64,000 bases of DNA from positions 32,001 through 96,000 of the forward strand of contig JAWLHY010000011.1 in NCBI GenBank assembly GCA_041690135.1. The letters are read 5' to 3'. The notes under the pieces are model-generated. The model searched no databases. It saw only the letters and a program-made list of their open reading frames with translations, and was not told the origin of the DNA. Source of the stretch: Armatimonadota bacterium. GTDB lineage: Bacteria > Armatimonadota > SYMT01. Both the position numbers and the translations under genes were made by a program. Shown here one piece after another: positions 1 to 64,000 of the stretch. Within the stretch, counting starts at the first letter, position 1. The number at the start of each line of letters is the position of its first letter.

Positions 1-830
1 CAGTCGCTGATCACCATCTTCACCCCCACGAAAGCAAGCACCAGGCCGAGGCCCACCTTGAGGTACCGGAACTTGTCCACCACGTCGGCCAGCAGGAAGT
101 AGAGCGCCCGCAGCCCGAGGATGGCGAAGATGTTTGAGGTGAAGACGATGAACGGGTCCGGCGTAACCGCGAAGATCGCCGGAATGCTGTCCACCGCGAA
201 GATCACGTCCGTCGTCTCGACCGCCAGCAGCACCAGGAACAGGGGCGTGGCGTGGCGGCGGCCATCCACGTTCACAAAGAACCGGCTGCCGTGGTACTCG
301 GGCACGGTCGGCATGAAGCGCCGGAAGAGACGGATCATCGGGTTGTCTTCCGGATGCACCTCCTCGTGCTTCTGGGTCAGGATCTTGATACCCGTGTAGA
401 TCAGGAAGCCGCCGAAGACGAAGATGATCCAGTGGAACTGGTGAAGCAGCGCCGCGCCGACCCCAATGAAGATCGCGCGCAAGATGATCGCCCCCAGTAC
501 GCCCCAGAACAGGACCCGGTGCTGGTACTCCGCCGGAACGGAGAAGAACGAGAAGATGACCAGGAAAACGAAGATGTTGTCGACGCTCAGCGCCTTCTCG
601 ATCAGGTAACCGGTCAGGAACTCCAGTGCCTTCTGCGGCCCGAACCAGAAGTACACGCCCACGTTGAAGAGCAGTGCTACGCTGACCCAGATAACGCTCC
701 AGGTGGCTGCCTCGCGCACGCCAACGGCATGCGGCCGGCGGTGCAGCACGCCCAGGTCCAGCGCCAGCATCGCCAGGATCATGGCGATAAATCCACCCCA
801 CAGCCAGGGGGAACCAACCGACTCCGGCAT
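1..830 (-). CDS. TerC/Alx family membrane protein (Mn2+ homeostasis), 3' end truncated by window edge
   Basis: Not in the ORF track; read manually on the minus strand from ATG 830 (RBS GGAGGAGG): MPESVGSPWLWGGFIAMILAMLALDLGVLHRRPH...LEFLTGYLIEKALSVDNIFVFLVIFSFFSVPAEYQHRVLFWGVLGAIILRAIFI...DVIFAVDSIPAIFAVT, classic TerC motifs. Confidence 0.95.
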   Translation of the reverse strand, partial: MPESVGSPWLWGGFIAMILAMLALDLGVLHRRPHAVGVREAATWSVIWVSVALLFNVGVYFWFGPQKALEFLTGYLIEKALSVDNIFVFLVIFSFFSVPAEYQHRVLFWGVLGAIILRAIFIGVGAALLHQFHWIIFVFGGFLIYTGIKILTQKHEEVHPEDNPMIRLFRRFMPTVPEYHGSRFFVNVDGRRHATPLFLVLLAVETTDVIFAVDSIPAIFAVTPDPFIVFTSNIFAILGLRALYFLLADVVDKFRYLKVGLGLVLAFVGVKMVISD

Positions 831-928
831 CTCCAATCCTCCTCCTTACCTGCCACTGCATACCCAAACCGGCCGTCCCTAAAGACGGGTGCCGGCTGCC
901 ACTGCCCGTTAGGGCGGTGGCCGAACGC

Positions 929-950
929 AAAAACGGGGGCGAAACCCCCG
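929..950 (-). terminator. Intrinsic terminator in the terC leader (riboswitch expression platform)
   Basis: Minus strand CGGGGG-TTTCG-CCCCCG followed by TTTTT, between aptamer and start codon. Confidence 0.75.
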
Positions 951-984
951 CCCGGGTCGCCTTGCGGGGCATGGCGACCCGGGA

Positions 985-1110
985 CGAAAGTCTCACCCCC
1001 GTCCAATACTGGCGGGCCCGGCGCCGGCCCGGGTCCCTTCAAGCGAAGGTGACCGGGCGTACTGACGACGACCGGATCGAGGAGGATCCCTCGAGGTTAC
1101 TCCCTCTCAC
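985..1110 (-). ncRNA. yybP-ykoY (Mn2+-sensing) riboswitch
   Basis: Minus strand GAGAGGGAGTAAC...GTCGTCAGTACG...CCGG...GGTGAGACTTTC matches the conserved GGGAGUA / CGUCA.UAC / GUGAGAC elements; lies upstream of terC/alx; -10-like TATCAT at 1123-1118. Confidence 0.88.
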
Positions 1111-1207
1111 TAGAAGGATGATATCCCACGAGCCCCGCGCGGGAAACATCCGGCGGTAGGGAAGATCCGAAGAGTGAGTTGGGGCCGTTGCGGTAATAAG
1201 AGGGAGG

Positions 1208-2863
1208 ATGAGCCAGGCCGCTGAGAACAATCAGGACGCCTGCGCGGAAGTGCGGCGCGAAGCAGCCGACCGCTTGCGGCGACTGACCCCAGAGATCCTG
1301 TCGCGGTGGTGCGACCGGATCCGGGCGGAGGTGCCGGCGGCCCGCGAGCGCAGTTCACTGCTCCTGATAGACCACCTCCCCAAGTTCCTGGAGTGTCTGG
1401 CCCCGATCCTTGCCGGGGAAGCTTCCGTAGAGGAGATACCCGAGTTTCCGGATTACGCCGGGGTTCACGGAGAATTGCGCGCGTACCTGCCGGACTTCTC
1501 GCTGGATGAAGTTTTCGTCGAGTACGCGATCCTGCGCGAAGTGATCATGGAGGTGCTGGAGGGCGAACGCCCCTTGCCGCTCACCATCCGTCTGACGCTG
1601 CAGTCCGGCATCGACCGGGCCGTGCGGAGCGCCGTTCGGCAGTACGTCGATGCGACGCAGCAGGAGCTTCAGTCCAGCGAGCGCCGCCTGCGCCGCCTCC
1701 AGGCCCTAAGCGATGTGGCGCTGTCGCGCCTGGGCCTCGAGGAATTGCTGCGGGAGTTGCTGGAGCGGATCCGGCGGATGCTGGCCGCCGACACGGCCGT
1801 GATCCTGCTGCGGCAGGACGACGTCCTGCGGGTCCGGGTCGCTCTCGGTCTCGAAGAGGAGGCCGAGGGCCGGGTCACCGTATCGCTGGGCGATGGGTAC
1901 GCCGGCCGGATTGCCGCCGCGGGAAGCCCACTGATCGTCCCGGACACGCATGCATCAGAGATCATTCGCCCGTCCCTACGGAAACGAGCCCGTTCCCTGC
2001 TCGGCGTGCCGCTCGTTCTGGAGAATGCGGTCATCGGAGTAGTGCACATCGGCACCCGCGAGACACGCGTTTTTACCGGAGAAGATCAGGACTTCCTGCA
2101 GTTGGCCGCTGACCGGGTGGCGCTGGCGATCGACCGTGCGCGCCTGTTCCAGGAACTCCGCCAGGCGAACGAGCGCAAGACCCAGTTCCTGGCGATGCTG
2201 GCGCATGAGATGCGCACGCCGCTCTCCGCAGTCAACAGCGCGGCTTACATTCTGCAGGAGATCCAGGTCGAAGGCCGCGCAGTGAAGCAGTTGGAGGCGA
2301 TCCAGCGACAGACGGCGAACCTGGCGCGCCTCGTGGAAGACTTGATGGACGTCTCCCGGATCAGCCGGGGCCGGATCGAGCTGCGGCGGGAACTGGTGGA
2401 CCTCGGTACCCTGGCAGCCCAGGCGGTCCAGGCGGTTCAGCCGCTGATCGATGCCCGGGGGCAGGAGATCAACTGCACGATACCCGAAGGGCCGTTGACG
2501 GTGGACGCCGATCCCGTCCGCCTCAACCAGGTTATCGTCAACCTGCTGAACAACGCCGCCAAGTATACCGAGCCGGGCGGGCGCATCTGGCTAACCATCG
2601 AACTAGATGATGAGCAGGTCACGATCCGCATCTGCGACACGGGGATCGGGATCGATCCTTCCGTCTTACCGACGCTGTTCGATCTCTTCGCGCAGGTGGA
2701 CCCGTCCGAAGCAAAGAGTCACGGTGGCCTGGGGATCGGTCTCTTTCTCGTCAAGCGGCTGGTGGAACTTCACGGCGGCCGGGTCGCCGTCCGCAGCGCC
2801 GGGGTAGGCGCGGGGGCGGAGTTTTCCGTCCAACTCCCGCTGGTTCCCAAGCCCCCAGATTGA
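1208..2863 (+). CDS. Cytoplasmic sensor histidine kinase (RsbRD_N-like + GAF + HisKA + HATPase)
   Basis: H-box LAHEMRTPLS, N-box NLLNNAAKYT, G1 DTGIGI, G2 GGLGIGL; GAF GYAGRIAA...SLLGVPLV. Confidence 0.92.
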   Translation: MSQAAENNQDACAEVRREAADRLRRLTPEILSRWCDRIRAEVPAARERSSLLLIDHLPKFLECLAPILAGEASVEEIPEFPDYAGVHGELRAYLPDFSLDEVFVEYAILREVIMEVLEGERPLPLTIRLTLQSGIDRAVRSAVRQYVDATQQELQSSERRLRRLQALSDVALSRLGLEELLRELLERIRRMLAADTAVILLRQDDVLRVRVALGLEEEAEGRVTVSLGDGYAGRIAAAGSPLIVPDTHASEIIRPSLRKRARSLLGVPLVLENAVIGVVHIGTRETRVFTGEDQDFLQLAADRVALAIDRARLFQELRQANERKTQFLAMLAHEMRTPLSAVNSAAYILQEIQVEGRAVKQLEAIQRQTANLARLVEDLMDVSRISRGRIELRRELVDLGTLAAQAVQAVQPLIDARGQEINCTIPEGPLTVDADPVRLNQVIVNLLNNAAKYTEPGGRIWLTIELDDEQVTIRICDTGIGIDPSVLPTLFDLFAQVDPSEAKSHGGLGIGLFLVKRLVELHGGRVAVRSAGVGAGAEFSVQLPLVPKPPD

Positions 2864-2880
2864 GCGGCGAACCCGGGTGT

Positions 2881-2992
2881 CACGCATCACGTCTCCGCCC
2901 AAGGTGGTAGTCACGCCTGAGCTGATCCAGCTTCTAGTCCCTAAAGGGACCCGGCACGCATCACGTCTCCGTCCGAAGTGGTTGTCACGCCT
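2881..2992. repeat. Two imperfect 38-bp direct repeats separated by 36 bp
   Basis: CACGCATCACGTCTCCG(C/T)CC(A/G)A(G/A)GTGGT(A/T)GTCACGCCT at 2881-2918 and 2955-2992 (34/38 identical). Confidence 0.85.
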
Positions 2993-3063
2993 CCCTGCAG
3001 TCACCTTGCACGTGGGCTCACGCAATACGCAATACGCCTCGCACCCCACGCCCCTCGAACCTC

Positions 3064-4530
3064 TCACCTCGAACCTGGCGTGTAGTCTGCCCCGTTCAGG
3101 CTACGGACGACGGACTTCTGCCACTTCTCCAGCTCGGACTGCATCTCTTTCACGCGCTCGGGATCCTCCGCGGCCAGGTCCCGGGCCTCTGCACGGTCTT
3201 TCGTCAGGTCGAAGAGTTGATGGGTCACGGTTCCGTCTTTCGCCGCGATCCGGTGGAGCTTATACGTGCCGTCGATCCAGGCCGCGTGCCCGGGGAGCAC
3301 GTCTTCCGGGTACTGGCGGTCGATCTGTCCGGCTTTCGAGTCGTCGTAGAGGGCGGAGGGCTTGCCTTCCGCCTGTTCCCGCAACAGGTCCGCGCTGGGG
3401 GAGCGGATACCGCCGACCGGGTAATCCCAGAAGCCGAGCGGTTTCGTCCGACGGGTCAGCTTCCCGTCCAGGAGCGGGACCAGGCTCATCCCGTCCAGCG
3501 GCTGGGGCTGGTCGGCCACCCGCGCGCCGGCGAGTTCGAGAAGGGTGGGGTAGATGTCGACGGTCCCGCACGGGATCGTGGTGGTTGCCGGCTTGCGGAC
3601 GCGGGCGGGCCACTCGATGAGGCCGGGCACGCGGATCCCGCCTTCCCACAGGCTTCCCTTGCGTCCTTTCAGGTCGCCGGCAGAACCCGGCCGGCCCGCG
3701 GGTCCCTGCGGACCGTTGTCGCTGGTGTACCACACCACGGTGTTCCGGGCGATCCCCAACTCTCGGATTTGCGTGCGGAGGCGGCCCATGGCCTGATCGA
3801 TGCCGGTTACCTCGCCGTAGTAGTTCTGCAGCGCCGGCTTCAGGTCCGGGTAGAGCGCCCGGGTTGCCTCCGAGGCCTGGTGGGGGTTGTGCGGTGAGCC
3901 GAACCAGACCACGGCCAGGAACGGCTGCTTCTTGCCGGAGGCTTTCCGGATGAAATCGAGGGCGGCATCCACCGTCACCCGCGACGACTCGCCGCGAAAC
4001 TGCTCCACTTTCCCGTTGCGGGCGAGCAAGGGATCGTTCTCGAAGAAGTTGGGGGCGGAGACCCACTCGTCGAAGCCGCTGTTGCCGGGGCTGACCGGGC
4101 TCTCCGGGCGTACCGAGCCGAGGTGCCACTTGCCGAAGTGTCCCGTGGTGTAACCCGCTTTCCGCAGCGCCTCCGCGATCGTCGTTTCCTGCGGGCGCAG
4201 GGTGTGGCCCCAGCTAAAGCAGCCGAACCGGTTGGGGTTCCGGCCGGTCATCACACTGCCCCGGGTGGGCGAGCAGACGGAGGAGGCGGAGTAGAACCGG
4301 TCGAAGCGCAGGCCCGTGGCCGCCATCTGGTCCAGCACCGGCGTCTTCGGGATCGGGTTGCCGTTGTAGCCTACGTCGCCCCACCCCTGGTCGTCGGCCA
4401 TGCAGAGGATGAAGTTCGGGCGCGCCTCCGCCTGGGCCGCGGCATCTCGGCTGCCGGTCACGGCGCACAGGGCCGTTCCCACGCCCAGGGCCAGGACCAG
4501 CGGAGTCAACAGGGGGCGGCGCGTATTCAT
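3064..4530 (-). CDS. Secreted arylsulfatase-family sulfatase
   Basis: PNFILCMADDQGWGD, Cys-type motif CSPTRGSVMTGR, GKWHLG, SDNG; signal peptide after ATG 4530. Confidence 0.95.
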   Translation of the reverse strand: MNTRRPLLTPLVLALGVGTALCAVTGSRDAAAQAEARPNFILCMADDQGWGDVGYNGNPIPKTPVLDQMAATGLRFDRFYSASSVCSPTRGSVMTGRNPNRFGCFSWGHTLRPQETTIAEALRKAGYTTGHFGKWHLGSVRPESPVSPGNSGFDEWVSAPNFFENDPLLARNGKVEQFRGESSRVTVDAALDFIRKASGKKQPFLAVVWFGSPHNPHQASEATRALYPDLKPALQNYYGEVTGIDQAMGRLRTQIRELGIARNTVVWYTSDNGPQGPAGRPGSAGDLKGRKGSLWEGGIRVPGLIEWPARVRKPATTTIPCGTVDIYPTLLELAGARVADQPQPLDGMSLVPLLDGKLTRRTKPLGFWDYPVGGIRSPSADLLREQAEGKPSALYDDSKAGQIDRQYPEDVLPGHAAWIDGTYKLHRIAAKDGTVTHQLFDLTKDRAEARDLAAEDPERVKEMQSELEKWQKSVVRSLNGADYTPGSR

Positions 4531-4910
4531 TGATCTGATCCTTATTTCAATGCGGTTCCAATGGGGGCGGGGTCGGGTGACGCTGACTGTGGATAGAGTT
4601 GCGGTCGGCCGCGATTGGGTCGATGGCATCGGGTGATGGGAATCTCTATTCCAAGTCTTACTCTTACTCCTACTCTTACTCCTCCCGCATTTCCCCTGCC
4701 TCTGGAGGGGCAGTTGTCTTGCGGGTCTGCTTCCCCCGGCGTGGGCGGAATCTCACACGGCGCGGCGAGTACAAGTCCACGGCGAGGCAGGCATCGGAAA
4801 GCCTGCCCTACATCGGTGCGAGGGCGGAGGCCGTTCACTTTACCAGGAGTTGATCCTGCCGCGGCACGGGCAGGGCGTTGGAAGTCGGAGCTCACGTGGT
4901 AAGTGGTTCA

Positions 4911-6188
4911 CTACTCCGCCTTCCTCTCCCCGAACGCACGGACCTCCGGCCAGGCCGAAGCCACGGCCCCCACCACCAGCAGCGTCCCGATCCCGCCCGA
5001 TACCACGGACACCACCGGTCCGAAGAAGCTGGCGACCAGCCCCGATTCGAACCCGCCGAGTTGGTTGGAGGAACTGATGAACACCTGGTTCACCGCGGAA
5101 ACGCGCCCGAGCATCTCGTCCGGGGTGAGGGTCTGGACTAGCGTGCTCCGCACCACCACGCTGATGTTGTCCAGCGCGCCTGTGAGGAAGAGCATCGCCA
5201 GTGAGAGCGGGAAGGAGCGGGAGAAGCCGAAGACGATGGTCGCCACCCCGAAGCCGGCCACGGCCCACAGCATGGCGAGCCCTGGCCGGCGCAGCGGCGG
5301 CAGGTGGGCCAGCAGCAGCGCCATGCAGACGGCGCCGGCGGAGGGGGCCGCCTGCAGCCAGCCCAGCCCCTGCGGGCCGACGCGGAGGATGTCCGTCGCG
5401 TAGATCGGTAGCAGGGCCACCGCGCCGCCCAGCAACACGGCGAAGAGGTCGAGGGTGATCGTGGCCAGGATGATGCGGGTGCGCCAGACGAACCGGAGCC
5501 CTGCCGTCAGGCTTTCCAGCGTGAGCGGCACGGATTGCCGGGGCTCCTGCCGGTAGCGCGGCACGGCCAGCGCAATGAACAGGAACGCCACCAGGGTCAG
5601 CCCGGCATCGAGGAGGAACGCGGGCGTTGCGCTTCTTCCGAGTGCGATCACGGCGCCGCCCAACGCCGGGCCAAGCATCGAGGCGATCTGAGACACGCTG
5701 CTGTTCCAGCGGATGGCACTCTCGAACTGCTCGGGCGGAACGAACTGGGGAAGCATGGAGGCGGTAGCCGGGCCGCTAAACCCGCGCGCCAGCCCCGCGC
5801 AGAGCAGACAGAGATAGACCCACGGAACGGGAGCGTGCAGTCCCGAAACCAGGGCCAGCCCCAGCGAGCAAAAGGCCAGGATCAGGTGCGCGGACTGCAC
5901 GATCTGCTTCCGGCCGAAGCGGTCCGCGGCGTGCCCGGCCGGGATCGCCAGCACCAGCACCGGCAGGAACTGCACCAGCCCCACGTAGGCCAGCGCCATC
6001 GGGTCGCGCGTCCGCGTGTACAACTCCCAACCGATCGCCACCGACGTCAACTGTGACCCGATCCGGGCCAGGTTGCGCGCGGTGAGGTACAGCATCAGGT
6101 CCCGGTTCCGCAGCACGGTGTACGGGCTGTGGGTGGGGCTTTCCGACTCTCGCTCTGCCAATCCCTTCGCCTGCCTCGCTCGACACAA
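4911..6188 (-). CDS. MFS transporter (EntS/DHA3-like)
   Basis: About 12 TM helices, GHAADRFGRK motif A, TPDEMLGRVSAV; start uncertain. Confidence 0.9.
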   Translation of the reverse strand: MCRARQAKGLAERESESPTHSPYTVLRNRDLMLYLTARNLARIGSQLTSVAIGWELYTRTRDPMALAYVGLVQFLPVLVLAIPAGHAADRFGRKQIVQSAHLILAFCSLGLALVSGLHAPVPWVYLCLLCAGLARGFSGPATASMLPQFVPPEQFESAIRWNSSVSQIASMLGPALGGAVIALGRSATPAFLLDAGLTLVAFLFIALAVPRYRQEPRQSVPLTLESLTAGLRFVWRTRIILATITLDLFAVLLGGAVALLPIYATDILRVGPQGLGWLQAAPSAGAVCMALLLAHLPPLRRPGLAMLWAVAGFGVATIVFGFSRSFPLSLAMLFLTGALDNISVVVRSTLVQTLTPDEMLGRVSAVNQVFISSSNQLGGFESGLVASFFGPVVSVVSGGIGTLLVVGAVASAWPEVRAFGERKAE

Positions 6189-6425
6189 TCCCCGGGCAAC
6201 ACCTTCTGGGAGAGCGCTCCGGGGGTCTTCACATACTGAGTGGGGTGTTCACCCTTGACGGAGACTTACGAACACCGGCTATTCCTGCCGCACTCCATCA
6301 CCACTCCCCTACTTACGAGTCCGTCGCTGACGTAGGTTTGCGAGTGGGTTATTTCCCCGCTCGGTCTCCCCGGCTCCTCCGAAGGCACTGTGCCCCACGA
6401 AGGGTGGTTGCGCCGCTTCGTTCCT

Positions 6426-6463
6426 TTCATACAGCCTTCACTGCAGCTTAACCGTTCCGAAAC
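6426..6463 (+). promoter_or_regulatory. Putative OmpR/PhoP-type (Pho-box-like) tandem direct repeats
   Basis: TTCAT (6426), TTCAC (6437), TTAAC (6448), GAAAC (6459) at exact 11-bp spacing, upstream of -10-like TAGAGT/TATAAA and a phosphatase gene. Confidence 0.5.
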
Positions 6464-6520
6464 GGACCCTGGTTAGAGTATAAAGGCCGGCATCTGGACC
6501 GGTTCAGGAGTATTGAGCTG

Positions 6521-7414
6521 ATGACGACAGTTGGCGGTTATGCGGAACGAAAATCGCGCCCGGCGGGTGGATCCCCTTCCTATCCGGCTATTATCTCACG
6601 GCAAGATTCGGCGGACCTTCGTGAGGGCTGCGGATTCCTGCTCGACATGGATGGGGTCATCTATCGCGGAGAGGTGCCTATCCCGGGAGCGGCAGAGTTC
6701 ATCCACGCGTTGCGCGAGCGGGAAATCCCGTTCCTTTTCCTCACCAATAACAGCGCCAGCGCGCCGCGCGACTATGTCGTGAAGCTGCAAAAACTGGGCA
6801 TGGAAGTGGAAGAAGAACATTTTTACACCTGCGCGATGGCGACCGTCGATTTTCTCCAGCAGCAGAAGCCGCGGGGGACCGCCTTCGTAATCGGCGAGGG
6901 CGGGCTGGTCTCCGCGCTGCACCAGGCGGGCTTTGGGATTACCAGTCAACAGCCGGACTACGTGATCGTGGGCGAGGGCCGCACCCTCAACTTCGAGATG
7001 GCGGAGAAGGCCATGATGATGATCCTTAACGGCGCTCATCTGATTGCCACCAACCTGGACGTTTCCTGCCCCACCGCGGCAGGCTCTCGCCCCGGGTGTG
7101 GTGCGCTGGTGGCGATGCTGGAAGCGGCGACCGGCCGGAAGGCCTACAGCGTCGGTAAGCCCAGCCCTTTCATGATGCGTGCGGCCCGGAAACGTCTCGG
7201 GCTGCGAACCTCCGAGACGATCATGGTGGGCGATACCATGGAGACCGACATCCGCGGGGCCCTGGAGCTCGGGTTCCAGGCTGTCCTGGTGCTAACCGGC
7301 AGTACGCGCCGGGAAATGCTCTCCGCGTACCCCTATCAACCCACGCTAGTGGTGGACAGCATTGCGCACATGGACTGGGGCGCGCTGCGGTTAGCGGATC
7401 TCGCTGCCGCGTAG
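6521..7414 (+). CDS. HAD-IIA family phosphatase (NagD-like)
   Basis: LDMDGVIY, FLTNNS, VGKPSP, MVGDTMETDI, VLTG motifs. Confidence 0.93.
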   Translation: MTTVGGYAERKSRPAGGSPSYPAIISRQDSADLREGCGFLLDMDGVIYRGEVPIPGAAEFIHALREREIPFLFLTNNSASAPRDYVVKLQKLGMEVEEEHFYTCAMATVDFLQQQKPRGTAFVIGEGGLVSALHQAGFGITSQQPDYVIVGEGRTLNFEMAEKAMMMILNGAHLIATNLDVSCPTAAGSRPGCGALVAMLEAATGRKAYSVGKPSPFMMRAARKRLGLRTSETIMVGDTMETDIRGALELGFQAVLVLTGSTRREMLSAYPYQPTLVVDSIAHMDWGALRLADLAAA

Positions 7415-7597
7415 GACAGCATCGGTGCTCTTGAGGGGATGCTCCCATGGGGGGCAAGGTAGAAACCGGGGGTGCATGCCCCCGGTGGCCGCTGAGTATA
7501 CTTCGCTCCGGGACACATCCGTGCTGCCGGTGGGTATCCTGATACCTGTAGGGGTGGGGGACTGTTCCGCACCCGCGAGACCGCCGGGGGAAACCGC

Positions 7598-8122
7598 GTG
7601 TTTTGGTTAGAGATTGCGCCAACGAGCGCCGCAGCGAACCCGTTTGCCGTGCTTTCGCTCATCGTGGCGCCCGCGGTGCTCACCAATGCCTCCTCGGTGT
7701 TGATCATGAGCACCAGCAACCGCCTGGCCCGAGCCGCCGACCGCGCCCGCACCCTGGCGGCGGAGTTGGAGCAGGAAGGCGCCCCGGCCGATGCGCGCTC
7801 CCCCATGCGTCTGCGGGAGTTGACGGCTACGGAAGAACGGGCGCTGCTGCTCCTGCGCGCGCTTCGTCAGTTCTACACGGCCCTGGGCGGTTTCGCCAGC
7901 GCGGCGCTCCTGTCCCTTGTGGGGGCGGTGATCTTCGCGGCCAGCCCGGTATGGCTGACCCGGAGCCTCGAAGTGGTGGCCGTGGCCGCGGGACTTTGGG
8001 CGGTGGTCGCGCTGGTGCTCGGGTCGCTGACCCTCCTGCGTGAAACTCGGATTGCCGTGGACGTGCTGCACGAACGCGCGGCGCACCTGCGCGAAGTGCT
8101 GGGCGACCTGGGGCCGGATTGA
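7598..8122 (+). CDS. DUF2721-like membrane protein
   Basis: IVAPAVLTNASSVLIMSTSNRLARAADRAR plus three hydrophobic helices; start uncertain. Confidence 0.75.
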   Translation: MFWLEIAPTSAAANPFAVLSLIVAPAVLTNASSVLIMSTSNRLARAADRARTLAAELEQEGAPADARSPMRLRELTATEERALLLLRALRQFYTALGGFASAALLSLVGAVIFAASPVWLTRSLEVVAVAAGLWAVVALVLGSLTLLRETRIAVDVLHERAAHLREVLGDLGPD

Positions 8123-8166
8123 GAAGAGGGGTGAGGGCTCAAACTCACCCCTCCACCGCACTCCGA

Positions 8167-9051
8167 CTAGCGGCCGAACAGGGACTCGTCCAGGAAGTTG
8201 GGCGGATAGTAGAAGCCTCCCCACGTGCCGGGGGCAAACCGTCCGTGTATCGCCCGGCGGCGGCGTGTCTGCGGGTTGGCCGAGAACGTGCCCCCGAAGA
8301 AATCGCCGGCCTCCCGCCGGAACGTCTGCGGATTGAACCGCAGCGACGGCACGAAGCGGAGATCCTCGGGCCAGTCCGGTGTATAGGGCGCGTACGGCGC
8401 ATAAGGGTACCGGTGTCCCGCGATTACCGGGTACTGCGGCGCCCACGGCGGGTAATACCCCGGCGCTCCCAGGTAATCCGGAACATAAAACGGCGCGTAT
8501 CCCGAACCGACGTAGGGATCGAGTGCCACGGGATACCGGTCCACGTCGCGCAGATCCTCCACCGTTCCCGGCACGCCGGTCACGACAGGAGGCGTAGGCC
8601 CCACCACCACTTCATTGACGATCTGCGGCGCTGGATCAGCGGTAGTCCCGGAGGGCGTCCGCTCGACGACGGTGACTTCCGGATTTGGTACGGAACCTGC
8701 GTTGTCGGACCGCGCTTCTGAACGGTATCCCGCCACGAGACTCTCCGGCTCCCGGGGGTCATCGAGGCGCAGCACGAACTGCTTCCCGTTCCGCACCAGG
8801 GTGACCTGTTCCGGACCCACCTTCTGGAGCCGGTAGCCGAAAGCAGTCTCCCCCGGTTGCAGGGTCGCCTTTGCTCGCGTGTCCCGGTTTACGAGCCAGG
8901 CTTGCACTCGGTCCCCGATCTGTGTCACCCCCACCAGCGCCAACCCTTTCGGCGCCTGCGCCGTGCGGTCCCCCTGCTGGGCCGCAGCGGCACCCGTGCT
9001 CACCAGGGCGAGCGTCGCCAGGCCCGCACTCCAGCCGCTTATCAACTTCAT
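8167..9051 (-). CDS. Secreted hypothetical protein (GspC-like N-domain, Pro/Tyr-rich C-terminus)
   Basis: RBS AAGGAG, signal peptide, LVGVTQIG..QAWLVN...GETAFGYRLQKVGPEQVTLVRNGK. Confidence 0.7.
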   Translation of the reverse strand: MKLISGWSAGLATLALVSTGAAAAQQGDRTAQAPKGLALVGVTQIGDRVQAWLVNRDTRAKATLQPGETAFGYRLQKVGPEQVTLVRNGKQFVLRLDDPREPESLVAGYRSEARSDNAGSVPNPEVTVVERTPSGTTADPAPQIVNEVVVGPTPPVVTGVPGTVEDLRDVDRYPVALDPYVGSGYAPFYVPDYLGAPGYYPPWAPQYPVIAGHRYPYAPYAPYTPDWPEDLRFVPSLRFNPQTFRREAGDFFGGTFSANPQTRRRRAIHGRFAPGTWGGFYYPPNFLDESLFGR

Positions 9052-9217
9052 GGTCCCCTCTCCTTACTCCCTCGCCTCGCTTTCCTTACGGCGATACTTA
9101 CCCGGAGAGAGCGCAACTGAAATACTGCTTCGCGGATGATGCTGATTCGTATACTGGTGTGGGGCGGTCCGGGCATGGTGGCCGGGCCGGTCTTGCTTTG
9201 TACAAAGGAGTCCGTTC

Positions 9218-9940
9218 GTGAAGTTTCGCAGTAGAAAGGCATTCACCCTCATCGAGTTGCTCGTGGTGATTGCCATTATCGCCATCCTCGCCGCCATTCT
9301 CTTCCCGGTCTTCGCCCGCGCCCGTGAGGCCGCCCGCAAGACCTCCTGCATCAACAACCTGCGCCAGATCGGCACCGCGATCCAGATGTATTCCCAGGAC
9401 TACGACGAATCGCTGCCCTCCGGAGTGTTGGGTTCCGCGGGTATCGGGTCGACGCCCGCCTGGAGCCAGTATGGCTGGAGTTACATCTTCACCCTGCTCG
9501 ACCCGTACACCAAGAACACGGGAATCTACGGTTGCCCCAGCGCCACCGGGAGCATGGTGGGCCCTGCCGGAAACCAGATCAAGGTGAGCTACGGCTACAG
9601 CGAGTATCTCTATGACGTCGGGCGGGGCTGGTCCAAGGAAGCCGCGCTGGCGGGAAGCCGCCATGGGGTCGCCAACATCGCCGTCATCGCCGACTCGCGC
9701 TTTGCCGGGATCTTCAACGACTGGGACAACGGCAACACGGGCAACGCCACCTACCCCACCAACTTCCTCGCGCGGGTAGCCCTGGCGAACGGCGCTACGC
9801 CCCGGCATGAGGGCAGCAACTTCGTGTTCGCGGATGGGCACGCCAAGTTCTACCCCGTCAACGGCATTGTCTGCCCGCAGGCTCAGGGTGCCGCCGGTCA
9901 GAAGCCGATCGTGAACCCGGCCGCCAACCTGTTGCCGTAA
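9218..9940 (+). CDS. DUF1559 prepilin-type N-terminal methylation / H-X9-DG domain protein
   Basis: [33 protein letters not shown]; C-terminal [15 protein letters not shown]. Confidence 0.93.
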
Positions 9941-9980
9941 GCAGAAGGGAAGGACGCTCCCTCCGTCGGGAGAGGTGCGC

Positions 9981-10020
9981 AGAGGCGAGGCGGGACGGAA
10001 GTCTCGCCCCGCCTCTTTTT
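9981..10020 (+). terminator. Intrinsic terminator
   Basis: AGAGGCGAGGCGGGAC-GGAA-GTCTCGCCCCGCCTCT followed by a T tract. Confidence 0.75.
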
Positions 10021-10171
10021 GCGAGTCTCACCTCCACTTCGTTCGGCCGCCACACCTTTCCGCCATGAATGAAGGACAATCCAGAGGGTCTACGACCGCG
10101 CGGTTGCGCATGCGCGGTCCCGGCCGTAGGTTCGATCCCACGGATTTTCTACAGCGCAGAGCGAGGTCTTC

Positions 10172-11698
10172 ATGAGTCAACCCACCGTCCCCGTGCTGAT
10201 TGCCGGCCAGTGGCGCGAGAGCCAGTCCGCCGGCACGTTCCAGGCCGATAACCCGTCGCTGGGCGCGGCGCTGCCGGAGATTTATCCCGTCTCGTCGCGG
10301 GAGGAGGTGCTGGAGGCGATCTGGGCCGGCAGCGAGGCCGCCGAGGCGCTGCGCACCACCTCGGGCGAGCGCATCGCCGCCTTCCTGGAGGCGTTCGCCG
10401 CTGGCATCGAGCAGCGCGCGGAGGAGTTGGTGGAGCTGGCGCATGCGGAGAGCGGGCTGCCGAAATCGCCGCGCCTGAAGGACGTGGAGCTTCCCCGGAC
10501 CACCGGCCAGCTCCGGCAGGCGGCGAAGGCGGCGCGGGAAGGCTCCTGGCGGCGACCGATCCGGGACGAGGCGCTCAAGATCTATTCCGTCTTCGCGCCC
10601 TTGGGCGGTCCCGTGGTGGTGATGGGTCCCAATAACTTCCCCTTTGCCTTCAACTCCGCGGCCGGAGGCGACTTCGCCGCGGCCCTGGCGGCCCACAACC
10701 CGGTGATCGCCAAGGCCAACACCAGCCACCCGGGCACCACGCGCCTGCTGGCGGAGATCGCCCACGAGGCGGCCCAGGCCCAGGGGCTGCACCCGGCGAC
10801 CGTGCAGTTGCTCTACCGCACCCCGCGGGAGGTGGGCCTGGAACTGGTCTCCCATCCGCTGGTGGGGGCGACCGGCTTCACCGGCAGCAAAAGCGCGGGG
10901 CTCCAGCTCAAGGCGGCGGCGGACCGCGCCGGCAAGCCGATCTACCTGGAGATGTCGAGCGTGAACCCGGTGGTCCTGCTCGACGGAGCGCTGCGGGAAC
11001 GCGGTGCCGCAATCGCGGAGGAGTTCTTCGGCTCCTGCACCATGGGCGCGGGCCAGTTCTGCACCAACCCCGGGTTTGTGGTGGTGCCGGACACCGAGGC
11101 GGGACGCGCGTTCATCGAAGCGGCCTGCGCAAAGTTCACCGCGGGCACCCCGGGCGTGCTCCTGGGTAAGGGTGGGCGTGAGGGCCTCGTCGCGGCGGTG
11201 GCGGAACTGCGGAAGTACGGCGCCACCCTCGTTTGCGGGGGCGAGCCGGCCGAAGGCCCGGCCTACCGGTACGCCAACACGCTGCTGCAGGTCTCCGGCG
11301 ACGACTTCCTGAAGCACTCCGAAGAGCTGCAGACCGAGGCGTTCGGCCCCGTCTCCCTGCTGGTGCTCTCGCGCGACACGGAGCAGACCGTTGCCATCCT
11401 CCGGCATCTGGAAGGTAACCTCACGGGAACCATCTACTCCGACACCTCCGGCAGCGATGACGCGGAGTACGCGGTGATCGAGCCGCACCTCCGCCAGAAG
11501 GTCGGCCGCCTGATCAACGACAAGATGCCCACGGGCGTGGCCGTCAGCCCGGCCATGAATCACGGCGGCCCCTATCCCGCCACCGGCCACCCCGGCTTCA
11601 CCGCGGTGGGCATGCCCACCAGCATCGTGCGGTTCGCGGCCCTACACTGCTACGATAACGTCCGCCCGGAGCGCCTGCCGGAAGACCTCCGCCCTTGA
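10172..11698 (+). CDS. Aldehyde dehydrogenase (alpha-ketoglutaric semialdehyde dehydrogenase-like)
   Basis: GPNNFPFAF, GFTGS, EMSSVNPV, GQFCTNPG, EAFGP, HGGPYPAT. Confidence 0.93.
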   Translation: MSQPTVPVLIAGQWRESQSAGTFQADNPSLGAALPEIYPVSSREEVLEAIWAGSEAAEALRTTSGERIAAFLEAFAAGIEQRAEELVELAHAESGLPKSPRLKDVELPRTTGQLRQAAKAAREGSWRRPIRDEALKIYSVFAPLGGPVVVMGPNNFPFAFNSAAGGDFAAALAAHNPVIAKANTSHPGTTRLLAEIAHEAAQAQGLHPATVQLLYRTPREVGLELVSHPLVGATGFTGSKSAGLQLKAAADRAGKPIYLEMSSVNPVVLLDGALRERGAAIAEEFFGSCTMGAGQFCTNPGFVVVPDTEAGRAFIEAACAKFTAGTPGVLLGKGGREGLVAAVAELRKYGATLVCGGEPAEGPAYRYANTLLQVSGDDFLKHSEELQTEAFGPVSLLVLSRDTEQTVAILRHLEGNLTGTIYSDTSGSDDAEYAVIEPHLRQKVGRLINDKMPTGVAVSPAMNHGGPYPATGHPGFTAVGMPTSIVRFAALHCYDNVRPERLPEDLRP

Positions 11699-11929
11699 GG
11701 CAACCGGGTGTTGCGCAAGACTCTGCGGAAAGTAGGAACCTGTTCACCAATTGGCACGACAGGATCAACTTCACTCGTAGTGGAATGGAGCGGCGTCACA
11801 TTCCCTACACTGCCGTCGTCCCCGAGTCTTGCAATGCGCCAACAGCGACTTCTTCGTTCAGGGGAGGCCGACTCGGCCTCCCCTCAATGTTCGGGGCGTC
11901 CCTCACCCACGGGATCAGTATTGAGACAA

Positions 11930-12094
11930 CTACTTCTCCTGGGCCAATCGGTTCCGGTGACGCTGCACCAAGTCTTTCATCACCTGTTCCCCATTCAGAA
12001 GCTCTCCCCGGCATGCTTCCTGTCGTCCAGCGGAGATCTTTTCACGCAACTTCTCGAGAGTTGTCGGACGGGGTGCTTCGGGTTCTTCAGGCAT
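11930..12094 (-). CDS. ParD-like antitoxin fragment (C-terminal domain only)
   Basis: RBS AGGAG + ATG 12094; LEKLREKISAGRQEACRGELLNGEQVMKDL resembles ParD C-termini. Confidence 0.5.
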   Translation of the reverse strand: MPEEPEAPRPTTLEKLREKISAGRQEACRGELLNGEQVMKDLVQRHRNRLAQEK

Positions 12095-12167
12095 CGCAGG
12101 AACTCCTGATGGTGGTGGGGAAACGGGAGCGGTATCTTCGTGTAATAAACTCTCCCCACGTCCTTCC

Positions 12168-13505
12168 ATGAAACGATTTTACCTCCTCTTTTCCGTCCTC
12201 GTGCTTGCCGCCGCCGCCGTGCAGGCCGCGCGTCCCGGTGATTACACCGGGGACCGCTATTTCGACGTCGAGTACGCGCCGTCCACCAAACCGGGGGAGT
12301 TGCCGTATGGCGTTACCTACACCCTCTGGATTCCCGGCGGCGCGAAAACACTGCGTGGCGTCATCGTGCACCAGCACGGCTGCGGGGCCGGGGCGTGCAA
12401 GGGCGGGGAGACGGCGGCGTACGACCTGCACTGGCAGGCGCTGGCCCGGAAGTGGGACTGCGCGCTGCTCGGCCCGTCCTACCATCAGGAAGACGGGCAG
12501 AACTGCCGGCTCTGGTGCGATCCGCGCAACGGTTCGGAGAAGACCTTCCTGCGGGCGCTGCGGGAGATCGGCGAGAAGTCGGGCCATCCGGAGTTGGAGC
12601 GCGCTCCCTGGGCGCTCTGGGGGCACTCCGGCGGCGGGTTCTGGGCGAGCCTGATGCAGGCGCTTCATCCCGAGCGGATCATCGGGATCTGGTTCCGCTC
12701 CGGCACGGCCTTCCAGACCTGGGAGAAGGGGGAGATCCCGAAGCCGGAGATCCCCGTGGCCGCCATGCAGATCCCGATGATGTGCAACCCCGGCGCGAAG
12801 GAGAACGGCGACCAGCGGTTCAACGGCGCCTGGACCGGTACCATGGCGATGTTCCGCGCCTACCGCGCGCAGGGCGCTCCTATCGGGTTCGCCCCCGATC
12901 CCCGCACCAGCCACGAGTGCGGCGACTCGCGCTACCTTTCCATCCCGTTCTTCGATGCCTGCCTGGCGATGCGCCTGCCGGAGAAGGTGGGGATGCCGTT
13001 GAAGCCGGTCGACATGAAACAGGCCTGGCTGGCCCCGGTGCTGGCGACGGAGGCAAAGCCGGCCGTGCGGTTCGAGGGCAAGCCCGAGGAAGCGGTCTGG
13101 CTTCCCAACGAGCGGTTCGCCCGGTACTGGAGCGAGTACGTGCGGACCGGCGCCGTAAGCGACACCACTCCGCCCCCCGCTCCGGCCTCCGTGACGGTCA
13201 CCTCCCGGCCCGAAGGCGTGGAAATCATGTGGAAGGCGGAAGCGGACTTCGAGAGCGGTCTCCAGGCCTTCATCGTGCAGCGCGACGGCCAGAATCTCGC
13301 ACAGGTGCCGGAGAAGCCGGTCGGCCGCTTCGGGCGACCGCTCTTTCAGCGGATGTCCTACCACGATACGCCGGAGGCCCCGATCCCCGAACTTCGGTTC
13401 GTGGACACCACGGCCAAACCCGGGGCGAAACACACCTACCGCGTGATCGCCGTCAACAGCGTCGGCCTTAAGTCTAAACCCACGTCGGCTCGCGTCGTCG
13501 AATAG
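12168..13505 (+). CDS. Secreted alpha/beta-hydrolase-like protein with C-terminal FN3-like domain
   Basis: Signal peptide, nucleophile elbow WGHSGGG, C-terminal YRVIAVNSVGLKS. Confidence 0.75.
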   Translation: MKRFYLLFSVLVLAAAAVQAARPGDYTGDRYFDVEYAPSTKPGELPYGVTYTLWIPGGAKTLRGVIVHQHGCGAGACKGGETAAYDLHWQALARKWDCALLGPSYHQEDGQNCRLWCDPRNGSEKTFLRALREIGEKSGHPELERAPWALWGHSGGGFWASLMQALHPERIIGIWFRSGTAFQTWEKGEIPKPEIPVAAMQIPMMCNPGAKENGDQRFNGAWTGTMAMFRAYRAQGAPIGFAPDPRTSHECGDSRYLSIPFFDACLAMRLPEKVGMPLKPVDMKQAWLAPVLATEAKPAVRFEGKPEEAVWLPNERFARYWSEYVRTGAVSDTTPPPAPASVTVTSRPEGVEIMWKAEADFESGLQAFIVQRDGQNLAQVPEKPVGRFGRPLFQRMSYHDTPEAPIPELRFVDTTAKPGAKHTYRVIAVNSVGLKSKPTSARVVE

Positions 13506-13840
13506 CCTCTATCTCTGCGCCTTCCATATGTCGGTAGTCCCATCTTGAACCCGATGGGACTGCCGTTTCGCTCCATACAACATCCGCACCACGCACCGGT
13601 AGGAGCGAACTCATACACGTACCTACCACCTCCGCCCCGGCTACTCTGCCGCGGCTTTGATCCCCAACCGAGCGCCCACGGAGGTGGGCAGCGTGTTTTG
13701 CCCGAGCCCGACCGTTCAGGGTCGGGGGGACCGCGGAAGTGCGCCCTCGATAGAGGTTCCTGGTACCCATCTCGCATCGTTATCTCCCCGGTTTCACCAC
13801 TTTCCAATGCCTGCCCGTTTCCCTGCCCCTCCGATCTCAT

Positions 13841-13864
13841 ATAATATTACGGTCGTAATCTTAT
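13841..13864. promoter_or_regulatory. Palindromic operator (probable TetR site)
   Basis: ATAATATTACG-GT-CGTAATCTTAT (10/11 inverted repeat) upstream of the fabF-tetR pair. Confidence 0.7.
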
Positions 13865-13897
13865 TCAGGAGCCATGGCTCGGAAAGAGGTAGGGAGT

Positions 13898-15136
13898 ATG
13901 GAACGTCGGGTCGTCATCACCGGTATGGGCACCGTCAATCCGCTGGGGCGTACCGTGCCCGTCTTCTGGGAGGCCCTCTGCGCGGGCCGGAGTGGGATCG
14001 ACCTCATCCGGCAGTTCGATCCCTCGGAGTTCAAGGTGCGGATCGCCGGTGAAGTTAAAGAATTCGATCCGGCGGCGGAGCTAGGCGCCAAGGCGGCGCA
14101 ACGCCTGGACCGCTTTTCCCAGTTTGCGTTGGTCTCGGCCCTCCAGGCGGTAGCGGAAAGTGGAATTGATTTCTCGCAGGAGGACCCCTATCGCTGTGGA
14201 GTCGTTCTGGGCTGCGGGATCGGCGGGCTGAACGAGTTTGAAGAAGGCCATGCCCGCTACGCGCAGGGTGGGGCGCGCAAGGTGAGCCCCTTCATCATTC
14301 CGAAGATGATGCCCAACGCCGCGCCGGCCACGCTCTCCATTCACTTCGGCCTGGGCGGCGCGTCCACCGCGGTGGCCTCGGCCTGTGCCTCGTCCGCGGA
14401 TGCGGTGGGAGAGGCGTTCCGCGCTATCCGCGGCGGCTATGCCGACGTGATGCTCACCGGCGGGGCGGAAGCGCCGATCACGCCCGTAGGATTGAGCGGC
14501 TTCATGGCGGCCCGCTCCCTCTCCACCCGGAATGAGGACCCGGCCGCCGCCAGCCGGCCGTTCGACCGGGACCGGGACGGCTTCGTCCTGAGTGAAGGCG
14601 CGGGAGTCGTCGTGCTGGAGGAGTTGGAGCGAGCGAAGAAACGGGGGGCGGTCATCTACGCTGAACTGCTCGGGTCGGCCAGCACCTCCGACGCGCACCA
14701 CATCACGGCGCCGCATCCCGATGGCATCGGCGCCGCGCGGGCGGTGGAAGAGGCGCTACGGGATGCGAGACTGCGCCCGGAGGACGTCGATTACGTGAAT
14801 GCCCACGCAACCAGCACCGGGCTGGGCGACATCGCGGAGACCCGCGCGCTCAAACGCGCGTTCGGACCGCATGCTTACCGCCTGGCGGTGAGCAGTATCA
14901 AGAGCATGACCGGCCACCTCTGCGGGGCGAGCGGCGCCGTCGAACTGATCGCGACCGCCCTCGCGCTCCATCACGGGGTGATCCCGCCGACCCTGAATCT
15001 CGAGAACCCCGATCCCGAATGCGATCTGGACTATGTCCCGCGGGAGGCGCACCAGAGCCCCATACGCCGTGCCGTCTCCACAAGCTTCGGTTTCGGCGGG
15101 CACAACGGGTGCCTGGTCGTCGGCAAGCTGGAGTAA
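13898..15136 (+). CDS. fabF: 3-oxoacyl-ACP synthase II
   Basis: RRVVITGMG, catalytic SACASS, NAHATST, KSMTGH, SFGFGGHN. Confidence 0.92.
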   Translation: MERRVVITGMGTVNPLGRTVPVFWEALCAGRSGIDLIRQFDPSEFKVRIAGEVKEFDPAAELGAKAAQRLDRFSQFALVSALQAVAESGIDFSQEDPYRCGVVLGCGIGGLNEFEEGHARYAQGGARKVSPFIIPKMMPNAAPATLSIHFGLGGASTAVASACASSADAVGEAFRAIRGGYADVMLTGGAEAPITPVGLSGFMAARSLSTRNEDPAAASRPFDRDRDGFVLSEGAGVVVLEELERAKKRGAVIYAELLGSASTSDAHHITAPHPDGIGAARAVEEALRDARLRPEDVDYVNAHATSTGLGDIAETRALKRAFGPHAYRLAVSSIKSMTGHLCGASGAVELIATALALHHGVIPPTLNLENPDPECDLDYVPREAHQSPIRRAVSTSFGFGGHNGCLVVGKLE

Positions 15137-15166
15137 GCAGCCCGTCACCGCGGGAAACTCGAACCC

Positions 15167-15766
15167 ATGCGTTATCCACCCGAACACAAAGCCCGGACCC
15201 GCGAGCGGATCCTGCAGGCCGCCGCTGATGTCTTCCGCCGGCAGGGCTACCACGCCGCCGGCATTGACCAGGTGATGGCGGCCGCCGGGCTCACGGCCGG
15301 CGCGTTTTATAACCACTTTCCGTCCAAAGAAGCTCTCCTTGCGGAGGTGCTGCCGTATCTCCTTTCCCGGAAACTCGGAATCCTGCCGGAACCCGAGTCG
15401 CCCTCCGGCGAGAAAGCCTGGGCCCTCACCTTTATCGAGAGTTACCTGAGCGCGGCGCATCGGGATCATCCGGAGCGGGGCTGCGCGGTGCCGGCGGTGG
15501 TGTCCGAGTTGCCCCGCTCCGGGGAGGCCCCGCGGACGGCGTTTCAGGATCTCCTCCGCGCCCTTCAAAGTCGCCTGGCCGATGAATTGGGCGGTAGCGG
15601 TCCGGAAGAACCCGCGCGGGAGCAGGCTCTGGTGCTCCTGGCGCTCTGCGTCGGAGGGATCACCCTCTCCCGAGCCGTGCCGGACGCGGATCTTCGTGAA
15701 GAGGTGCTGGTTGCCTGCCGCAAGCACGCACTCCGGCTCCTCCAGCAGGAGCAGCCAGGCGAGTAG
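15167..15766 (+). CDS. TetR/AcrR family regulator
   Basis: RERILQAAADVFRRQGYHAAGIDQVMAAAGLTAGAFYNHFPSKEAL. Confidence 0.95.
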   Translation: MRYPPEHKARTRERILQAAADVFRRQGYHAAGIDQVMAAAGLTAGAFYNHFPSKEALLAEVLPYLLSRKLGILPEPESPSGEKAWALTFIESYLSAAHRDHPERGCAVPAVVSELPRSGEAPRTAFQDLLRALQSRLADELGGSGPEEPAREQALVLLALCVGGITLSRAVPDADLREEVLVACRKHALRLLQQEQPGE

Positions 15767-15820
15767 GGCGATGAAGCGGTCTCGAGCGAAAAACGGTGAG
15801 GACATACCGGAGCATCAATC

Positions 15821-15884
15821 TTGACATGCAACCACATGGTTGCGTATGATGCGCTCGGGACATGCAACTGATGAGTTGCATGTC
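15821..15884 (+). promoter_or_regulatory. sigma70 promoter overlapped by two ArsR-type operators
   Basis: TTGACA (15821)-18 nt-TATGAT (15845); inverted repeats GCAACCA-CA-TGGTTGC (15828-15843) and GACATGCAACT-GATG-AGTTGCATGTC (15859-15884). Confidence 0.8.
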
Positions 15885-15903
15885 TTGGGAGGGAGTGAAC
15901 CCC

Positions 15904-16212
15904 ATGGACCAGGTATTCAAGGCGCTCGCCGATCCCACGCGCCGCCAATTGCTCGATCGGCTCCACGCGGACAACGGCCAGACCCTCGGTGAGCTTTGCG
16001 AGCACCTGGCCATGACCCGGCAGGCGGTGACCAAGCACCTTGGGGTACTCGAAGAGGCGAACCTCGTGGTTGCGGTGCGGCAGGGACGGGAGAAGCTCCA
16101 CTACCTCAATCCCGCGCCGATCCACGAGATCTACGACCGCTGGATCGGCAAGTACGAGCGCCACCGCCTGGAGGCGCTGGCGCAGCTCAAGAGAGGTCTC
16201 GAGGAGGAATAG
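15904..16212 (+). CDS. ArsR/SmtB family regulator
   Basis: MDQVFKALADPTRRQLLDRL...MTRQAVTKHLGVLEEANLV. Confidence 0.93.
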   Translation: MDQVFKALADPTRRQLLDRLHADNGQTLGELCEHLAMTRQAVTKHLGVLEEANLVVAVRQGREKLHYLNPAPIHEIYDRWIGKYERHRLEALAQLKRGLEEE

Positions 16213-16213
16213 A

Positions 16214-16696
16214 ATGGATAAGCCTAGCTTCGTGTACGTGACCTATATCGCCACCACGCCGGAAAAGCTGTGGGAAGCCCTCACCAGCGCCGAGTTTACG
16301 CAGCAGTACTGGGGCCGTGACTGGCCCCGGCCCGGAAGCGTCCGCAGCATTCAGTCCGACTGGAAAGCCGGCTCGCCCGTCCGGATGGTGCTGGGGGACG
16401 GGGAGATCGAGTGGTGGGGAGAGGTCCTGCAGGCCGACCCCCCGCGCACCCTTTCCTACACCTTCTGCGTGGAGATGGGGACCGAAACGCGCTCCCGGGT
16501 ACGCTTCGAGATTGAACCCTCGGGTCCCGCCGTCAAGCTGACGCTCATCCACGACCAGTTTGCGCCGGAGGCCACTGCGGAGGCGCTCGCCGGTGCGATC
16601 AGCAACGGGTGGCCGGCCATCCTGTCGAGTATGAAAACCCTGCTCGAACGGGGCCGTGCCCTGGAGTTGGGAGCGCCGGCCTCTGCCTCCGGCTAA
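16214..16696 (+). CDS. SRPBCC/AHSA1 (START-like) domain protein
   Basis: YVTYIATTPEKLWEALT...GWPAILSSMKTLLE; canonical partner of this ArsR type. Confidence 0.92.
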   Translation: MDKPSFVYVTYIATTPEKLWEALTSAEFTQQYWGRDWPRPGSVRSIQSDWKAGSPVRMVLGDGEIEWWGEVLQADPPRTLSYTFCVEMGTETRSRVRFEIEPSGPAVKLTLIHDQFAPEATAEALAGAISNGWPAILSSMKTLLERGRALELGAPASASG

Positions 16697-16916
16697 GAAA
16701 ACCTCCCGCCGCGTTCAATCGAGGGGAGGGCCTGCCGCTGCGGCGCAGGTCCTCCCCTCGTTGTGTGAGAAGCGGATTGAATTCCGCGCAGGCCGGGAAT
16801 GGGGGAGAGGTTGGGCTCCATCCGTTGAGCTTGAGAGTGCGACGTGTTTAACCCGGGGGCAACTGTCCTGCCTATACTGAGCCGTGCCTACGGAAGAGGA
16901 GAAGGATCAACGCTCG

Positions 16917-17588
16917 ATGGGGCTGCTGCAAGTTTCGGAGATCGATTGCGACGCGCTGCTGTTCGACCTGGATGGGACGCTGGTCGACTCGACGGAGGTG
17001 GTGGAGCGGTTGTGGCGGGAGTGGGCCGCGCGGTTCTCCCTGGACGCGGAAGAGATCCTGGCGGTGTCGCATGGACGGCGGGCCGAGGAAATCATGCGCC
17101 TGGTGCTGCCGGATCTTCCCAACCCGGCCGAAGAAGCCGCCGCGCGGATCCGCCAGGAGGAAGAACAGACGGAAGGGCTGGTGCCGATCCCCGGCGCCCC
17201 GGCCCTGCTCGAGAGCCTTCCGCCGGACCGGTGGGCGGTTTTCACTTCCTGTACCGGTCGGCTTGCCGAGGTGCGGCTAACCAGCGTCGGGCTGCCGGTG
17301 CCTGCGGTGCTGATCACCGCCGACGCGGTCGATCGCGGGAAGCCCGACCCGGAAGGATTTCTTCGGGCCGCGCGTGAGTTGGGCTGGGAGCCGCGCCGGT
17401 GCGTGGTGGTGGAGGATGCCCGCGCCGGGGTCGAGGCGGGCCACGCGGCGGGAATGAAAGTGGTGGGCGTGACCACCACGCTCCCCGCGGAGGTGCTCCG
17501 CGCCGACATACACGTTCCGGATCTCAAAAGCGTTCGGGTCGATCGTGGTGAGCGGTTGACGCTCCGGATCGACCCGCGAGGAGGATAG
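16917..17588 (+). CDS. HAD-IA sugar phosphatase (YfbT-like)
   Basis: LFDLDGTLVDS, GKPDPEGF, VVEDARAG. Confidence 0.92.
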   Translation: MGLLQVSEIDCDALLFDLDGTLVDSTEVVERLWREWAARFSLDAEEILAVSHGRRAEEIMRLVLPDLPNPAEEAAARIRQEEEQTEGLVPIPGAPALLESLPPDRWAVFTSCTGRLAEVRLTSVGLPVPAVLITADAVDRGKPDPEGFLRAARELGWEPRRCVVVEDARAGVEAGHAAGMKVVGVTTTLPAEVLRADIHVPDLKSVRVDRGERLTLRIDPRGG

Positions 17589-17592
17589 ACCC

Positions 17593-18624
17593 ATGGCGGT
17601 ATCAGCTACCACCAACCGGCGGATCGTCCTGGCCGAGCGTCCCACGGGTGCGCCCACGGACGCGAACTTCCGCATGGAAGAGAGCCGCATCCCCAGCCCC
17701 GGCGAGGGGGAGGTGCTCTTGCGCACGCTCTATCTTTCCCTGGACCCTTACATGCGGGGTCGCATGAGCGATGCGCCCTCCTACGCCGAGCCGGTCCCGG
17801 TGGGGGGCGTGATGGAGGGCGGCACGGTCAGTCGCGTGGAAGCTTCGCGCCACCCCGATTACCGGGAGGGAGACCTGGTGGTGAGCTACTCCGGGTGGCA
17901 GGATTACGCCCTTTCGGACGGCTCCGGCCTGGTGAAGCTCGATCCGGCGATGCCGCGCCTTTCCTACGCGCTGGGGGTGCTGGGCATGCCGGGCTTTACC
18001 GCCTATATGGGCCTGCTCGACATCGGGGAGCCCCAGGCCGGGGAGACGGTCTCCGTGGCGGCGGCAACCGGGGCGGTCGGGTCCGTGGTGGGGCAGATCG
18101 CCCGGCTCAAGGGTTGTCGGGTGGTGGGGATCGCCGGCGGCCCGGAGAAGTGTGCCTATGCGGAAGCGGAGCTGGGTTTCGATGCCTGCATCGATCATCG
18201 CAGCCCCGACTTCCCGCAGCGATTGGCCGAGGCGTGCCCGCGGGGTATCGACGTCTACTTTGAGAACGTCGGCGGCGCGGTGTTCGACGCGGTGCTTCCC
18301 CTGCTGAACCCTAAGGCGCGGGTGCCGGTATGCGGCCTGATCTCCCAGTACAACGCGGAGCGCCTTCCCGAGGGCCCGGACCGCACCCCGCTGGTGATGC
18401 GGGCGATCCTCACGAAGCGCCTCAAGTTCCAGGGCTTCATCATCTTCAGCGACTACGGCGACCGCTTCGACGAGTTCCTGGCGCAGATGAGCACCTGGGT
18501 GGCGGAAGGGAAGATCCGCTACCGGGAAGACGTGGTCGAAGGGCTGGAAAATGCCCCCCGCGCCTTCATGGGTCTGCTCGAAGGCCGCAACTTCGGAAAA
18601 CTGGTTGTGCGGGTCAGTGAGTGA
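17593..18624 (+). CDS. NADP-dependent oxidoreductase (CurA/YncB, MDR superfamily)
   Basis: YLSLDPYMRGRM, GMPGFTAY, AAATGAVGSVVGQIA, YFENVGG, NFGKLVV. Confidence 0.93.
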   Translation: MAVSATTNRRIVLAERPTGAPTDANFRMEESRIPSPGEGEVLLRTLYLSLDPYMRGRMSDAPSYAEPVPVGGVMEGGTVSRVEASRHPDYREGDLVVSYSGWQDYALSDGSGLVKLDPAMPRLSYALGVLGMPGFTAYMGLLDIGEPQAGETVSVAAATGAVGSVVGQIARLKGCRVVGIAGGPEKCAYAEAELGFDACIDHRSPDFPQRLAEACPRGIDVYFENVGGAVFDAVLPLLNPKARVPVCGLISQYNAERLPEGPDRTPLVMRAILTKRLKFQGFIIFSDYGDRFDEFLAQMSTWVAEGKIRYREDVVEGLENAPRAFMGLLEGRNFGKLVVRVSE

Positions 18625-19099
18625 ACCCAGCGCGTGACCTTGGGGCCCGTCTCACCCCTGGCTGGTAGTCAAGCGCTTTAGCGCTGTTCGCATTCGCGAT
18701 GGGGGATCCGGTACCCGTACCCAGGCGGACCGCGAACAATGCTGGCGGCCGTAGCGCAGAGCACGCGCTGTTAGCAAATCCGCGAGCACCCTGTGAGCAC
18801 AGTGAGAGGCATCTGTGCAGAGCAGGTCCCGTTAACGAGATCGCAAGCACGCGGGCTCAAGCCCGCTACTACAAGCCGGTTAGGTCGGGTGAACCACCGG
18901 CTTCCGGAACCGCACCAGATCGCCCACGCAGGCACTATCCTGGGTGATGTGGGGAGACTCCACCGCCGTCTTGTATACCCAACGGGCGCCCACGGAGGCT
19001 TGTGCCCGGGCCGGGCATCCTTCGGGTGGCGCTTGCGGGTGTGGGTGTGGGCAGCGTGTTGTACTCAAGCTCGACCGTTTAGGGTCGGGACGAGGCGCG

Positions 19100-19270
19100 T
19101 CACGGCCTTTCGGCGGGCAGGGAGATCGGGGTGCCTCGCGGCGGCGGATTCGGCGCATCCCGACGCGGGGTGCGTTCCTGGCGCGGGCCGGGAATGGGAA
19201 TACAGCACACGCAGCCCGTCAGGCTGGTGACCATCAGCGCCAGCAGGCCAACGACAACGACTCGACGCAC
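19100..19270 (-). CDS. Small putative lipoprotein (56 aa)
   Basis: GGAG RBS + GTG 19270: MRRVVVVGLLALMVTSLTG-CVCCIPIPGP..., lipobox LTGC, Pro/Arg-rich tail. Confidence 0.55.
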   Translation of the reverse strand: MRRVVVVGLLALMVTSLTGCVCCIPIPGPRQERTPRRDAPNPPPRGTPISLPAERP

Positions 19271-19515
19271 GGTTGACTCTCCGCTCGGGACCGGGCACAG
19301 CCCACACAATTCGGGGTCGTGGTGAGCGGGATGCTCCTGGGGCACCGTGGCGCCCGCACGCGACCCTACCCCCAGTAACCTTCCCGGCCGGCAAAGCCTC
19401 CAAACACCGCACGGGGTGGGCAACTCCGGGTCGGAGTTCTTCTCCGGAGCCGACAACCTTTAACAAAACCGGTGACCACGGCGGTAAAGTGAGTCGTTCT
19501 ACCGGAGAGGTCACG

Positions 19516-20826
19516 TTGAACGCTGTCGCTACGCATACCGCACCACCCCAACCGCCCCTGGCACACCAACCCTGGAAGACTCGGTTCTATCTCATCTGGG
19601 CCGGCCAGGCGCTCTCGCTCGTCGGGAGCGCCCTGACGCAGTTCGTCCTGCTTTGGTGGATCACGCAGACCACCGGGTCCGCGGGCGCGCTCGCCACGGC
19701 CGGGATCATGGCCCTTCTCCCGCTGGCCCTGTTCAGCCCCCTGGGTGGCACACTGGCGGACCGCTACAGCCGCCGGGCGATCATGATCGTCGCCGACACG
19801 ATCACCGCGCTGTGTATGGTGGCCATCATCACGCTCTTCGCCACGGGCCGGGTGCAACTCTGGCACATCTACACGCTCATGTTCGTGCGCAGCACGATGC
19901 AGACGTTCCAGAGCCCGGCGGCCACGGCGAGCACCAGTATGCTGGTGCCCGCGGAAAAGCTGACCCACGCGGCGGGGCTGAGCCAGACGGTCCAGGGCCT
20001 GATGAGCATCGCCGCGGCGCCCCTGGGCGCGGTGGCCCTCGCCTGGCTGCCGCTCCAGGGAGCTCTCGCGATCGACGTGGTCACCGCGATCCTCGGTATC
20101 GTACCGCTGCTGTTCTACCGGATTCCGCAGGTCTACACCGCTCGGGAGACGCGCCAGAGCCTTTGGCAGGAGTTCCGGGCCGGTACGCAGGTGGTGCTGA
20201 GCCACCGCGGGCTCACCATTCTCTACGCGCTCCAGGCGCTGATGATCCTGATCGTCATTCCGACCTTCACCCTCACGCCTCTGCTGGTTCAGCGCCATTT
20301 TTCGGGCGGGGTCAACGAGGTGGCGATGATGGAGGGGTTCGCCGGGATCGGGATGCTAGCGGGCGGCGCGTTCATCAGTGTCTACCCGCTGTTCCGCCGC
20401 CGGATCGTCACCGTACTGGTGGCGTTCGCCGTTTCCTGCGCGTCCGTCGCCTTTGCGGCCGTGGCGCCCGGCGACCGGATCTGGCTGGGGGTGTTCTGGT
20501 GGTTCGTAAGCGGCGCGACCTACTCGATCGGGAATGCGCCGCTGCTGGCCGTTCTGCAAACCATCATCCCCAACGTGGCGCAGGGGCGAGCCCTCTCCCT
20601 TTTCAATATGCTGGTCGGGATTACGGGGCCGCTCGGGCTCGCGCTGGCCGCACCCCTAGGACAGGCGCTGGGGGTGCAGGTCCTCTTTATCGGCGCCGGG
20701 GCGCTTTCCGCCGTCGTGTGCCTGCTTGGGTTCTTTTCCACCAGCCTGATGCGGATCGAGGAAGTGCCCGTGGAGCTTCCCGCCGGGATGCACCCGCAGC
20801 CCGCCGGCAGCCCGGTCTGCGGGTGA
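19516..20826 (+). CDS. MFS transporter, DHA3 (MefA-like) family
   Basis: IWAGQALSLVGSALTQF, GTLADRYSRR, about 12 TM; TTG start inferred. Confidence 0.9.
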   Translation: MNAVATHTAPPQPPLAHQPWKTRFYLIWAGQALSLVGSALTQFVLLWWITQTTGSAGALATAGIMALLPLALFSPLGGTLADRYSRRAIMIVADTITALCMVAIITLFATGRVQLWHIYTLMFVRSTMQTFQSPAATASTSMLVPAEKLTHAAGLSQTVQGLMSIAAAPLGAVALAWLPLQGALAIDVVTAILGIVPLLFYRIPQVYTARETRQSLWQEFRAGTQVVLSHRGLTILYALQALMILIVIPTFTLTPLLVQRHFSGGVNEVAMMEGFAGIGMLAGGAFISVYPLFRRRIVTVLVAFAVSCASVAFAAVAPGDRIWLGVFWWFVSGATYSIGNAPLLAVLQTIIPNVAQGRALSLFNMLVGITGPLGLALAAPLGQALGVQVLFIGAGALSAVVCLLGFFSTSLMRIEEVPVELPAGMHPQPAGSPVCG

Positions 20827-20906
20827 CGCGGCATAGAAGCGTAGCCAGTTCGACTACTTCAAGCGTCCCTTCTGGCCAGAGGCACTGCCTTTGAAATCGC
20901 ACCGCT

Positions 20907-20955
20907 GTAGGGCGGATTCTCCGTCACCGCCTGGCTTTGTTTTCGCACCGGTCCT
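20907..20955 (+). repeat. GTAG REP-like element family A (other copies at 24288 and 59348)
   Basis: GTAGGGCGGA(N3-4)TCCGTCACCGCCTGG in three intergenic regions. Confidence 0.8.
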
Positions 20956-21020
20956 ACCGTGTGCTGCCAAATCCGGCGCTCTACGCCAGACAGATGCGCC
21001 ACTGCATGGTTGGTGGCCGA

Positions 21021-21914
21021 CTATCGCGGCTGCACCGCTTCCGTCGGGGACGGCTGATCCAGGGTGGCCAGGAGATTACGCTCGATCGTCTGGCTGATCT
21101 GCTCCAGGGGCAGGTCGTTGTCATCGTCGCCGAAGGGGTCCTCGATCTGGACACCGATCGCTTCGATCCCGAAGAAGATGAACGACACCACCAGTGTGTC
21201 CAGCACCGTCACCCAGCCGAACGGCTCCAGCAGCGCAAACGGCAGGGTCGCGCAGTAAAGCAGCAGCGCACGGCGCAGGTGGACGACATAGGCATAGGGC
21301 AGAGGGGTCTTGTGGATCCGCTCGCACACACCAAGGTAGTCCACCAGTAGCTGGACGTTCTTATCCAGCATCGCGGCCAAGTAGTCGGATAGGTGCCCCT
21401 CCCGGTGGGCGCGCGCAATCGTCTCGCTGATGCGGATGGTTACGGCCAGCGGGATGTGCTCCGCCTGGGCCACCGCCATTACCTGGTCTTGCGGCAGCCG
21501 GGTGGAAGAAGGACTCAATCCCTTCGTGCCCCGGAGGCTGTGCATCGCGGTATAGGGAAAGCAAGCGGTCCAGAGCACCGCCTGCTCGCACAGATCCTTC
21601 CGCCCGGGTAGCCACGCACGCAGTCCGCGGGCGAGGTTGCGCGTCTCGTTCACGATCCCGCCCCAGGCCTTGCGGCCCTCCCAGAAGCGGTCGTAAGAGG
21701 CATTCGTGCGGAAGACCAGCAGGAGGCTGAGCGCCACGCCTACGAGGGAGTGCAGTGTGCTGGGAATGGCGAGCGGCTGGATGTATTCGTGGATCCCGAC
21801 CACGGCGGCCGACCACAGGACGAGCAGGATGACCCGTCCGGTGATCTCTTTGACCAGCGAGCCCTTGATATCGAAGAGGTGGTCCAGCCACTTGTGGGCG
21901 TCGTATTCAATCAT
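21021..21914 (-). CDS. Bestrophin family channel (YneE-like)
   Basis: LLVFRTNASYDRFWEGRKAWG, CERIHKTPLPYAY, IEDPFGDDDNDLPLE. Confidence 0.95.
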   Translation of the reverse strand: MIEYDAHKWLDHLFDIKGSLVKEITGRVILLVLWSAAVVGIHEYIQPLAIPSTLHSLVGVALSLLLVFRTNASYDRFWEGRKAWGGIVNETRNLARGLRAWLPGRKDLCEQAVLWTACFPYTAMHSLRGTKGLSPSSTRLPQDQVMAVAQAEHIPLAVTIRISETIARAHREGHLSDYLAAMLDKNVQLLVDYLGVCERIHKTPLPYAYVVHLRRALLLYCATLPFALLEPFGWVTVLDTLVVSFIFFGIEAIGVQIEDPFGDDDNDLPLEQISQTIERNLLATLDQPSPTEAVQPR

Positions 21915-22063
21915 GCAGAGGTTTCCCGAAGGGAACTGTATCACGGCTCCGCGATCTCTCCGGCCGGCAAGGGCTTTGGGCCAGCGGCGCCGAATGCTAC
22001 TACGCGGGAAATGCGCGGCTTCGTTCAAGAGGCCGCGGATCTCGCGGATGGGACCTGTAGTTT

Positions 22064-23344
22064 ATGGGAACGGCGACTCTCAACGACGAGCAGCAGCCGG
22101 AAGTGCCCGAGGCCGCCTCCGTACCCCCGAAGGACCCGCCGGAGTTCTACCGCCAGGGCGCGGTACTGGCGGCGGGATGGCTGGCGACCAACCTGGGGCT
22201 GCAGATCGCCACGCTGCCGCTCAAGTTCGTGCTCAAGGATGAGCTGCTGCTCACCACCGCGGCGGTCTCCAGCTTCTTCGCCATCGGCCACTTCAGCAAC
22301 TACGTCAAGCCCCTGGCGGGGGTGATGACGGACAGCATCCCCCTGTGCGGCACCCGCCGCCGGCACTACCTCCTCTTCAGCCTGCTCGCGACCGGAATCT
22401 TCTGGGTCCTGCTGAGCCTGGTTCCCCGGCAATACGGTTGGATGCTCCCCGTGTACACCGTGATGTACATCGGCGTAGTGTTCACCAGCAGCACCCTGGG
22501 CGGGGTGATGGTTGAAGCGGGCGCGCGGTTCCGGGCGGCCGGGCGTCTCACGGCGCAGCGCATCGGGATGTTCAAGGTCGCGGAGCTCGCCGGAGGGCCG
22601 CTCGGCGGGTACCTGGCCACGTTCCCCTTCGTCGTGCCGGCATGCCTGGGGGCGGTCCTCCACCTCCTGCTGATCCCGTTCCTGATGCGCTTCCTGCCCA
22701 AGGAGCCGCCCGCGAAGCTGGACCGCAGCGTGTGGGTGGAAGTGGCCCGCCAGGGGAAGGTTCTTATCTCCAGCCGTACCCTGCTCGGCGCCGCGGGCAT
22801 GATCTTCCTGCTGGCCGCATCGCCGGGGATGAACACGCCGCTGTTCTTCTACCAGACCAACGTCCTCCATTTCCCGCGGGAGTTCGTCGGCTTTCTCTCC
22901 CTCGTCGGCGCCCTGGCCGGAATGACGGCGGCGACGATCTACTACCATGCCTGCCGTCGCTATAACCTCCGGACGCTCGTGGCGGCGAGTATCGTCATCC
23001 ACACGCTGGGCGGGCTTTGCTACCTGGGCTATGTATCCCGGGAGACCGCCATCCTGATCACCGCCATCAACGGCATGTCCAACACCATGGCGATGCTGCC
23101 GGTTTACGACATCGCTACCCGCGCCACCCCTCGCGGCAGTGAAGCGATCGGCTACGCCGTGATGATGAGCATGTGGAACCTCACCAACGCCCTCTCGGAC
23201 CTGACCGGTTCCCTTATCTTCGACGCGCTCCACCGCACCCTGGCGCCGCTGGTCTGGATCGATGCCGGCACGACGCTGCTGGTCCTCTTCGCCGTCCCCT
23301 TCATGCCCAAAGCCCTGAGCACTCGCGAGGACCAGTTGGCCTGA
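22064..23344 (+). CDS. MFS transporter (folate-biopterin/BT1-like)
   Basis: YVKPLAGVMTDSIPLCGTRRRHY motif, about 12 TM. Confidence 0.8.
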   Translation: MGTATLNDEQQPEVPEAASVPPKDPPEFYRQGAVLAAGWLATNLGLQIATLPLKFVLKDELLLTTAAVSSFFAIGHFSNYVKPLAGVMTDSIPLCGTRRRHYLLFSLLATGIFWVLLSLVPRQYGWMLPVYTVMYIGVVFTSSTLGGVMVEAGARFRAAGRLTAQRIGMFKVAELAGGPLGGYLATFPFVVPACLGAVLHLLLIPFLMRFLPKEPPAKLDRSVWVEVARQGKVLISSRTLLGAAGMIFLLAASPGMNTPLFFYQTNVLHFPREFVGFLSLVGALAGMTAATIYYHACRRYNLRTLVAASIVIHTLGGLCYLGYVSRETAILITAINGMSNTMAMLPVYDIATRATPRGSEAIGYAVMMSMWNLTNALSDLTGSLIFDALHRTLAPLVWIDAGTTLLVLFAVPFMPKALSTREDQLA

Positions 23345-23430
23345 CAACACTTGAATGTCATCGGTTGACGCAGGAAGTATTGACGGATAGCATGCGGTTG
23401 TCTGCTCCGAAGCACGGAGAGGAGGTCCGG

Positions 23431-24174
23431 ATGAGCGTTGCAGTAGAGCCCGTCCATTACCCGGAATCGGATGGGAAGCCCATGGCCGAAACCGACGTCC
23501 ATCGGGACGAAATGGTCTATTTCATCGAGGCGCTGCGAGAGCACTTCCGCGATCGGGAGGCGTACGTATCAGGCAACCTTCTCCTCTACTACGTGGAAGG
23601 CGACCCCAAGAAATGCGTTTCGCCGGACTGCCTGGTGGCCTTCGACCGTCCCGCCGGGCGTCGACGCATCTACAAGACGTGGGAAGAGGGCAAAGTCCCG
23701 GACGTCGTGATCGAAGTGACCTCCTCCAGCACGCGTAGGGAAGACCAGGTCACCAAGCGCAGCCTGTACGCGCGCCTCGGTGTCCGTGAATTGTGGCTGG
23801 TGGACCCGCTCGGGGATTACCTGCGAGCACCCTTCCGGGGATACCGCCTGGAGGGCGGAGACTGGCAAGAGATTCCGGTCGAACGCGGCCAGGCTCGCAG
23901 CCCTCTGCTGGGCCTGGACTTCCGCGTGACGGAAGATGGGGTGCGTCTGTACGACCCGGCGCGGGACCGTTTCCTGCCCTCCCCGGCTGACCTTGCCAAC
24001 CAGTTACGGTATGCCTCGGCGGAGTTGCAGCAGACGTCGGCGGAGTTGCAGCAGACCTCCGAGCACCTGCGTGAAACGGAGGCGGCGCTCCGGGCGCGCG
24101 AAGAGGAGAACGCGCGCCTGCGCGCCCTCCTCGCGAGATTGCAGCAGCAGGGGAGCGCACAGGAAGACCGGTAA
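23431..24174 (+). CDS. Uma2 family endonuclease (DUF820)
   Basis: YPESDGKPMAETDVH, VSPDC, PDVVIEVTSSSTRRED, coiled-coil tail containing a 21-bp tandem duplication (24016-24057). Confidence 0.92.
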   Translation: MSVAVEPVHYPESDGKPMAETDVHRDEMVYFIEALREHFRDREAYVSGNLLLYYVEGDPKKCVSPDCLVAFDRPAGRRRIYKTWEEGKVPDVVIEVTSSSTRREDQVTKRSLYARLGVRELWLVDPLGDYLRAPFRGYRLEGGDWQEIPVERGQARSPLLGLDFRVTEDGVRLYDPARDRFLPSPADLANQLRYASAELQQTSAELQQTSEHLRETEAALRAREEENARLRALLARLQQQGSAQEDR

Positions 24175-24287
24175 TCGAGTCTTGCCGGTGCACTCCTCCT
24201 GGCGCAGCCGAGAAGCAGGGCACAGGTAGGGAACGTCTCACTGTTTGTCTGGGCAATAAGACGGGCTCCGTCCTTGCACCTGCAAAA

Positions 24288-24337
24288 GTAGGGCGGAAAG
24301 CTCCGTCACCGCCTGGCCTTGGACTCGCACCCGTCCT
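24288..24337 (+). repeat. GTAG REP-like element family A
   Basis: GTAGGGCGGAAAGCTCCGTCACCGCCTGG; a second GTAGGGAACGTCTC element lies near 24226. Confidence 0.8.
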
Positions 24338-24375
24338 GACTGCTCGGTTTCTCCCACGCACCACGTAACCCCAGC

Positions 24376-25101
24376 TCAGCCCCGCCGGTGCAGCAACGGC
24401 CCGGTCAGGTCGGAGAGGCGCAGCCGCTGCCTCCCTTCGGAATCGAAGTTCTCCGGGTCCAGCCACTGCCGGAATGCCGCGTCCAGGGCGGGCCAGTCGC
24501 GGTCGATTACCGCGTACCAGGCGGTATCGCGGTTCCGACCCTTGTACACCGTTGCCTGGCGGAAAATGCCCTCGAACGAGAAGCCGAGGCGCTGGGCGGC
24601 CGCGCGGGAAGGCTCGTTCAGGCTGTCACACTTCCACTCGTAGCGCCGGTAGCCCAGGTCGAACGCCTGCCGCATCATCAGGTACATCGCCTCGGTTGCC
24701 ACCGGCGTCCGCTGCAGGCGCGGCGAATAGTGCAAGTGCCCCACCTCGAGCGAACCGCTCGCCGGGCTGATGCGCAGATAACTTGCCACCCCCACCGGAG
24801 CGCCCGTCGCGGTCTCCACGATGGCGTGGAAGAGCGGATCCTCTCCCAGGCAGGTGGACCGCATCCAGCCGAGGTAAGCCTCTCCGGTTGGAAAGGGACC
24901 GTACGGCAGGTAGGTCCAGCTACGGCCCTCCGTGTCTTCCCGTGCGGCCTCCCAAAGCCCTGCGGCGTGCCGGTCGAGATCCAGTGCTTCCACCCGGCAA
25001 TAACGCCCCTCCATCGCCTCCCGCGGCGGCAGCGGGGGAGGCGACCACCCTTCCATCGGCAATCCCACCCGCTGCCCCAGCTCATTCAACCGGCTATCCA
25101 C
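24376..25101 (-). CDS. GNAT acetyltransferase (RimJ/RimL family)
   Basis: LGYRRYEWKCDSLNEPSRAAAQRLGFSFEGIFRQ...GRNRDTAWY. Confidence 0.93.
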   Translation of the reverse strand: MDSRLNELGQRVGLPMEGWSPPPLPPREAMEGRYCRVEALDLDRHAAGLWEAAREDTEGRSWTYLPYGPFPTGEAYLGWMRSTCLGEDPLFHAIVETATGAPVGVASYLRISPASGSLEVGHLHYSPRLQRTPVATEAMYLMMRQAFDLGYRRYEWKCDSLNEPSRAAAQRLGFSFEGIFRQATVYKGRNRDTAWYAVIDRDWPALDAAFRQWLDPENFDSEGRQRLRLSDLTGPLLHRRG

Positions 25102-25144
25102 CCTTGTATCCTCCCTACATCCACGAAAACTGGACGAATGCAGG

Positions 25145-25190
25145 TTAACACGTGTAAAACTTCCTCAGCCATGGCTTTAACACGTGTTAG
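25145..25190. promoter_or_regulatory. Two LacI-type operators
   Basis: TAACACGTGTAA (25146) and perfect palindrome TAACACGTGTTA (25178), 32 bp apart, upstream of the LacI gene. Confidence 0.75.
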
Positions 25191-25273
25191 CTCTCATTTC
25201 TCCTGACGCTCCTGACGTCCCATTTGCGGCGTATGCCTTGGCGGTTCATTTCCGATCAGGATCTGCTTAAACG

Positions 25274-26332
25274 GTGCCCCCGAAGATCGACAGTTTTGCG
25301 GTAGCCCGGCGGGCCGGGGTATCGCGGACCACCGTTTCCCACGTGCTCAACGACCGGCGGGACATCGCGATCGCGGAGAGCACGCGGGCGCGGGTGCTGG
25401 CGGTGGCGGCGGAGTTGGGGTATCGGCCCAACGCTGTGGCCCGCAGCCTGGTCCGGGGCCGCACGCGCACCCTTGGGGTCATCGTGCCGGCGCTCAGCCT
25501 CAACCTGGTAGGGCGGATGGTGAACGGCATCCAGGACGCCTGCGACCGGCACGATTTCCGCCTGCTGGTGGCCCAGGGCCGGGGGGAGCCGGATCTCGAG
25601 CGCGCGCAGGGGAGCCTCCTACTGGAGCACCGGGTCGAAGGGCTGATCTGCCTCCCCGGCCGTCACAGCGTCGAGCAAACCCGGAGGTGGCTTTCCGGGT
25701 TGGCCGATGAAGGAACGCCCTCCGTGCTGGTGGATGAACGGATCGCCGATCCCCGCATCGACTTCGTGCTCGGTGATGACGCAGGCGGCGCGGCGGCGAT
25801 GGTTCGTCACCTGCTGTCATTGGGGCACCGACGCATCGCCCACTTCTGCGGCAACCAGAGCGTGCGCATTGGCCAGGAGCGGCTTCAGGGCTACCGCATG
25901 GCCCTGCGGGAGAGCGGCCTTCCCATGGACGAAGCGCTCATCGTCCACTACTCGCTGGAAGAGGCCGGTATCGAGGTGGCGCTGGAGCAGGTGCTTTCTC
26001 TCGCCGAACCGCCGACAGCTCTTTTCGCCGCCAACGACTTCCTGGCGGCCAGCCTCTATCGCCTCCTGGTGCGTCGAGGCCTCCGGGTGCCGGAGGACAT
26101 GGCGGTCACCGGGTTCGGCGATGTCGGGGCCGCTTCGTCCTTGCGGCTCACTACGGTAAGTCATCCGGCCCGGGAGATGGGGGAGCAGGCCGCACTGCGG
26201 CTGTTCGCCCGCATTGAAGAACCCGGGCGGTCCGCGGAGGGCCTGGCCCTCCCCACGCAACTCATCATCCGTGAGACCTGCGGCGCGGCGCAGGCATCTT
26301 CACGCTCCGGCGTCCCCGGAAGGGCTGCTTGA
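25274..26332 (+). CDS. LacI family regulator
   Basis: [48 protein letters not shown]. Confidence 0.95.
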
Positions 26333-26369
26333 AACGTGTCCACTCTCTTCTCTGCAAAGGAGCCGAGCC

Positions 26370-27149
26370 ATGAGCCGGAGACGTGGGTTTACACTGATCG
26401 AACTGCTGGTAGTGATTGCCATAATAGCCATTCTGGCTGCCATCCTGTTCCCCGTGTTTGCGCAGGCGCGCGACAAGGCGCGCCAGGCGACGTGCCAGAG
26501 CAACATGCGCCAGCTCGGCACGGCGATTTCGATGTACACGCAGGACTATGACGAGCTGTACCCGAAGACCCAGTCGGGGGCCATCTTGATCACCATCCGG
26601 CCGTATACGAAGAACAAGGACATCTGGAAGTGCGCCAGTCGCTCGGGGCAGTACCGCGTTTCCGATATCGCGGTCGGGGGGACGAGTACGATCCTGGAAG
26701 TCGCGGTGGTGGGCATCATGTGGAACAGCGACCTGTTCGGTGGTTTTGGCGGCAGCAGCCCGCGCTCTATCGCGGAGGCCCAGGAGCCGGCCGATACGGT
26801 GATGTTCATTGATAACGATGTCTCCGCGCCTCCATGCACCTCCCTGAACGTCACCGATCCGGCCTGCGCCGCCACGACCGCCCAACTGGGTCTCACGGCT
26901 TGCCAGGACGCGCGCCACGTGCAGGGTTGGAACACGCGTTGGGGGGTGCAGCCGATGCACAATAACTCCCGCATCGGCGCCAAGCACGCCGGGGGAGGCA
27001 ACTTCACGTTTGCGGACGGCCACGTCAAGTGGTTCAAGAGCCCGCCATCGGACTGCCGGAATTGGTCGCCCCGGATGGCGGCGGGCACCAACATCTTCAG
27101 CACTGCCGCTTGCCGGCCGTCCGGCCAGCCGGCCACCTGGTGTAACTGA
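26370..27149 (+). CDS. DUF1559 prepilin-type / H-X9-DG protein
   Basis: [33 protein letters not shown]; [17 protein letters not shown]. Confidence 0.93.
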
Positions 27150-27167
27150 GAATTGAGGGGATGCGGT

Positions 27168-29819
27168 ATGGGTCGTAACTGGACTTTAGGCCTCTTGCTA
27201 CCGGTCGGATTGGGCGTAGGTGTCGCATGCCGTGCCGCCGCCGGCCCGGCGCTGCCCACCCCTGGCACGACCGTCGCGGCCAGAATCCCGTCGACGCAGC
27301 CGGGGCCGGTACAGGTAGAGCTATTCGAGAACCTGCCGGCGGGCTCCGAGCTGGACCCAGGGGCCGGCGAGCCGGCCGAGATCTACACCGAGCCCGCCTT
27401 CGGGTTCGTACGCACCCCGGCAAAGTACTCGTTGAACGCGCTGCCGCTCGACCGCTCGGCTCCGTTCGTGCTGCGGGCCACCCAGGAAGCCCGCCTGCCC
27501 GCGGGAAGCTATCAGTTCCGGCTCCGCGCGCGGGGGGCGGCCCGGCTGCTGCTGGACGGCAAGGTGCTGGGCGAAACGAAGCCGCAGAAGCCGAACGGCT
27601 CCGCCCACCACGATGTTCCCCCGGAACCGCCGAAGACCGATGTCCCGATGCGACCGCTGCCGGCCCCGCACCAGGAAGTGGTGGTGCCGGTGCGCCTGGA
27701 TGGAGCCGCGCACCGGTTCACCCTGGTGGCGGTGATCGGCGGCAAGGGCCTCACCCCCACGCCCGGAGAGCTGTCGGTCAGCTACGGCAAAGCCGGCGAG
27801 ATGCCACGGCTGCTGGGCGGCGAGGACGCCCCACTGTTGACGGACGAGGGCTGGGAGGCCTATGCCGAACAGGCCCAGGCGCGGCATCTCGCGCAGGACA
27901 CGGTCCGGCGGCGCACCCAGAGCGCTCCGGTGATCGCCGCCTGGGACGCGCGCCACGCGAGGGTCCGCGAGTGGCTCCGCACCCGTCCCGCCGCGAAGAT
28001 ACCGGCGATCGGTCCCAAGTTACCGGTCTACAATGCGGTCGACCGCTTCGTCGGCGCCCGGCTGCAGGCGGCGAAGGTCGCTCCCACGGCGCTGACCTCC
28101 GATCTCGAGTTCCTCCGCCGCCTGGCGCTCGACACCACGGGGGTAATCCCCACGGCCGCGGAGATTCGCGCCTTCCTGCGCGATCCGCAGCCGGTCCGGC
28201 GGAAACGGGCCATCGAACGGTACCTGGCCGGCCCCGGCTGGGCGGACCACTGGGTGAGCTACTGGCAGGACGTGCTGGCGGAGAACCCCGGTATCCTCAA
28301 GCCGGACCTGAACAACAGCGGTCCCTTCCGCTGGTGGCTCCACCAGTCCCTCGCCGATAACGTGCCGTTCGACCGCCTGGTGACGGAACTGATCCAGATG
28401 CAGGGCAGCGCGGTGCAGGGAGCGCCCTCCGGTTTCGCCCAGGCCTCTTTCAACGACGCGCCCATGGCCGCCAAGGCGGACATCCTCTCGCAGGCGTTCC
28501 TGGGGCAGAACCTTTCCTGCGCCCGCTGCCACGACGCTCCGGCCCATCCGTTCAAGCAGAAGGAGCTGTTCGCCATCTCGGCGATGCTGACCGGCAAGGC
28601 CGTCACGATCCCCGAGACCAGCACGGTGCGCGTGGTGGCCGGCTTCCACGTGCCGCGGGTCAAAGTGACCACCCAGCCCGGCGAGCCGATTCCGCCGGCG
28701 TGGCCGTTCCAGGACCTGGCTGCCAGGACGACCTTCGCGGTACCCGGTCCCTTCCTGAAGGAGACGGGGGCGAAAGCCGCCACCCTGGCGACCCGGACCG
28801 AACTGGCCTCACTGATCGTGGCGCCGGAGAACGAGCGGTTTGCGCAGGTGCTGGTGAACCGGGTGTGGCAGCGGCTCATGGGAAAAGGCCTGGTGGAGCC
28901 GGCGGATGACTGGACGCGTGGCCGTCCCTCCGATCCGGAGTTACTCCGCTACCTGGCGCGCGAGTTCGTGGCGAGCGGCTACGACGTGAAGGCCGTGGCC
29001 CGGCTCATCCTCTCCTCGCACGCCTACCAGCGGAAGCCGATGGCCATGGCGCCGGAGGAGTCCGTCCCGGCCGACCGCCTCTTCGCCGGCCCGTACCGGC
29101 GGCGGATGAGTGCGGAGCAGTTGGTCGACTCCCTTTTCCAGGGGGTGGGCAAGCAGTTCCGCAGCGAGGAGCTGAACCTGAGCCCCCTCGGCGACCGTCC
29201 GCTGACGCAGTTCCTCAACCTCGGCACCCCGTGCCGGGCGTGGGAGTTCACCGCCCTCTCGAACGAGCGGGACCGCCCCTCGCTGGCTCTCCCGATCGCC
29301 CAGTCCATCAGCGACGTGCTCACCGTCTACGGCTGGCGGCAGGCGCGGCAGAACCCGGCCACGCTGCGGGACGACGCCCCGACCCCGATCCAGACGCTGA
29401 TCCTGGCGAACGGCATCATGGGCACCCGCATCACCCGTCTTTCGGACGACAGCGAGTTCACGGAGCTTTGCCTGGAGGACCGCCCGCTGAACGAGCTGGT
29501 CCGCGAGTTGTTCCTGCGGATCCTCTCCCGCCCGCCCTCAATGAAGGAGAGCCTGGCGTTCCAGGAATACCTGCGGCCGCACTACGCCACCCGGGTGGTG
29601 AAGGGTGCCAAAAAGCGGAAGACGACCCTCGGGCCGGACCGCCGCGTCTCCTGGGCCAACCACCTCAGCGAGAAGGCGAACGAGATCCGCCTGGAAGAAG
29701 AGCGCCGCCTCCGCCTCGGCGATGAGCCCACCGCCCGCCTCACCCCCGCTTTCCGCGAGCGCTTCGAAGACGTGCTCTGGGCCGTAGTCAACTCGCCGGA
29801 ATTCGTCGTCGTGCCGTAA
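27168..29819 (+). CDS. DUF1549/DUF1553 (PSD1-type) secreted protein
   Basis: FLRRLALDTTGVIPT, CARCHD heme-binding-like motif, VNRVWQRLMGKGLVEP, EDVLWAVVNSPEF. Confidence 0.9.
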   Translation: MGRNWTLGLLLPVGLGVGVACRAAAGPALPTPGTTVAARIPSTQPGPVQVELFENLPAGSELDPGAGEPAEIYTEPAFGFVRTPAKYSLNALPLDRSAPFVLRATQEARLPAGSYQFRLRARGAARLLLDGKVLGETKPQKPNGSAHHDVPPEPPKTDVPMRPLPAPHQEVVVPVRLDGAAHRFTLVAVIGGKGLTPTPGELSVSYGKAGEMPRLLGGEDAPLLTDEGWEAYAEQAQARHLAQDTVRRRTQSAPVIAAWDARHARVREWLRTRPAAKIPAIGPKLPVYNAVDRFVGARLQAAKVAPTALTSDLEFLRRLALDTTGVIPTAAEIRAFLRDPQPVRRKRAIERYLAGPGWADHWVSYWQDVLAENPGILKPDLNNSGPFRWWLHQSLADNVPFDRLVTELIQMQGSAVQGAPSGFAQASFNDAPMAAKADILSQAFLGQNLSCARCHDAPAHPFKQKELFAISAMLTGKAVTIPETSTVRVVAGFHVPRVKVTTQPGEPIPPAWPFQDLAARTTFAVPGPFLKETGAKAATLATRTELASLIVAPENERFAQVLVNRVWQRLMGKGLVEPADDWTRGRPSDPELLRYLAREFVASGYDVKAVARLILSSHAYQRKPMAMAPEESVPADRLFAGPYRRRMSAEQLVDSLFQGVGKQFRSEELNLSPLGDRPLTQFLNLGTPCRAWEFTALSNERDRPSLALPIAQSISDVLTVYGWRQARQNPATLRDDAPTPIQTLILANGIMGTRITRLSDDSEFTELCLEDRPLNELVRELFLRILSRPPSMKESLAFQEYLRPHYATRVVKGAKKRKTTLGPDRRVSWANHLSEKANEIRLEEERRLRLGDEPTARLTPAFRERFEDVLWAVVNSPEFVVVP

Positions 29820-30078
29820 TGCGTGATCCGTAATACGTAAGGGAACCGCTCGCGATCAGGAGCGAGAGGAGAATCTGTGGCCAGCGCTGCGCGGGCCAAC
29901 ACGAAAACGCGAAAGGGCGAAAACGCGAAAACGAATTGTGCTAGTTTCTGCCTTACATCAACAGAAACGACGTCATCGCGAGGAGCGAGGTTGACAAACC
30001 GGCTTCATTGATAGCTAACCGCAGTCAGGTTAGAGAACCGAAGTGAAGGTACTCAAGCCGCCGCAAGCGACGTGGCGA

Positions 30079-30375
30079 GCCCCCTGGTCAGGGGTGCTGT
30101 CCTTATACGGATCGGCAGCCTCCTGGTCAGGGAACACGTCTTGGGGCGGGCGTCATTATCCTTATCGTTGTCCTGGTCCTAATCCATCCCGCCCCCTGGT
30201 CAGGGCACCGGTCATTACACGGAGTCTTTATCCTTATCCATCCCGCCTCCTGGTCAGGGCACTCGACCTGACCAGGGACTCCTTGTCCTAATCGTAATCC
30301 TGGTCCTAATCCATCCCGCTCCCTGGTCAGGGAAGTCGTTCTGGAGCAGGACTCATTATCCTTATCCTTATCTTT
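30079..30375. repeat. Intergenic array of CCTGGTCAGGG palindromic units with hexamer (CTTATC) repeats
   Basis: Direct copies at 30083, 30122, 30195, 30249 and 30322, one inverted copy at 30267; 35-nt units at 30171 and 30298 are 34/35 identical. Confidence 0.85.
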
Positions 30376-30408
30376 ACCGTCCCAAGAGCGTAGTTGGAGA
30401 TAGATCGA

Positions 30409-31692
30409 ATGCTAGACCGAAGAGCCCTCCTGCAAGCCGGAGCCGCCGCGAGCCTGGGCGGAGTGGTCCCTGCCGTGGCGGCCGAAGCTCCGGCGACGAA
30501 GCCGCCGCGCGGCAAGGCGGACGCGTGTATCTTCCTCTGGCTCAGCGGGGGCGCCGCGCAGATGGACACGTTCGACCCCAAGCGCCTGGGCGATGGGAAG
30601 AAGGTAGCCGGCTCCGCCTATCCCTCCATCGAAACGGCCGTGCCCGGCATCCGGGTTTGCGAGCACCTGAAGCAGACCGCGGCGCTGATGGACCGCTGCG
30701 TGCTGGTCCGCACCCTCACCCACGACTTCGACGACGAGCACGCCGCCGCGACCAACTTCGTCCACATCGGCCGCAAGCCGAGCGGGACCATTGTCTATCC
30801 CTCCTTCGGTTCCATCATCGCCCACGAGTTGGGACCGAAAACGGATGAGGTGCCCGCGTATGTGGTGATGGGCTATCCCAACGTGGCCCGCGACCCCGGC
30901 TTCCTGGGGCCGAAGTACGGCTATGTCTACCTCACCCAGTTGGAGACCGGTCCCAACGGGCTGGTGCGCGCCCCCGACGTGGATGCGCGCCGCCAGGCCG
31001 ACCGGGAGCGACTGCTGGGCGTGCTGCAGCAGGAGGTCCTCCGCCGCAATCCCGGCGACGCCCTGGTGCGCACCCAGGCGGAGATCAGCCGTCAGGGGTT
31101 CCGGATGGCGGGACCGCGGTTCCTGAACGTCTTCGACCTGAAGCGCGAGCCCGCCTCGCTGCGGGAGGCCTACGGCAGCGAATTCGGCCAGCGCTGTCTG
31201 CTGGCGCGGCGGCTGGTCCAGTCCGGCGTGCGGTTCGTGGAGGTCTCCTCCAACCTCAACTTCCTGAACGGCACCGGCTGGGACACCCACAACGAAGGCC
31301 AGGCCAAGCAGCACCTGCTGATCCAGGAGTTGGACCAGGCGCTCTCCACCCTGATCCAGGACCTGGAAAAGCACCGGATGCTCGACACCACCCTCATCGC
31401 CATCGCCACGGAGTTCGGCCGCCCGCCGGAGTTCGATGCGAAGGGGGGCCGCGGGCACCAGTCCGCCGCCTTCACCGGCGTGCTGGCCGGCGGTGGGCTG
31501 CGCACCGGTAAGGTGATCGGCGAGACCGACGACCTGGCCAAGAAGATCGTGGAGCGCCCCGTGACCATCCCGGACTTCCACGCCACTATTCACGCCGCCC
31601 TGGGCATCGACCCGGCCAAGCCCCTCCACGCCGGCACCCGCCCTGTCCCCATCACCGACTACGGGAGAGTCATCACCGAGCTCTTCGGGTAG
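30409..31692 (+). CDS. DUF1501 domain protein (Tat signal)
   Basis: DRRALLQ, IFLWLSGGAAQMDTFDPK, GWDTH, TEFGRPP. Confidence 0.92.
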   Translation: MLDRRALLQAGAAASLGGVVPAVAAEAPATKPPRGKADACIFLWLSGGAAQMDTFDPKRLGDGKKVAGSAYPSIETAVPGIRVCEHLKQTAALMDRCVLVRTLTHDFDDEHAAATNFVHIGRKPSGTIVYPSFGSIIAHELGPKTDEVPAYVVMGYPNVARDPGFLGPKYGYVYLTQLETGPNGLVRAPDVDARRQADRERLLGVLQQEVLRRNPGDALVRTQAEISRQGFRMAGPRFLNVFDLKREPASLREAYGSEFGQRCLLARRLVQSGVRFVEVSSNLNFLNGTGWDTHNEGQAKQHLLIQELDQALSTLIQDLEKHRMLDTTLIAIATEFGRPPEFDAKGGRGHQSAAFTGVLAGGGLRTGKVIGETDDLAKKIVERPVTIPDFHATIHAALGIDPAKPLHAGTRPVPITDYGRVITELFG

Positions 31693-32072
31693 GGGTTCCG
31701 GACCGGGCGCAAACAGGATGGACAGGATGATTAGGATGGGGACGGTAGAGGAGATCCGCTCCCAGGGCTGAAGAGCCGGCAATGATCCGAGGTTCTACGA
31801 ATGCTTACAACAGATCTGTTGCGCAACAGTCTTGTTGTAAGCTCTCGTGACCAGAGCGCCAGAGTTGGTAAGAGCCGGATCGGAGCCCCGGAGGGGCGGC
31901 TAGAGGATAGCCGGGGGTGCAAGCCCCCGGACCCAGGGTGATTGAGAAGATAGCCCTGGAGGGGCGACCAGAAATCGGGCACCCGTCTCTGGGTAGGGGG
32001 CGAACCCCCGGAATGGAAGTTCCTTTGTGAATCGCCCCGGCGCATGCGTCCGTAGGGAAGGGGTGATAGAAA

Positions 32073-33431
32073 CTAGCCCGATCGCCGGCGGCCCACCTTC
32101 CGAAACAGCTCCTCGATCGCCTCCACCGCCGTCGACACTCCGTCTTCCGCGCGCACCTGGCGGCCGACCTCTTCGGCCCGCCGAGCGTAGGCGGGTTCCT
32201 CCAGCAGTGGCCGCAGCTCCCGCGCGGCCCGGACGGCGGAGTACCGGGCGCGGGACAGCGTCCGGCCCACGCCGAGCCGCGTGACCCGGTGCGCGTTGTC
32301 CGGCTGGTCGTGCGCGAACGGGACCACCAGCATCGGCCGTCCGGAGCGCAGTGCCTGGCCCGTGGTGCCTACGCCGCCCTGGTGGACGATGGCCGCCGCG
32401 CGGGGGAATAGCTCACTGTGGGGCGCGTAGTCGCAGGCGAACACCCCCTCCGGCAGGGGATCCGGCAGCCTGTTCCAGCCTTCCCGGCCGACGAGCAGCA
32501 CGCTCCGTCGGCCCAGGCGGCGGCAGGCCTCCGCGCTCTCCAGGTAGAAGTCCCGCGCCACCGCGACCGCCGACGACCCGAGGGTGAAGACCACCGGCGG
32601 CGGGCCCGCCTCCAGGAAGGCGGCCAGCTCCCGGGAGAGCCCCCGGCCCGGCTCGAGCCGGTCGTAGAACGGGAAGCCGGTGATCCGGGTGTGCGCCGGC
32701 CAATCCGGCTTCGGCTCCCCCAGCACCCGTGAGAAGAGCGCCAGGTTGAGATAGGGGGAGAATTGCCCCTCGAACATCGGATGCCCGGCGGGGGCTAACC
32801 CCAGCTCCGCCCGCAGCCGCTCCACCGGCGCCGCCCAGGGCCGGAACCGGTCCTTGCCCATCCGGAGCAGCGCCCCCATGACCTTCGGACCGAGTGCCGC
32901 GAGCCGGATCAGCCATGGATGCTCCGGTGGGACCGGCGGGTCGTAGGCCGAGATGAAGATCAGCGGCTGCAGCACTGTGGCCACCCACGGCAGCCCCAGC
33001 TTCTCCGCCGCCAGTGGCGCCCCGTAGGTGATGGGGTGGGAGAGGAGCAGGTCCGCGCCCCTTGCCGCCGCCAAAAGGTCCTCATACTGCTCCCGCACCC
33101 GGGGCATCAGGAATTTCCGCAGCAGGAACGCCTGCCCGTCCTTCGGGTCCATGATCTTCGCGATCAGCTCCCGCGCCTCGCTCTCCGGCGGCAGCTCCGG
33201 CCGGACCGGATGGAACCCCAGCCCCTCCCCCTCGACCTTGGCCCGGTAGAACTCGCTCGTCGCCAGGACCGGCGTATGCCCCCGTGCCCTCAGCCCCAGG
33301 CCCAGCGCGATATAGGGGTGCAGATCCCCAAAGGAGCCGAAGGTCGCCAGAACGATCCGCTTCCCCCGTTGTGCTCCCGCCCACTCCGGCCCCGTCTCCC
33401 GGATCCTCCCGGCTGTCTCTGCTCCCGCCAT
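32073..33431 (-). CDS. GT1 glycosyltransferase (rhamnosyl/sterol glycosyltransferase-like)
   Basis: LATFGSFGDLHPYIAL, VFTLGSS, VHQGGVGTTGQALRSGRP, PFAHDQPDNA. Confidence 0.93.
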   Translation of the reverse strand: MAGAETAGRIRETGPEWAGAQRGKRIVLATFGSFGDLHPYIALGLGLRARGHTPVLATSEFYRAKVEGEGLGFHPVRPELPPESEARELIAKIMDPKDGQAFLLRKFLMPRVREQYEDLLAAARGADLLLSHPITYGAPLAAEKLGLPWVATVLQPLIFISAYDPPVPPEHPWLIRLAALGPKVMGALLRMGKDRFRPWAAPVERLRAELGLAPAGHPMFEGQFSPYLNLALFSRVLGEPKPDWPAHTRITGFPFYDRLEPGRGLSRELAAFLEAGPPPVVFTLGSSAVAVARDFYLESAEACRRLGRRSVLLVGREGWNRLPDPLPEGVFACDYAPHSELFPRAAAIVHQGGVGTTGQALRSGRPMLVVPFAHDQPDNAHRVTRLGVGRTLSRARYSAVRAARELRPLLEEPAYARRAEEVGRQVRAEDGVSTAVEAIEELFRKVGRRRSG

Positions 33432-33674
33432 CGGAAGCCCTCCCTCTGCTTGCGAAATATTTCACAAGTAGTATAGCCAGAGAGAAGGCCTCTGTAGCCA
33501 GTCACAGATCCAGACTCCGACAGGTGAACCGACATGCGGCAGCCCAGAGTGCAACAGCGCCGCCGTGTGCGATCTACACTCGTGCTCCATCGTGCCACGT
33601 GGTAGAGATCCCTTGTCCTATGCAGGACAATCGGGAACGCAAAGGGTATATATTGTGTCTAATGAGTGAAGGGC

Positions 33675-33938
33675 ATGAGTAAGGCGGAGAAAGTGCGAGA
33701 TATGGCACATACGCTACTGCCGGGTACCGCCGATCAGGTGGAAGTCCGCGAAGTTAGCGCCGCGGAAGGGCGAGAGATACTGGACCAGGCAGCGCGGCGC
33801 TACCTGAAGATGAGCGGTGAGGAGTTCCATCGCCGGTATGAGTCCGGAGAGTTGATGAACGGGGTAGAGCACCCAGAGGTGATGCGGGTTGCTATGCTGT
33901 TACCCTTCGCCTATCCGGGTGAGGGGAATGGCCGGTAA
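33675..33938 (+). CDS. Small hypothetical protein, putative antitoxin
   Basis: ILDQAARRYLKMSGEEFHRRYESGEL; overlaps the start of the next gene; lower-GC context. Confidence 0.6.
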   Translation: MSKAEKVRDMAHTLLPGTADQVEVREVSAAEGREILDQAARRYLKMSGEEFHRRYESGELMNGVEHPEVMRVAMLLPFAYPGEGNGR

Positions 33939-34255
33939 GAATCCGAAAGAAGCGGTTATCAATTTTCTGAAACCGCGAGATCCTGGTGTTCCACTGGCAC
34001 CCGGCCGGCAAGAGCCACATCATCACGCCACACTTGCACATCGGCGCCGGGAGTGCGGAAAAGCTCCGCCAGGAAATTCAGGGGATGCATATCCCCACCC
34101 ACCGTGTTGCCATAGAAGATGTGGTACGGATGCTGATCCGGGAGTTTCGTGCGCAACCGCAAGTGGATGGCTGGGAGCAGGTTCTGGATGATGCTCAAGC
34201 ACGGTTCGAGCAGTGGCGCACGTGGAGTGGATCTGGTCCCCCACCAACAGAATGA
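33928..34255 (+). pseudogene. Frameshifted / internally deleted toxin-like gene (HWHP...PHLH type)
   Basis: ATG 33928 MAGKNPKEAVINFLKP joins out of frame at about 33976 to EILVFHWHPAGKSHIITPHLHIG...HIPTHRVAIEDVVRMLI. Confidence 0.55.
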
Positions 34256-34445
34256 CTCAAGCCGGTTAGGCGAGAGACTCATGAACCGCACGGACGGCCG
34301 AAGATGGGTCGCAAATCCGCCGCCGAATTACTCTGTGGCCTGCGAAAACTCCCCAGGAAGCGCGACGCCCGGTACCACCCTCGCCAGGTGGAAAAGATCG
34401 AAACGGTGACTTAGGCGCATTTACCCGACTTCCAGGCTTTAACAG

Positions 34446-35810
34446 TTATAGCACCAACCCGTCCAGCGGCTGATAACTGCTCTTCCTTGGGTTCCAGCGG
34501 GTGCCGCACATCTCGCTGATCACGGTCCACTCTCCGGCGGTCAGGTTGCCCTGGTGGTGGTACAGGAACCGCTGCAGCCCCGCCTCCCCGGCCGCTTCCA
34601 ACAGCAACTTCAGGTCCCGGGCGGACATCGGGTCGCCGTCGTGGGGGAAGCGGCCCGTGTCGACCCACGGGATGATCCGGGCGGGGTCGTCCACCGCTGC
34701 GAGCGATCGGTGGGTCTCGCGGGTCACCACCTGCTGGTAGAACTCCGGGCTCAGGGCGCACTCGAAGTCGCCGCGGTCCTCCACGCCCGGCAGCTCGATC
34801 CCGAACAGCAGCTCCACCACCGTCAGCGCGTCCCGGTCGCTCAGTGCCGGACTCCATTCGCAGAGGGTCTCCACGTAGCGGTACACCGTCCCCAGCAGAC
34901 CGTCGAAGCCCCGGTGAAAGAAGTAATGCTTGGGGTGGAGGTAGTCCATGCACCCGGCCAGGGCGCCGAGGTCCATGCCGGTGAGCCAGGCGAAGGCGGG
35001 CGTGCGGGGCCCCGTGCTGAGCTGCACGGGCCGGCTCACCTCCGCGTCCAGCAGGCTCCGCAGGCGCTGGAGGTAGCGGGTCATCGACTCCGCGCGGAAC
35101 TTCAGCCAGGCCAGCAGGTCGGGATCGCTGCCCAGGAGCTGGAAGGCGCCGAGCAGCCCGCCGCCCCGGCAGAGGTGGACGTCGCGCGGGGTGAGGGCAT
35201 GCAGCCGGGCGTGGAGACGCTCTTGCGCGGCGACGAGGGCCCGGTAATCGTAGCCGAGCTCCGCGCAGAGCGGCGCGATCTCGGGCGGCAGGTCGTGGAA
35301 GAAGTAGGGACGGTGGTTCAGGAAGTTGGGCGCAATCTCATAGCTCCACTCCGGGCCGTCCATCAGCGCCCCGTCCGCCATCGGGAACTGCTCCAGGGTG
35401 TCGACCATCCGCGCCACCCGGGCGCGCAGGCTCCGCTCGTCGTGCAGGTAATGGCCGTCTCCGCCGGGCCCCGCGCCGTTGTCGGCGTACATCACCATCA
35501 CGGTGAAGCCGCGCTCCTTCGCGGCCTGGAGCGTGTGCCTTAGCCGGGCGCGCTTCTCCGGCAGGGGAGTGGGCGAAGGCGGCGCCTCGACCCCGAGGCG
35601 GCGGTAGACCTCCGGGTTCGGCTCATAGGCGGGGGTGGGGGGCTCCTCGCCGCGCACGAACCGCCGGCCGGGCAGCAGCTTCTCCGTATTGAAGACCAGC
35701 GGCCCAATGACCATCCCCTCCACCCCGCCCTCGGCCCAGGCGTCGAAGATCCGCTCCGGGTCGGTCATCACCGACTCCAGGTCCCGCATCACATCCATCC
35801 AGAGCTTCAT
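34446..35810 (-). CDS. Conserved hypothetical protein (possible TIM-barrel)
   Basis: 454-aa ORF with strong GC3 bias and RBS; no family recognised. Confidence 0.8.
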   Translation of the reverse strand: MKLWMDVMRDLESVMTDPERIFDAWAEGGVEGMVIGPLVFNTEKLLPGRRFVRGEEPPTPAYEPNPEVYRRLGVEAPPSPTPLPEKRARLRHTLQAAKERGFTVMVMYADNGAGPGGDGHYLHDERSLRARVARMVDTLEQFPMADGALMDGPEWSYEIAPNFLNHRPYFFHDLPPEIAPLCAELGYDYRALVAAQERLHARLHALTPRDVHLCRGGGLLGAFQLLGSDPDLLAWLKFRAESMTRYLQRLRSLLDAEVSRPVQLSTGPRTPAFAWLTGMDLGALAGCMDYLHPKHYFFHRGFDGLLGTVYRYVETLCEWSPALSDRDALTVVELLFGIELPGVEDRGDFECALSPEFYQQVVTRETHRSLAAVDDPARIIPWVDTGRFPHDGDPMSARDLKLLLEAAGEAGLQRFLYHHQGNLTAGEWTVISEMCGTRWNPRKSSYQPLDGLVL

Positions 35811-35955
35811 GGTTCCTCTCCATCACCCACCCATCAGGTTTGAGCGCTGCCACCGGGAAGGGAAAACCGTAACCGACCGCAAACACTTCCCGCAATAGGT
35901 CCGGCAACCGCCGGGAATTGTCCTGCGGCTTCTTGCCGCATCCGGAGTTTCCTCA

Positions 35956-36423
35956 ATGCGAGCCTGGATACTGGCCACGGGGGCGGCTGGGGTGCTGGTG
36001 ACGGCGGCCGCCATTCTCCCGGCCGCCTCCGAAGAGGGTGAGGCCGCGGAGCGCAAGAAACTCGAGGGCACCTGGCAGGGGTACGTGGTCAACGGCCGGG
36101 GCGAGCGGACCGACCGTGGCGTGGCGAAGCTGACGGAGCTGGTCATCACCGGCGACACCATCCGGGCCCGCGACGACAAGCTCAGCTTCGGGACCGGCAC
36201 CTACAAGCTGAACCTGGACAGTAACCCGCGCCACCTGGACCCCACCGGGACCGAGGGGCAGGTCAAGGGCCTGGCCTTTACCGGCATCTACACGCTGGAG
36301 GGCGACACCCTGAAGTGGTGCGTCGCCAATCCCCGTAAACCCCGCCCCACCGAGTACCGGACCCAGGCCGCCGTGCAGTTCTACATGGTCTTGAAGCGTA
36401 AACCGGCCGATAACCAGAGGTGA
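35956..36423 (+). CDS. TIGR03067 (planctomycete uncharacterized domain) secreted protein
   Basis: KKLEGTW, GIYTLEGDTLKWC, RPTEY motifs; signal peptide. Confidence 0.85.
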   Translation: MRAWILATGAAGVLVTAAAILPAASEEGEAAERKKLEGTWQGYVVNGRGERTDRGVAKLTELVITGDTIRARDDKLSFGTGTYKLNLDSNPRHLDPTGTEGQVKGLAFTGIYTLEGDTLKWCVANPRKPRPTEYRTQAAVQFYMVLKRKPADNQR

Positions 36424-36576
36424 CCGGTGGCCAGGTAAAATGTTTTGAATTTCCCCTTCCGTTTATCTGCCTTTTCAGGGCTCTCGCTCTATACTGGAGA
36501 CAACTCGCGCCGGGGTTCCAGCCGGCGGCCGGAAGCAGAGGCGCGGGGGCGGTTGCTTGAGAAACGGAGCACGACC

Positions 36577-37308
36577 ATGCGTTCTGTTTGTAAGCGCGGC
36601 TTTACCCTGATTGAGCTTCTGGTAGTTATCGCGATTATAGCGATACTAGCTGCAATTCTGTTCCCGGTCTTTGCCAAGGCGCGCGAAGCCGCTCGCAAGA
36701 CCCAGTGCGTGAGCAACTGTAAGCAGATCGCTACGGCGATCTACATGTACGTGCAGGACTACGACGAGATTGTAGGTTTTGCCTACAACTATTGGGGGCC
36801 CGGTACCTACCCGGCCGGCAGCGTCAGTTACAACACCACCAATGGGCTGGTACCGCCCTCGGTCTACCTGTCGCCGTACATCAAGAACTTTGGCGTCTTT
36901 ACCTGCCCGAGTGCGACCCGCAAAACGCCCACGGCCGGTAACACGACGTACGGCTCGATGATCTCCAACTACGGTTGGAACTGGCAGATCACCTATATCC
37001 CTAACAGCTATCCTGCGTTCAGCACTCGCACCGGCCCGCTCTACGAAGGGGTGTCTCTGGCCATGCTCGATCGGCCCGCGGACACGGTGATCATGGGGGA
37101 TAGCAACCCCAATCGGCTCCAGGGCTCCTACATCTACCCGCACACCAACGCCTGGTCGGCGACCCAGGGTTACCAGGCAAAGCCGGTACGCCATAACGAG
37201 GGAGATAACTACATCTTCCTGGACGGGCACGCCAAGTGGTTCAAGGGGGAAACGATCCGGAACGCCGTCTGGACCTATAATGGCGGTGTCGGTACGACTT
37301 TCCCGTAG
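36577..37308 (+). CDS. DUF1559 prepilin-type / H-X9-DG protein
   Basis: [33 protein letters not shown]; [17 protein letters not shown]. Confidence 0.93.
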
Positions 37309-38535
37309 TTACACCCGGCGGAGTGAGAGGAGCGCCACCAGGACCGACGCCGACCCGATGATGGCGGTAAACAGCAGGAGGGTCGGCTGGAGTCCCAGGG
37401 CGTCCACGCCGCGGCCCACGGCGAGGATCGGCAGGGCCATGGTGGCATAGCCCGTGATGTAGAGGGCGGAGACGATCTCGCCCCGCCGGTCCGGAGGGGC
37501 CGCCTGGCTAACGACCGCCGCACTGCCGACGAAGGTGGCGCCGAACCCCGCCGCCGCGGCTATCGTGCCGAGCACGAACAACACGGACGAGGATAGGGCG
37601 GCGCCCGCCAGGCAGGCCGCCAGCCCGGCGGTCATCGCCAGCGGGCCCAACGAGAGCGTGCGCCGCGGGGGCTGCGGACCGGAAAAGAGCTGGGCGGTGC
37701 CCCCGCAGAACTGGAAGCCGACTACCACCAACCCCGCGAGCGCCGGGTTGCGGACGCCCAGGAGACGCGTGGCGAAAGTCGGCCCCAGCGCCGCGAAGAG
37801 ACTGCCGACCGACCACGAGAGGGCGAGCGCGCCCGCGGCCAGCAGGAATGAGCCGAGCATCGGGGAAGGGATCGAGACCCGCTGCGGCCGCCATTCCCGC
37901 AGGCGGAACACCGCCTGCGGCTCGGCCACGGGCCACCGGACGCGGTAGAGGGCGAGGGCCGTGCCTCCGGCGAGCGCCGCGACCAGTAGGAACGGCAGTT
38001 GCAGGGGCCACAGGTTGTAGTTCAGGCTCACTGCGGTCAAGGCCGGGCCGATCGCCGCGCCCTGGGTGAACCCGAGCGTGGCCAGGGTAGCCGCGCGCTG
38101 GCGGTTGCCGTTCGGTTCGACATCGACCAGTGCCGCACTGGCCGCGCCTACCAGGGCGCCCGTGCCGATACCTGCCAGCACGCGCGCCGCGACTAACCAC
38201 CGGAGGTCCCGCGCGAAGCAGAAGGCGAGCGCCCCGAGGGCCACCACGACCAGGGAAGGCACCATCACCCGCCGGCGTCCGATCCGGTCGGAAAGCGGCC
38301 CCACCAGGAGCATGGCAGCCAGCACGCCCACCGCATAGACGGCAAAAATCCCCGTCAGGGCGGAGGATGAGAACCCCCAGCGCTGTTGGTACAGGCTGTA
38401 GAGCGGGGAGACGACGTTGCTGCTGAGCGTGGCGATTACGATCGCCAGCGCCACGACCGCCGTCGCGGAAGAGCCGCCCGGGAGTTTTGTGGGCGCTTCC
38501 GGTCCGGCGGCCGCCGGGGTGTTCTGCTTCATCAA
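37309..38535 (-). CDS. MFS transporter
   Basis: SPLYSLYQQRWGFS, GPLSDRIGRR, about 12 TM. Confidence 0.92.
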   Translation of the reverse strand: MMKQNTPAAAGPEAPTKLPGGSSATAVVALAIVIATLSSNVVSPLYSLYQQRWGFSSSALTGIFAVYAVGVLAAMLLVGPLSDRIGRRRVMVPSLVVVALGALAFCFARDLRWLVAARVLAGIGTGALVGAASAALVDVEPNGNRQRAATLATLGFTQGAAIGPALTAVSLNYNLWPLQLPFLLVAALAGGTALALYRVRWPVAEPQAVFRLREWRPQRVSIPSPMLGSFLLAAGALALSWSVGSLFAALGPTFATRLLGVRNPALAGLVVVGFQFCGGTAQLFSGPQPPRRTLSLGPLAMTAGLAACLAGAALSSSVLFVLGTIAAAAGFGATFVGSAAVVSQAAPPDRRGEIVSALYITGYATMALPILAVGRGVDALGLQPTLLLFTAIIGSASVLVALLSLRRV

Positions 38536-38883
38536 GGCGGGGCTACTTCATGGGGTCGAGACGACGGGCCGCGGAGCGAAATACTTCAGGGCGACATACG
38601 AGTATTGCCGTTCGGCCCCGCCCCGGCAACGGCCGGAGTATAGCCTGCCGAAGCATTTGCTCGGCGTCAGGAGTTACCAGACAAGTCCGCGACCGGGCAC
38701 CCGGGTACCCACTTGTGGGTGTGGTGGGGACTTCGTGTTTTTTCAGGTGCGGTTTCAACCGCCGAGGATGAAGCCGGCGTTGAAGCAATAGACGTCGTCT
38801 GTGAAAAAACGCCCTCGGTCGGCGCAACAATTGCGCTATAATTCTTTCCAGGGCCAACCCGGCCCGGAAGGAGGTGAGCCCAT

Positions 38884-39216
38884 GTGAAACGGACGCAGGG
38901 CGCCCCTCCGGTGACGCTGTGTGTCGTAACGACCTTTCTGCTGGTGCTGCATGTCATGACGATCGTCTATGTCCGGCGTCAGATTCCGAAGCTCGAAGCG
39001 CGCGTGCAGCAGGCGTCGCCGCGGACCGCTCTCCACCGTAACTTCGAAAGCGACGGCATTCCACTCCGCTACCGCCCCTCCGGCACCCTATCCGGGGACG
39101 CGGGGCTACTGGCGGGGTTCCGGGAGATCAACGGCGCGCTCCCGAAGTATCTCTGGCTGACGGGTCTTTTCTTCCTCGGCAGCCTGGTCTGGCTCAAAGC
39201 GCCGCGAAGCAGTTAA
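38884..39216 (+). CDS. Small 2-TM hypothetical protein
   Basis: Strong RBS GGAGGTGA, two hydrophobic segments, downstream terminator. Confidence 0.6.
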   Translation: MKRTQGAPPVTLCVVTTFLLVLHVMTIVYVRRQIPKLEARVQQASPRTALHRNFESDGIPLRYRPSGTLSGDAGLLAGFREINGALPKYLWLTGLFFLGSLVWLKAPRSS

Positions 39217-39251
39217 GCACGCACTTATTTCCCATCATTCATTCCGATCTG

Positions 39252-39275
39252 GCGCCCCACCCGGGGCGCTTTTTT
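39252..39275 (+). terminator. Intrinsic terminator
   Basis: GCGCCCC-ACCC-GGGGCGC followed by TTTTTT. Confidence 0.75.
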
Positions 39276-39359
39276 CGGTCACCCTGCATCCTCGCCGGCT
39301 GGTTGGTTTGTTTCAAAGACTCCCGAGCATTGCCGGCCGCATCTTCCGCTTCCTGCTGC

Positions 39360-39450
39360 GCTGCGGCTGAACGGGCTCTTGGTGAACGGCATGGACTCTG
39401 CCCTTGCACCGATGGAGGACAGGCTTTCTGATGCTTGCCTCGCAGTGGCT
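39360..39450 (+). repeat. Diverged ~90-bp repeat family B (inverted copy at about 4777-4865)
   Basis: GCCCT(T/C)GCACCGATG(G/T)AGG(A/G)CAGGCTTTC(T/C)GATGC(T/C)TGCCTCGC(A/C)GTGG shared by both copies. Confidence 0.75.
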
Positions 39451-39519
39451 TCGCACCTGTCTTGCCAGGTGGGGTACCGCATTCCTCGGCGTATGCGAAA
39501 CCGCGAGGCCAATGATCCA

Positions 39520-41472
39520 CTACTCGGTGGGAAGGCGGATGGTACCTTCCACGGGCAGATGATCGGATAGCGTCACGTTCGGAACGCGCGCCGTCACCGG
39601 CTGGAGATCCGGGCTGGCCCAGAGGAGATCCAGACGCCGGACCGGGCGGTTAGCGCGGAAGGTGGGCTCCGTACCCTCGCCGGTGGCTGCGGCTACATCG
39701 ACCAGACCCGAGGCCTGGAGTGCCGCGTAAGGCTCCGTGCCGGGGGGCGCGTTGAAGTCTCCGACAATCAGCGTGCGCGGCCGGCCGTTCCGAAAGTGCG
39801 CCAGGGCTTGTGCCTGCGCCGTGCCGTCGCGCTCCCAGTGCCCCGCCAGGTGCGTGCCGATGAACAGCAGGTCTCCGCGCGTGGTGGTAACCCTCGCCCA
39901 GACGAAGCCCCGCCCGGAGGCGCCGTTCCGGGCGGGGAAGCGCTGGTAGCCCCAATCCTCTACGGGAAGACGGGTGAGCAGCAGGTTGCCGCCCAGATCG
40001 TCGCGGGCCGGCCCGTAGAGCACGCGGTACTCCGGCAGGCGGCGGTCCAGGTACGCGACCATGTCGATGCCGCCCTGGGCGAGGTCGCCCCGGCTGATCT
40101 CCTGAAGGGCGACGAGGTCCGGACGGCGCGCCTCCAGGAAGCCGGCGATCGCCGGAAGCGACGGGCGTCCCCGCACGTCGTAGCCGTACTGGAGATTATA
40201 GGAGAGGACGCTCAGCTCCGTGCGGTCCGGCGCCGCCTGCGTCTCCCGTACCGGGGGAATATGCCACCCGAGCGCGAGCCCGGCCGTCGCGGTGAGGGCC
40301 GTCCCCTTGAACGCCATTCTCCCGGGCACAGGCGGCAGGGCTTCCTGGGGCCGGCGCAGTGCCGGCAAAGCCAGAAGGAAGGCTGCGGCCACCCACGCTT
40401 CGGGCCGGCTGAAGTATGGGGGAGCGTAATAGAAGGCGGTTAACAGGATAAAGAAGAAGGCTCCCCAGGCCCAGCCCCGGTAAACGGAAGCGGCGGAACC
40501 ACGTCGATCATGAAATGCCTGCGCCAGACCCACAGTGGCTCCCACCTGCAGCAGAGCCAGGGCGAGCGCGCGGGGAAACTCCGGCAGGAGCAGGAGCAGG
40601 GCCGCGACCGGCGCCGTGGCGGCGAGGAAACCCGGTATGACGGGGAGCAAGCCGAGCGTGGCCAGGAGTCCGGCCAGGATAAAGGCCGCCGCAGGAAGGA
40701 AGGTCCACCCTTCTAACTGCGCTACTCGCCCTGGGTTCGATAGCAGGGTCAACTGGAGGAATAAATAGGGTCCCAGTAGCACCGGGCCCCAGAACGGGCC
40801 ACTGTTCCGCTCCGGGGCCACTGCGTCCGCGGGCTCACCCCAGCTCCCCGCGGCTAATGTTCCGAGGAACAGCCCGAGGAGGACAACCGTTCCCAGCAGG
40901 GCCGGCAGCGAGGCCAATGCGGGAAGGTCCAGCCCGTGCAGAAAGGTCCGCAGGCCCACGTCTGCCGCGATTCCCAGCAGGAGCCCCGGTACAGCGAGCC
41001 GGAGTTCCCCCAAACGGGACATCTCCGCCAGCCAGGCCGGCAGCCATGCGAACCATGCGGCGGCCGCGGCGATCGCGAGCCAGGCGCTCCCCTGGGGATC
41101 CGGCCACATGCGGCTGCCGATCCAGAAAATGCCGAAGAGAGCCGCCAGCCCCTGCTCCGGTCGCCGGGATCCCGTCCGACGGGCGAGGGGACCGGCCATC
41201 ACTCCGGCCCCGATCACGGTCAATACGGCCAGGAGCAGGAACGGGGTGGAGAAGTAGATCCGGATGTTCCAGACCACGAAGCCAAAGAACATCCGGATCG
41301 CTTGCAGGCCCAGCCACAGGCCCAGGGCGGTTGCCAGGAGCGCGCTATTTCTCCGCGAGACAGTACAGGTACTGGCGTCCCCGGAGGAAGAGCTCGTTTC
41401 CGGCGATGGCGGGCGACGCGTCGAACCCGTCGTCCAGCTTGTTCGTGGCGAGCGTCTCGAGCTTGTCGCCAT
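39520..41472 (-). CDS. Polytopic membrane protein with C-terminal endonuclease/exonuclease/phosphatase domain
   Basis: More than 10 TM segments, then LSYNL, DLVALQEI, VGDFNAPP, RLDLLW, LSDHLPV; true start unclear. Confidence 0.85.
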   Translation of the reverse strand: MATSSRRSPRTSWTTGSTRRPPSPETSSSSGDASTCTVSRRNSALLATALGLWLGLQAIRMFFGFVVWNIRIYFSTPFLLLAVLTVIGAGVMAGPLARRTGSRRPEQGLAALFGIFWIGSRMWPDPQGSAWLAIAAAAAWFAWLPAWLAEMSRLGELRLAVPGLLLGIAADVGLRTFLHGLDLPALASLPALLGTVVLLGLFLGTLAAGSWGEPADAVAPERNSGPFWGPVLLGPYLFLQLTLLSNPGRVAQLEGWTFLPAAAFILAGLLATLGLLPVIPGFLAATAPVAALLLLLPEFPRALALALLQVGATVGLAQAFHDRRGSAASVYRGWAWGAFFFILLTAFYYAPPYFSRPEAWVAAAFLLALPALRRPQEALPPVPGRMAFKGTALTATAGLALGWHIPPVRETQAAPDRTELSVLSYNLQYGYDVRGRPSLPAIAGFLEARRPDLVALQEISRGDLAQGGIDMVAYLDRRLPEYRVLYGPARDDLGGNLLLTRLPVEDWGYQRFPARNGASGRGFVWARVTTTRGDLLFIGTHLAGHWERDGTAQAQALAHFRNGRPRTLIVGDFNAPPGTEPYAALQASGLVDVAAATGEGTEPTFRANRPVRRLDLLWASPDLQPVTARVPNVTLSDHLPVEGTIRLPTE

Positions 41473-42736
41473 CTTTGATCACCACGGCGGCGCCGTTCCG
41501 GCCGATCAGGTAAACGCGCCCGCCGGCGGCCACGGGCGAGGCATACACCCCCTGCAGCGCCGGGATCCGCTCGGCGTCGATCAGCGGCTTTCCGGCTTTC
41601 GCGTCCCAGCAGGAGAGTATGCCGCTATTGCTGCCGAAAAAGTACAGCCGGTTTCCGGAAAGCAGCGGGGAGGGCACGTAGGGCGTGGTCCGGTTGTGGC
41701 TCCAGGCTACCGCGTCCGTCCCGGTAAGGTCGCCCTCGCGTCCCAACCGCACCGCGATCAGCGCGTTGCCACGGAACCCGCTGGTGAGGTAGACCATCCC
41801 GTCCGCCGATACGGGGCTGGGGATGGCGTTCTGCGTCAGTCCGGCGTGTTCCCAAACCAGCTTGCCGGTTTGCAGGTCGTAGGTGCGGACTCGCTCCGTA
41901 CCGGGGGTGATGACCTGCGCCTTGCCGTTGTGTTCCACGATCAGCGGCGTGGCCCACGTGGTCGGCTCCTGCCGCGGCTGCCGCCACAGCTCCTTGCCGG
42001 TGGTGGCGTCCAGTGCCACGATGAAGTCCTCGCCTTCGTGGTCCCAGGTCACCACGAGCGTGTTGCCGTGCAGCGCGGGGGAACTGCCCTCGCCGAAGCC
42101 GGCGCGCGTCTGCATCTTGCCGAGCTGCTTCGACCACTTCAGGTTGCCGCGCATATCGTAGCAGTAGAGGCCGCGGGAGCCGAAGAAGGCGTAGACGTAC
42201 TTGCCGTCCGTGACGGAGGAGAACGACGCGAAGCCGTGGTCCTGGTGGTGCCCCTCGTGCGGGAGTTCTTCCTTCGCCACTTTCTCCCACAGCGTCTTGC
42301 CGGTCTGCCGGTCCAGGCACAGCAGCACGAACCGGTAGGGCTGCGTCGGCTTGATGGAGCGGGGCCGTCCCCCCTCCGCGCCCGCGTCCGGGGCCGGGGG
42401 CGGAGGTGTGCCCACCGGCACCGCCGTCTGGATGAAGACCTGGTTGCCCCAGATGACCGGGGTGCCCGCGCCGTGGCCGGGCAGTTTCAGCTTCCACTTC
42501 ACGTTGCTGGATTCGCTCCAGGAAACGGGCGGATTGGCGTGGGGCGCCACGCCGGTGGCGAGGGGCCCGCGCCACTGCGGCCAGTCCTTGCCAGCCGCGG
42601 GAGCGGCAATCGCTTCGGATGCGGTCCAGGCGGTCAGCTCGGGCAGCGCCGCCAGCACTCCCAGGGAGGTCAGGCCTCCCAGGACGCGCCGCCGGGAAAG
42701 CGGGGAGACAGGGCTCTTCGGGTTCGGATCGGTCAT
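41345..42736 (-). CDS. PQQ-like beta-propeller repeat protein (Tat signal)
   Basis: [16 protein letters not shown], repeated [11 protein letters not shown] motifs, [14 protein letters not shown]. Confidence 0.92.
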
Positions 42737-42969
42737 GGGGGATTGCCTTTCGTCGGGTCGCAGCTCGGGATCGGAACTCCATGGGCTTAGACGTCGCTGG
42801 GCAATATATTGTCATCCGGAGCGGAGCCAAGCCAGAGCGGGTACCCTTAACGTATTCTAATCCTGCCTGCGTCTGGATTAAGGTAGACTGGGACACGAAA
42901 GGGGCGAGCCCCAAGGCCCCAAGCACCGCCGGCGATTCGCAGGCTCCCCGGCCGCGACAGGAGTCTCCC

Positions 42970-43815
42970 ATGAAGCTGTCTGGTTCCCCTCGGTCTCGCG
43001 GGTTCACCCTGATCGAGCTGCTCGTGGTGATAGCCATTATTGCTATTCTTGCGTCGATACTCTTCCCGGTTTTTGCCCAGGCCCGCGAGAAGGCCCGGCA
43101 GACGAGTTGCACGAGCAACCTCAAGCAGATCGGCATGGCCGTATTGATGTACAGCCAGGATGCGGACGAGATGCTGCCGCTAGGCGCATATAACCCTCCG
43201 GGTCAACCGGTGCAGATGTGGTACGACCTGGTGGAGCCTTATGCCCGGGCCGGCGCGCGGGCCGTGAACCAGAACGGGGTGAATGCGCAGCGGGCCGCCG
43301 CGCCGTTCTGGATCTGCCCCAGCGTGGAGAACCGCAGCGTGCCGCTGGTGGGGGGCGAAACGGCGCCCGGGCCGTTCCCGGCGAACAACTTCTCACCCGC
43401 CTTCAGCTACATGGCCAACGCCAACGTCATGCCGTTCTGGCACCGGGGCTTCGCCAGCTTCGGCCATTTCCCCGGCCGGCCAACTGCCCTGGCCGCCCTG
43501 GGCGCCCCCGCGCAGGTGGTGCTGGCCTGTGAGGGGTTGGGCTATATCAACGGCACCGGCGGGGACGACTGGACCACCGGCTGCGACCAGCGGGAGAGCG
43601 GCTACGCGCCGGTGACCGGGCCCACTAACGGCATGGCGGCCATCTACTGCGGCGCTCGTTACCGCCACAGCGGCGGGGCCAACTACCTCCTGGCGGACGG
43701 GCACGTGAAGTGGTTCCGCGGTCCCGGCAACTCCTGGCGCACGCGAGCCACCTCGGGCGTCGCCTGGTCGAAGGTGCTGGCCCCAACGGCCGTGGCCTGG
43801 TTCAAGGAGAACTGA
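42970..43815 (+). CDS. DUF1559 prepilin-type / H-X9-DG protein
   Basis: [34 protein letters not shown]; [17 protein letters not shown]. Confidence 0.93.
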
Positions 43816-43818
43816 GCG

Positions 43819-44778
43819 ATGCACGCCTTGACCGCACTCACGCTTGCGGGGCTGTTGGTCGCGCCGGGAGCGGCTCCGGCGGGTAGCGCCACCGTGGTCT
43901 CCACCGGCCAGAAGGTGACCCTCCCGCAGCACCGCGTGCCCGAACAGCCGACGGTCTTCGTCTTCCTCCGTCCTTCCAGCAGCCTGGAACGGAGCTTCCT
44001 GGAGGGCCTCCGCAAGGAAGCCGGCCCGAAGGTGGGCCTCCGGGAAGTGCACCTGAAGAGCGGGGAAGAGCCGATCGCCCGGCAATACGAGATCGGCTCG
44101 ACCCCCGCGGCCCTGGTCTACGACCGCCGGGGTCGGTTCGTGGGGAGATCCGCGGAGGCGGACGAGATCGCGGCGATGGTTCGGAAGGCTGCCGGAGTGA
44201 TGCGGATCGACTGGGCCGAACCCGGCGACCCTCGCCTCGCGGAGATGGAGAAGATCCTGGGGCGGCCCGTCAACTCCGGGATCATGCGGACGATGAGCCT
44301 GCGCCCCGACTGGCTGCGGCAGATCCACGAACTCCACAGCCTGGCGCACCGCCCCGATACGGCGCTGGACCGCCGCACCAAGGAGATGATCGCCACCTAC
44401 GTCTCCGCGCTCAACAAGTGCAAATTTTGAGTGAGCGCGCATGCGCATAACCTGCAGTTGCAGGGACAAAACCAGAAGGATGTGGATGAGATCGGCCAGG
44501 GGCGGTCCGAAAAGGCGGCCCTGACCGAACGCGAGCAGGCCCTGCTCGACTACGTGAAAGTGCTCACCCTGGAGCCGGCCAAGGTCCGGGACGCACTGGT
44601 GGAGCGGATGCGACGGACGGGCTGGACGGACGAGCAGATCTTCGAGGCCAGCTTCATCACGGCGCTCTTCGCCTTTTACAACCGGATGGCGGATGCCTAC
44701 GGGCTGGACTACAACCCCCGGCGCTGGGTGCCGCCCGCCCTCCGCGGCCCCTCGGGTTCCAAGCCAGGCCGTCCATAG
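43819..44778 (+). CDS. Predicted selenoprotein (319 aa, Sec204): signal peptide + thioredoxin-like domain + AhpD/CMD-family peroxidase-related domain (CxxU)
   Basis: ORFs 43819-44430 and 44431-44778 are in the same frame, separated only by TGA 44428-30; read-through gives EMIATYVSALNKCKF-U-VSAH, matching the AhpD-like NxCxxCxxxH motif; the downstream half is the CMD C-terminus. Confidence 0.88.
44431..44466 (+). promoter_or_regulatory. Putative bacterial SECIS element
   Basis: CCTGC-AGTT-GCAGG hairpin (44451-44464), loop 25 nt after the UGA with G at loop position 2. Confidence 0.65.
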
Positions 44779-44792
44779 GGATGGCCTGGCTT
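44761..44792 (+). terminator. Strong hairpin over the stop codon (terminator or RNA stabiliser)
   Basis: AAGCCAGGCCGTCC-ATAG-GGATGGCCTGGCTT; weak U tract. Confidence 0.5.
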
Positions 44793-44883
44793 GGGTCACG
44801 GGCTGGGTTCACCCGCCCTGACGTAATCGCTGTCGCAAAGATTTCTCACAATACGGTGGCCCTCGCCGCGATAAGATACCGGG

Positions 44884-45663
44884 ATGTGGTCTGATTCCCT
44901 CCTGGTCTTCTTCGCGGCGATGGCCGCCGGTGCGGTCAACTCCGTGGCGGGCGGCGGCACGCTGCTTACCTTCCCCGCTCTCCTGGCGACCGGGCAGCTC
45001 GCCCTCGTCGCTAACGCCACCAGCACCGTGGCCCTCTGCCCCGGTTCCGCCAGCAGTTGGTGGGGCTACCGCCACGAGATCGGCGGGAACCGGCACGCCG
45101 TACTGCCGATGCTGGTCCTCGGCGTGGCGGGCGGCATCACCGGATCAGCGCTGCTGCTCGTTACTCCAGCCCCGCTGTTCGACCGGATCGTGCCGTACCT
45201 GATCCTGGCGGCCACGCTCCTCTTCATTGCGCAGGAGCCGCTCTCCCGCTGGCTGCGCTCGCGCAGCGGAGAGGCGGCGAAGGACGACGAGGAGCACGTC
45301 CACCTCCGGCTCACCCCACCCATGCTGGTCGCGGTTTTCGGGACCGCCGTCTATGGCGGCTACTTCGGAGCGGGGATCGGCATCATCACCCTGGCGGTGC
45401 TCGGCCTGATGGGGTTGCGCAATATCCATCAGATGAATGCGCTGAAGAATGTCTACGCCCTGGCGACCAACGCGGTGGCCGCGGCGATCTTCATCAGCCG
45501 GGGCCTCGTGGACTGGAAGGTCGCGCTGCTCATGGCGTGCGGCGCGCTGTTCGGGGGCTACGCGGGCGCGGGTATTGCACGGAAGATCGGGCAGAAGAAC
45601 GTCCGCCGCATCGTCATCGGCATCGGGCTCCTTCTCACCGCCTCCATGCTGGTGCGCGGCTGA
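44884..45663 (+). CDS. TauE/SafE (TSUP, DUF81) family permease
   Basis: AGAVNSVAGGGTLLTFPAL, ANATST, YGGYFGAGIG, MNALKN. Confidence 0.93.
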   Translation: MWSDSLLVFFAAMAAGAVNSVAGGGTLLTFPALLATGQLALVANATSTVALCPGSASSWWGYRHEIGGNRHAVLPMLVLGVAGGITGSALLLVTPAPLFDRIVPYLILAATLLFIAQEPLSRWLRSRSGEAAKDDEEHVHLRLTPPMLVAVFGTAVYGGYFGAGIGIITLAVLGLMGLRNIHQMNALKNVYALATNAVAAAIFISRGLVDWKVALLMACGALFGGYAGAGIARKIGQKNVRRIVIGIGLLLTASMLVRG

Positions 45664-45681
45664 TTCGGTAACAACTGCTCC

Positions 45682-46899
45682 TCATGGGGTGGGGTAAAGC
45701 GCCCGGAGCGCGAAGCGGTACGTCAGCCACACGGACCGGACAAACTCCCGGGGGTCTTGCCCTTTTTCCAGGGGAAGGCTATGGCCCAGGGCGGGGGGAA
45801 GGAGCAACTCCCCACGGGCGTCCGGCGGAAGCGCATCCCAGAGTCGCAGCGCCTCGCTGGGGGGAACGAACCGGTCGTCCCGGGCATGGAAGACGAAGGT
45901 GCGGGCCTCTATCTCATGTAGTTTGCCGACCGGGCTGAGCGCGTCCACCTGGGAGCGCAGGCGGGGCGAGAGTTCCGCGTAGAGCCGCGCGAACCGCTCC
46001 GGGTCCTGGTTCAAATAGAGCGCCGCCAGCTTCCGGCCTTCCGGCGACAGTCCTTCCGGAACCCTCTCCGCCCGTTCCTCCACGACCTTCCGCAGCAGGG
46101 GGCGGTCCTCGGGCGCCGCCCACGCCACCAGCGTGCGGCCCAGCATGCTCCGGATGTACGGGCTCGGTTCGCGCTGTCCGGTTACGAGCCCGTACCCGTA
46201 GGTGCCGGTCGTCGCGTAGCGGAAGACCTGGGAAAGATCCGCGTACCCGCCCAGGATCACGTATCGCGAAGGTCGCAACTTGGGAGGAAGCTCCGTGGCC
46301 GCCAGCAGGAGGGGACCGCTGCCGTAGCTGAGCCCCCCACCGATGCTCCGCGCCGGGTCCAGCTCCGGCAATGTCATGAACTGCCGAAGGCTGGTGCGGG
46401 CGTCCGCAATATCCTCAACGGACAGGTGGGAGATCTGCTCGCCCGCGGGAAAGGGGACCATCGTCACGTAACCCAACCGGGCAAAGGACCGGGCGGCGCG
46501 GATCACGCCCGGGTTCCGGAGACCTTGCCGGGAAGCGGGGGTCAGCAGCAGGATCCCCGGGCGACGCTCCCCGGTTCCGCCAATCCCGCCCGGCACATAG
46601 ACGTCCGCCACCATGCGTCGCCCGCTCTCCGAGGGGTAGTCGATCCGCCGCACCTCCGGGGGCGGCGCGGTGAGTGCCTGGGGATTGGGCCAGCCTTCCG
46701 GCCGGGCCAGGGCGAGCATGAACAGGAAGACCCGGCCGGAAAACGTCGTCAGCCAGAGGAGCGTCAGCAGCAGCCCGCCCGCCGCGACCAGCGCCAGGCG
46801 TTTCCCCCACCGCCTCCACCCGCGCGACCGCCACGCATCCGCCGGAATGGGTTGACGGCCGGGATTCTGCATTTCACCAGGAGAACGAATAATTGCCAC
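45682..46899 (-). CDS. Membrane-anchored alpha/beta hydrolase
   Basis: GLSYGSG nucleophile elbow, FHARDDRFVP, GHS; N-terminal TM. Confidence 0.8.
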   Translation of the reverse strand: MAIIRSPGEMQNPGRQPIPADAWRSRGWRRWGKRLALVAAGGLLLTLLWLTTFSGRVFLFMLALARPEGWPNPQALTAPPPEVRRIDYPSESGRRMVADVYVPGGIGGTGERRPGILLLTPASRQGLRNPGVIRAARSFARLGYVTMVPFPAGEQISHLSVEDIADARTSLRQFMTLPELDPARSIGGGLSYGSGPLLLAATELPPKLRPSRYVILGGYADLSQVFRYATTGTYGYGLVTGQREPSPYIRSMLGRTLVAWAAPEDRPLLRKVVEERAERVPEGLSPEGRKLAALYLNQDPERFARLYAELSPRLRSQVDALSPVGKLHEIEARTFVFHARDDRFVPPSEALRLWDALPPDARGELLLPPALGHSLPLEKGQDPREFVRSVWLTYRFALRALYPTP

Positions 46900-47012
46900 G
46901 GGTGCCCAGGGCCACTTTACCCGTGGGAGCGCAGATTGAGCCCGTCAGGATGCGGAGGACTTCGATGCGCTCGCACCGCTCAGACGGGCTGCCGGCGAAG
47001 CCACCCCTTCCC

Positions 47013-47414
47013 TTAACAGGGACCTCCTTCAAAATGACAACTAGTTACCCAGGCTGCCCAATTGCCGATACGGACGACATGCACCTTCAGCGCCCCGTAC
47101 CAACGCCGGCGCTCGAGACTGCTGAACCCCTGGGGCGGCTCGTAAGGGCCGGCGCAACTGATAGGGATGGCGGGGCGGCCCATCGAGAAGTAGGTGCCCG
47201 GCTTGAGTTGGAATCGCGGGACCGAAACGGCCGTTAGCAGTCCGGCCAGCCCCAGGGTCGCGATCACAAGGTACCGTGCCCAGCGCCCGGTGAGCGGCAG
47301 GAAAGCCGTGAGGCAATGAAGAACCCGTGGCAACTCCCGCCGCCGCCCAATCGAGATGGCGGCGGCAACCAGCACGAGGGAGAACAGGAGATCCAGGGGG
47401 GAACGCGGTTCCAT
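47013..47414 (-). CDS. Hypothetical membrane protein
   Basis: RBS GAGGT + ATG, two hydrophobic helices. Confidence 0.6.
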   Translation of the reverse strand: MEPRSPLDLLFSLVLVAAAISIGRRRELPRVLHCLTAFLPLTGRWARYLVIATLGLAGLLTAVSVPRFQLKPGTYFSMGRPAIPISCAGPYEPPQGFSSLERRRWYGALKVHVVRIGNWAAWVTSCHFEGGPC

Positions 47415-47646
47415 GACAGTACCTCATGCGAAGAAGCGCTGTCGAAGGGCTACCCGGTTCCCCATCCCAAGAAGACAAGAGGTTCGACGAGATGATCAAC
47501 CTGCGTCCGTAGGATGAACTGGCGCTGGAAATCCTTTACGCAATCTTTATCTATGTATTGAAGGGAATCTTCACCCATGCACCAACACTATCAATGAATC
47601 TCACGCTGTCCTTGTAGGGTCCACAGCGACGGGTGGCCTGGGGAGC

Positions 47647-48120
47647 GTGATTTCTGGCAAACACCCGAGAGCCGTCGCTGCACTCGAGGTGAGCAAGCAG
47701 CTTCTGGGTCAAGAATCGAGGCGCAATTTGGCACCGGAGGTGTTGCTCGTTACTCTTACCGGCGACTGCGATAACCCCGCGGCGATCGCACTTCGCGCGC
47801 GCTTCCCTTTGTTGCTGGAGAGCCAGACACCGGGCGTGCTCCTACTGGATGTTTCCGGGGTCACGTTCATGGACGCTGCGGGAGCACGGGTCCTTCTCTG
47901 GATCGGGCACCTGGCGCTGTCCCGCGGACACGAATGGGGAATTATCACCGGCGGAAACCGCCTGGTTCGCCTGATCTTCGACCTGTTGCAATGGTCGGAA
48001 GGGCTCCCACTGTATCCGGATTGGAGCAGCGCCCATTCAGCATTGTGTCGTCATCCGGACCAGGCCCCCCCGCGACCAATGGATGGGCCCGAAACTGAGA
48101 GCGATGGGCTGCCGCTCTAG
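47647..48120 (+). CDS. STAS domain anti-sigma-factor antagonist
   Basis: VTLTGDCD, LLLDVSGVTFMDAAGARVL (Ala in place of the usual phosphorylatable Ser); start uncertain. Confidence 0.75.
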   Translation: MISGKHPRAVAALEVSKQLLGQESRRNLAPEVLLVTLTGDCDNPAAIALRARFPLLLESQTPGVLLLDVSGVTFMDAAGARVLLWIGHLALSRGHEWGIITGGNRLVRLIFDLLQWSEGLPLYPDWSSAHSALCRHPDQAPPRPMDGPETESDGLPL

Positions 48121-48143
48121 GAGCGTATGTGGTTGGGGGGCCT

Positions 48144-50000
48144 TCAGCCCTTCTGATCCAGCAGCCGGGTGAGGTATTCCCCACGAGTGGTTTTCCCCGG
48201 CTGGAACGAGAGGGTCCGCTTCAGCCCCGCGGCTTTGCTCCAGGCCTCGGCATCGGCGGCGGAGACCGGTTCGTCGGGGCGCGCCTCCCAGGCCGGGAGG
48301 AGACCCCGCACCCCGAAGTACTGCACGGCCTCGAAATGCCGGTGCTCGGGAGTGAGGTCGCGGTAATAGATCAGCACCGCCTTCTGGCGCAGGAGTTCGC
48401 GCTGCACGCGGGCGAGGTCCACCTTCCGCACCGGCACGTCCTGCGAGACGGCGAGACTGGCGGCGGTGCCCGCAGCCTGGCCGAGCGCCATCCAGCACGG
48501 CTCCATCCGCAGCGTGGAGAACCCGATGTGGGTGGCGGAAGCCGGAACGGGCGTCAGCAGCCCGTCCACCTTCTTGGGGACCATCACCCCGTAGGGGACG
48601 GTATACGGCTTCGAGGGATAGCTGAAGAAGCCCTCGAGCGCCAGGCGGTCGGCTTCGCGCTTCCGGCAGGCGTGGGAGTCGAGAGCATAATGGCTGGCGG
48701 TGATGCTGGTGGCGTGGACCGGCGGCCGTCCGCCCTCCGTGACGGGCAGGGCGTCGTGGGCGGTGAAGAGGTGCTCGCCTTCGATGCGCCGTCCCTCGCG
48801 CACGTAGACCTGGCGCGGGAAGTGCTCGTTATCGGTGTACTCGTCCTTCGCCAGGCCCCACCGGCGGCAGCGCTCGCGGAAGTCGGCCGGGAGGGCGGGA
48901 TCGTTCTGCGCGAACCAGAGCAGGCCCAGGGTGTAGTCGCGCTGGCGCTGGGCGAAGCGGTCGCGCCAGGTCCAGGAAGAGGTCGGCCACGGCCAGTTCT
49001 CCTCCGGGAGGTCGGTGGAGATCAGTGCCGCGTGCTGGTTGTTGGCATCCGTCTTGCCGTTGGGGAGGCGGACCATATTCACGATCCGGCCGATCCCGTT
49101 CCAGTCCAGTTCACCGCGTCTGGCGTCCGGGGGCGCGGCGACGCGGTTGAGACGAAGATCTTCCACCAGGGAAGCGTACTCCTCGCGCTGGTAGTTCTTC
49201 GGCTTCGGGACGGCCACCCGGATCTCGGCGCGGTCGGTCAGCGGTAGCCGGTAGTTGTAGGCCTGGACGGCGTTGTCGGCCGCGCCGGTGGTGCCGGTGA
49301 CCACGGGGCCGCCCCACAGCTTGTAGAGGATCCCCGCCATCGGCTCGTTGAACTCCGCGGCGCTTTCCCGGCCGACCCGGAAAGGAGCGCCCGCCGCCGC
49401 GGCGAGGTCGCCCTCGTAGGTGGCGTCGATGAACACCTTCCCACGGTACGCCTCGGTGGCGCCCGTCTGCCGGTTCAGGATGCGGATTCCAGTAAGACGT
49501 CCCTTCTCCAGCGTCACGTTCTCCGGCAGGGCGTCGAACTGTCGCATCCGCAGCACGGTCACCCGCGGCTGCTCCGCCAGCATCGCCTCCAGCGTCCGCT
49601 CGCCGACCGAGGGTTCGAAATGGTACCCCGAGGACGCATCCTTTACCTGCGGCGAGTCCTTACCGTAGGTGCGGACGTAATGGTCGAGGTTGCGCCGCAC
49701 GAATTCGACGAACAGCCCGGCCGTGGCCCCGCGGGTGTGGATGTCGGTGGCGCCGAGCCCGTTAGCCGGCAGCCCGCCGACGTGGGCGGTCCGCTCCAGC
49801 AGGACTACCGAACGTCCACCCCGCGCCGCCGCGATCGCTGCCATGATGCCGCCGGGAGTCCCTCCCACCACCACCACGTCCCGCTCGGTCGGCCGGGCCG
49901 CCGTGTTCTGGGTTTCCAGCGCCGTCGCGGCCGGGACGAGAGCGCCAAGGGTGAGGACGGTCAGGGTCAGGTTCAGGGGGAAGTAGGGGTGTCGATTCAT
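48144..50000 (-). CDS. Secreted FAD-dependent oxidoreductase
   Basis: DVVVVGGTPGGIMAAIAAAR, FIDATYEGDLAAAAG, YVREGRRI, LRMEPCWMALGQAAG. Confidence 0.9.
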   Translation of the reverse strand: MNRHPYFPLNLTLTVLTLGALVPAATALETQNTAARPTERDVVVVGGTPGGIMAAIAAARGGRSVVLLERTAHVGGLPANGLGATDIHTRGATAGLFVEFVRRNLDHYVRTYGKDSPQVKDASSGYHFEPSVGERTLEAMLAEQPRVTVLRMRQFDALPENVTLEKGRLTGIRILNRQTGATEAYRGKVFIDATYEGDLAAAAGAPFRVGRESAAEFNEPMAGILYKLWGGPVVTGTTGAADNAVQAYNYRLPLTDRAEIRVAVPKPKNYQREEYASLVEDLRLNRVAAPPDARRGELDWNGIGRIVNMVRLPNGKTDANNQHAALISTDLPEENWPWPTSSWTWRDRFAQRQRDYTLGLLWFAQNDPALPADFRERCRRWGLAKDEYTDNEHFPRQVYVREGRRIEGEHLFTAHDALPVTEGGRPPVHATSITASHYALDSHACRKREADRLALEGFFSYPSKPYTVPYGVMVPKKVDGLLTPVPASATHIGFSTLRMEPCWMALGQAAGTAASLAVSQDVPVRKVDLARVQRELLRQKAVLIYYRDLTPEHRHFEAVQYFGVRGLLPAWEARPDEPVSAADAEAWSKAAGLKRTLSFQPGKTTRGEYLTRLLDQKG

Positions 50001-50065
50001 GAGTGCGTGAACCAGGGGGACTTGAGGAGCTGAACAGCAAGTTCCATTATATGCCGGTAGTCGAC

Positions 50066-51091
50066 TCACTTCCCTTTCGGGGCCTGAAGCATCAACGCCT
50101 CCAGGGTTTGCTCGATGTAACGGTCGTTCGGCTTCCCATCCACTTTCCGCTTCAGCAGGTAGCCCTGCTTGCTGTCCTGGTCGTACCTCCACTCGAAGGT
50201 CATGTCCTGCTGCAGGTCCATGTAGCCGCGCGTCTCTTCCTCCCAGTAGTCCCGCAGACCGCGCACCGCGTAGAGCACCGTCGTGGGGTCGGCCACGTGC
50301 CGGTCCTTCGCTTCCCCGCCGAAGTAATACTGGTAACCCATCCGGACCGGGTTGCTCTCCGGAAGTTCACGCAGCCGCGCGCCCACCTTCAACCCGCTGG
50401 GCACCGAGCCGATCTCCCGGCCCACGAACATCAGCCGCGCCGGCCAGTTCCACACGGCATAGTGGGCCGCCGCCTTGTCGAAGGTGAAGTTGTTGTTCGT
50501 GAGCTTCACGTCGTCGCGCGCCGGGCGGCCGATGAAGTTGCCGCCCATGCAGGCCCACAACTTCACCTTCTTGCGGATGACCTCCATCCCGCTGGGTTCG
50601 TTGCCCTCCGCGGGGAGTTTCATCAGGTCCGCGATGTTGGTGAGGTACCCCACGGTGACCACCGTCACGCTCCGGTCCGGCTGCTTCAGCAGGATCTGCC
50701 GATACAGCCGGGCCGCATCGGGCGCCTTCTCGTTGGCGCCGAGATCCTGGGGGAACTGCTCGGCGAGCTGGCGGGCATACTTCGAGGGCTTGTTCGCGCC
50801 CGTTCCCTTTGGAGCGCCGATCGGGAGATTCGGCCGGCCGTAAAAGGTGTTGATCGCGTCCACGCACGGTGCCGACCACGGGTTGTGCGAGGAGACCATG
50901 GTCGCCAGGATCTCCGCCTCGCCTCGGTCCGCCAGGGCATGCAGCACCGCCAGCGCCCCCACGTCATCGCAGTCGCTGTCCATATCGGTGTCGAAGATCA
51001 CCTTAACGGGCGGCGCCGGCGCAGCGGAGCTGGACGGAGGAAAGAGGGCGCCCGCGCAGAGGCAGGCCAGCAGCAGGGGAACAAATCTCAT
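50066..51091 (-). CDS. Secreted nucleoside hydrolase (IU-NH family)
   Basis: VIFDTDMDSDCDDVGALAVL, VGYLTNIA, CMGG, ADPTTVLYAV. Confidence 0.88.
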   Translation of the reverse strand: MRFVPLLLACLCAGALFPPSSSAAPAPPVKVIFDTDMDSDCDDVGALAVLHALADRGEAEILATMVSSHNPWSAPCVDAINTFYGRPNLPIGAPKGTGANKPSKYARQLAEQFPQDLGANEKAPDAARLYRQILLKQPDRSVTVVTVGYLTNIADLMKLPAEGNEPSGMEVIRKKVKLWACMGGNFIGRPARDDVKLTNNNFTFDKAAAHYAVWNWPARLMFVGREIGSVPSGLKVGARLRELPESNPVRMGYQYYFGGEAKDRHVADPTTVLYAVRGLRDYWEEETRGYMDLQQDMTFEWRYDQDSKQGYLLKRKVDGKPNDRYIEQTLEALMLQAPKGK

Positions 51092-51188
51092 CGGCGTGCT
51101 TTCGAGAGGGGGAGACGGAGACTCCGGTATCGGCGGCAAAGTGCAGTTCGTGCGGAGACGAATGAATTCATTGTAGCAGGGATGGGGT

Positions 51189-51773
51189 TCATTCCCGTGG
51201 TTCCCCCAGGAAGCGGAGGGCAGCCCGGGCGTACTCCACCGCGGGCGACTCCAGGTCGCTGTCGGTTTCCCACCGGCCCACGGCCCGCAGCAGTGCCAGG
51301 CCGGCCGCCGTATCCCCTTCCGCGTAAAGCTGCTCCCCGTCCATCTGCATCTCGGCGAGGGCCTCTCCGCGCTCGATCTCGTTCCGCTTCCGCCGGATCT
51401 TCTTGAGCGCCTTCTCCAGTTGCTGCTCGCCGCCCGCTGCGTCCCCCCGGCGGAAGAGCTCCAGGGCCCCGTCGTAGGCGCGCTTGCGGAACTCCGGGAG
51501 CGGATGCCCTCGCTCGTCGACGGCGCTCGGGTGCAGCCTGGCGTAGGCCGCCTCGCGCCGGCCCTTCGGCGTCCATTGGAAGTCGATCCCCTCCTGCGTG
51601 AGGGTCTCGGCCACGGAACGCAGGTTTCCGAACTTCAGCCGGAGAAAATCCGCCCGGCGCATCTCCGCGCGGAGCCGCTCTTCGTTGGCGCGCCACCACG
51701 GGTGCCACGAAGGAACCTCGCGCCCCTCGATCAAATCCTTGAAGTACTGCAGGTCTTTCGGGGTCAGTCCCAT
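51189..51773 (-). CDS. Hypothetical protein
   Basis: RBS AAGGAG + ATG 51773, helical C-terminus, coding-like codon bias. Confidence 0.7.
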   Translation of the reverse strand: MGLTPKDLQYFKDLIEGREVPSWHPWWRANEERLRAEMRRADFLRLKFGNLRSVAETLTQEGIDFQWTPKGRREAAYARLHPSAVDERGHPLPEFRKRAYDGALELFRRGDAAGGEQQLEKALKKIRRKRNEIERGEALAEMQMDGEQLYAEGDTAAGLALLRAVGRWETDSDLESPAVEYARAALRFLGEPRE

Positions 51774-51858
51774 CCGGTCTCCTTCCCGTACGGCTGCATC
51801 TGCCGGAGAACTGTTTGGCGCTCTCCGGGATTCCCCCTTTTCCGGCCGTAACCCCACG

Positions 51859-52227
51859 ATGAACTCCGGAACAGAAGACTATCGAACGGTGCTCCGGCAC
51901 GAATTCGGAGCAGAAGAGGGCTCCTTCCTCCTCCAACTGCGGGTGCACCTCGAGTGGGACCGGGATGCCTTCGACCGTCTCCTCGCGGCGATGGAGACCT
52001 GTTGCCGCGACCACGCCGGTGAAGAGAAGCTGGACCGGTGGCTTGCGGAGGGCTTCTGGTATCTCACCAGCTTTGTCCGCGACTGGACGACCCACCCGCA
52101 GTTCCCCCGCCCCTTTCCGGAAGAGTATTACGATGCCGCCTACCAGCGGCTGGACGAGCTGGCTGAATGGTTCTTCACCGGGGAGTCTCCCAACCTGATG
52201 GATGAGGAAGAGCCAGCGGACGCTTGA
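51859..52227 (+). CDS. Hypothetical protein, immunity-protein-like
   Basis: Small acidic, Trp-rich: GSFLLQLRVHLEWDRDAFDRL...LDRWLAEGFWYL. Confidence 0.6.
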   Translation: MNSGTEDYRTVLRHEFGAEEGSFLLQLRVHLEWDRDAFDRLLAAMETCCRDHAGEEKLDRWLAEGFWYLTSFVRDWTTHPQFPRPFPEEYYDAAYQRLDELAEWFFTGESPNLMDEEEPADA

Positions 52228-52231
52228 AGGA

Positions 52232-52822
52232 ATGTCAACATCTGCTGAGATCGCCGTCCTGATTGCCCGGATGCGTACCGATCCCACGCAGGCGCGGAAC
52301 CTGCGCGGCCAGCGGGACGCGGCGCTGCGCCTCCTGGACGCAGAGACTCAGCGAGTGTTCTCCTGCGACTGCGCCGAGCATGTCCTCTGGATCGTCGCCG
52401 AGGCGCTGCCTGGGGAACCGCGAGCGCAACAGGCGTTGGAGGCGCTGCGGGAGTACCTGGCGGGCCGGACCTCCATCGACGAGCTGGAGGCGACCCGTTC
52501 CGCGGTCTTCGACCTGCGGTTCGAAATGCAGCAGCGGACGCCTCCCTCACCGGCGGTGGAGGAGGCGCTCTGGGCTGTGGTGCAGGTCATCCATTTTTGC
52601 GCGGCGGAGGCCCTACAGGATCGGGGCTACCTCATGCGCGGGGTGGGGCGGGTGAAGGCGGAATGGGTTCCGGACTTTGCCGGTCGCGCCGTCGCGCTCC
52701 ACGCCGCGGGTCCCGATGGGAACGCCGAAGGCCATGCCCGGCGCGCCGAGGCCCGGGCTTGTGGGCGCGCTGCCTCCGACCGGGAAGTCGAGTGGCAGAT
52801 CGATCGTCTCCTGGCAGCATAG
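52232..52822 (+). CDS. Imm5-like putative immunity protein
   Basis: FSCDCAEHVL...PGEPRAQQALEALREYLAG...EVEWQIDRL. Confidence 0.65.
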   Translation: MSTSAEIAVLIARMRTDPTQARNLRGQRDAALRLLDAETQRVFSCDCAEHVLWIVAEALPGEPRAQQALEALREYLAGRTSIDELEATRSAVFDLRFEMQQRTPPSPAVEEALWAVVQVIHFCAAEALQDRGYLMRGVGRVKAEWVPDFAGRAVALHAAGPDGNAEGHARRAEARACGRAASDREVEWQIDRLLAA

Positions 52823-52943
52823 CAGGACCGTGCCTCCGCACCCGGAATTCACCACGGTAGCCGCAAGGGTGACGGTAGGCGAACCCAGGAAGCAAAGGCC
52901 CCACCCGGGTCAAGAAGAACCGGCCAGCTTTCGCAATCGCTCC

Positions 52944-53477
52944 TCAAGCCCCTCGCGCAAACGCTGAACCGAGGCGGTAGGGTCCGCCAGCCGCTTCGGG
53001 TGGGGCGCCGGAGGGCGGCGGAGCATCCCGGAGATAATTCAGGCCGGCCGGGGCACGGAGGAACAGCACCAGCCGGCGCCCCACCCGAAGCGGCAGAGCC
53101 GGAAGCGGGTCGGTTGCAGCTTTGGGGGGAGATTCGGCGACGGGCGCTTCGAAGCGAACCCGGAATGCCAGGCCGGAGGCGGACTGCCGCATCGGCCCCT
53201 TGTAGACACGAATGAACCGGCACTCCGCGATCCACGCTCCCTGCTCGTCGCTGCCGGCGGTGGGGATCCCCTCCCGAGACTCCCGGACGAGGGTGGGTAA
53301 AGCCGTCAGCCGGGTGACCTCGCAGGCGACGACGTGGTGGGACTGCTCCCACACCTCCCGCAACCGCGCCTCGGGAAGTCTCGCCGTGTCATTCACCGTC
53401 GTGTTTCAGTCTGCGGCCGAGGGCGCCACAACCATCGCCAGTGCTAAGCCAAGCAGGAGCCGGAAGCCTCTCATCAT
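52944..53477 (-). CDS. Secreted hypothetical protein with in-frame TGA at codon 24 (recoded or nonsense pseudogene)
   Basis: RBS GAGGTGG, MMRGFRLLLGLALAMVVAPSAAD-TGA(53408-53406)-NTTVNDTARL..., in frame with ORF 52944-53396. Confidence 0.6.
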
Positions 53478-53904
53478 GAAACCACCTCACCACGTAACGT
53501 CCTCCCAGTTGGACGGGCTTCCCGCATCAGGGTTACACGGGGAGCGATACGTTTTGCGTGATGCGTATTGCGGATTTGCCCGGTGAACGGAAAAACCGTG
53601 AGGTTACCCACCGGCGATGCGTGCCGCGCGGTTCGCCGCTAATCTCTAACCTGGCGAAGCCAGAGCCAAGGGGAGGATCGCGTCATTGGGAAGGAGCCTT
53701 AGCGACTGCGGCAATCCCCCTGCCTTCCGCGGCGCCATCTTCGGCACCGTTCGCCCGATTTGCAGAATTCGCTGCGGAACTCCCAGGCCGGAGGGTGACC
53801 TACGGAGGGCGAGCCCCACTGCGGTCACCAGGGGGATTGCCACGCCCCGCAGTGGACGGACCTCGCACGTGAAAGCGACACAAACCAAAGTGCGGCAGGC
53901 GTGG

Positions 53905-54639
53905 CTAGTGGCGGATCGGTCGGGGCTCGCATTTCTCCGCAGCCGCGAAATCGGCCCACAGCGCCGGGATCTCCTTGCCGGTGATCTCCTGGAAGAGCTC
54001 ATCGGTGTACCGCCCGGCGCGGAGGGCGGCGTGGAGCTTGGGGACCACGCCCCGGCCGTAGCGCTCCTCCAGGTGGATCAGGAACGCGGCGGTGGTTTTG
54101 TAGGCGTCGGTGTGCTTCGCCTTCGTGAAGTCGATCTTCGGCCGGGTCAGCGCCGGTTCGAAGTGCTGGAGGCGCACGTAATCGGCGATCCCTTCCACCA
54201 GCCAGCCCGCCCGGTTGCGAGGATAGCGCTGTACCAGGTGCGTCAACTCGTGGGCCACCATCCCGAAATCGTTGGGATGCGACTTTACCCAGTGCGCGGC
54301 GATATGGATCTCGCTGCCCCGGGCATAGGCCACCCCTTTCATGTCCTTCTCGAAGATGATGCGGACCACCGGCGCCAGGGGGCGCTCCGCATCGTTGCTC
54401 TCCAGGATGGCGACCACTTTCGGATACCAGGTCTCGCAGAGGGCCTCCGCGGCCCGACCCCACGGCTGCAACTCCGGAACCTGCGTGGTGTCGGCTTCGA
54501 ACCGGGGCGCCTTAACGGTCACGGCCGCCGGCGGGTTCTCCTGGGACTCCACGGGCCCGTCAGCCCCACCGCACAGCAATAGTGCCGTGGCGCAGAGGCC
54601 GATCCGGAGCAATCTTTGCATCATCTTCCCTTTCGTCAT
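53905..54639 (-). CDS. Basic secretory protein (BSP) family zincin metallopeptidase
   Basis: VAHELTHLVQ...WLVEGIADYVR; signal peptide. Confidence 0.9.
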   Translation of the reverse strand: MTKGKMMQRLLRIGLCATALLLCGGADGPVESQENPPAAVTVKAPRFEADTTQVPELQPWGRAAEALCETWYPKVVAILESNDAERPLAPVVRIIFEKDMKGVAYARGSEIHIAAHWVKSHPNDFGMVAHELTHLVQRYPRNRAGWLVEGIADYVRLQHFEPALTRPKIDFTKAKHTDAYKTTAAFLIHLEERYGRGVVPKLHAALRAGRYTDELFQEITGKEIPALWADFAAAEKCEPRPIRH

Positions 54640-54788
54640 TCAGGTCCTGAGTGTCCGGTCCCACCCTTGTTTCGAGCCGGCACGGAGAGGTCCTCCTGCT
54701 GCCGTTGAAGTAGAGAGGGAATACGCCGCCAAAGGCGGAAGGAGTGAAGGGATGAGGGTGTCGGGGTGCTCCGCGGAGAGAAGCGAAG

Positions 54789-55865
54789 ATGCGAAAGGTT
54801 CCGGCGATGGCGCTAGGTATGGTACTGCTCGGAGCGAGCGCAGCCTCGGCCGACACCTATGTCTACGTATCGGTGGCGGCGGAGAAGCGGATCGCGGTCT
54901 ACCGCGCCGAGGCCCGCACCGGCGCCCTGGCGCATCTGCGGGACGTTCCCACCGAGGGCGAGCCCGGCGCGCTCGTGGTCGATCCCGACCGCCGGTTCCT
55001 CTTCGCTTCACTGCGCGCGGAGGGGAAGCTCTCCTCTTTCCGCATCGACCCGAAATCGGGTGGCCTCACGCCGGTCAACACCGTGCCGGCCGGTCCGGAC
55101 CCGGCACATCTCTCCACGGACCGCCAGGGTCGCTTCCTCCTCTGCGCTTACTACGTGGATGCAAAGGTCACGGTCCACGCGATCGGTCCGGCGGGCGAGC
55201 TCAGCCGTGAACCCCGGCAGACGCTTCCCACGGTGGAGAAGGCCCACGCCATCCTGCTCGACCGGAAACAGCGGTTCGCGTTCGTTCCCCATACCGGTCC
55301 GAACGTGATCTACCAGTTCACCTACGACGCAAAGCGGGGAGAGCTCCGCCCCGCGGCCGTACCCCGCCTGAAGACCCCGCCGAACACCGGACCGCGGCAC
55401 CTGGTCTTCCACCCCTCCGGAGAGATCGCCTACGTCGATAACGAGCAGGGCGGCAGCGTTACCGCCTACCGGCTGGACCGCAAGGCGGGCACGCTGCGAC
55501 CGTTTCAGACTCTCTCGACGCTCCCCCCGGGCTTCTCCGGCAGCAACGCCTGCGCCGAGATCCGGATCCATCCCAACGGCCGTTTCCTGTACGTCGCCAA
55601 CCGGGGCCACGATAGCCTGGCCGGCTTCCGCATCGCTCCGGAGGAGGGACGGCTGACCGCGCTGGCGCAGACGCCCACGGAACGGACCCCGCGCTCCTTT
55701 GACCTCGACCCCTCCGGACGATACCTGTACGCGGCGGGGGAATCTTCCGGCAACCTGGCGGGATACCGGGTGGACCCCGAGACGGGAGCCCTGGAGCGGT
55801 TTGCCACGTGGAAAGTGGGTAAACAACCGTGGTGGGTCCTGTCCGTATCCCTGGGGGATGACTGA
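54789..55865 (+). CDS. 6-phosphogluconolactonase-like lactonase (beta-propeller)
   Basis: KAHAI, GPRHLVFHP, HPNGRFLYVANRGHDS, TPRSF. Confidence 0.92.
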   Translation: MRKVPAMALGMVLLGASAASADTYVYVSVAAEKRIAVYRAEARTGALAHLRDVPTEGEPGALVVDPDRRFLFASLRAEGKLSSFRIDPKSGGLTPVNTVPAGPDPAHLSTDRQGRFLLCAYYVDAKVTVHAIGPAGELSREPRQTLPTVEKAHAILLDRKQRFAFVPHTGPNVIYQFTYDAKRGELRPAAVPRLKTPPNTGPRHLVFHPSGEIAYVDNEQGGSVTAYRLDRKAGTLRPFQTLSTLPPGFSGSNACAEIRIHPNGRFLYVANRGHDSLAGFRIAPEEGRLTALAQTPTERTPRSFDLDPSGRYLYAAGESSGNLAGYRVDPETGALERFATWKVGKQPWWVLSVSLGDD

Positions 55866-55984
55866 TCCGGGGCCGGCTGCATTGAGTTTTCGTGGGTATC
55901 GTCCTTACCGCACACCCGGCAGGTGAGGAAGGGCGAGTCTTGCCGTATAACAAACGTAAGACAAAGGTTGGAGGGAGAGCATCG

Positions 55985-57382
55985 ATGTTGACGATCTACG
56001 GCGGCAAAACGCGGTTCTGTGACGGTATTTCCCGGCGGGGGTTCCTCACGGTCGGGGGCTTCACCTTCGCGGGTATCGCCGGGCTTTCCCTGGCCGACGT
56101 GCTCCGCGCCGAGGCGGCCACCGGTAAGCGGAACCAGCACAAGGCGCTGATCAACATCTTCCTTGCCGGCGGGGCGCCCCACCAGGATACGTGGGACCTG
56201 AAGCCGGACGCCCCTTCCGAGATCCGCGGCGAGTTCAAGCCGATCAAGACGAACGTCGCCGGGCTGGAGATCTGCGAGGTCTTTCCCCAGCTCGCGCAGC
56301 GGATGGACAAGTTCGCGGTGCTCCGTTCTGTCGTCGGGAACGCCGGCGACCATGATGCCTACCAGTGCATGACCGGCTGGCGACGCAACGAGCTGGCTTC
56401 GGTGGGCGGCTACCCCTCCATCGGGTCGGTCGCCGCGCGTCTCCACGGACCCGTCGACCGCTCGGTGCCCCCCGCCGTCGGCCTGGCAGCCCCCACCCGT
56501 GAGCGCCGCTGGTCCGACTCCGGCAGCCCGGGTTTCCTCGGCGCCGCGTATGCCCCCTTCAAGCCGTTCATGACCGGGGACAAGCCTTCGGAGGGCACCC
56601 AGAAGCTGGTGGGCGCCTACGAGAACGGTCCGGGCCTGAAGCTACAGATTTCGCAGACCCAGTTGCAGAACCGCCGCCACCTGCTGGAGGTGCTCGGGAA
56701 CGCCCGCCGCGACCTGGATGAGAACGAGGGTGTGCAGGCGCTGGATGCCAGCTTCCAGTCCGCGTTCGACCTGCTGACTTCCACCAAGATGGCCGATGCG
56801 CTCGACATCAGCCAGGAGAGCCCGAAAACCCGTGAGCGGTACGGGGACGGCAAGCCCTACAAGTTCCAGTACGACGGCGCCCCCACCTGCAACGACCACC
56901 TGCTGATGGCGCGCCGCCTGGTGGAAGCGGGCGCCCGCGTGGTGACCCTCTCCTACGGCCGGTGGGACAGCCATGGCAAGAACTTCGACCTGGTGCGAGA
57001 TCACGGTTCCAAGCTCGACCAGTGCCTCTCCGCCCTGATCGACGACCTCCACGACCGCGGTCTCCTGAACGACGTGTCCGTGGTCGTCTGGGGCGAGTTC
57101 GGCCGCACGCCCACCATCAACAAGGACGCGGGCCGCGATCACTGGCCGCAATTGAACTCCGCGCTCCTGGCCGGCGGCGGCATGAACGTGGGGCAGGTCA
57201 TCGGCGCTTCGGACCGCATGGGCGGCCACGCCGAGGAGCGCCCCGTCCACATGCAGGAGATCATGGCCACCCTCTACCACAACCTGGGCATCGACACCCG
57301 CTCGGTGATGGTGGACGACCGTTCCGGCCGCCCGCAGTGGCTTCTCGACCACAAAGACCCGATCCAGGAACTGGTGGGGTAA
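55985..57382 (+). CDS. DUF1501 domain protein
   Basis: CDGISRRGFL, IFLAGGAPHQDTWDLKP, WDSHG, WGEFGRTP, GRDHWP. Confidence 0.93.
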   Translation: MLTIYGGKTRFCDGISRRGFLTVGGFTFAGIAGLSLADVLRAEAATGKRNQHKALINIFLAGGAPHQDTWDLKPDAPSEIRGEFKPIKTNVAGLEICEVFPQLAQRMDKFAVLRSVVGNAGDHDAYQCMTGWRRNELASVGGYPSIGSVAARLHGPVDRSVPPAVGLAAPTRERRWSDSGSPGFLGAAYAPFKPFMTGDKPSEGTQKLVGAYENGPGLKLQISQTQLQNRRHLLEVLGNARRDLDENEGVQALDASFQSAFDLLTSTKMADALDISQESPKTRERYGDGKPYKFQYDGAPTCNDHLLMARRLVEAGARVVTLSYGRWDSHGKNFDLVRDHGSKLDQCLSALIDDLHDRGLLNDVSVVVWGEFGRTPTINKDAGRDHWPQLNSALLAGGGMNVGQVIGASDRMGGHAEERPVHMQEIMATLYHNLGIDTRSVMVDDRSGRPQWLLDHKDPIQELVG

Positions 57383-57387
57383 TAGTC

Positions 57388-57462
57388 AGTTCCGCCACCC
57401 TCGGGTCGTAAAAGTTCCGAGTTCCGAGTTCCGCCACCCCGCGGGTGGTAAAAGTTCCGAGT
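57388..57462. repeat. Tandem duplication with AGTTCCG heptamers
   Basis: AGTTCCGCCACCC..CGGGT(C/G)GTAAAAGTTCCG at 57388 and 57427. Confidence 0.75.
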
Positions 57463-57689
57463 CCGCGACGGCGGACTTGGGTTAGTCAGCCCCGGATTTC
57501 AATCCGGAGACGCGACCGGGGGTTCGCTCCCCGCGGTTTCCCCCCGGGGCTGAACGGGTTAACGGTACCTGTAGGGAACGTCTCGCCGTAGCGTTCCGCC
57601 GTACTGGAACTGATCCCATCGTGCCAACTCACGGCGGTAGGGGACCCAGGTGGATCCGGGTTGGCCACCCCATCAGCTTCGTCAGTTTC

Positions 57690-57717
57690 GGAATGGAACG
57701 GCGTCACATTCCCTACG
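57690..57717 (-). repeat. GTAG REP-like family C (second copy at 11782-11808)
   Basis: GTAGGGAATGTGACGCCG(T/C)TCCATTCC on the minus strand at both sites; related GTAGGGAACGTCTCGCCG at 57571. Confidence 0.8.
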
Positions 57718-57759
57718 GTTCGAATTCCCCTGGGTAGGTGTTGCGGGACGGACACCTGC

Positions 57760-59181
57760 CTATTCCGGCTCGGCGCTCCCCTCCAACACCGTCCCCTTTG
57801 TTTCCGGGAACCGCTCGTACCACAGCGCCAGGGCATCCCGCAGGTGCCGCGCGTAGCGGTAATGTGCCCCCACCCCCGTCCGCAGCTCCGCCTCGTAGAG
57901 GAACTTGTCGGCCGTCGTCACGTGCTCGAACGGGAACTGCGTGCCCAGCAGGGTCCAGTACACGCAGCTCGGGTCGCCTGCCGCCAGCAATTCGTGCGCG
58001 CGTCGAGAGGCCGTCCGCCCTACCTCACTCAACGCCCGGAGCCGCTGCTGCCGCTCGCCACCGGCTGTTCCCGCCGGTAGCTCGTCCATCGCCGCGTAGA
58101 ACCCCTGGGGCACCTGGGGGCAATACTTCGTGCCGGTGCGGTGGCGGTTGAGATCCCGGATCTCCGCCATGGCCACCGCCTCCCACCCGAACCGGACGGC
58201 CGTGCGCCGCAGGTCCGGGCCGATCCAGGCGTAGCGGTTGTCGTGAAGCTCCAGGTCTCGCGCGAACGCCGCGCCTCCGGCCCCCGCGGGCGCCATCACC
58301 TCCAGGAAAGGGGTGGCCGCCGCGTCCGTGGGTTCGTTCCCGCCGCTCAGGGCGGCCGGAAGGCTGTCCTGCGCCACTCGTCGCCAGGTTTCCCACTCTG
58401 CTCGCTGCCCTTCCACAAAAGAGGGCTTTGCTTCCGCATGCTTCAGCAGCCGCGGCGTGGCGAAGCGCAGCTCTTCCCGGATCGCCTCGCCCAGGCCTCG
58501 CGCCTCCGCCAGGGGGTGGGAGAGAAGCTGCTGGCAAAGCTGCACCCATCCGCGGGCGGACATCAGCAGCATCACGTTCGTCTTCACGGCGGCGGGCAGG
58601 AAGTACCGGGCGCGGTCGAACGCATAGTTGCGCTTCATTCGCGCGACCTTCTTCTGCGCTGAATCGGAGCTGTCCTGGAGCAGCGAGGCCGGAATGCGGG
58701 TGACGGAAGGATCAGCCGTCCCCATCGCCTCCCAGAACTCCAGCGCTTCCTCGTAGGCGGCGAACGCCAAGCCCATCCTCTCGCTCCACTCCTCGGCTAG
58801 CTCCGCCGGGATCCCCAGATCGGCGGCGGAGGGCAGCGCCTCGGGAGAGAGCCGGATGTACCGGGTGGAAGACTCCTGGCCTCCCGCGGTGGAACAGGCC
58901 GACCACACGAAATAGGCCAGCCAGTTGGAGATGCCGTCCATGAACATCGCCACAGGGGCCATGTCGGCGATCGACTGGTGGCCGTAGTCGATCATGCGGA
59001 AGATCGACTCCACCGAGCGGTCGAGGTTCGCCGGGTCGATGCGGCTAAGGATCGCCTCCAGCCCTTCGTTATTGCGGGAGTAGCGGGCGCCGCTGGCCGC
59101 CAGCAGCTCCGGGGTGAGCGCCGGCCGATCCGCGGCGAGAGCGGCTTCAGTGGGACGGACGGAGACGAGGGTGACGTTCAT
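57760..59181 (-). CDS. thyX: FAD-dependent thymidylate synthase, long (tandem-domain) type
   Basis: ARYSR, DYGHQSIAD, QESSTRY, FDRARYFLP, RDLNRHR motifs. Confidence 0.8.
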   Translation of the reverse strand: MNVTLVSVRPTEAALAADRPALTPELLAASGARYSRNNEGLEAILSRIDPANLDRSVESIFRMIDYGHQSIADMAPVAMFMDGISNWLAYFVWSACSTAGGQESSTRYIRLSPEALPSAADLGIPAELAEEWSERMGLAFAAYEEALEFWEAMGTADPSVTRIPASLLQDSSDSAQKKVARMKRNYAFDRARYFLPAAVKTNVMLLMSARGWVQLCQQLLSHPLAEARGLGEAIREELRFATPRLLKHAEAKPSFVEGQRAEWETWRRVAQDSLPAALSGGNEPTDAAATPFLEVMAPAGAGGAAFARDLELHDNRYAWIGPDLRRTAVRFGWEAVAMAEIRDLNRHRTGTKYCPQVPQGFYAAMDELPAGTAGGERQQRLRALSEVGRTASRRAHELLAAGDPSCVYWTLLGTQFPFEHVTTADKFLYEAELRTGVGAHYRYARHLRDALALWYERFPETKGTVLEGSAEPE

Positions 59182-59347
59182 GAGGCGTTGGGCGTTCAGG
59201 CGTTAGGCATTGGGAGCGCGGACGTCCCGTCCGCAGGTGTTGGGGCTCCCGTGTGGGGGTAAACGTTCGGGTGTTCGGTCCCCGGTAGGAGGGGCAACTC
59301 ACGATGCTAATCCGGCCAAACGGGACTTTCTCTGCACACGCACCGAT

Positions 59348-59397
59348 GTAGGGCGGATTGCTCCGTCACCGCCTGGTTCTGTGCTTGTACCCGTCAT
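59348..59397 (+). repeat. GTAG REP-like element family A
   Basis: GTAGGGCGGATTGCTCCGTCACCGCCTGG. Confidence 0.8.
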
Positions 59398-59651
59398 GCC
59401 TTGTGGAGGTCCGCTCGCTCCGACTGATGGGAAGCGTCGAGGCATATGCTGCATCAGACCGTTCGGCTCTCCGGTTCCTGGGTCCAAGCAAGTATATCGA
59501 TACCCGCCGAGGGAGGGCAGCCCGCGAGCGTCCGGCCGGGACAAAGAAAAATCCCCGGACCGTCAGTTCTCGAGACGGCCCGGGGCAGAGGTTTCTGAAA
59601 TACTCGCGATGGGGTTTACCCGCCGGGAAAGGAAGGCTAAACCTGTGATTC

Positions 59652-60314
59652 TTAGCCTTCGGGAGTCATTCCCAGCACGATGTCGAACCGGGCGGCCAGC
59701 TCGCCAATGCGGGACTCCTTCATCGGCTCGAAAGCGACGGTTACCGCCTCGCGGGCGCGGGGGTCGCGGAGGTTCCGGTAGATGCCGTCCCGTTGGTTGA
59801 GGGCCTCGCCCTTCACGTAGCACTGCGTGGTCAACAGCTCCCGCTCGCCCTTGCGGACCTTCACATGGATGTGCGGCGTGCGGCCAGGGTAGGGGACCGG
59901 CTTGATGGTCCGGAAGCGATACTCGCCGGTGGAGCCGGTTTCGAAGCGGCCGTAGCCCTGGAAATGGCGGTCCCGTTTCCCCAGGTTGGGGTCCCGGCTG
60001 TGGAGGTAGGCGCCGTTGTTGTCCACCTGCCAGATCTCCACGACGGCGCCGCGCACGGGCTGCCCCTTCGCATCCAGCACGCGTCCGGTGAGGTGCGTCA
60101 CCTGCCCCACCGCTGGGGTGATGGAATCCTTGACGACCAGCAGGTCGTTGTCCTGGTCCAGGGGGAGGCGGTCCGGGTAGAACGGTCCCTCCGTTTGCGG
60201 CGGGGTGCGGACGAGTTCCTCGGCGAAGAGCCCGCGGGTGGTGAAGGCCGCGGCCCCCAGGGTGAAGGTGGTTAAGAACAGCCGCCGGTCGGGGCGGTAA
60301 ATCTTCTGGCTCAT
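59652..60314 (-). CDS. Intradiol ring-cleavage dioxygenase family protein (Tat signal)
   Basis: TEGPFYP, VEIWQVDNNGAY, FRTIKPVPYPGRTPHIH; DRRLFL. Confidence 0.92.
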   Translation of the reverse strand: MSQKIYRPDRRLFLTTFTLGAAAFTTRGLFAEELVRTPPQTEGPFYPDRLPLDQDNDLLVVKDSITPAVGQVTHLTGRVLDAKGQPVRGAVVEIWQVDNNGAYLHSRDPNLGKRDRHFQGYGRFETGSTGEYRFRTIKPVPYPGRTPHIHVKVRKGERELLTTQCYVKGEALNQRDGIYRNLRDPRAREAVTVAFEPMKESRIGELAARFDIVLGMTPEG

Positions 60315-60435
60315 CGGCGCATTTCCGGGTTGGGGGAGCAGGAGTGCCTCCCACTCTCTTGGACGCCCGAAACGGCCGCCGGTTCGCGTTCCGCCTCGCG
60401 TTCCCGGCGGCGCGCTTCGGCCAGATGTTTGCCCT

Positions 60436-60888
60436 TCATCGCCGGGCGTCTCCTCGCGTGTCGTCGTTGCCGGTCCGGCCCTTCCAGGCACGGAGCGCCA
60501 GTATGGACAGGCTACCGGCCGCCAGGAGCCAGGTTGCCGTGGAAAGAGGTCCTCGGATCGGGCGGAACCGGGTTCTCCCCCGGGCGATTTCGATGTAGCC
60601 GACCGGGTGGACCATCAACCCTCCCCCGCCGCCGCTTCCGGCCTGGCTCTCCTGGGGCCCGCTCCCGGAGCCGCCCCCAACACCCCATTTCGCCCGGGCG
60701 ACCGGGATGACGGTGACCTCGCCCCGCTCCACCGGTTCTCCGAACACGGTCGCTGCATTGGCATGCCGGCCCAGGCATTCCGCCAGGGGCTGCAGGAATC
60801 CCGGTTCCGGGCGGAGCTCCGCAGGATGCGAAGTAGACGTGCGTGCAGGAATCGGGTCTTGCGCTGGAACGGATGTTGTCGCGGACAT
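60436..60888 (-). CDS. GerW/YtfJ family protein
   Basis: TVFGEPVERGEVTVIPVA...GGGSG...GGGGGG..PVGYIEI. Confidence 0.85.
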   Translation of the reverse strand: MSATTSVPAQDPIPARTSTSHPAELRPEPGFLQPLAECLGRHANAATVFGEPVERGEVTVIPVARAKWGVGGGSGSGPQESQAGSGGGGGLMVHPVGYIEIARGRTRFRPIRGPLSTATWLLAAGSLSILALRAWKGRTGNDDTRGDARR

Positions 60889-61168
60889 GGTCGTCTCCCG
60901 AGGGTCGGTACACGGAAAGCCAGGGGAATCGGGCGGTCTGGATGGCTTTGCCCGGTTCTCTCTCAGCATGCCCGGACCCGGCGCCCGGCAACCGTAAGAT
61001 GCAGGCGAAAAACCGTGGGAACCGGTCTTCGTACGGGCGGGTCTCTTCGTTAGCCGGGGGATGGAAGATCCTGGATCGACCAACCGGCGCCATTCACACG
61101 CAGCCGGACCCCCAGGCGGGCGACGGCTGCTCGATCCGGCAGAGCCGGAGTTCACCGGGAGGGACACG

Positions 61169-61675
61169 ATGAGAGCCGCAAGCACAAAGGGTTGGGGACT
61201 CCTGCTCTGGGGAGCGTGCCTGCTTTTCGGGTTTCTCCAGCCGGCCTCCGCCCAATACTGTGACGACTTGCCGGTGCTGATTGCCGGACTGCGCAGCCCG
61301 TTCTCCAGCGATGTCACGAAGGCGGCTCGCGAGATCACGCTTCTGGGCCGGGAAGCGTGGGCCGCCGTTCCCGCCCTCACGGAAGCGTTGGAGAAGGCGC
61401 GGTTCAGCGACGAGCGGGAAGCAGTGATCCGCGCGCTCGGCAGCATCGGACCGGCCGCGCGCCCGGCCGTGCCGGCGCTCAGCCGCCAACTCAAGAAGGC
61501 TCCTTTCTCTTCCGACCGCCTGGCAATCATCGACACCCTCGGCCGGATGGGGCGCTGGGCACGCCCAGCACTCCCGGACCTCTCCACGCATGCCCGCTCG
61601 GGACCGTTCATGGACGAGCGGGAAGCAGCTCGGATCGCTATCGCCCGGATCGAGATAGATCGCCCGTATCGCTGA
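61169..61675 (+). CDS. Secreted HEAT-repeat protein
   Basis: Signal peptide; repeats of ALGSIGPAARPAVPAL. Confidence 0.8.
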   Translation: MRAASTKGWGLLLWGACLLFGFLQPASAQYCDDLPVLIAGLRSPFSSDVTKAAREITLLGREAWAAVPALTEALEKARFSDEREAVIRALGSIGPAARPAVPALSRQLKKAPFSSDRLAIIDTLGRMGRWARPALPDLSTHARSGPFMDEREAARIAIARIEIDRPYR

Positions 61676-61691
61676 AGCCCGCTGGGACTAC

Positions 61692-62702
61692 GTGAAGGTA
61701 GAGGGTAGATCCCGGCGACTTGTGAGCTCCGGAAGGTCCCGGTATCATGGGAGAGGCCGCCGTCCCCGCCTCCCGCCGGCCGGAAGGAGCTCCCTCATTC
61801 TGGAAAGCGTCGGAAGACCGCGAGAACTGGCCGAGCGGCTCGCCCCCGTGGGGGTCGGGCTGTCGGTCCTCTTCCTGGCGGTGCTGGCCGCCCTGTTGCA
61901 ACGGATCTCTACCCTCTCCCCGGAGGACCCGGGCGTGGGTCTGGGCCTGCGCGAGGTGAGCCTCCTTGGCGGAGTGCTCGCGTGCCTCTGGCCGCTTTCC
62001 CTGGTGGAGTGGCTCGTCCAGTGGCGAACCCCCGCGGCCAGATCCGTGGAGAGAAAACCCCGCTGGACCGCCCTACTCCCCGGCCTGTTTCCACCCCTGC
62101 GGTTGGCGGCGCGCGTGCCCGCGGTCGAGGACCGCGTCTGGCTGCCATTCCTGGGCTGGCAAGAAGTCAACGGCGAGCTGCGGGACCGCCTGGAGCGGCT
62201 GCTGAGCGTGCCGATGATCGCCATCGCGCTCCTGATCCTCCCGGTGCTGGGCGTGGAGTACGTGTGGGGTCACCTGGTCCAGCAGAACGCCGCACTGGCT
62301 CTGGCGCTCGACCTCTGTACCGGCGTGATCTGGTTCGCGTTCACGGTCGAGTTCATCATGATGTGCTCGTTCGCCGAGAACCGTCTCGCCTACTGCCGCC
62401 AGCACTGGCTGGACCTGGCCATCATCCTGCTCCCCCTCATCTCCCTGCTCCGGTTCGCGCGCGTCGCGCGGGTCACCCAGGTGGTGCGGGTGAAGCAGCT
62501 TTCGACCGTGAGTCGGGTCTACCGTCTCCGGGGCCTCAGCCTGCGCGCCTACCGGGCGCTGATCCTCCTGGACCTGCTCGACCGGATCCTCCACCCCACG
62601 CCCGAGAAGCGGCTCGCTCACCTCCGTGCCGCCCTGGCCGTGAAGGAAGCCGAAGCCGCGGATCTCCGCCGCAAGATCGCGGAGTTGGAGGGCTCCGGGT
62701 GA
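61692..62702 (+). CDS. Ion-transport (voltage-sensor-like) membrane protein lacking a pore domain
   Basis: IWFAFTVEF, WLDLAIILLP, Arg-rich S4-like LRFARVARV...RVYRLR, C-terminal coiled coil; start uncertain. Confidence 0.7.
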   Translation: MKVEGRSRRLVSSGRSRYHGRGRRPRLPPAGRSSLILESVGRPRELAERLAPVGVGLSVLFLAVLAALLQRISTLSPEDPGVGLGLREVSLLGGVLACLWPLSLVEWLVQWRTPAARSVERKPRWTALLPGLFPPLRLAARVPAVEDRVWLPFLGWQEVNGELRDRLERLLSVPMIAIALLILPVLGVEYVWGHLVQQNAALALALDLCTGVIWFAFTVEFIMMCSFAENRLAYCRQHWLDLAIILLPLISLLRFARVARVTQVVRVKQLSTVSRVYRLRGLSLRAYRALILLDLLDRILHPTPEKRLAHLRAALAVKEAEAADLRRKIAELEGSG

Positions 62703-62992
62703 GGGGCGATCCGCGAATTGTGCGAATGATGCGAATGGGTAGGAGCGCGGGCGTCCCGCCCGCCAGACGTTGCCACTAAGGGGCTGGGGAGTTACTGACC
62801 AGTTTTGCACCCTTGGCACGAACCCGTTACTCCATGCAGGTCAGCGAGCCTTGCCGGAGTGACGGCGCCGGGTGCCACGAAGTGGGTGGCGGAGGTGAGG
62901 TTACTTTGGTCACCGCATCCGCCAAGTCAACGCCTATGGGGGAAGTGGTCGGATTGCGACTACGATCCAGCCTGGCGAGCGAGCGTGTAGGA

Positions 62993-63985
62993 TTACGATG
63001 AGGTGGCGGAGAGACCGAGCTGCTCCAGCAATCGGGCCGGGGATTTCGCCTCCGGGGTGAGCGGCAGGGCGGCACGGACGGCCTCCCGCACGCGTTCCTC
63101 ATTCTCGGGCGACTTGCCGGCGTGATGGAGCAGCGCCCCCGCTGCGTTCTTCATCAGGTCGCCGACGTCTTCCGGCTCCTTCAGCAGGCCCACCAGCGCC
63201 TCGACTGCCTCCCCGATGTCGTGCTTCTTCCGCGAGAGGTGCCAGAGCGCCCACGCCGCGGACTCACGCACCTGGCGCTCGGGGTGCTCCAGGTTGTCCC
63301 GGAGCAGCGGGATTGCGGTGGGTAGGGAGTACTTCTGCTTGCCCAGGTGCCCCACCGCGTAGGCCGCCTGCCGCCGGACGTTGGGGTCCGGGTCCCGCAG
63401 CAGCCCGTGCAGCGGCTCGACCGCCCGGCTCACGTCGGTCTTGTGGCCGGCCTGGTTCATGAAGACGAAGCTCGCCTCCGTCCGCACTTCCGGAGCGGGG
63501 TGCCCGGCCCCCTCCAGCGCCAGGTCGACGATGCAGGCCGCCACTTCCGCCTGCCCGCCCGGCGTGTCCCACAGGGCGTTGAGCACGTACCGCTTCACCT
63601 CCGGGTCATCCGTGTCGAACAGCCGCCGCAGCCCCTCCACGTCTCCCGTCTCCCGGTAGCGGTGAGCCAGCAGGAACGCGACCCCGCCCCGCTTCTTCCC
63701 TTCCAGGCGGGGCCACTCCTCTTCCAGAAATTGGACGATCCGTCCATCGTCGCGCGGCATCAGGGTCTGGAACGGCTGCAGCCCCTCCAGGTAATTCAGC
63801 CGGGGCTGGTAAACCACCAGCGAGAGGAGACGCTCCAGTTCGGGATGGTCGGGAAGTGGTTTCAGCATCGTGTATCCCATACGCCAGGTAGCGGAAGCCG
63901 GTGTACCTGGATGATTGTTGAAGTCCAGAAGGCGCAGGTCCTCCATCTCCACGGGGTTGCGGGACGGGCCCACGCAGAGACGCAA
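62993..63985 (-). CDS. HEAT-repeat protein (frame open to window edge)
   Basis: Repeats LLRDPDPNVRRQAAYAVG and LEHPERQVRESAAWALW. Confidence 0.8.
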   Translation of the reverse strand: MRLCVGPSRNPVEMEDLRLLDFNNHPGTPASATWRMGYTMLKPLPDHPELERLLSLVVYQPRLNYLEGLQPFQTLMPRDDGRIVQFLEEEWPRLEGKKRGGVAFLLAHRYRETGDVEGLRRLFDTDDPEVKRYVLNALWDTPGGQAEVAACIVDLALEGAGHPAPEVRTEASFVFMNQAGHKTDVSRAVEPLHGLLRDPDPNVRRQAAYAVGHLGKQKYSLPTAIPLLRDNLEHPERQVRESAAWALWHLSRKKHDIGEAVEALVGLLKEPEDVGDLMKNAAGALLHHAGKSPENEERVREAVRAALPLTPEAKSPARLLEQLGLSATSS

Positions 63986-64000
63986 AGACGCCAGAAGAGA

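Follow-up and report, generated by a model that had tools for sequence, protein, structure and literature searches.

A predicted AhpD-like CxxU selenoprotein with a Cys-less thioredoxin-fold domain, probably exported, in Armatimonadota

The window, by which we mean the whole stretch of 64,000 nucleotides analyzed here, carries a single gene of 319 codons at 43819-44778 on the forward strand, with an in-frame TGA at 44428-44430. Comparison of this gene with its relatives indicates that it is a genuine selenocysteine-encoding gene. The observations taken together are, with good confidence, explained by a 319-residue exported CxxU AhpD-like selenoprotein with a Cys-less thioredoxin-fold domain, the UGA of which is read via a hairpin. 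In the mechanism that we propose, SelB and Sec-tRNA(Sec) would read the UGA at 44428-44430 as selenocysteine, under the direction of a hairpin (44451-44464) whose apical loop carries G-U, and the N-terminal signal peptide would direct the product across the cytoplasmic membrane. The features of the gene and of its upstream neighbor are summarized in Table 1.

Table 1. Positions of the predicted selenoprotein gene elements and the upstream gene in the window.
Feature	Position	Strand	Remarks and basis
DUF1559 / prepilin-type N-methylation / H-X9-DG pilin-like gene	42970..43815	+	Pfam SBP_bac_10 (DUF1559), N_methyl; NCBIfam TIGR04294, TIGR02532
Ribosome-binding site AAGGAG	43804..43809	+	9 nt 5' of ATG; read from sequence
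Signal-peptide-like N-terminus MHALTALTLAGLLVAPGAAPAGSA	43819..43890	+	residues 1-24; pLDDT, hydrophobic stretch, orthologs
Cys-less thioredoxin-fold domain (predicted)	43891..44196	+	residues ~25-126; S54-x-x-E57 for C-x-x-C, P96 at cis-Pro, then D102-R-R-G hairpin
AhpD-like 'peroxidase-related' (TIGR01926 / CMD) domain (predicted), E189, C201, U204, H208	44197..44733	+	residues ~127-305; profiles, alignment, Foldseek
TGA, predicted selenocysteine codon (U204)	44428..44430	+	conservation, Sec/Cys column, database relatives
SECIS-like hairpin, stem CCUGC/GCAGG, loop AGUU	44451..44464	+	folding and ortholog comparison
TAG stop of full-length gene	44776..44778	+	read from sequence

The gene is seen as two abutting open reading frames in one frame, 43819-44430 (203 residues) and 44431-44778 (115 residues), joined at the TGA, and translation through the TGA gives ...SALNKCKFUVSAHAH.... 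This is the arrangement, with its C-K-F-U-VSAH read-through, that a preliminary description of the window had reported. GGAG-type sites similar to AAGGAG were also found 5' of the ortholog starts. That description had further stated that the downstream part has no ribosome-binding site of its own, and no AGGAGG-type site was found 5' of this part in the window sequence. The codon that follows the TGA is GTG in the window; in 10 of the 28 Sec-form orthologs it is CTG, GTC, ACA or ACG, and not ATG, GTG or TTG. The Pfam CMD match (residues 163-225) spans the TGA.

Two other readings of TGA codons at this locus were ruled out. TGA ends the upstream gene and is the true stop of several orthologs; it is therefore not a sense codon of a reassigned genetic code. 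The possibility that the in-frame TGA of the upstream gene is itself read through into the selenoprotein gene was rejected on the ground that orthologs have TAA or TAG at that place. The sequencing runs that match the gene share only small portions of sampled words with it, all of 0.11 or less. Contigs from four runs, three of metatranscriptomes and one probably of DNA, cover parts on either side of the TGA (for example 44046-44395 in X4 and 44482-44708 in X2); none of the pieces listed from the sequencing runs bridges 44428-44430, and the RNA libraries may contain DNA.

The conservation of the TGA was surveyed in 401 genomes of the phylum, which the record names give as Armatimonadota, with a cut-off of E <= 1e-40 for a full-length match. 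Such a match was present in 28 of the 401 genomes. The 34 full-length matching places contained one TGA in 30 cases and none in the remaining four. In the 30 loci that were fetched, 32 family genes could be read, and 28 of them carry TGA and four carry a Cys codon at the same column, always in the context N-x-C-x-x-[U/C]. The preliminary description had proposed to look for exactly this pairing at position 204, and had named a TGA unique to this strain as a finding that would speak against selenocysteine; the TGA is kept in the 28 family genes. The invariant protein columns number 53, of which 29 lie downstream of the TGA. The 120 best database relatives divide into 98 that end right at N-x-C-x-x, 21 with Cys and one with Gly. 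About four fifths of the public family entries (98 of the best 120) thus appear to be wrongly cut short at the Sec codon, and they are entered in the databases as hypothetical proteins or as partial CMD proteins. Recognition of the TGA would mend the annotation of a phylum-wide family and enlarge the selenoproteome of Armatimonadota. The fusion of the thioredoxin fold with the AhpD-like domain was seen almost only in Armatimonadota records. The genome from which the window comes also encodes a stand-alone CPYU form, and stand-alone homologs begin at the equivalent of R129-I-D-W.

The machinery for selenocysteine incorporation is encoded in the same genome. Genes for SelB (383.6 bits), SelA (566.6 bits) and SelD (369.6 bits) all scored over their cut-offs, and the selD gene carries an in-frame TGA of its own. 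The tRNA-Sec gene (selC) was also found over the cut-off (67.2 bits), and was called by ARAGORN as tRNA-SeC with the anticodon tca. All four genes that the preliminary description had suggested looking for are therefore present. Together with the Sec/Cys pairing and the conserved SECIS-like hairpin, this machinery supports the Sec decoding that had been proposed from the single sequence.

A hairpin with a G-containing loop, 25 nt downstream of the TGA and fitting the bacterial SECIS consensus, had been noticed in the window, and CCUGC-AGUU-GCAGG was indeed found there, with the loop beginning at that distance. A hairpin with a GU-containing loop of 3-6 nt (AGUU, AGUUG, GGUC, GUU or GUUGCA) accompanies the TGA in 28 of 28 Sec forms. 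The GU loop occurs in none of the four Cys forms, one of which retains the stem with an AAAU loop. In the orthologs, the stem positions pair in 89% of the cells, as against 34-62% when the partners are slid, and one C-G pair has changed to U-A through two synonymous substitutions. The covariation of the stem is thin, with both-sided change in two of seven pairs, and the sequences are related to each other and protein-coding. As the Leu codon of the loop, TTG is used in 15 of 15 cases, and at other places of these genes in 79 of 714 (11%). The fold energy of 44420-44500, calculated from the window sequence alone, was ordinary (z = -0.11). An Rfam scan of 43000-46000 at E <= 10 yielded no match to a SECIS family and returned microRNA-type matches at chance level only. 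The putative SECIS element is thus convincing through the comparison of orthologs, and not from the single sequence. A small apical loop with a guanosine is stated as a common feature of bacterial SECIS elements in the consulted part of PMC1088965.

The C-terminal half of the protein is, as judged from profiles and a structural model, a complete AhpD-like domain of the TIGR01926/COG2128 type. NCBIfam TIGR01926 matched residues 153-299 with 97.5 bits against a cut-off of 81.8, and a PDB profile search retrieved 2prr and 6k40 with E of about 1e-25. In the AlphaFold model the pLDDT exceeds 90 over most of residues 181-280. Foldseek aligned 6k40, 2prr and 2oyo with a probability of 1.00, the TM score on the target being 0.76 for 6k40. 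Of the residues E189/C201/U204/H208, U204, encoded by the TGA, takes the place of the second Cys in the AhpD-type C-x-x-C, and all four are invariant in the 12 aligned sequences. In a gapless but weak match (E = 0.019) to residues 118-152 of M. tuberculosis AhpD, they lie on Glu118/Cys130/Cys133/His137, a correspondence that rests on the motif register. Glu118, Cys130, Cys133 and His137 are named as the proton relay of that enzyme in the consulted part of PMC3141380. The AhpD/CMD identity originally assigned to this half, with U at the second Cys and the following His kept, agrees with these results. The selenolate of U204, at the position of M. tuberculosis AhpD Cys133, would attack an oxidized substrate; candidates are a peroxide and, on a partner protein, a disulfide or sulfenic acid. 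C201 would then resolve the adduct as an intramolecular selenenylsulfide, and a periplasmic reductant, fed by a membrane protein of the DsbD/CcdA type, might recycle it. A gene of the DsbD_TM family is present in the genome (99.5 bits).

The N-terminal domain had been described as a Cys-less thioredoxin-like domain with a cis-Pro-like site. The AlphaFold model, Foldseek and profile alignment all led to the same assignment, and we regard the domain, on the model and the alignments, as a true thioredoxin fold. The model has a beta-alpha-beta-alpha-beta-beta-alpha topology with a pLDDT of about 90. Foldseek found thioredoxins at E values of 5e-4 to 1e-3 and TM scores on the target of 0.60-0.64. 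An hhalign comparison with P0176, a WCGPC-bearing protein, gave a probability of 97.9 with 40% identity over 96 columns, and a profile built from the domain retrieved thioredoxin-domain proteins. Pfam matches to the domain stayed below the cut-off (Thioredoxin_2, 12.1 bits against 27), and NCBIfam gave none. The invariant P96 falls on the P0176 Pro that would correspond to the cis-Pro position. S54 and E57 align with both Cys of the P0176 WCGPC, so that the C-x-x-C active site is lacking, and the mature domain contains no Cys at all. Since both active-site Cys are lost, the domain should be unable to perform thiol-disulfide exchange by itself. It may act as a non-catalytic docking or substrate-recognition module, as do, by analogy, the redox-inactive thioredoxin-fold domains of protein disulfide isomerase. 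The geometry between the two domains is uncertain in the model (pTM 0.59), and the docking role is therefore a guess.

The protein is probably exported across the cytoplasmic membrane via its N-terminal signal peptide, to judge from the following observations. The AlphaFold pLDDT is below 50 at residues 1-20, and 98 of the 120 database relatives pass a crude home-made rule for a hydrophobic stretch. On reading, the N-termini of orthologs in several families show an n-region containing K or R, a hydrophobic core and an A-x-A site. The earlier proposal of a signal peptide has support from sequence heuristics and from conservation among orthologs: signal-like segments are found in most relatives, by the crude rule and by reading, but they are absent in some lineages of the fusion family. 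Since Armatimonas-type members of the same fusion family are without any signal peptide, the fusion would work in the cytoplasm too, and export is not universal in the family.

The selenoprotein gene is directly preceded by a DUF1559 gene, the stop of which (TGA, 43813-43815) lies 3 nt before the ATG. From this short gap the two genes probably form one operon. When the open reading frames of 53 loci were clustered, DUF1559 was the sole neighbor cluster (21 loci, duplicate places included) apart from the shadow reading frames of the gene itself. Three other genes were rejected as conserved neighbors on tblastn results. The downstream TauE/SafE gene and an alpha/beta-hydrolase-like reading frame each matched at the window's own locus only, and a PQQ-like propeller matched one other locus with 26% identity. 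A complex prediction for the DUF1559 ortholog of locus L050 and its natural Cys-form neighbor P0005 gave a score of 0.00 against a mark of 0.32, which speaks neither for nor against binding.

The simplest alternative to selenocysteine is that the TGA is a plain stop, and that the locus holds a broken gene or two separate genes of 203 and 115 residues, with only the truncated product being made. It is true that gene callers file the 98 of the 120 best database relatives as proteins of about 200 residues and that a GTG directly follows the TGA in the window. Termination at this point, however, would cut a single CMD/TIGR01926 domain in two. The TGA stands at one column in 28 genes of many genera, with most of the conserved columns lying beyond it, and in the 10 Sec forms mentioned above no start codon follows from which a second protein could begin. 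The GU-loop hairpin goes with the TGA and is missing in the Cys forms, and the genome encodes a complete Sec machinery. We consider a plain stop very improbable. Granted a real selenoprotein, its N-terminus might be an uncleaved membrane anchor, or the protein might be cytoplasmic, instead of a soluble extracytoplasmic enzyme. The n-region of the window protein contains no Lys or Arg and hence lacks positive charge, the stretch after the h-region is rich in Pro, Ala and Gly and has no textbook A-x-A site, and the Armatimonas-type members have no signal sequence; the signal-peptide call, moreover, comes from a hydrophobicity rule and the reading of sequences, not from a dedicated predictor. On the other hand, the N-terminus of many orthologs is a canonical n-h-c signal peptide in which Q, D or A comes after the A-x-A, two relatives start with a twin-arginine-like RRxFL, and the conserved operon partner is a prepilin-type protein. 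Prepilin-type proteins undergo processing at the membrane and become exposed on the extracytoplasmic side. An anchored or cytoplasmic protein therefore seems unlikely to us, and export through a signal peptide is the reading that we retain.

The function of the putatively exported enzyme allows a further choice. Instead of serving in general peroxide defense, it could act specifically on the Cys-bearing, pilin-like DUF1559 protein encoded upstream, as its dedicated oxidase, isomerase or reductase. In 12 of the 30 family loci, from four GTDB families, the gene immediately before the family gene and in its orientation is a DUF1559 ortholog (50-85% identity), and DUF1559 genes precede both paralogous copies of the family gene in the genome of the window. 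The partner orthologs share four invariant Cys, and the two partners beside these copies are just two of at least 110 DUF1559 matches in that genome. Against this stand the facts that adjacency is the sole evidence, that kin genomes are not independent, that the partner is missing at that place in 18 of the 30 loci (some through contig ends) and that cytoplasmic forms have no such neighbor. A dedicated role of this kind is rather unlikely. A more specific form of it appears doubtful, namely that the selenoprotein and the DUF1559/H-X9-DG protein make up a dedicated two-part periplasmic redox module in which the N-domain docks and the selenol sets the redox state of the four Cys. If such a module were real, the very large DUF1559 family would gain its first link to a function; the conserved pairing is in any case a starting point, open to experimental test, for a family with no known function. 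A loosely aimed literature query on DUF1559 and Armatimonadetes returned nothing useful.

The preliminary description had treated AhpD-like selenoproteins as established, and the family is old and abundant. AhpD-like CxxU selenoproteins (COG2128/TIGR01926) were already known in 2005; the consulted parts of PMC1088965 and PMC2398784 describe them from metagenomes of the Sargasso Sea and of GOS, and a 2026 review of prokaryotic selenoproteomes (PMC13188914, in part) lists them. Only the fusion and the export signal are therefore unusual here. The architecture had not been recognized at the outset, and we found no description of the domain fusion, the export signal or the conserved upstream DUF1559 gene in open-access papers and bioRxiv. 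In the same sources, the selenoprotein literature that mentions Armatimonadetes included no paper on the subject. The fusion is of interest in that it naturally joins a redox-dead thioredoxin fold to an AhpD center working through a selenol, apparently outside the cytoplasm, and natural Cys forms and cytoplasmic forms exist for side-by-side comparison.

The predicted protein resembles the described AhpD-like selenoproteins in its TIGR01926 score over the cut-off, in the CxxU with Sec as the second residue, in the widespread Cys homologs and in the G of a small SECIS loop (excerpts of PMC1088965, PMC2398784 and PMC13188914). The described family is listed in these excerpts as single-domain, whereas a Cys-less thioredoxin-fold domain of about 100 residues and a signal peptide stand in front here. 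NF041238 (AhpD_rel_CFYUT, 'alkylhydroperoxidase-related (seleno)protein'; 'hypothetical protein 1' from the Sargasso Sea) likewise has a CxxU AhpD-related domain at the C-terminus of a longer protein. The match to this profile covers positions 157-337 of 357 with 62.8 bits against a cut-off of 175, and the gene in the window is therefore not a member. The solved AhpD-like proteins 6k40 (D. radiodurans 'alkyl hydroperoxide reductase AhpD'), 2prr and 2oyo ('uncharacterized peroxidase-related protein') are all-helical like the modeled domain, with TM scores of 0.71-0.76 on the target and 27-30% identity. M. tuberculosis AhpD (1gu9/1knc) has its Glu/Cys/Cys/His relay in register with the predicted protein, but its third relay residue, His132, is replaced by Phe203 (PMC3141380, in part). 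All of these solved relatives are Cys forms, are about 180-200 residues long and lack the N-terminal domain. That domain, in turn, shares with the thioredoxin superfamily (Pfam Thioredoxin and Thioredoxin_2, and the exported P0176) the fold, the strand order, the cis-Pro position and the D-R-R-G hairpin after beta-3, and differs from thioredoxins and P0176 in the replacement of both active-site Cys.

The preliminary description noted two open reading frames that abut in one frame across a TGA, and this was found to be so. Read through, the 203 and 115 codons give a product of 319 residues, ...SALNK-C201-K-F-U204-VSA-H208..., in which the TGA stands, as proposed, at the second Cys of the AhpD-type CxxC motif with the following His kept. 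The Pfam CMD model matched residues 163-225 of this product (E = 8e-12), and the NCBIfam model TIGR01926 'peroxidase-related enzyme' matched residues 153-299 (97.5 bits against a cut-off of 81.8). Since these matches cover both sides of the TGA, a single domain spans it. The downstream part thus completes the CMD domain as described, and no AAGGAG-type site was seen in the sequence ahead of it. An 11-bp inverted repeat (CCAGGCCGTCC / GGATGGCCTGG; 44764-44789, forward strand) holds the TAG stop of the gene inside its 4-nt loop; a T run is absent on its 3' side.

Features of the gene, its upstream partner and the selenocysteine machinery (plain numbers, window; G000, the window's own genome, with contigs C1, C7 and C8)
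Feature	Position	Strand	Remarks
DUF1559 gene	42970-43815	+	3 nt upstream of the selenoprotein gene; prepilin-type N-terminal methylation motif, C-terminal H-X9-DG motif
AAGGAG site	9 nt 5' of the ATG at 43819	+	Read from sequence
N-terminal ORF, 203 codons	43819-44430	+	Ends in TGA 44428-44430
C-terminal ORF, 115 codons	44431-44778	+	Same frame, directly 3' of the TGA
SECIS-like hairpin	44451-44464	+	CCUGC-AGUU-GCAGG; read from sequence, ortholog comparison
DUF1559 gene upstream of the second Trx-AhpD copy	G000:C1 about 157700-158500	-
selA, selD and tRNA-Sec cluster	G000:C1:1149453-1152359		Followed by a tRNA-Ala
Stand-alone AhpD-like gene (locus L044)	G000:C7:400171-400719	-	Third AhpD-like gene with in-frame TGA; 189 residues, C-P-Y-U, no signal peptide
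selB	G000:C8:51343-53220		Separate contig from the cluster

The TGA recurs among the relatives. In a first search of 61 genomes, the window's own included, a full-length homolog with one TGA was present in all six other genomes of the same family. Two more copies occur in the window's genome itself, one full-length (61% identity) and one stand-alone with CMD only; each has a single TGA. Matches at E <= 1e-40 were found in 28 of 401 genomes drawn from the phylum, and the 34 places listed there had one TGA in 30 cases and no TGA in 4. When 32 family genes were read in 30 loci (for two of the 34 places there was no locus), 28 showed TGA and 4 a Cys codon, all at the single column N-x-C-x-x-[U/C]-x-x-[A/G/S]-H. 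Two genomes have tandem copies, one with Cys and one with Sec. Among the best 120 proteins of a large protein collection, 98 stop exactly at N-x-C-x-x (the window's own two truncated ORFs included), 21 continue with Cys and 1 with Gly. In the full-length relative P0035 the Sec/Cys position is recorded as Gly (C-R-Y-G). TGA also terminates the upstream gene and several orthologs, and so acts as an ordinary stop in these organisms. A non-start codon follows the in-frame TGA in 10 of the 28 Sec forms, and 29 of the 53 invariant columns in an alignment of 12 sequences are located after U204. Six records with family members (L071, L073, L074, L083, L088 and L089) are titled as Actinomycetes, Actinomycetota or Planctomycetales MAGs, perhaps through labelling; the remaining full-length records are all from Armatimonadota.

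The machinery for selenocysteine, named as a check on the proposal, was found in full in the window's genome (9.1 Mb, 25 contigs, 97% complete): selA (566.6 bits), selB (383.6 bits), selD (369.6 bits), which carries one in-frame TGA of its own, and tRNA-Sec (67.2 bits), called by ARAGORN as tRNA-SeC with anticodon tca.

The hairpin with a G-containing loop downstream of the TGA is likewise kept in the homologs, in three forms. Fifteen sequences share the stem of the window with the loop AGUU (AGUUG in locus L024), and seven have the same stem with the loop GGUC. In six more distant sequences the hairpin lies 8 nt nearer the TGA: in five the stem is of up to 8 bp (one internal mismatch in three of these) with the loop GUU, and L063, the sixth, combines a stem of 5 bp with the loop GUUGCA. 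G-U was present in the small loop of all 28 Sec forms as against none of the 4 Cys forms. A guanosine in a small loop at the apex is given as the shared trait of bacterial SECIS elements in PMC1088965. One Cys form (L052) has a CUGC-AAAU-GCAG hairpin at this place, its loop lacking G-U, apparently left over from an earlier Sec form. In an alignment of 22 sequences, 89% of the cells of the 7-pair stem were paired, compared with 34-62% with slid partners, and two of the seven pairs showed changes on both sides. One such change, C-G to U-A in two sequences, results from a pair of synonymous substitutions (CTG to TTG, CAG to CAA). In all 15 cases TTG encodes the Leu that gives the loop its U-U, compared with 79 of 714 Leu codons (11%) in the rest of these 28 genes. 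The figures come from kin sequences and are not independent trials. The fold energy of the region in the window sequence alone was ordinary, and Rfam gave no match at the hairpin. CFYU forms akin to L044 are present in further families of the phylum (L032-L038); their SECIS stem has 7 bp, with a C-G to U-A change in one sequence.

The observation on 43819-44778 is confirmed and its earlier interpretation is supported; its assignment as a selenoprotein gene is well founded. The activity, substrate and location of the product are matters that we infer.

A profile of 12 family members matched the PDB chains 2prr and 6k40 (E about 1e-25). The match to M. tuberculosis AhpD was weak (E = 0.019) yet gapless, pairing profile positions 193-227 with residues 118-152 of the chain. 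Allowing for the offset of 4 in the profile, E189, C201, U204 and H208 correspond to Glu118, Cys130, Cys133 and His137, the residues that the proton relay of AhpD comprises according to the part of the source available (PMC3141380). These Glu/Cys/Cys/His residues are given as invariant in deinococcal AhpDs in an excerpt of another report (PMC6300522). The AlphaFold model of the read-through product (mean pLDDT 82.7, pTM 0.59; alignment of 12 sequences) matched 6k40, 2prr and 2oyo in Foldseek (TM 0.71-0.76 on target). Stand-alone homologs start at the equivalent of R129-I-D-W, and the fusion point is therefore just ahead of residue 127.

In the same model residues 45-125 form a beta-alpha-beta-alpha-beta-beta-alpha unit (pLDDT about 90), for which Foldseek returned the thioredoxins 2j23, 6z7o, 2ipa and 2puk (E 5e-4 to 1e-3). 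Pfam gave Thioredoxin_2 alone on this domain (12.1 bits), and NCBIfam gave no match. A profile of 31 such domains, searched against 1.84 billion representatives, retrieved 183 proteins at E <= 1e-3, of which 39 reach <= 1e-10 and 9 reach <= 1e-30. Ten of the matches were scanned with Pfam: eight contained Thioredoxin (PF00085), in some cases as an array of as many as nine repeats, one belonged to the family and had CMD, and the last had a sub-threshold Redoxin only. Three profile matches (P0135, P0150 and P0153) are very long, one of 1741 aa, with up to nine tandem thioredoxin-type domains. The hhalign comparison with P0176, a protein of 242 residues with WCGPC, gave a probability of 97.9 (E = 4e-13, 40% identity, 96 columns). 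In this alignment S53-S54-S55-L56-E57 fall on W-C-G-P-C, and P96 coincides with the Pro of S-I-P; the claims that TVFVFLRPSSSLE stands in place of WCxxC and that the TP is cis-Pro-like are therefore right.

The signal peptide of the preliminary description was judged from hydrophobicity and from ortholog N-termini. Residues 1-24 are hydrophobic and of low confidence in the AlphaFold model, and orthologs of several families have textbook signal peptides, ending for example in VHA|QT, ASA|QS, ALA|QS or AQA|DA. Under a crude home-made rule (10-residue Kyte-Doolittle mean >= 1.9 in residues 1-25, and an extension of 18 residues or more ahead of the domain), 98 of the best 120 database relatives pass; in 8 the extension is too short, and 14 do not fit the rule. 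Two of these 14 (P0007 and P0098), one a Cys form and one stopped at the Sec codon, have twin-arginine-like RRxFL starts. Armatimonas-type members start a few residues ahead of the domain and lack a hydrophobic segment. The protein of the window is probably exported. The window's genome has a DsbD_TM-family gene, which could plausibly supply periplasmic reducing power. DsbA-like, DsbG-like and thiol-disulfide isomerase-like families are periplasmic. Such proteins are already listed as selenoproteins in the accessible part of a 2026 review (PMC13188914), so that an exported selenoprotein would in principle be nothing new.

In 12 of the 30 family loci, in four GTDB families, the gene is immediately preceded on its own strand by an ortholog of the DUF1559 partner (50-85% identity); some loci end too near the gene to tell. 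Both Trx-AhpD copies in the window's genome are directly preceded by the partner, which has four invariant Cys; this genome has at least 110 DUF1559 matches. In two further family loci the DUF1559 genes in the vicinity are all distant ones. On the downstream side, the TauE/SafE gene is not conserved next to the family in the 30 loci.

The architecture had not been recognised as described, and no description of the fusion to a Cys-less thioredoxin fold, the signal peptide, the Armatimonadota distribution or the DUF1559 pairing was found in the open-access PMC/bioRxiv literature, a scope outside which lie supplements and BSepDB tables that possibly list such forms. That AhpD-like selenoproteins are established, as had been stated, is borne out by the available portions of three sources: AhpD-like proteins with CxxU entered the literature in 2005 as a new selenoprotein family (27 sequences, COG2128; PMC1088965), AhpD-like 1, with 299 selenoproteins, was among the most abundant families in GOS (PMC2398784), and the 2026 review lists an 'AhpD-like protein, TIGR01926, CxxU' (PMC13188914). 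By its TIGR01926 score and its CxxU motif, the gene at 43819-44778 is a member of these AhpD-like CxxU selenoproteins. The selenoprotein family itself is already known; what is new is the domain architecture.
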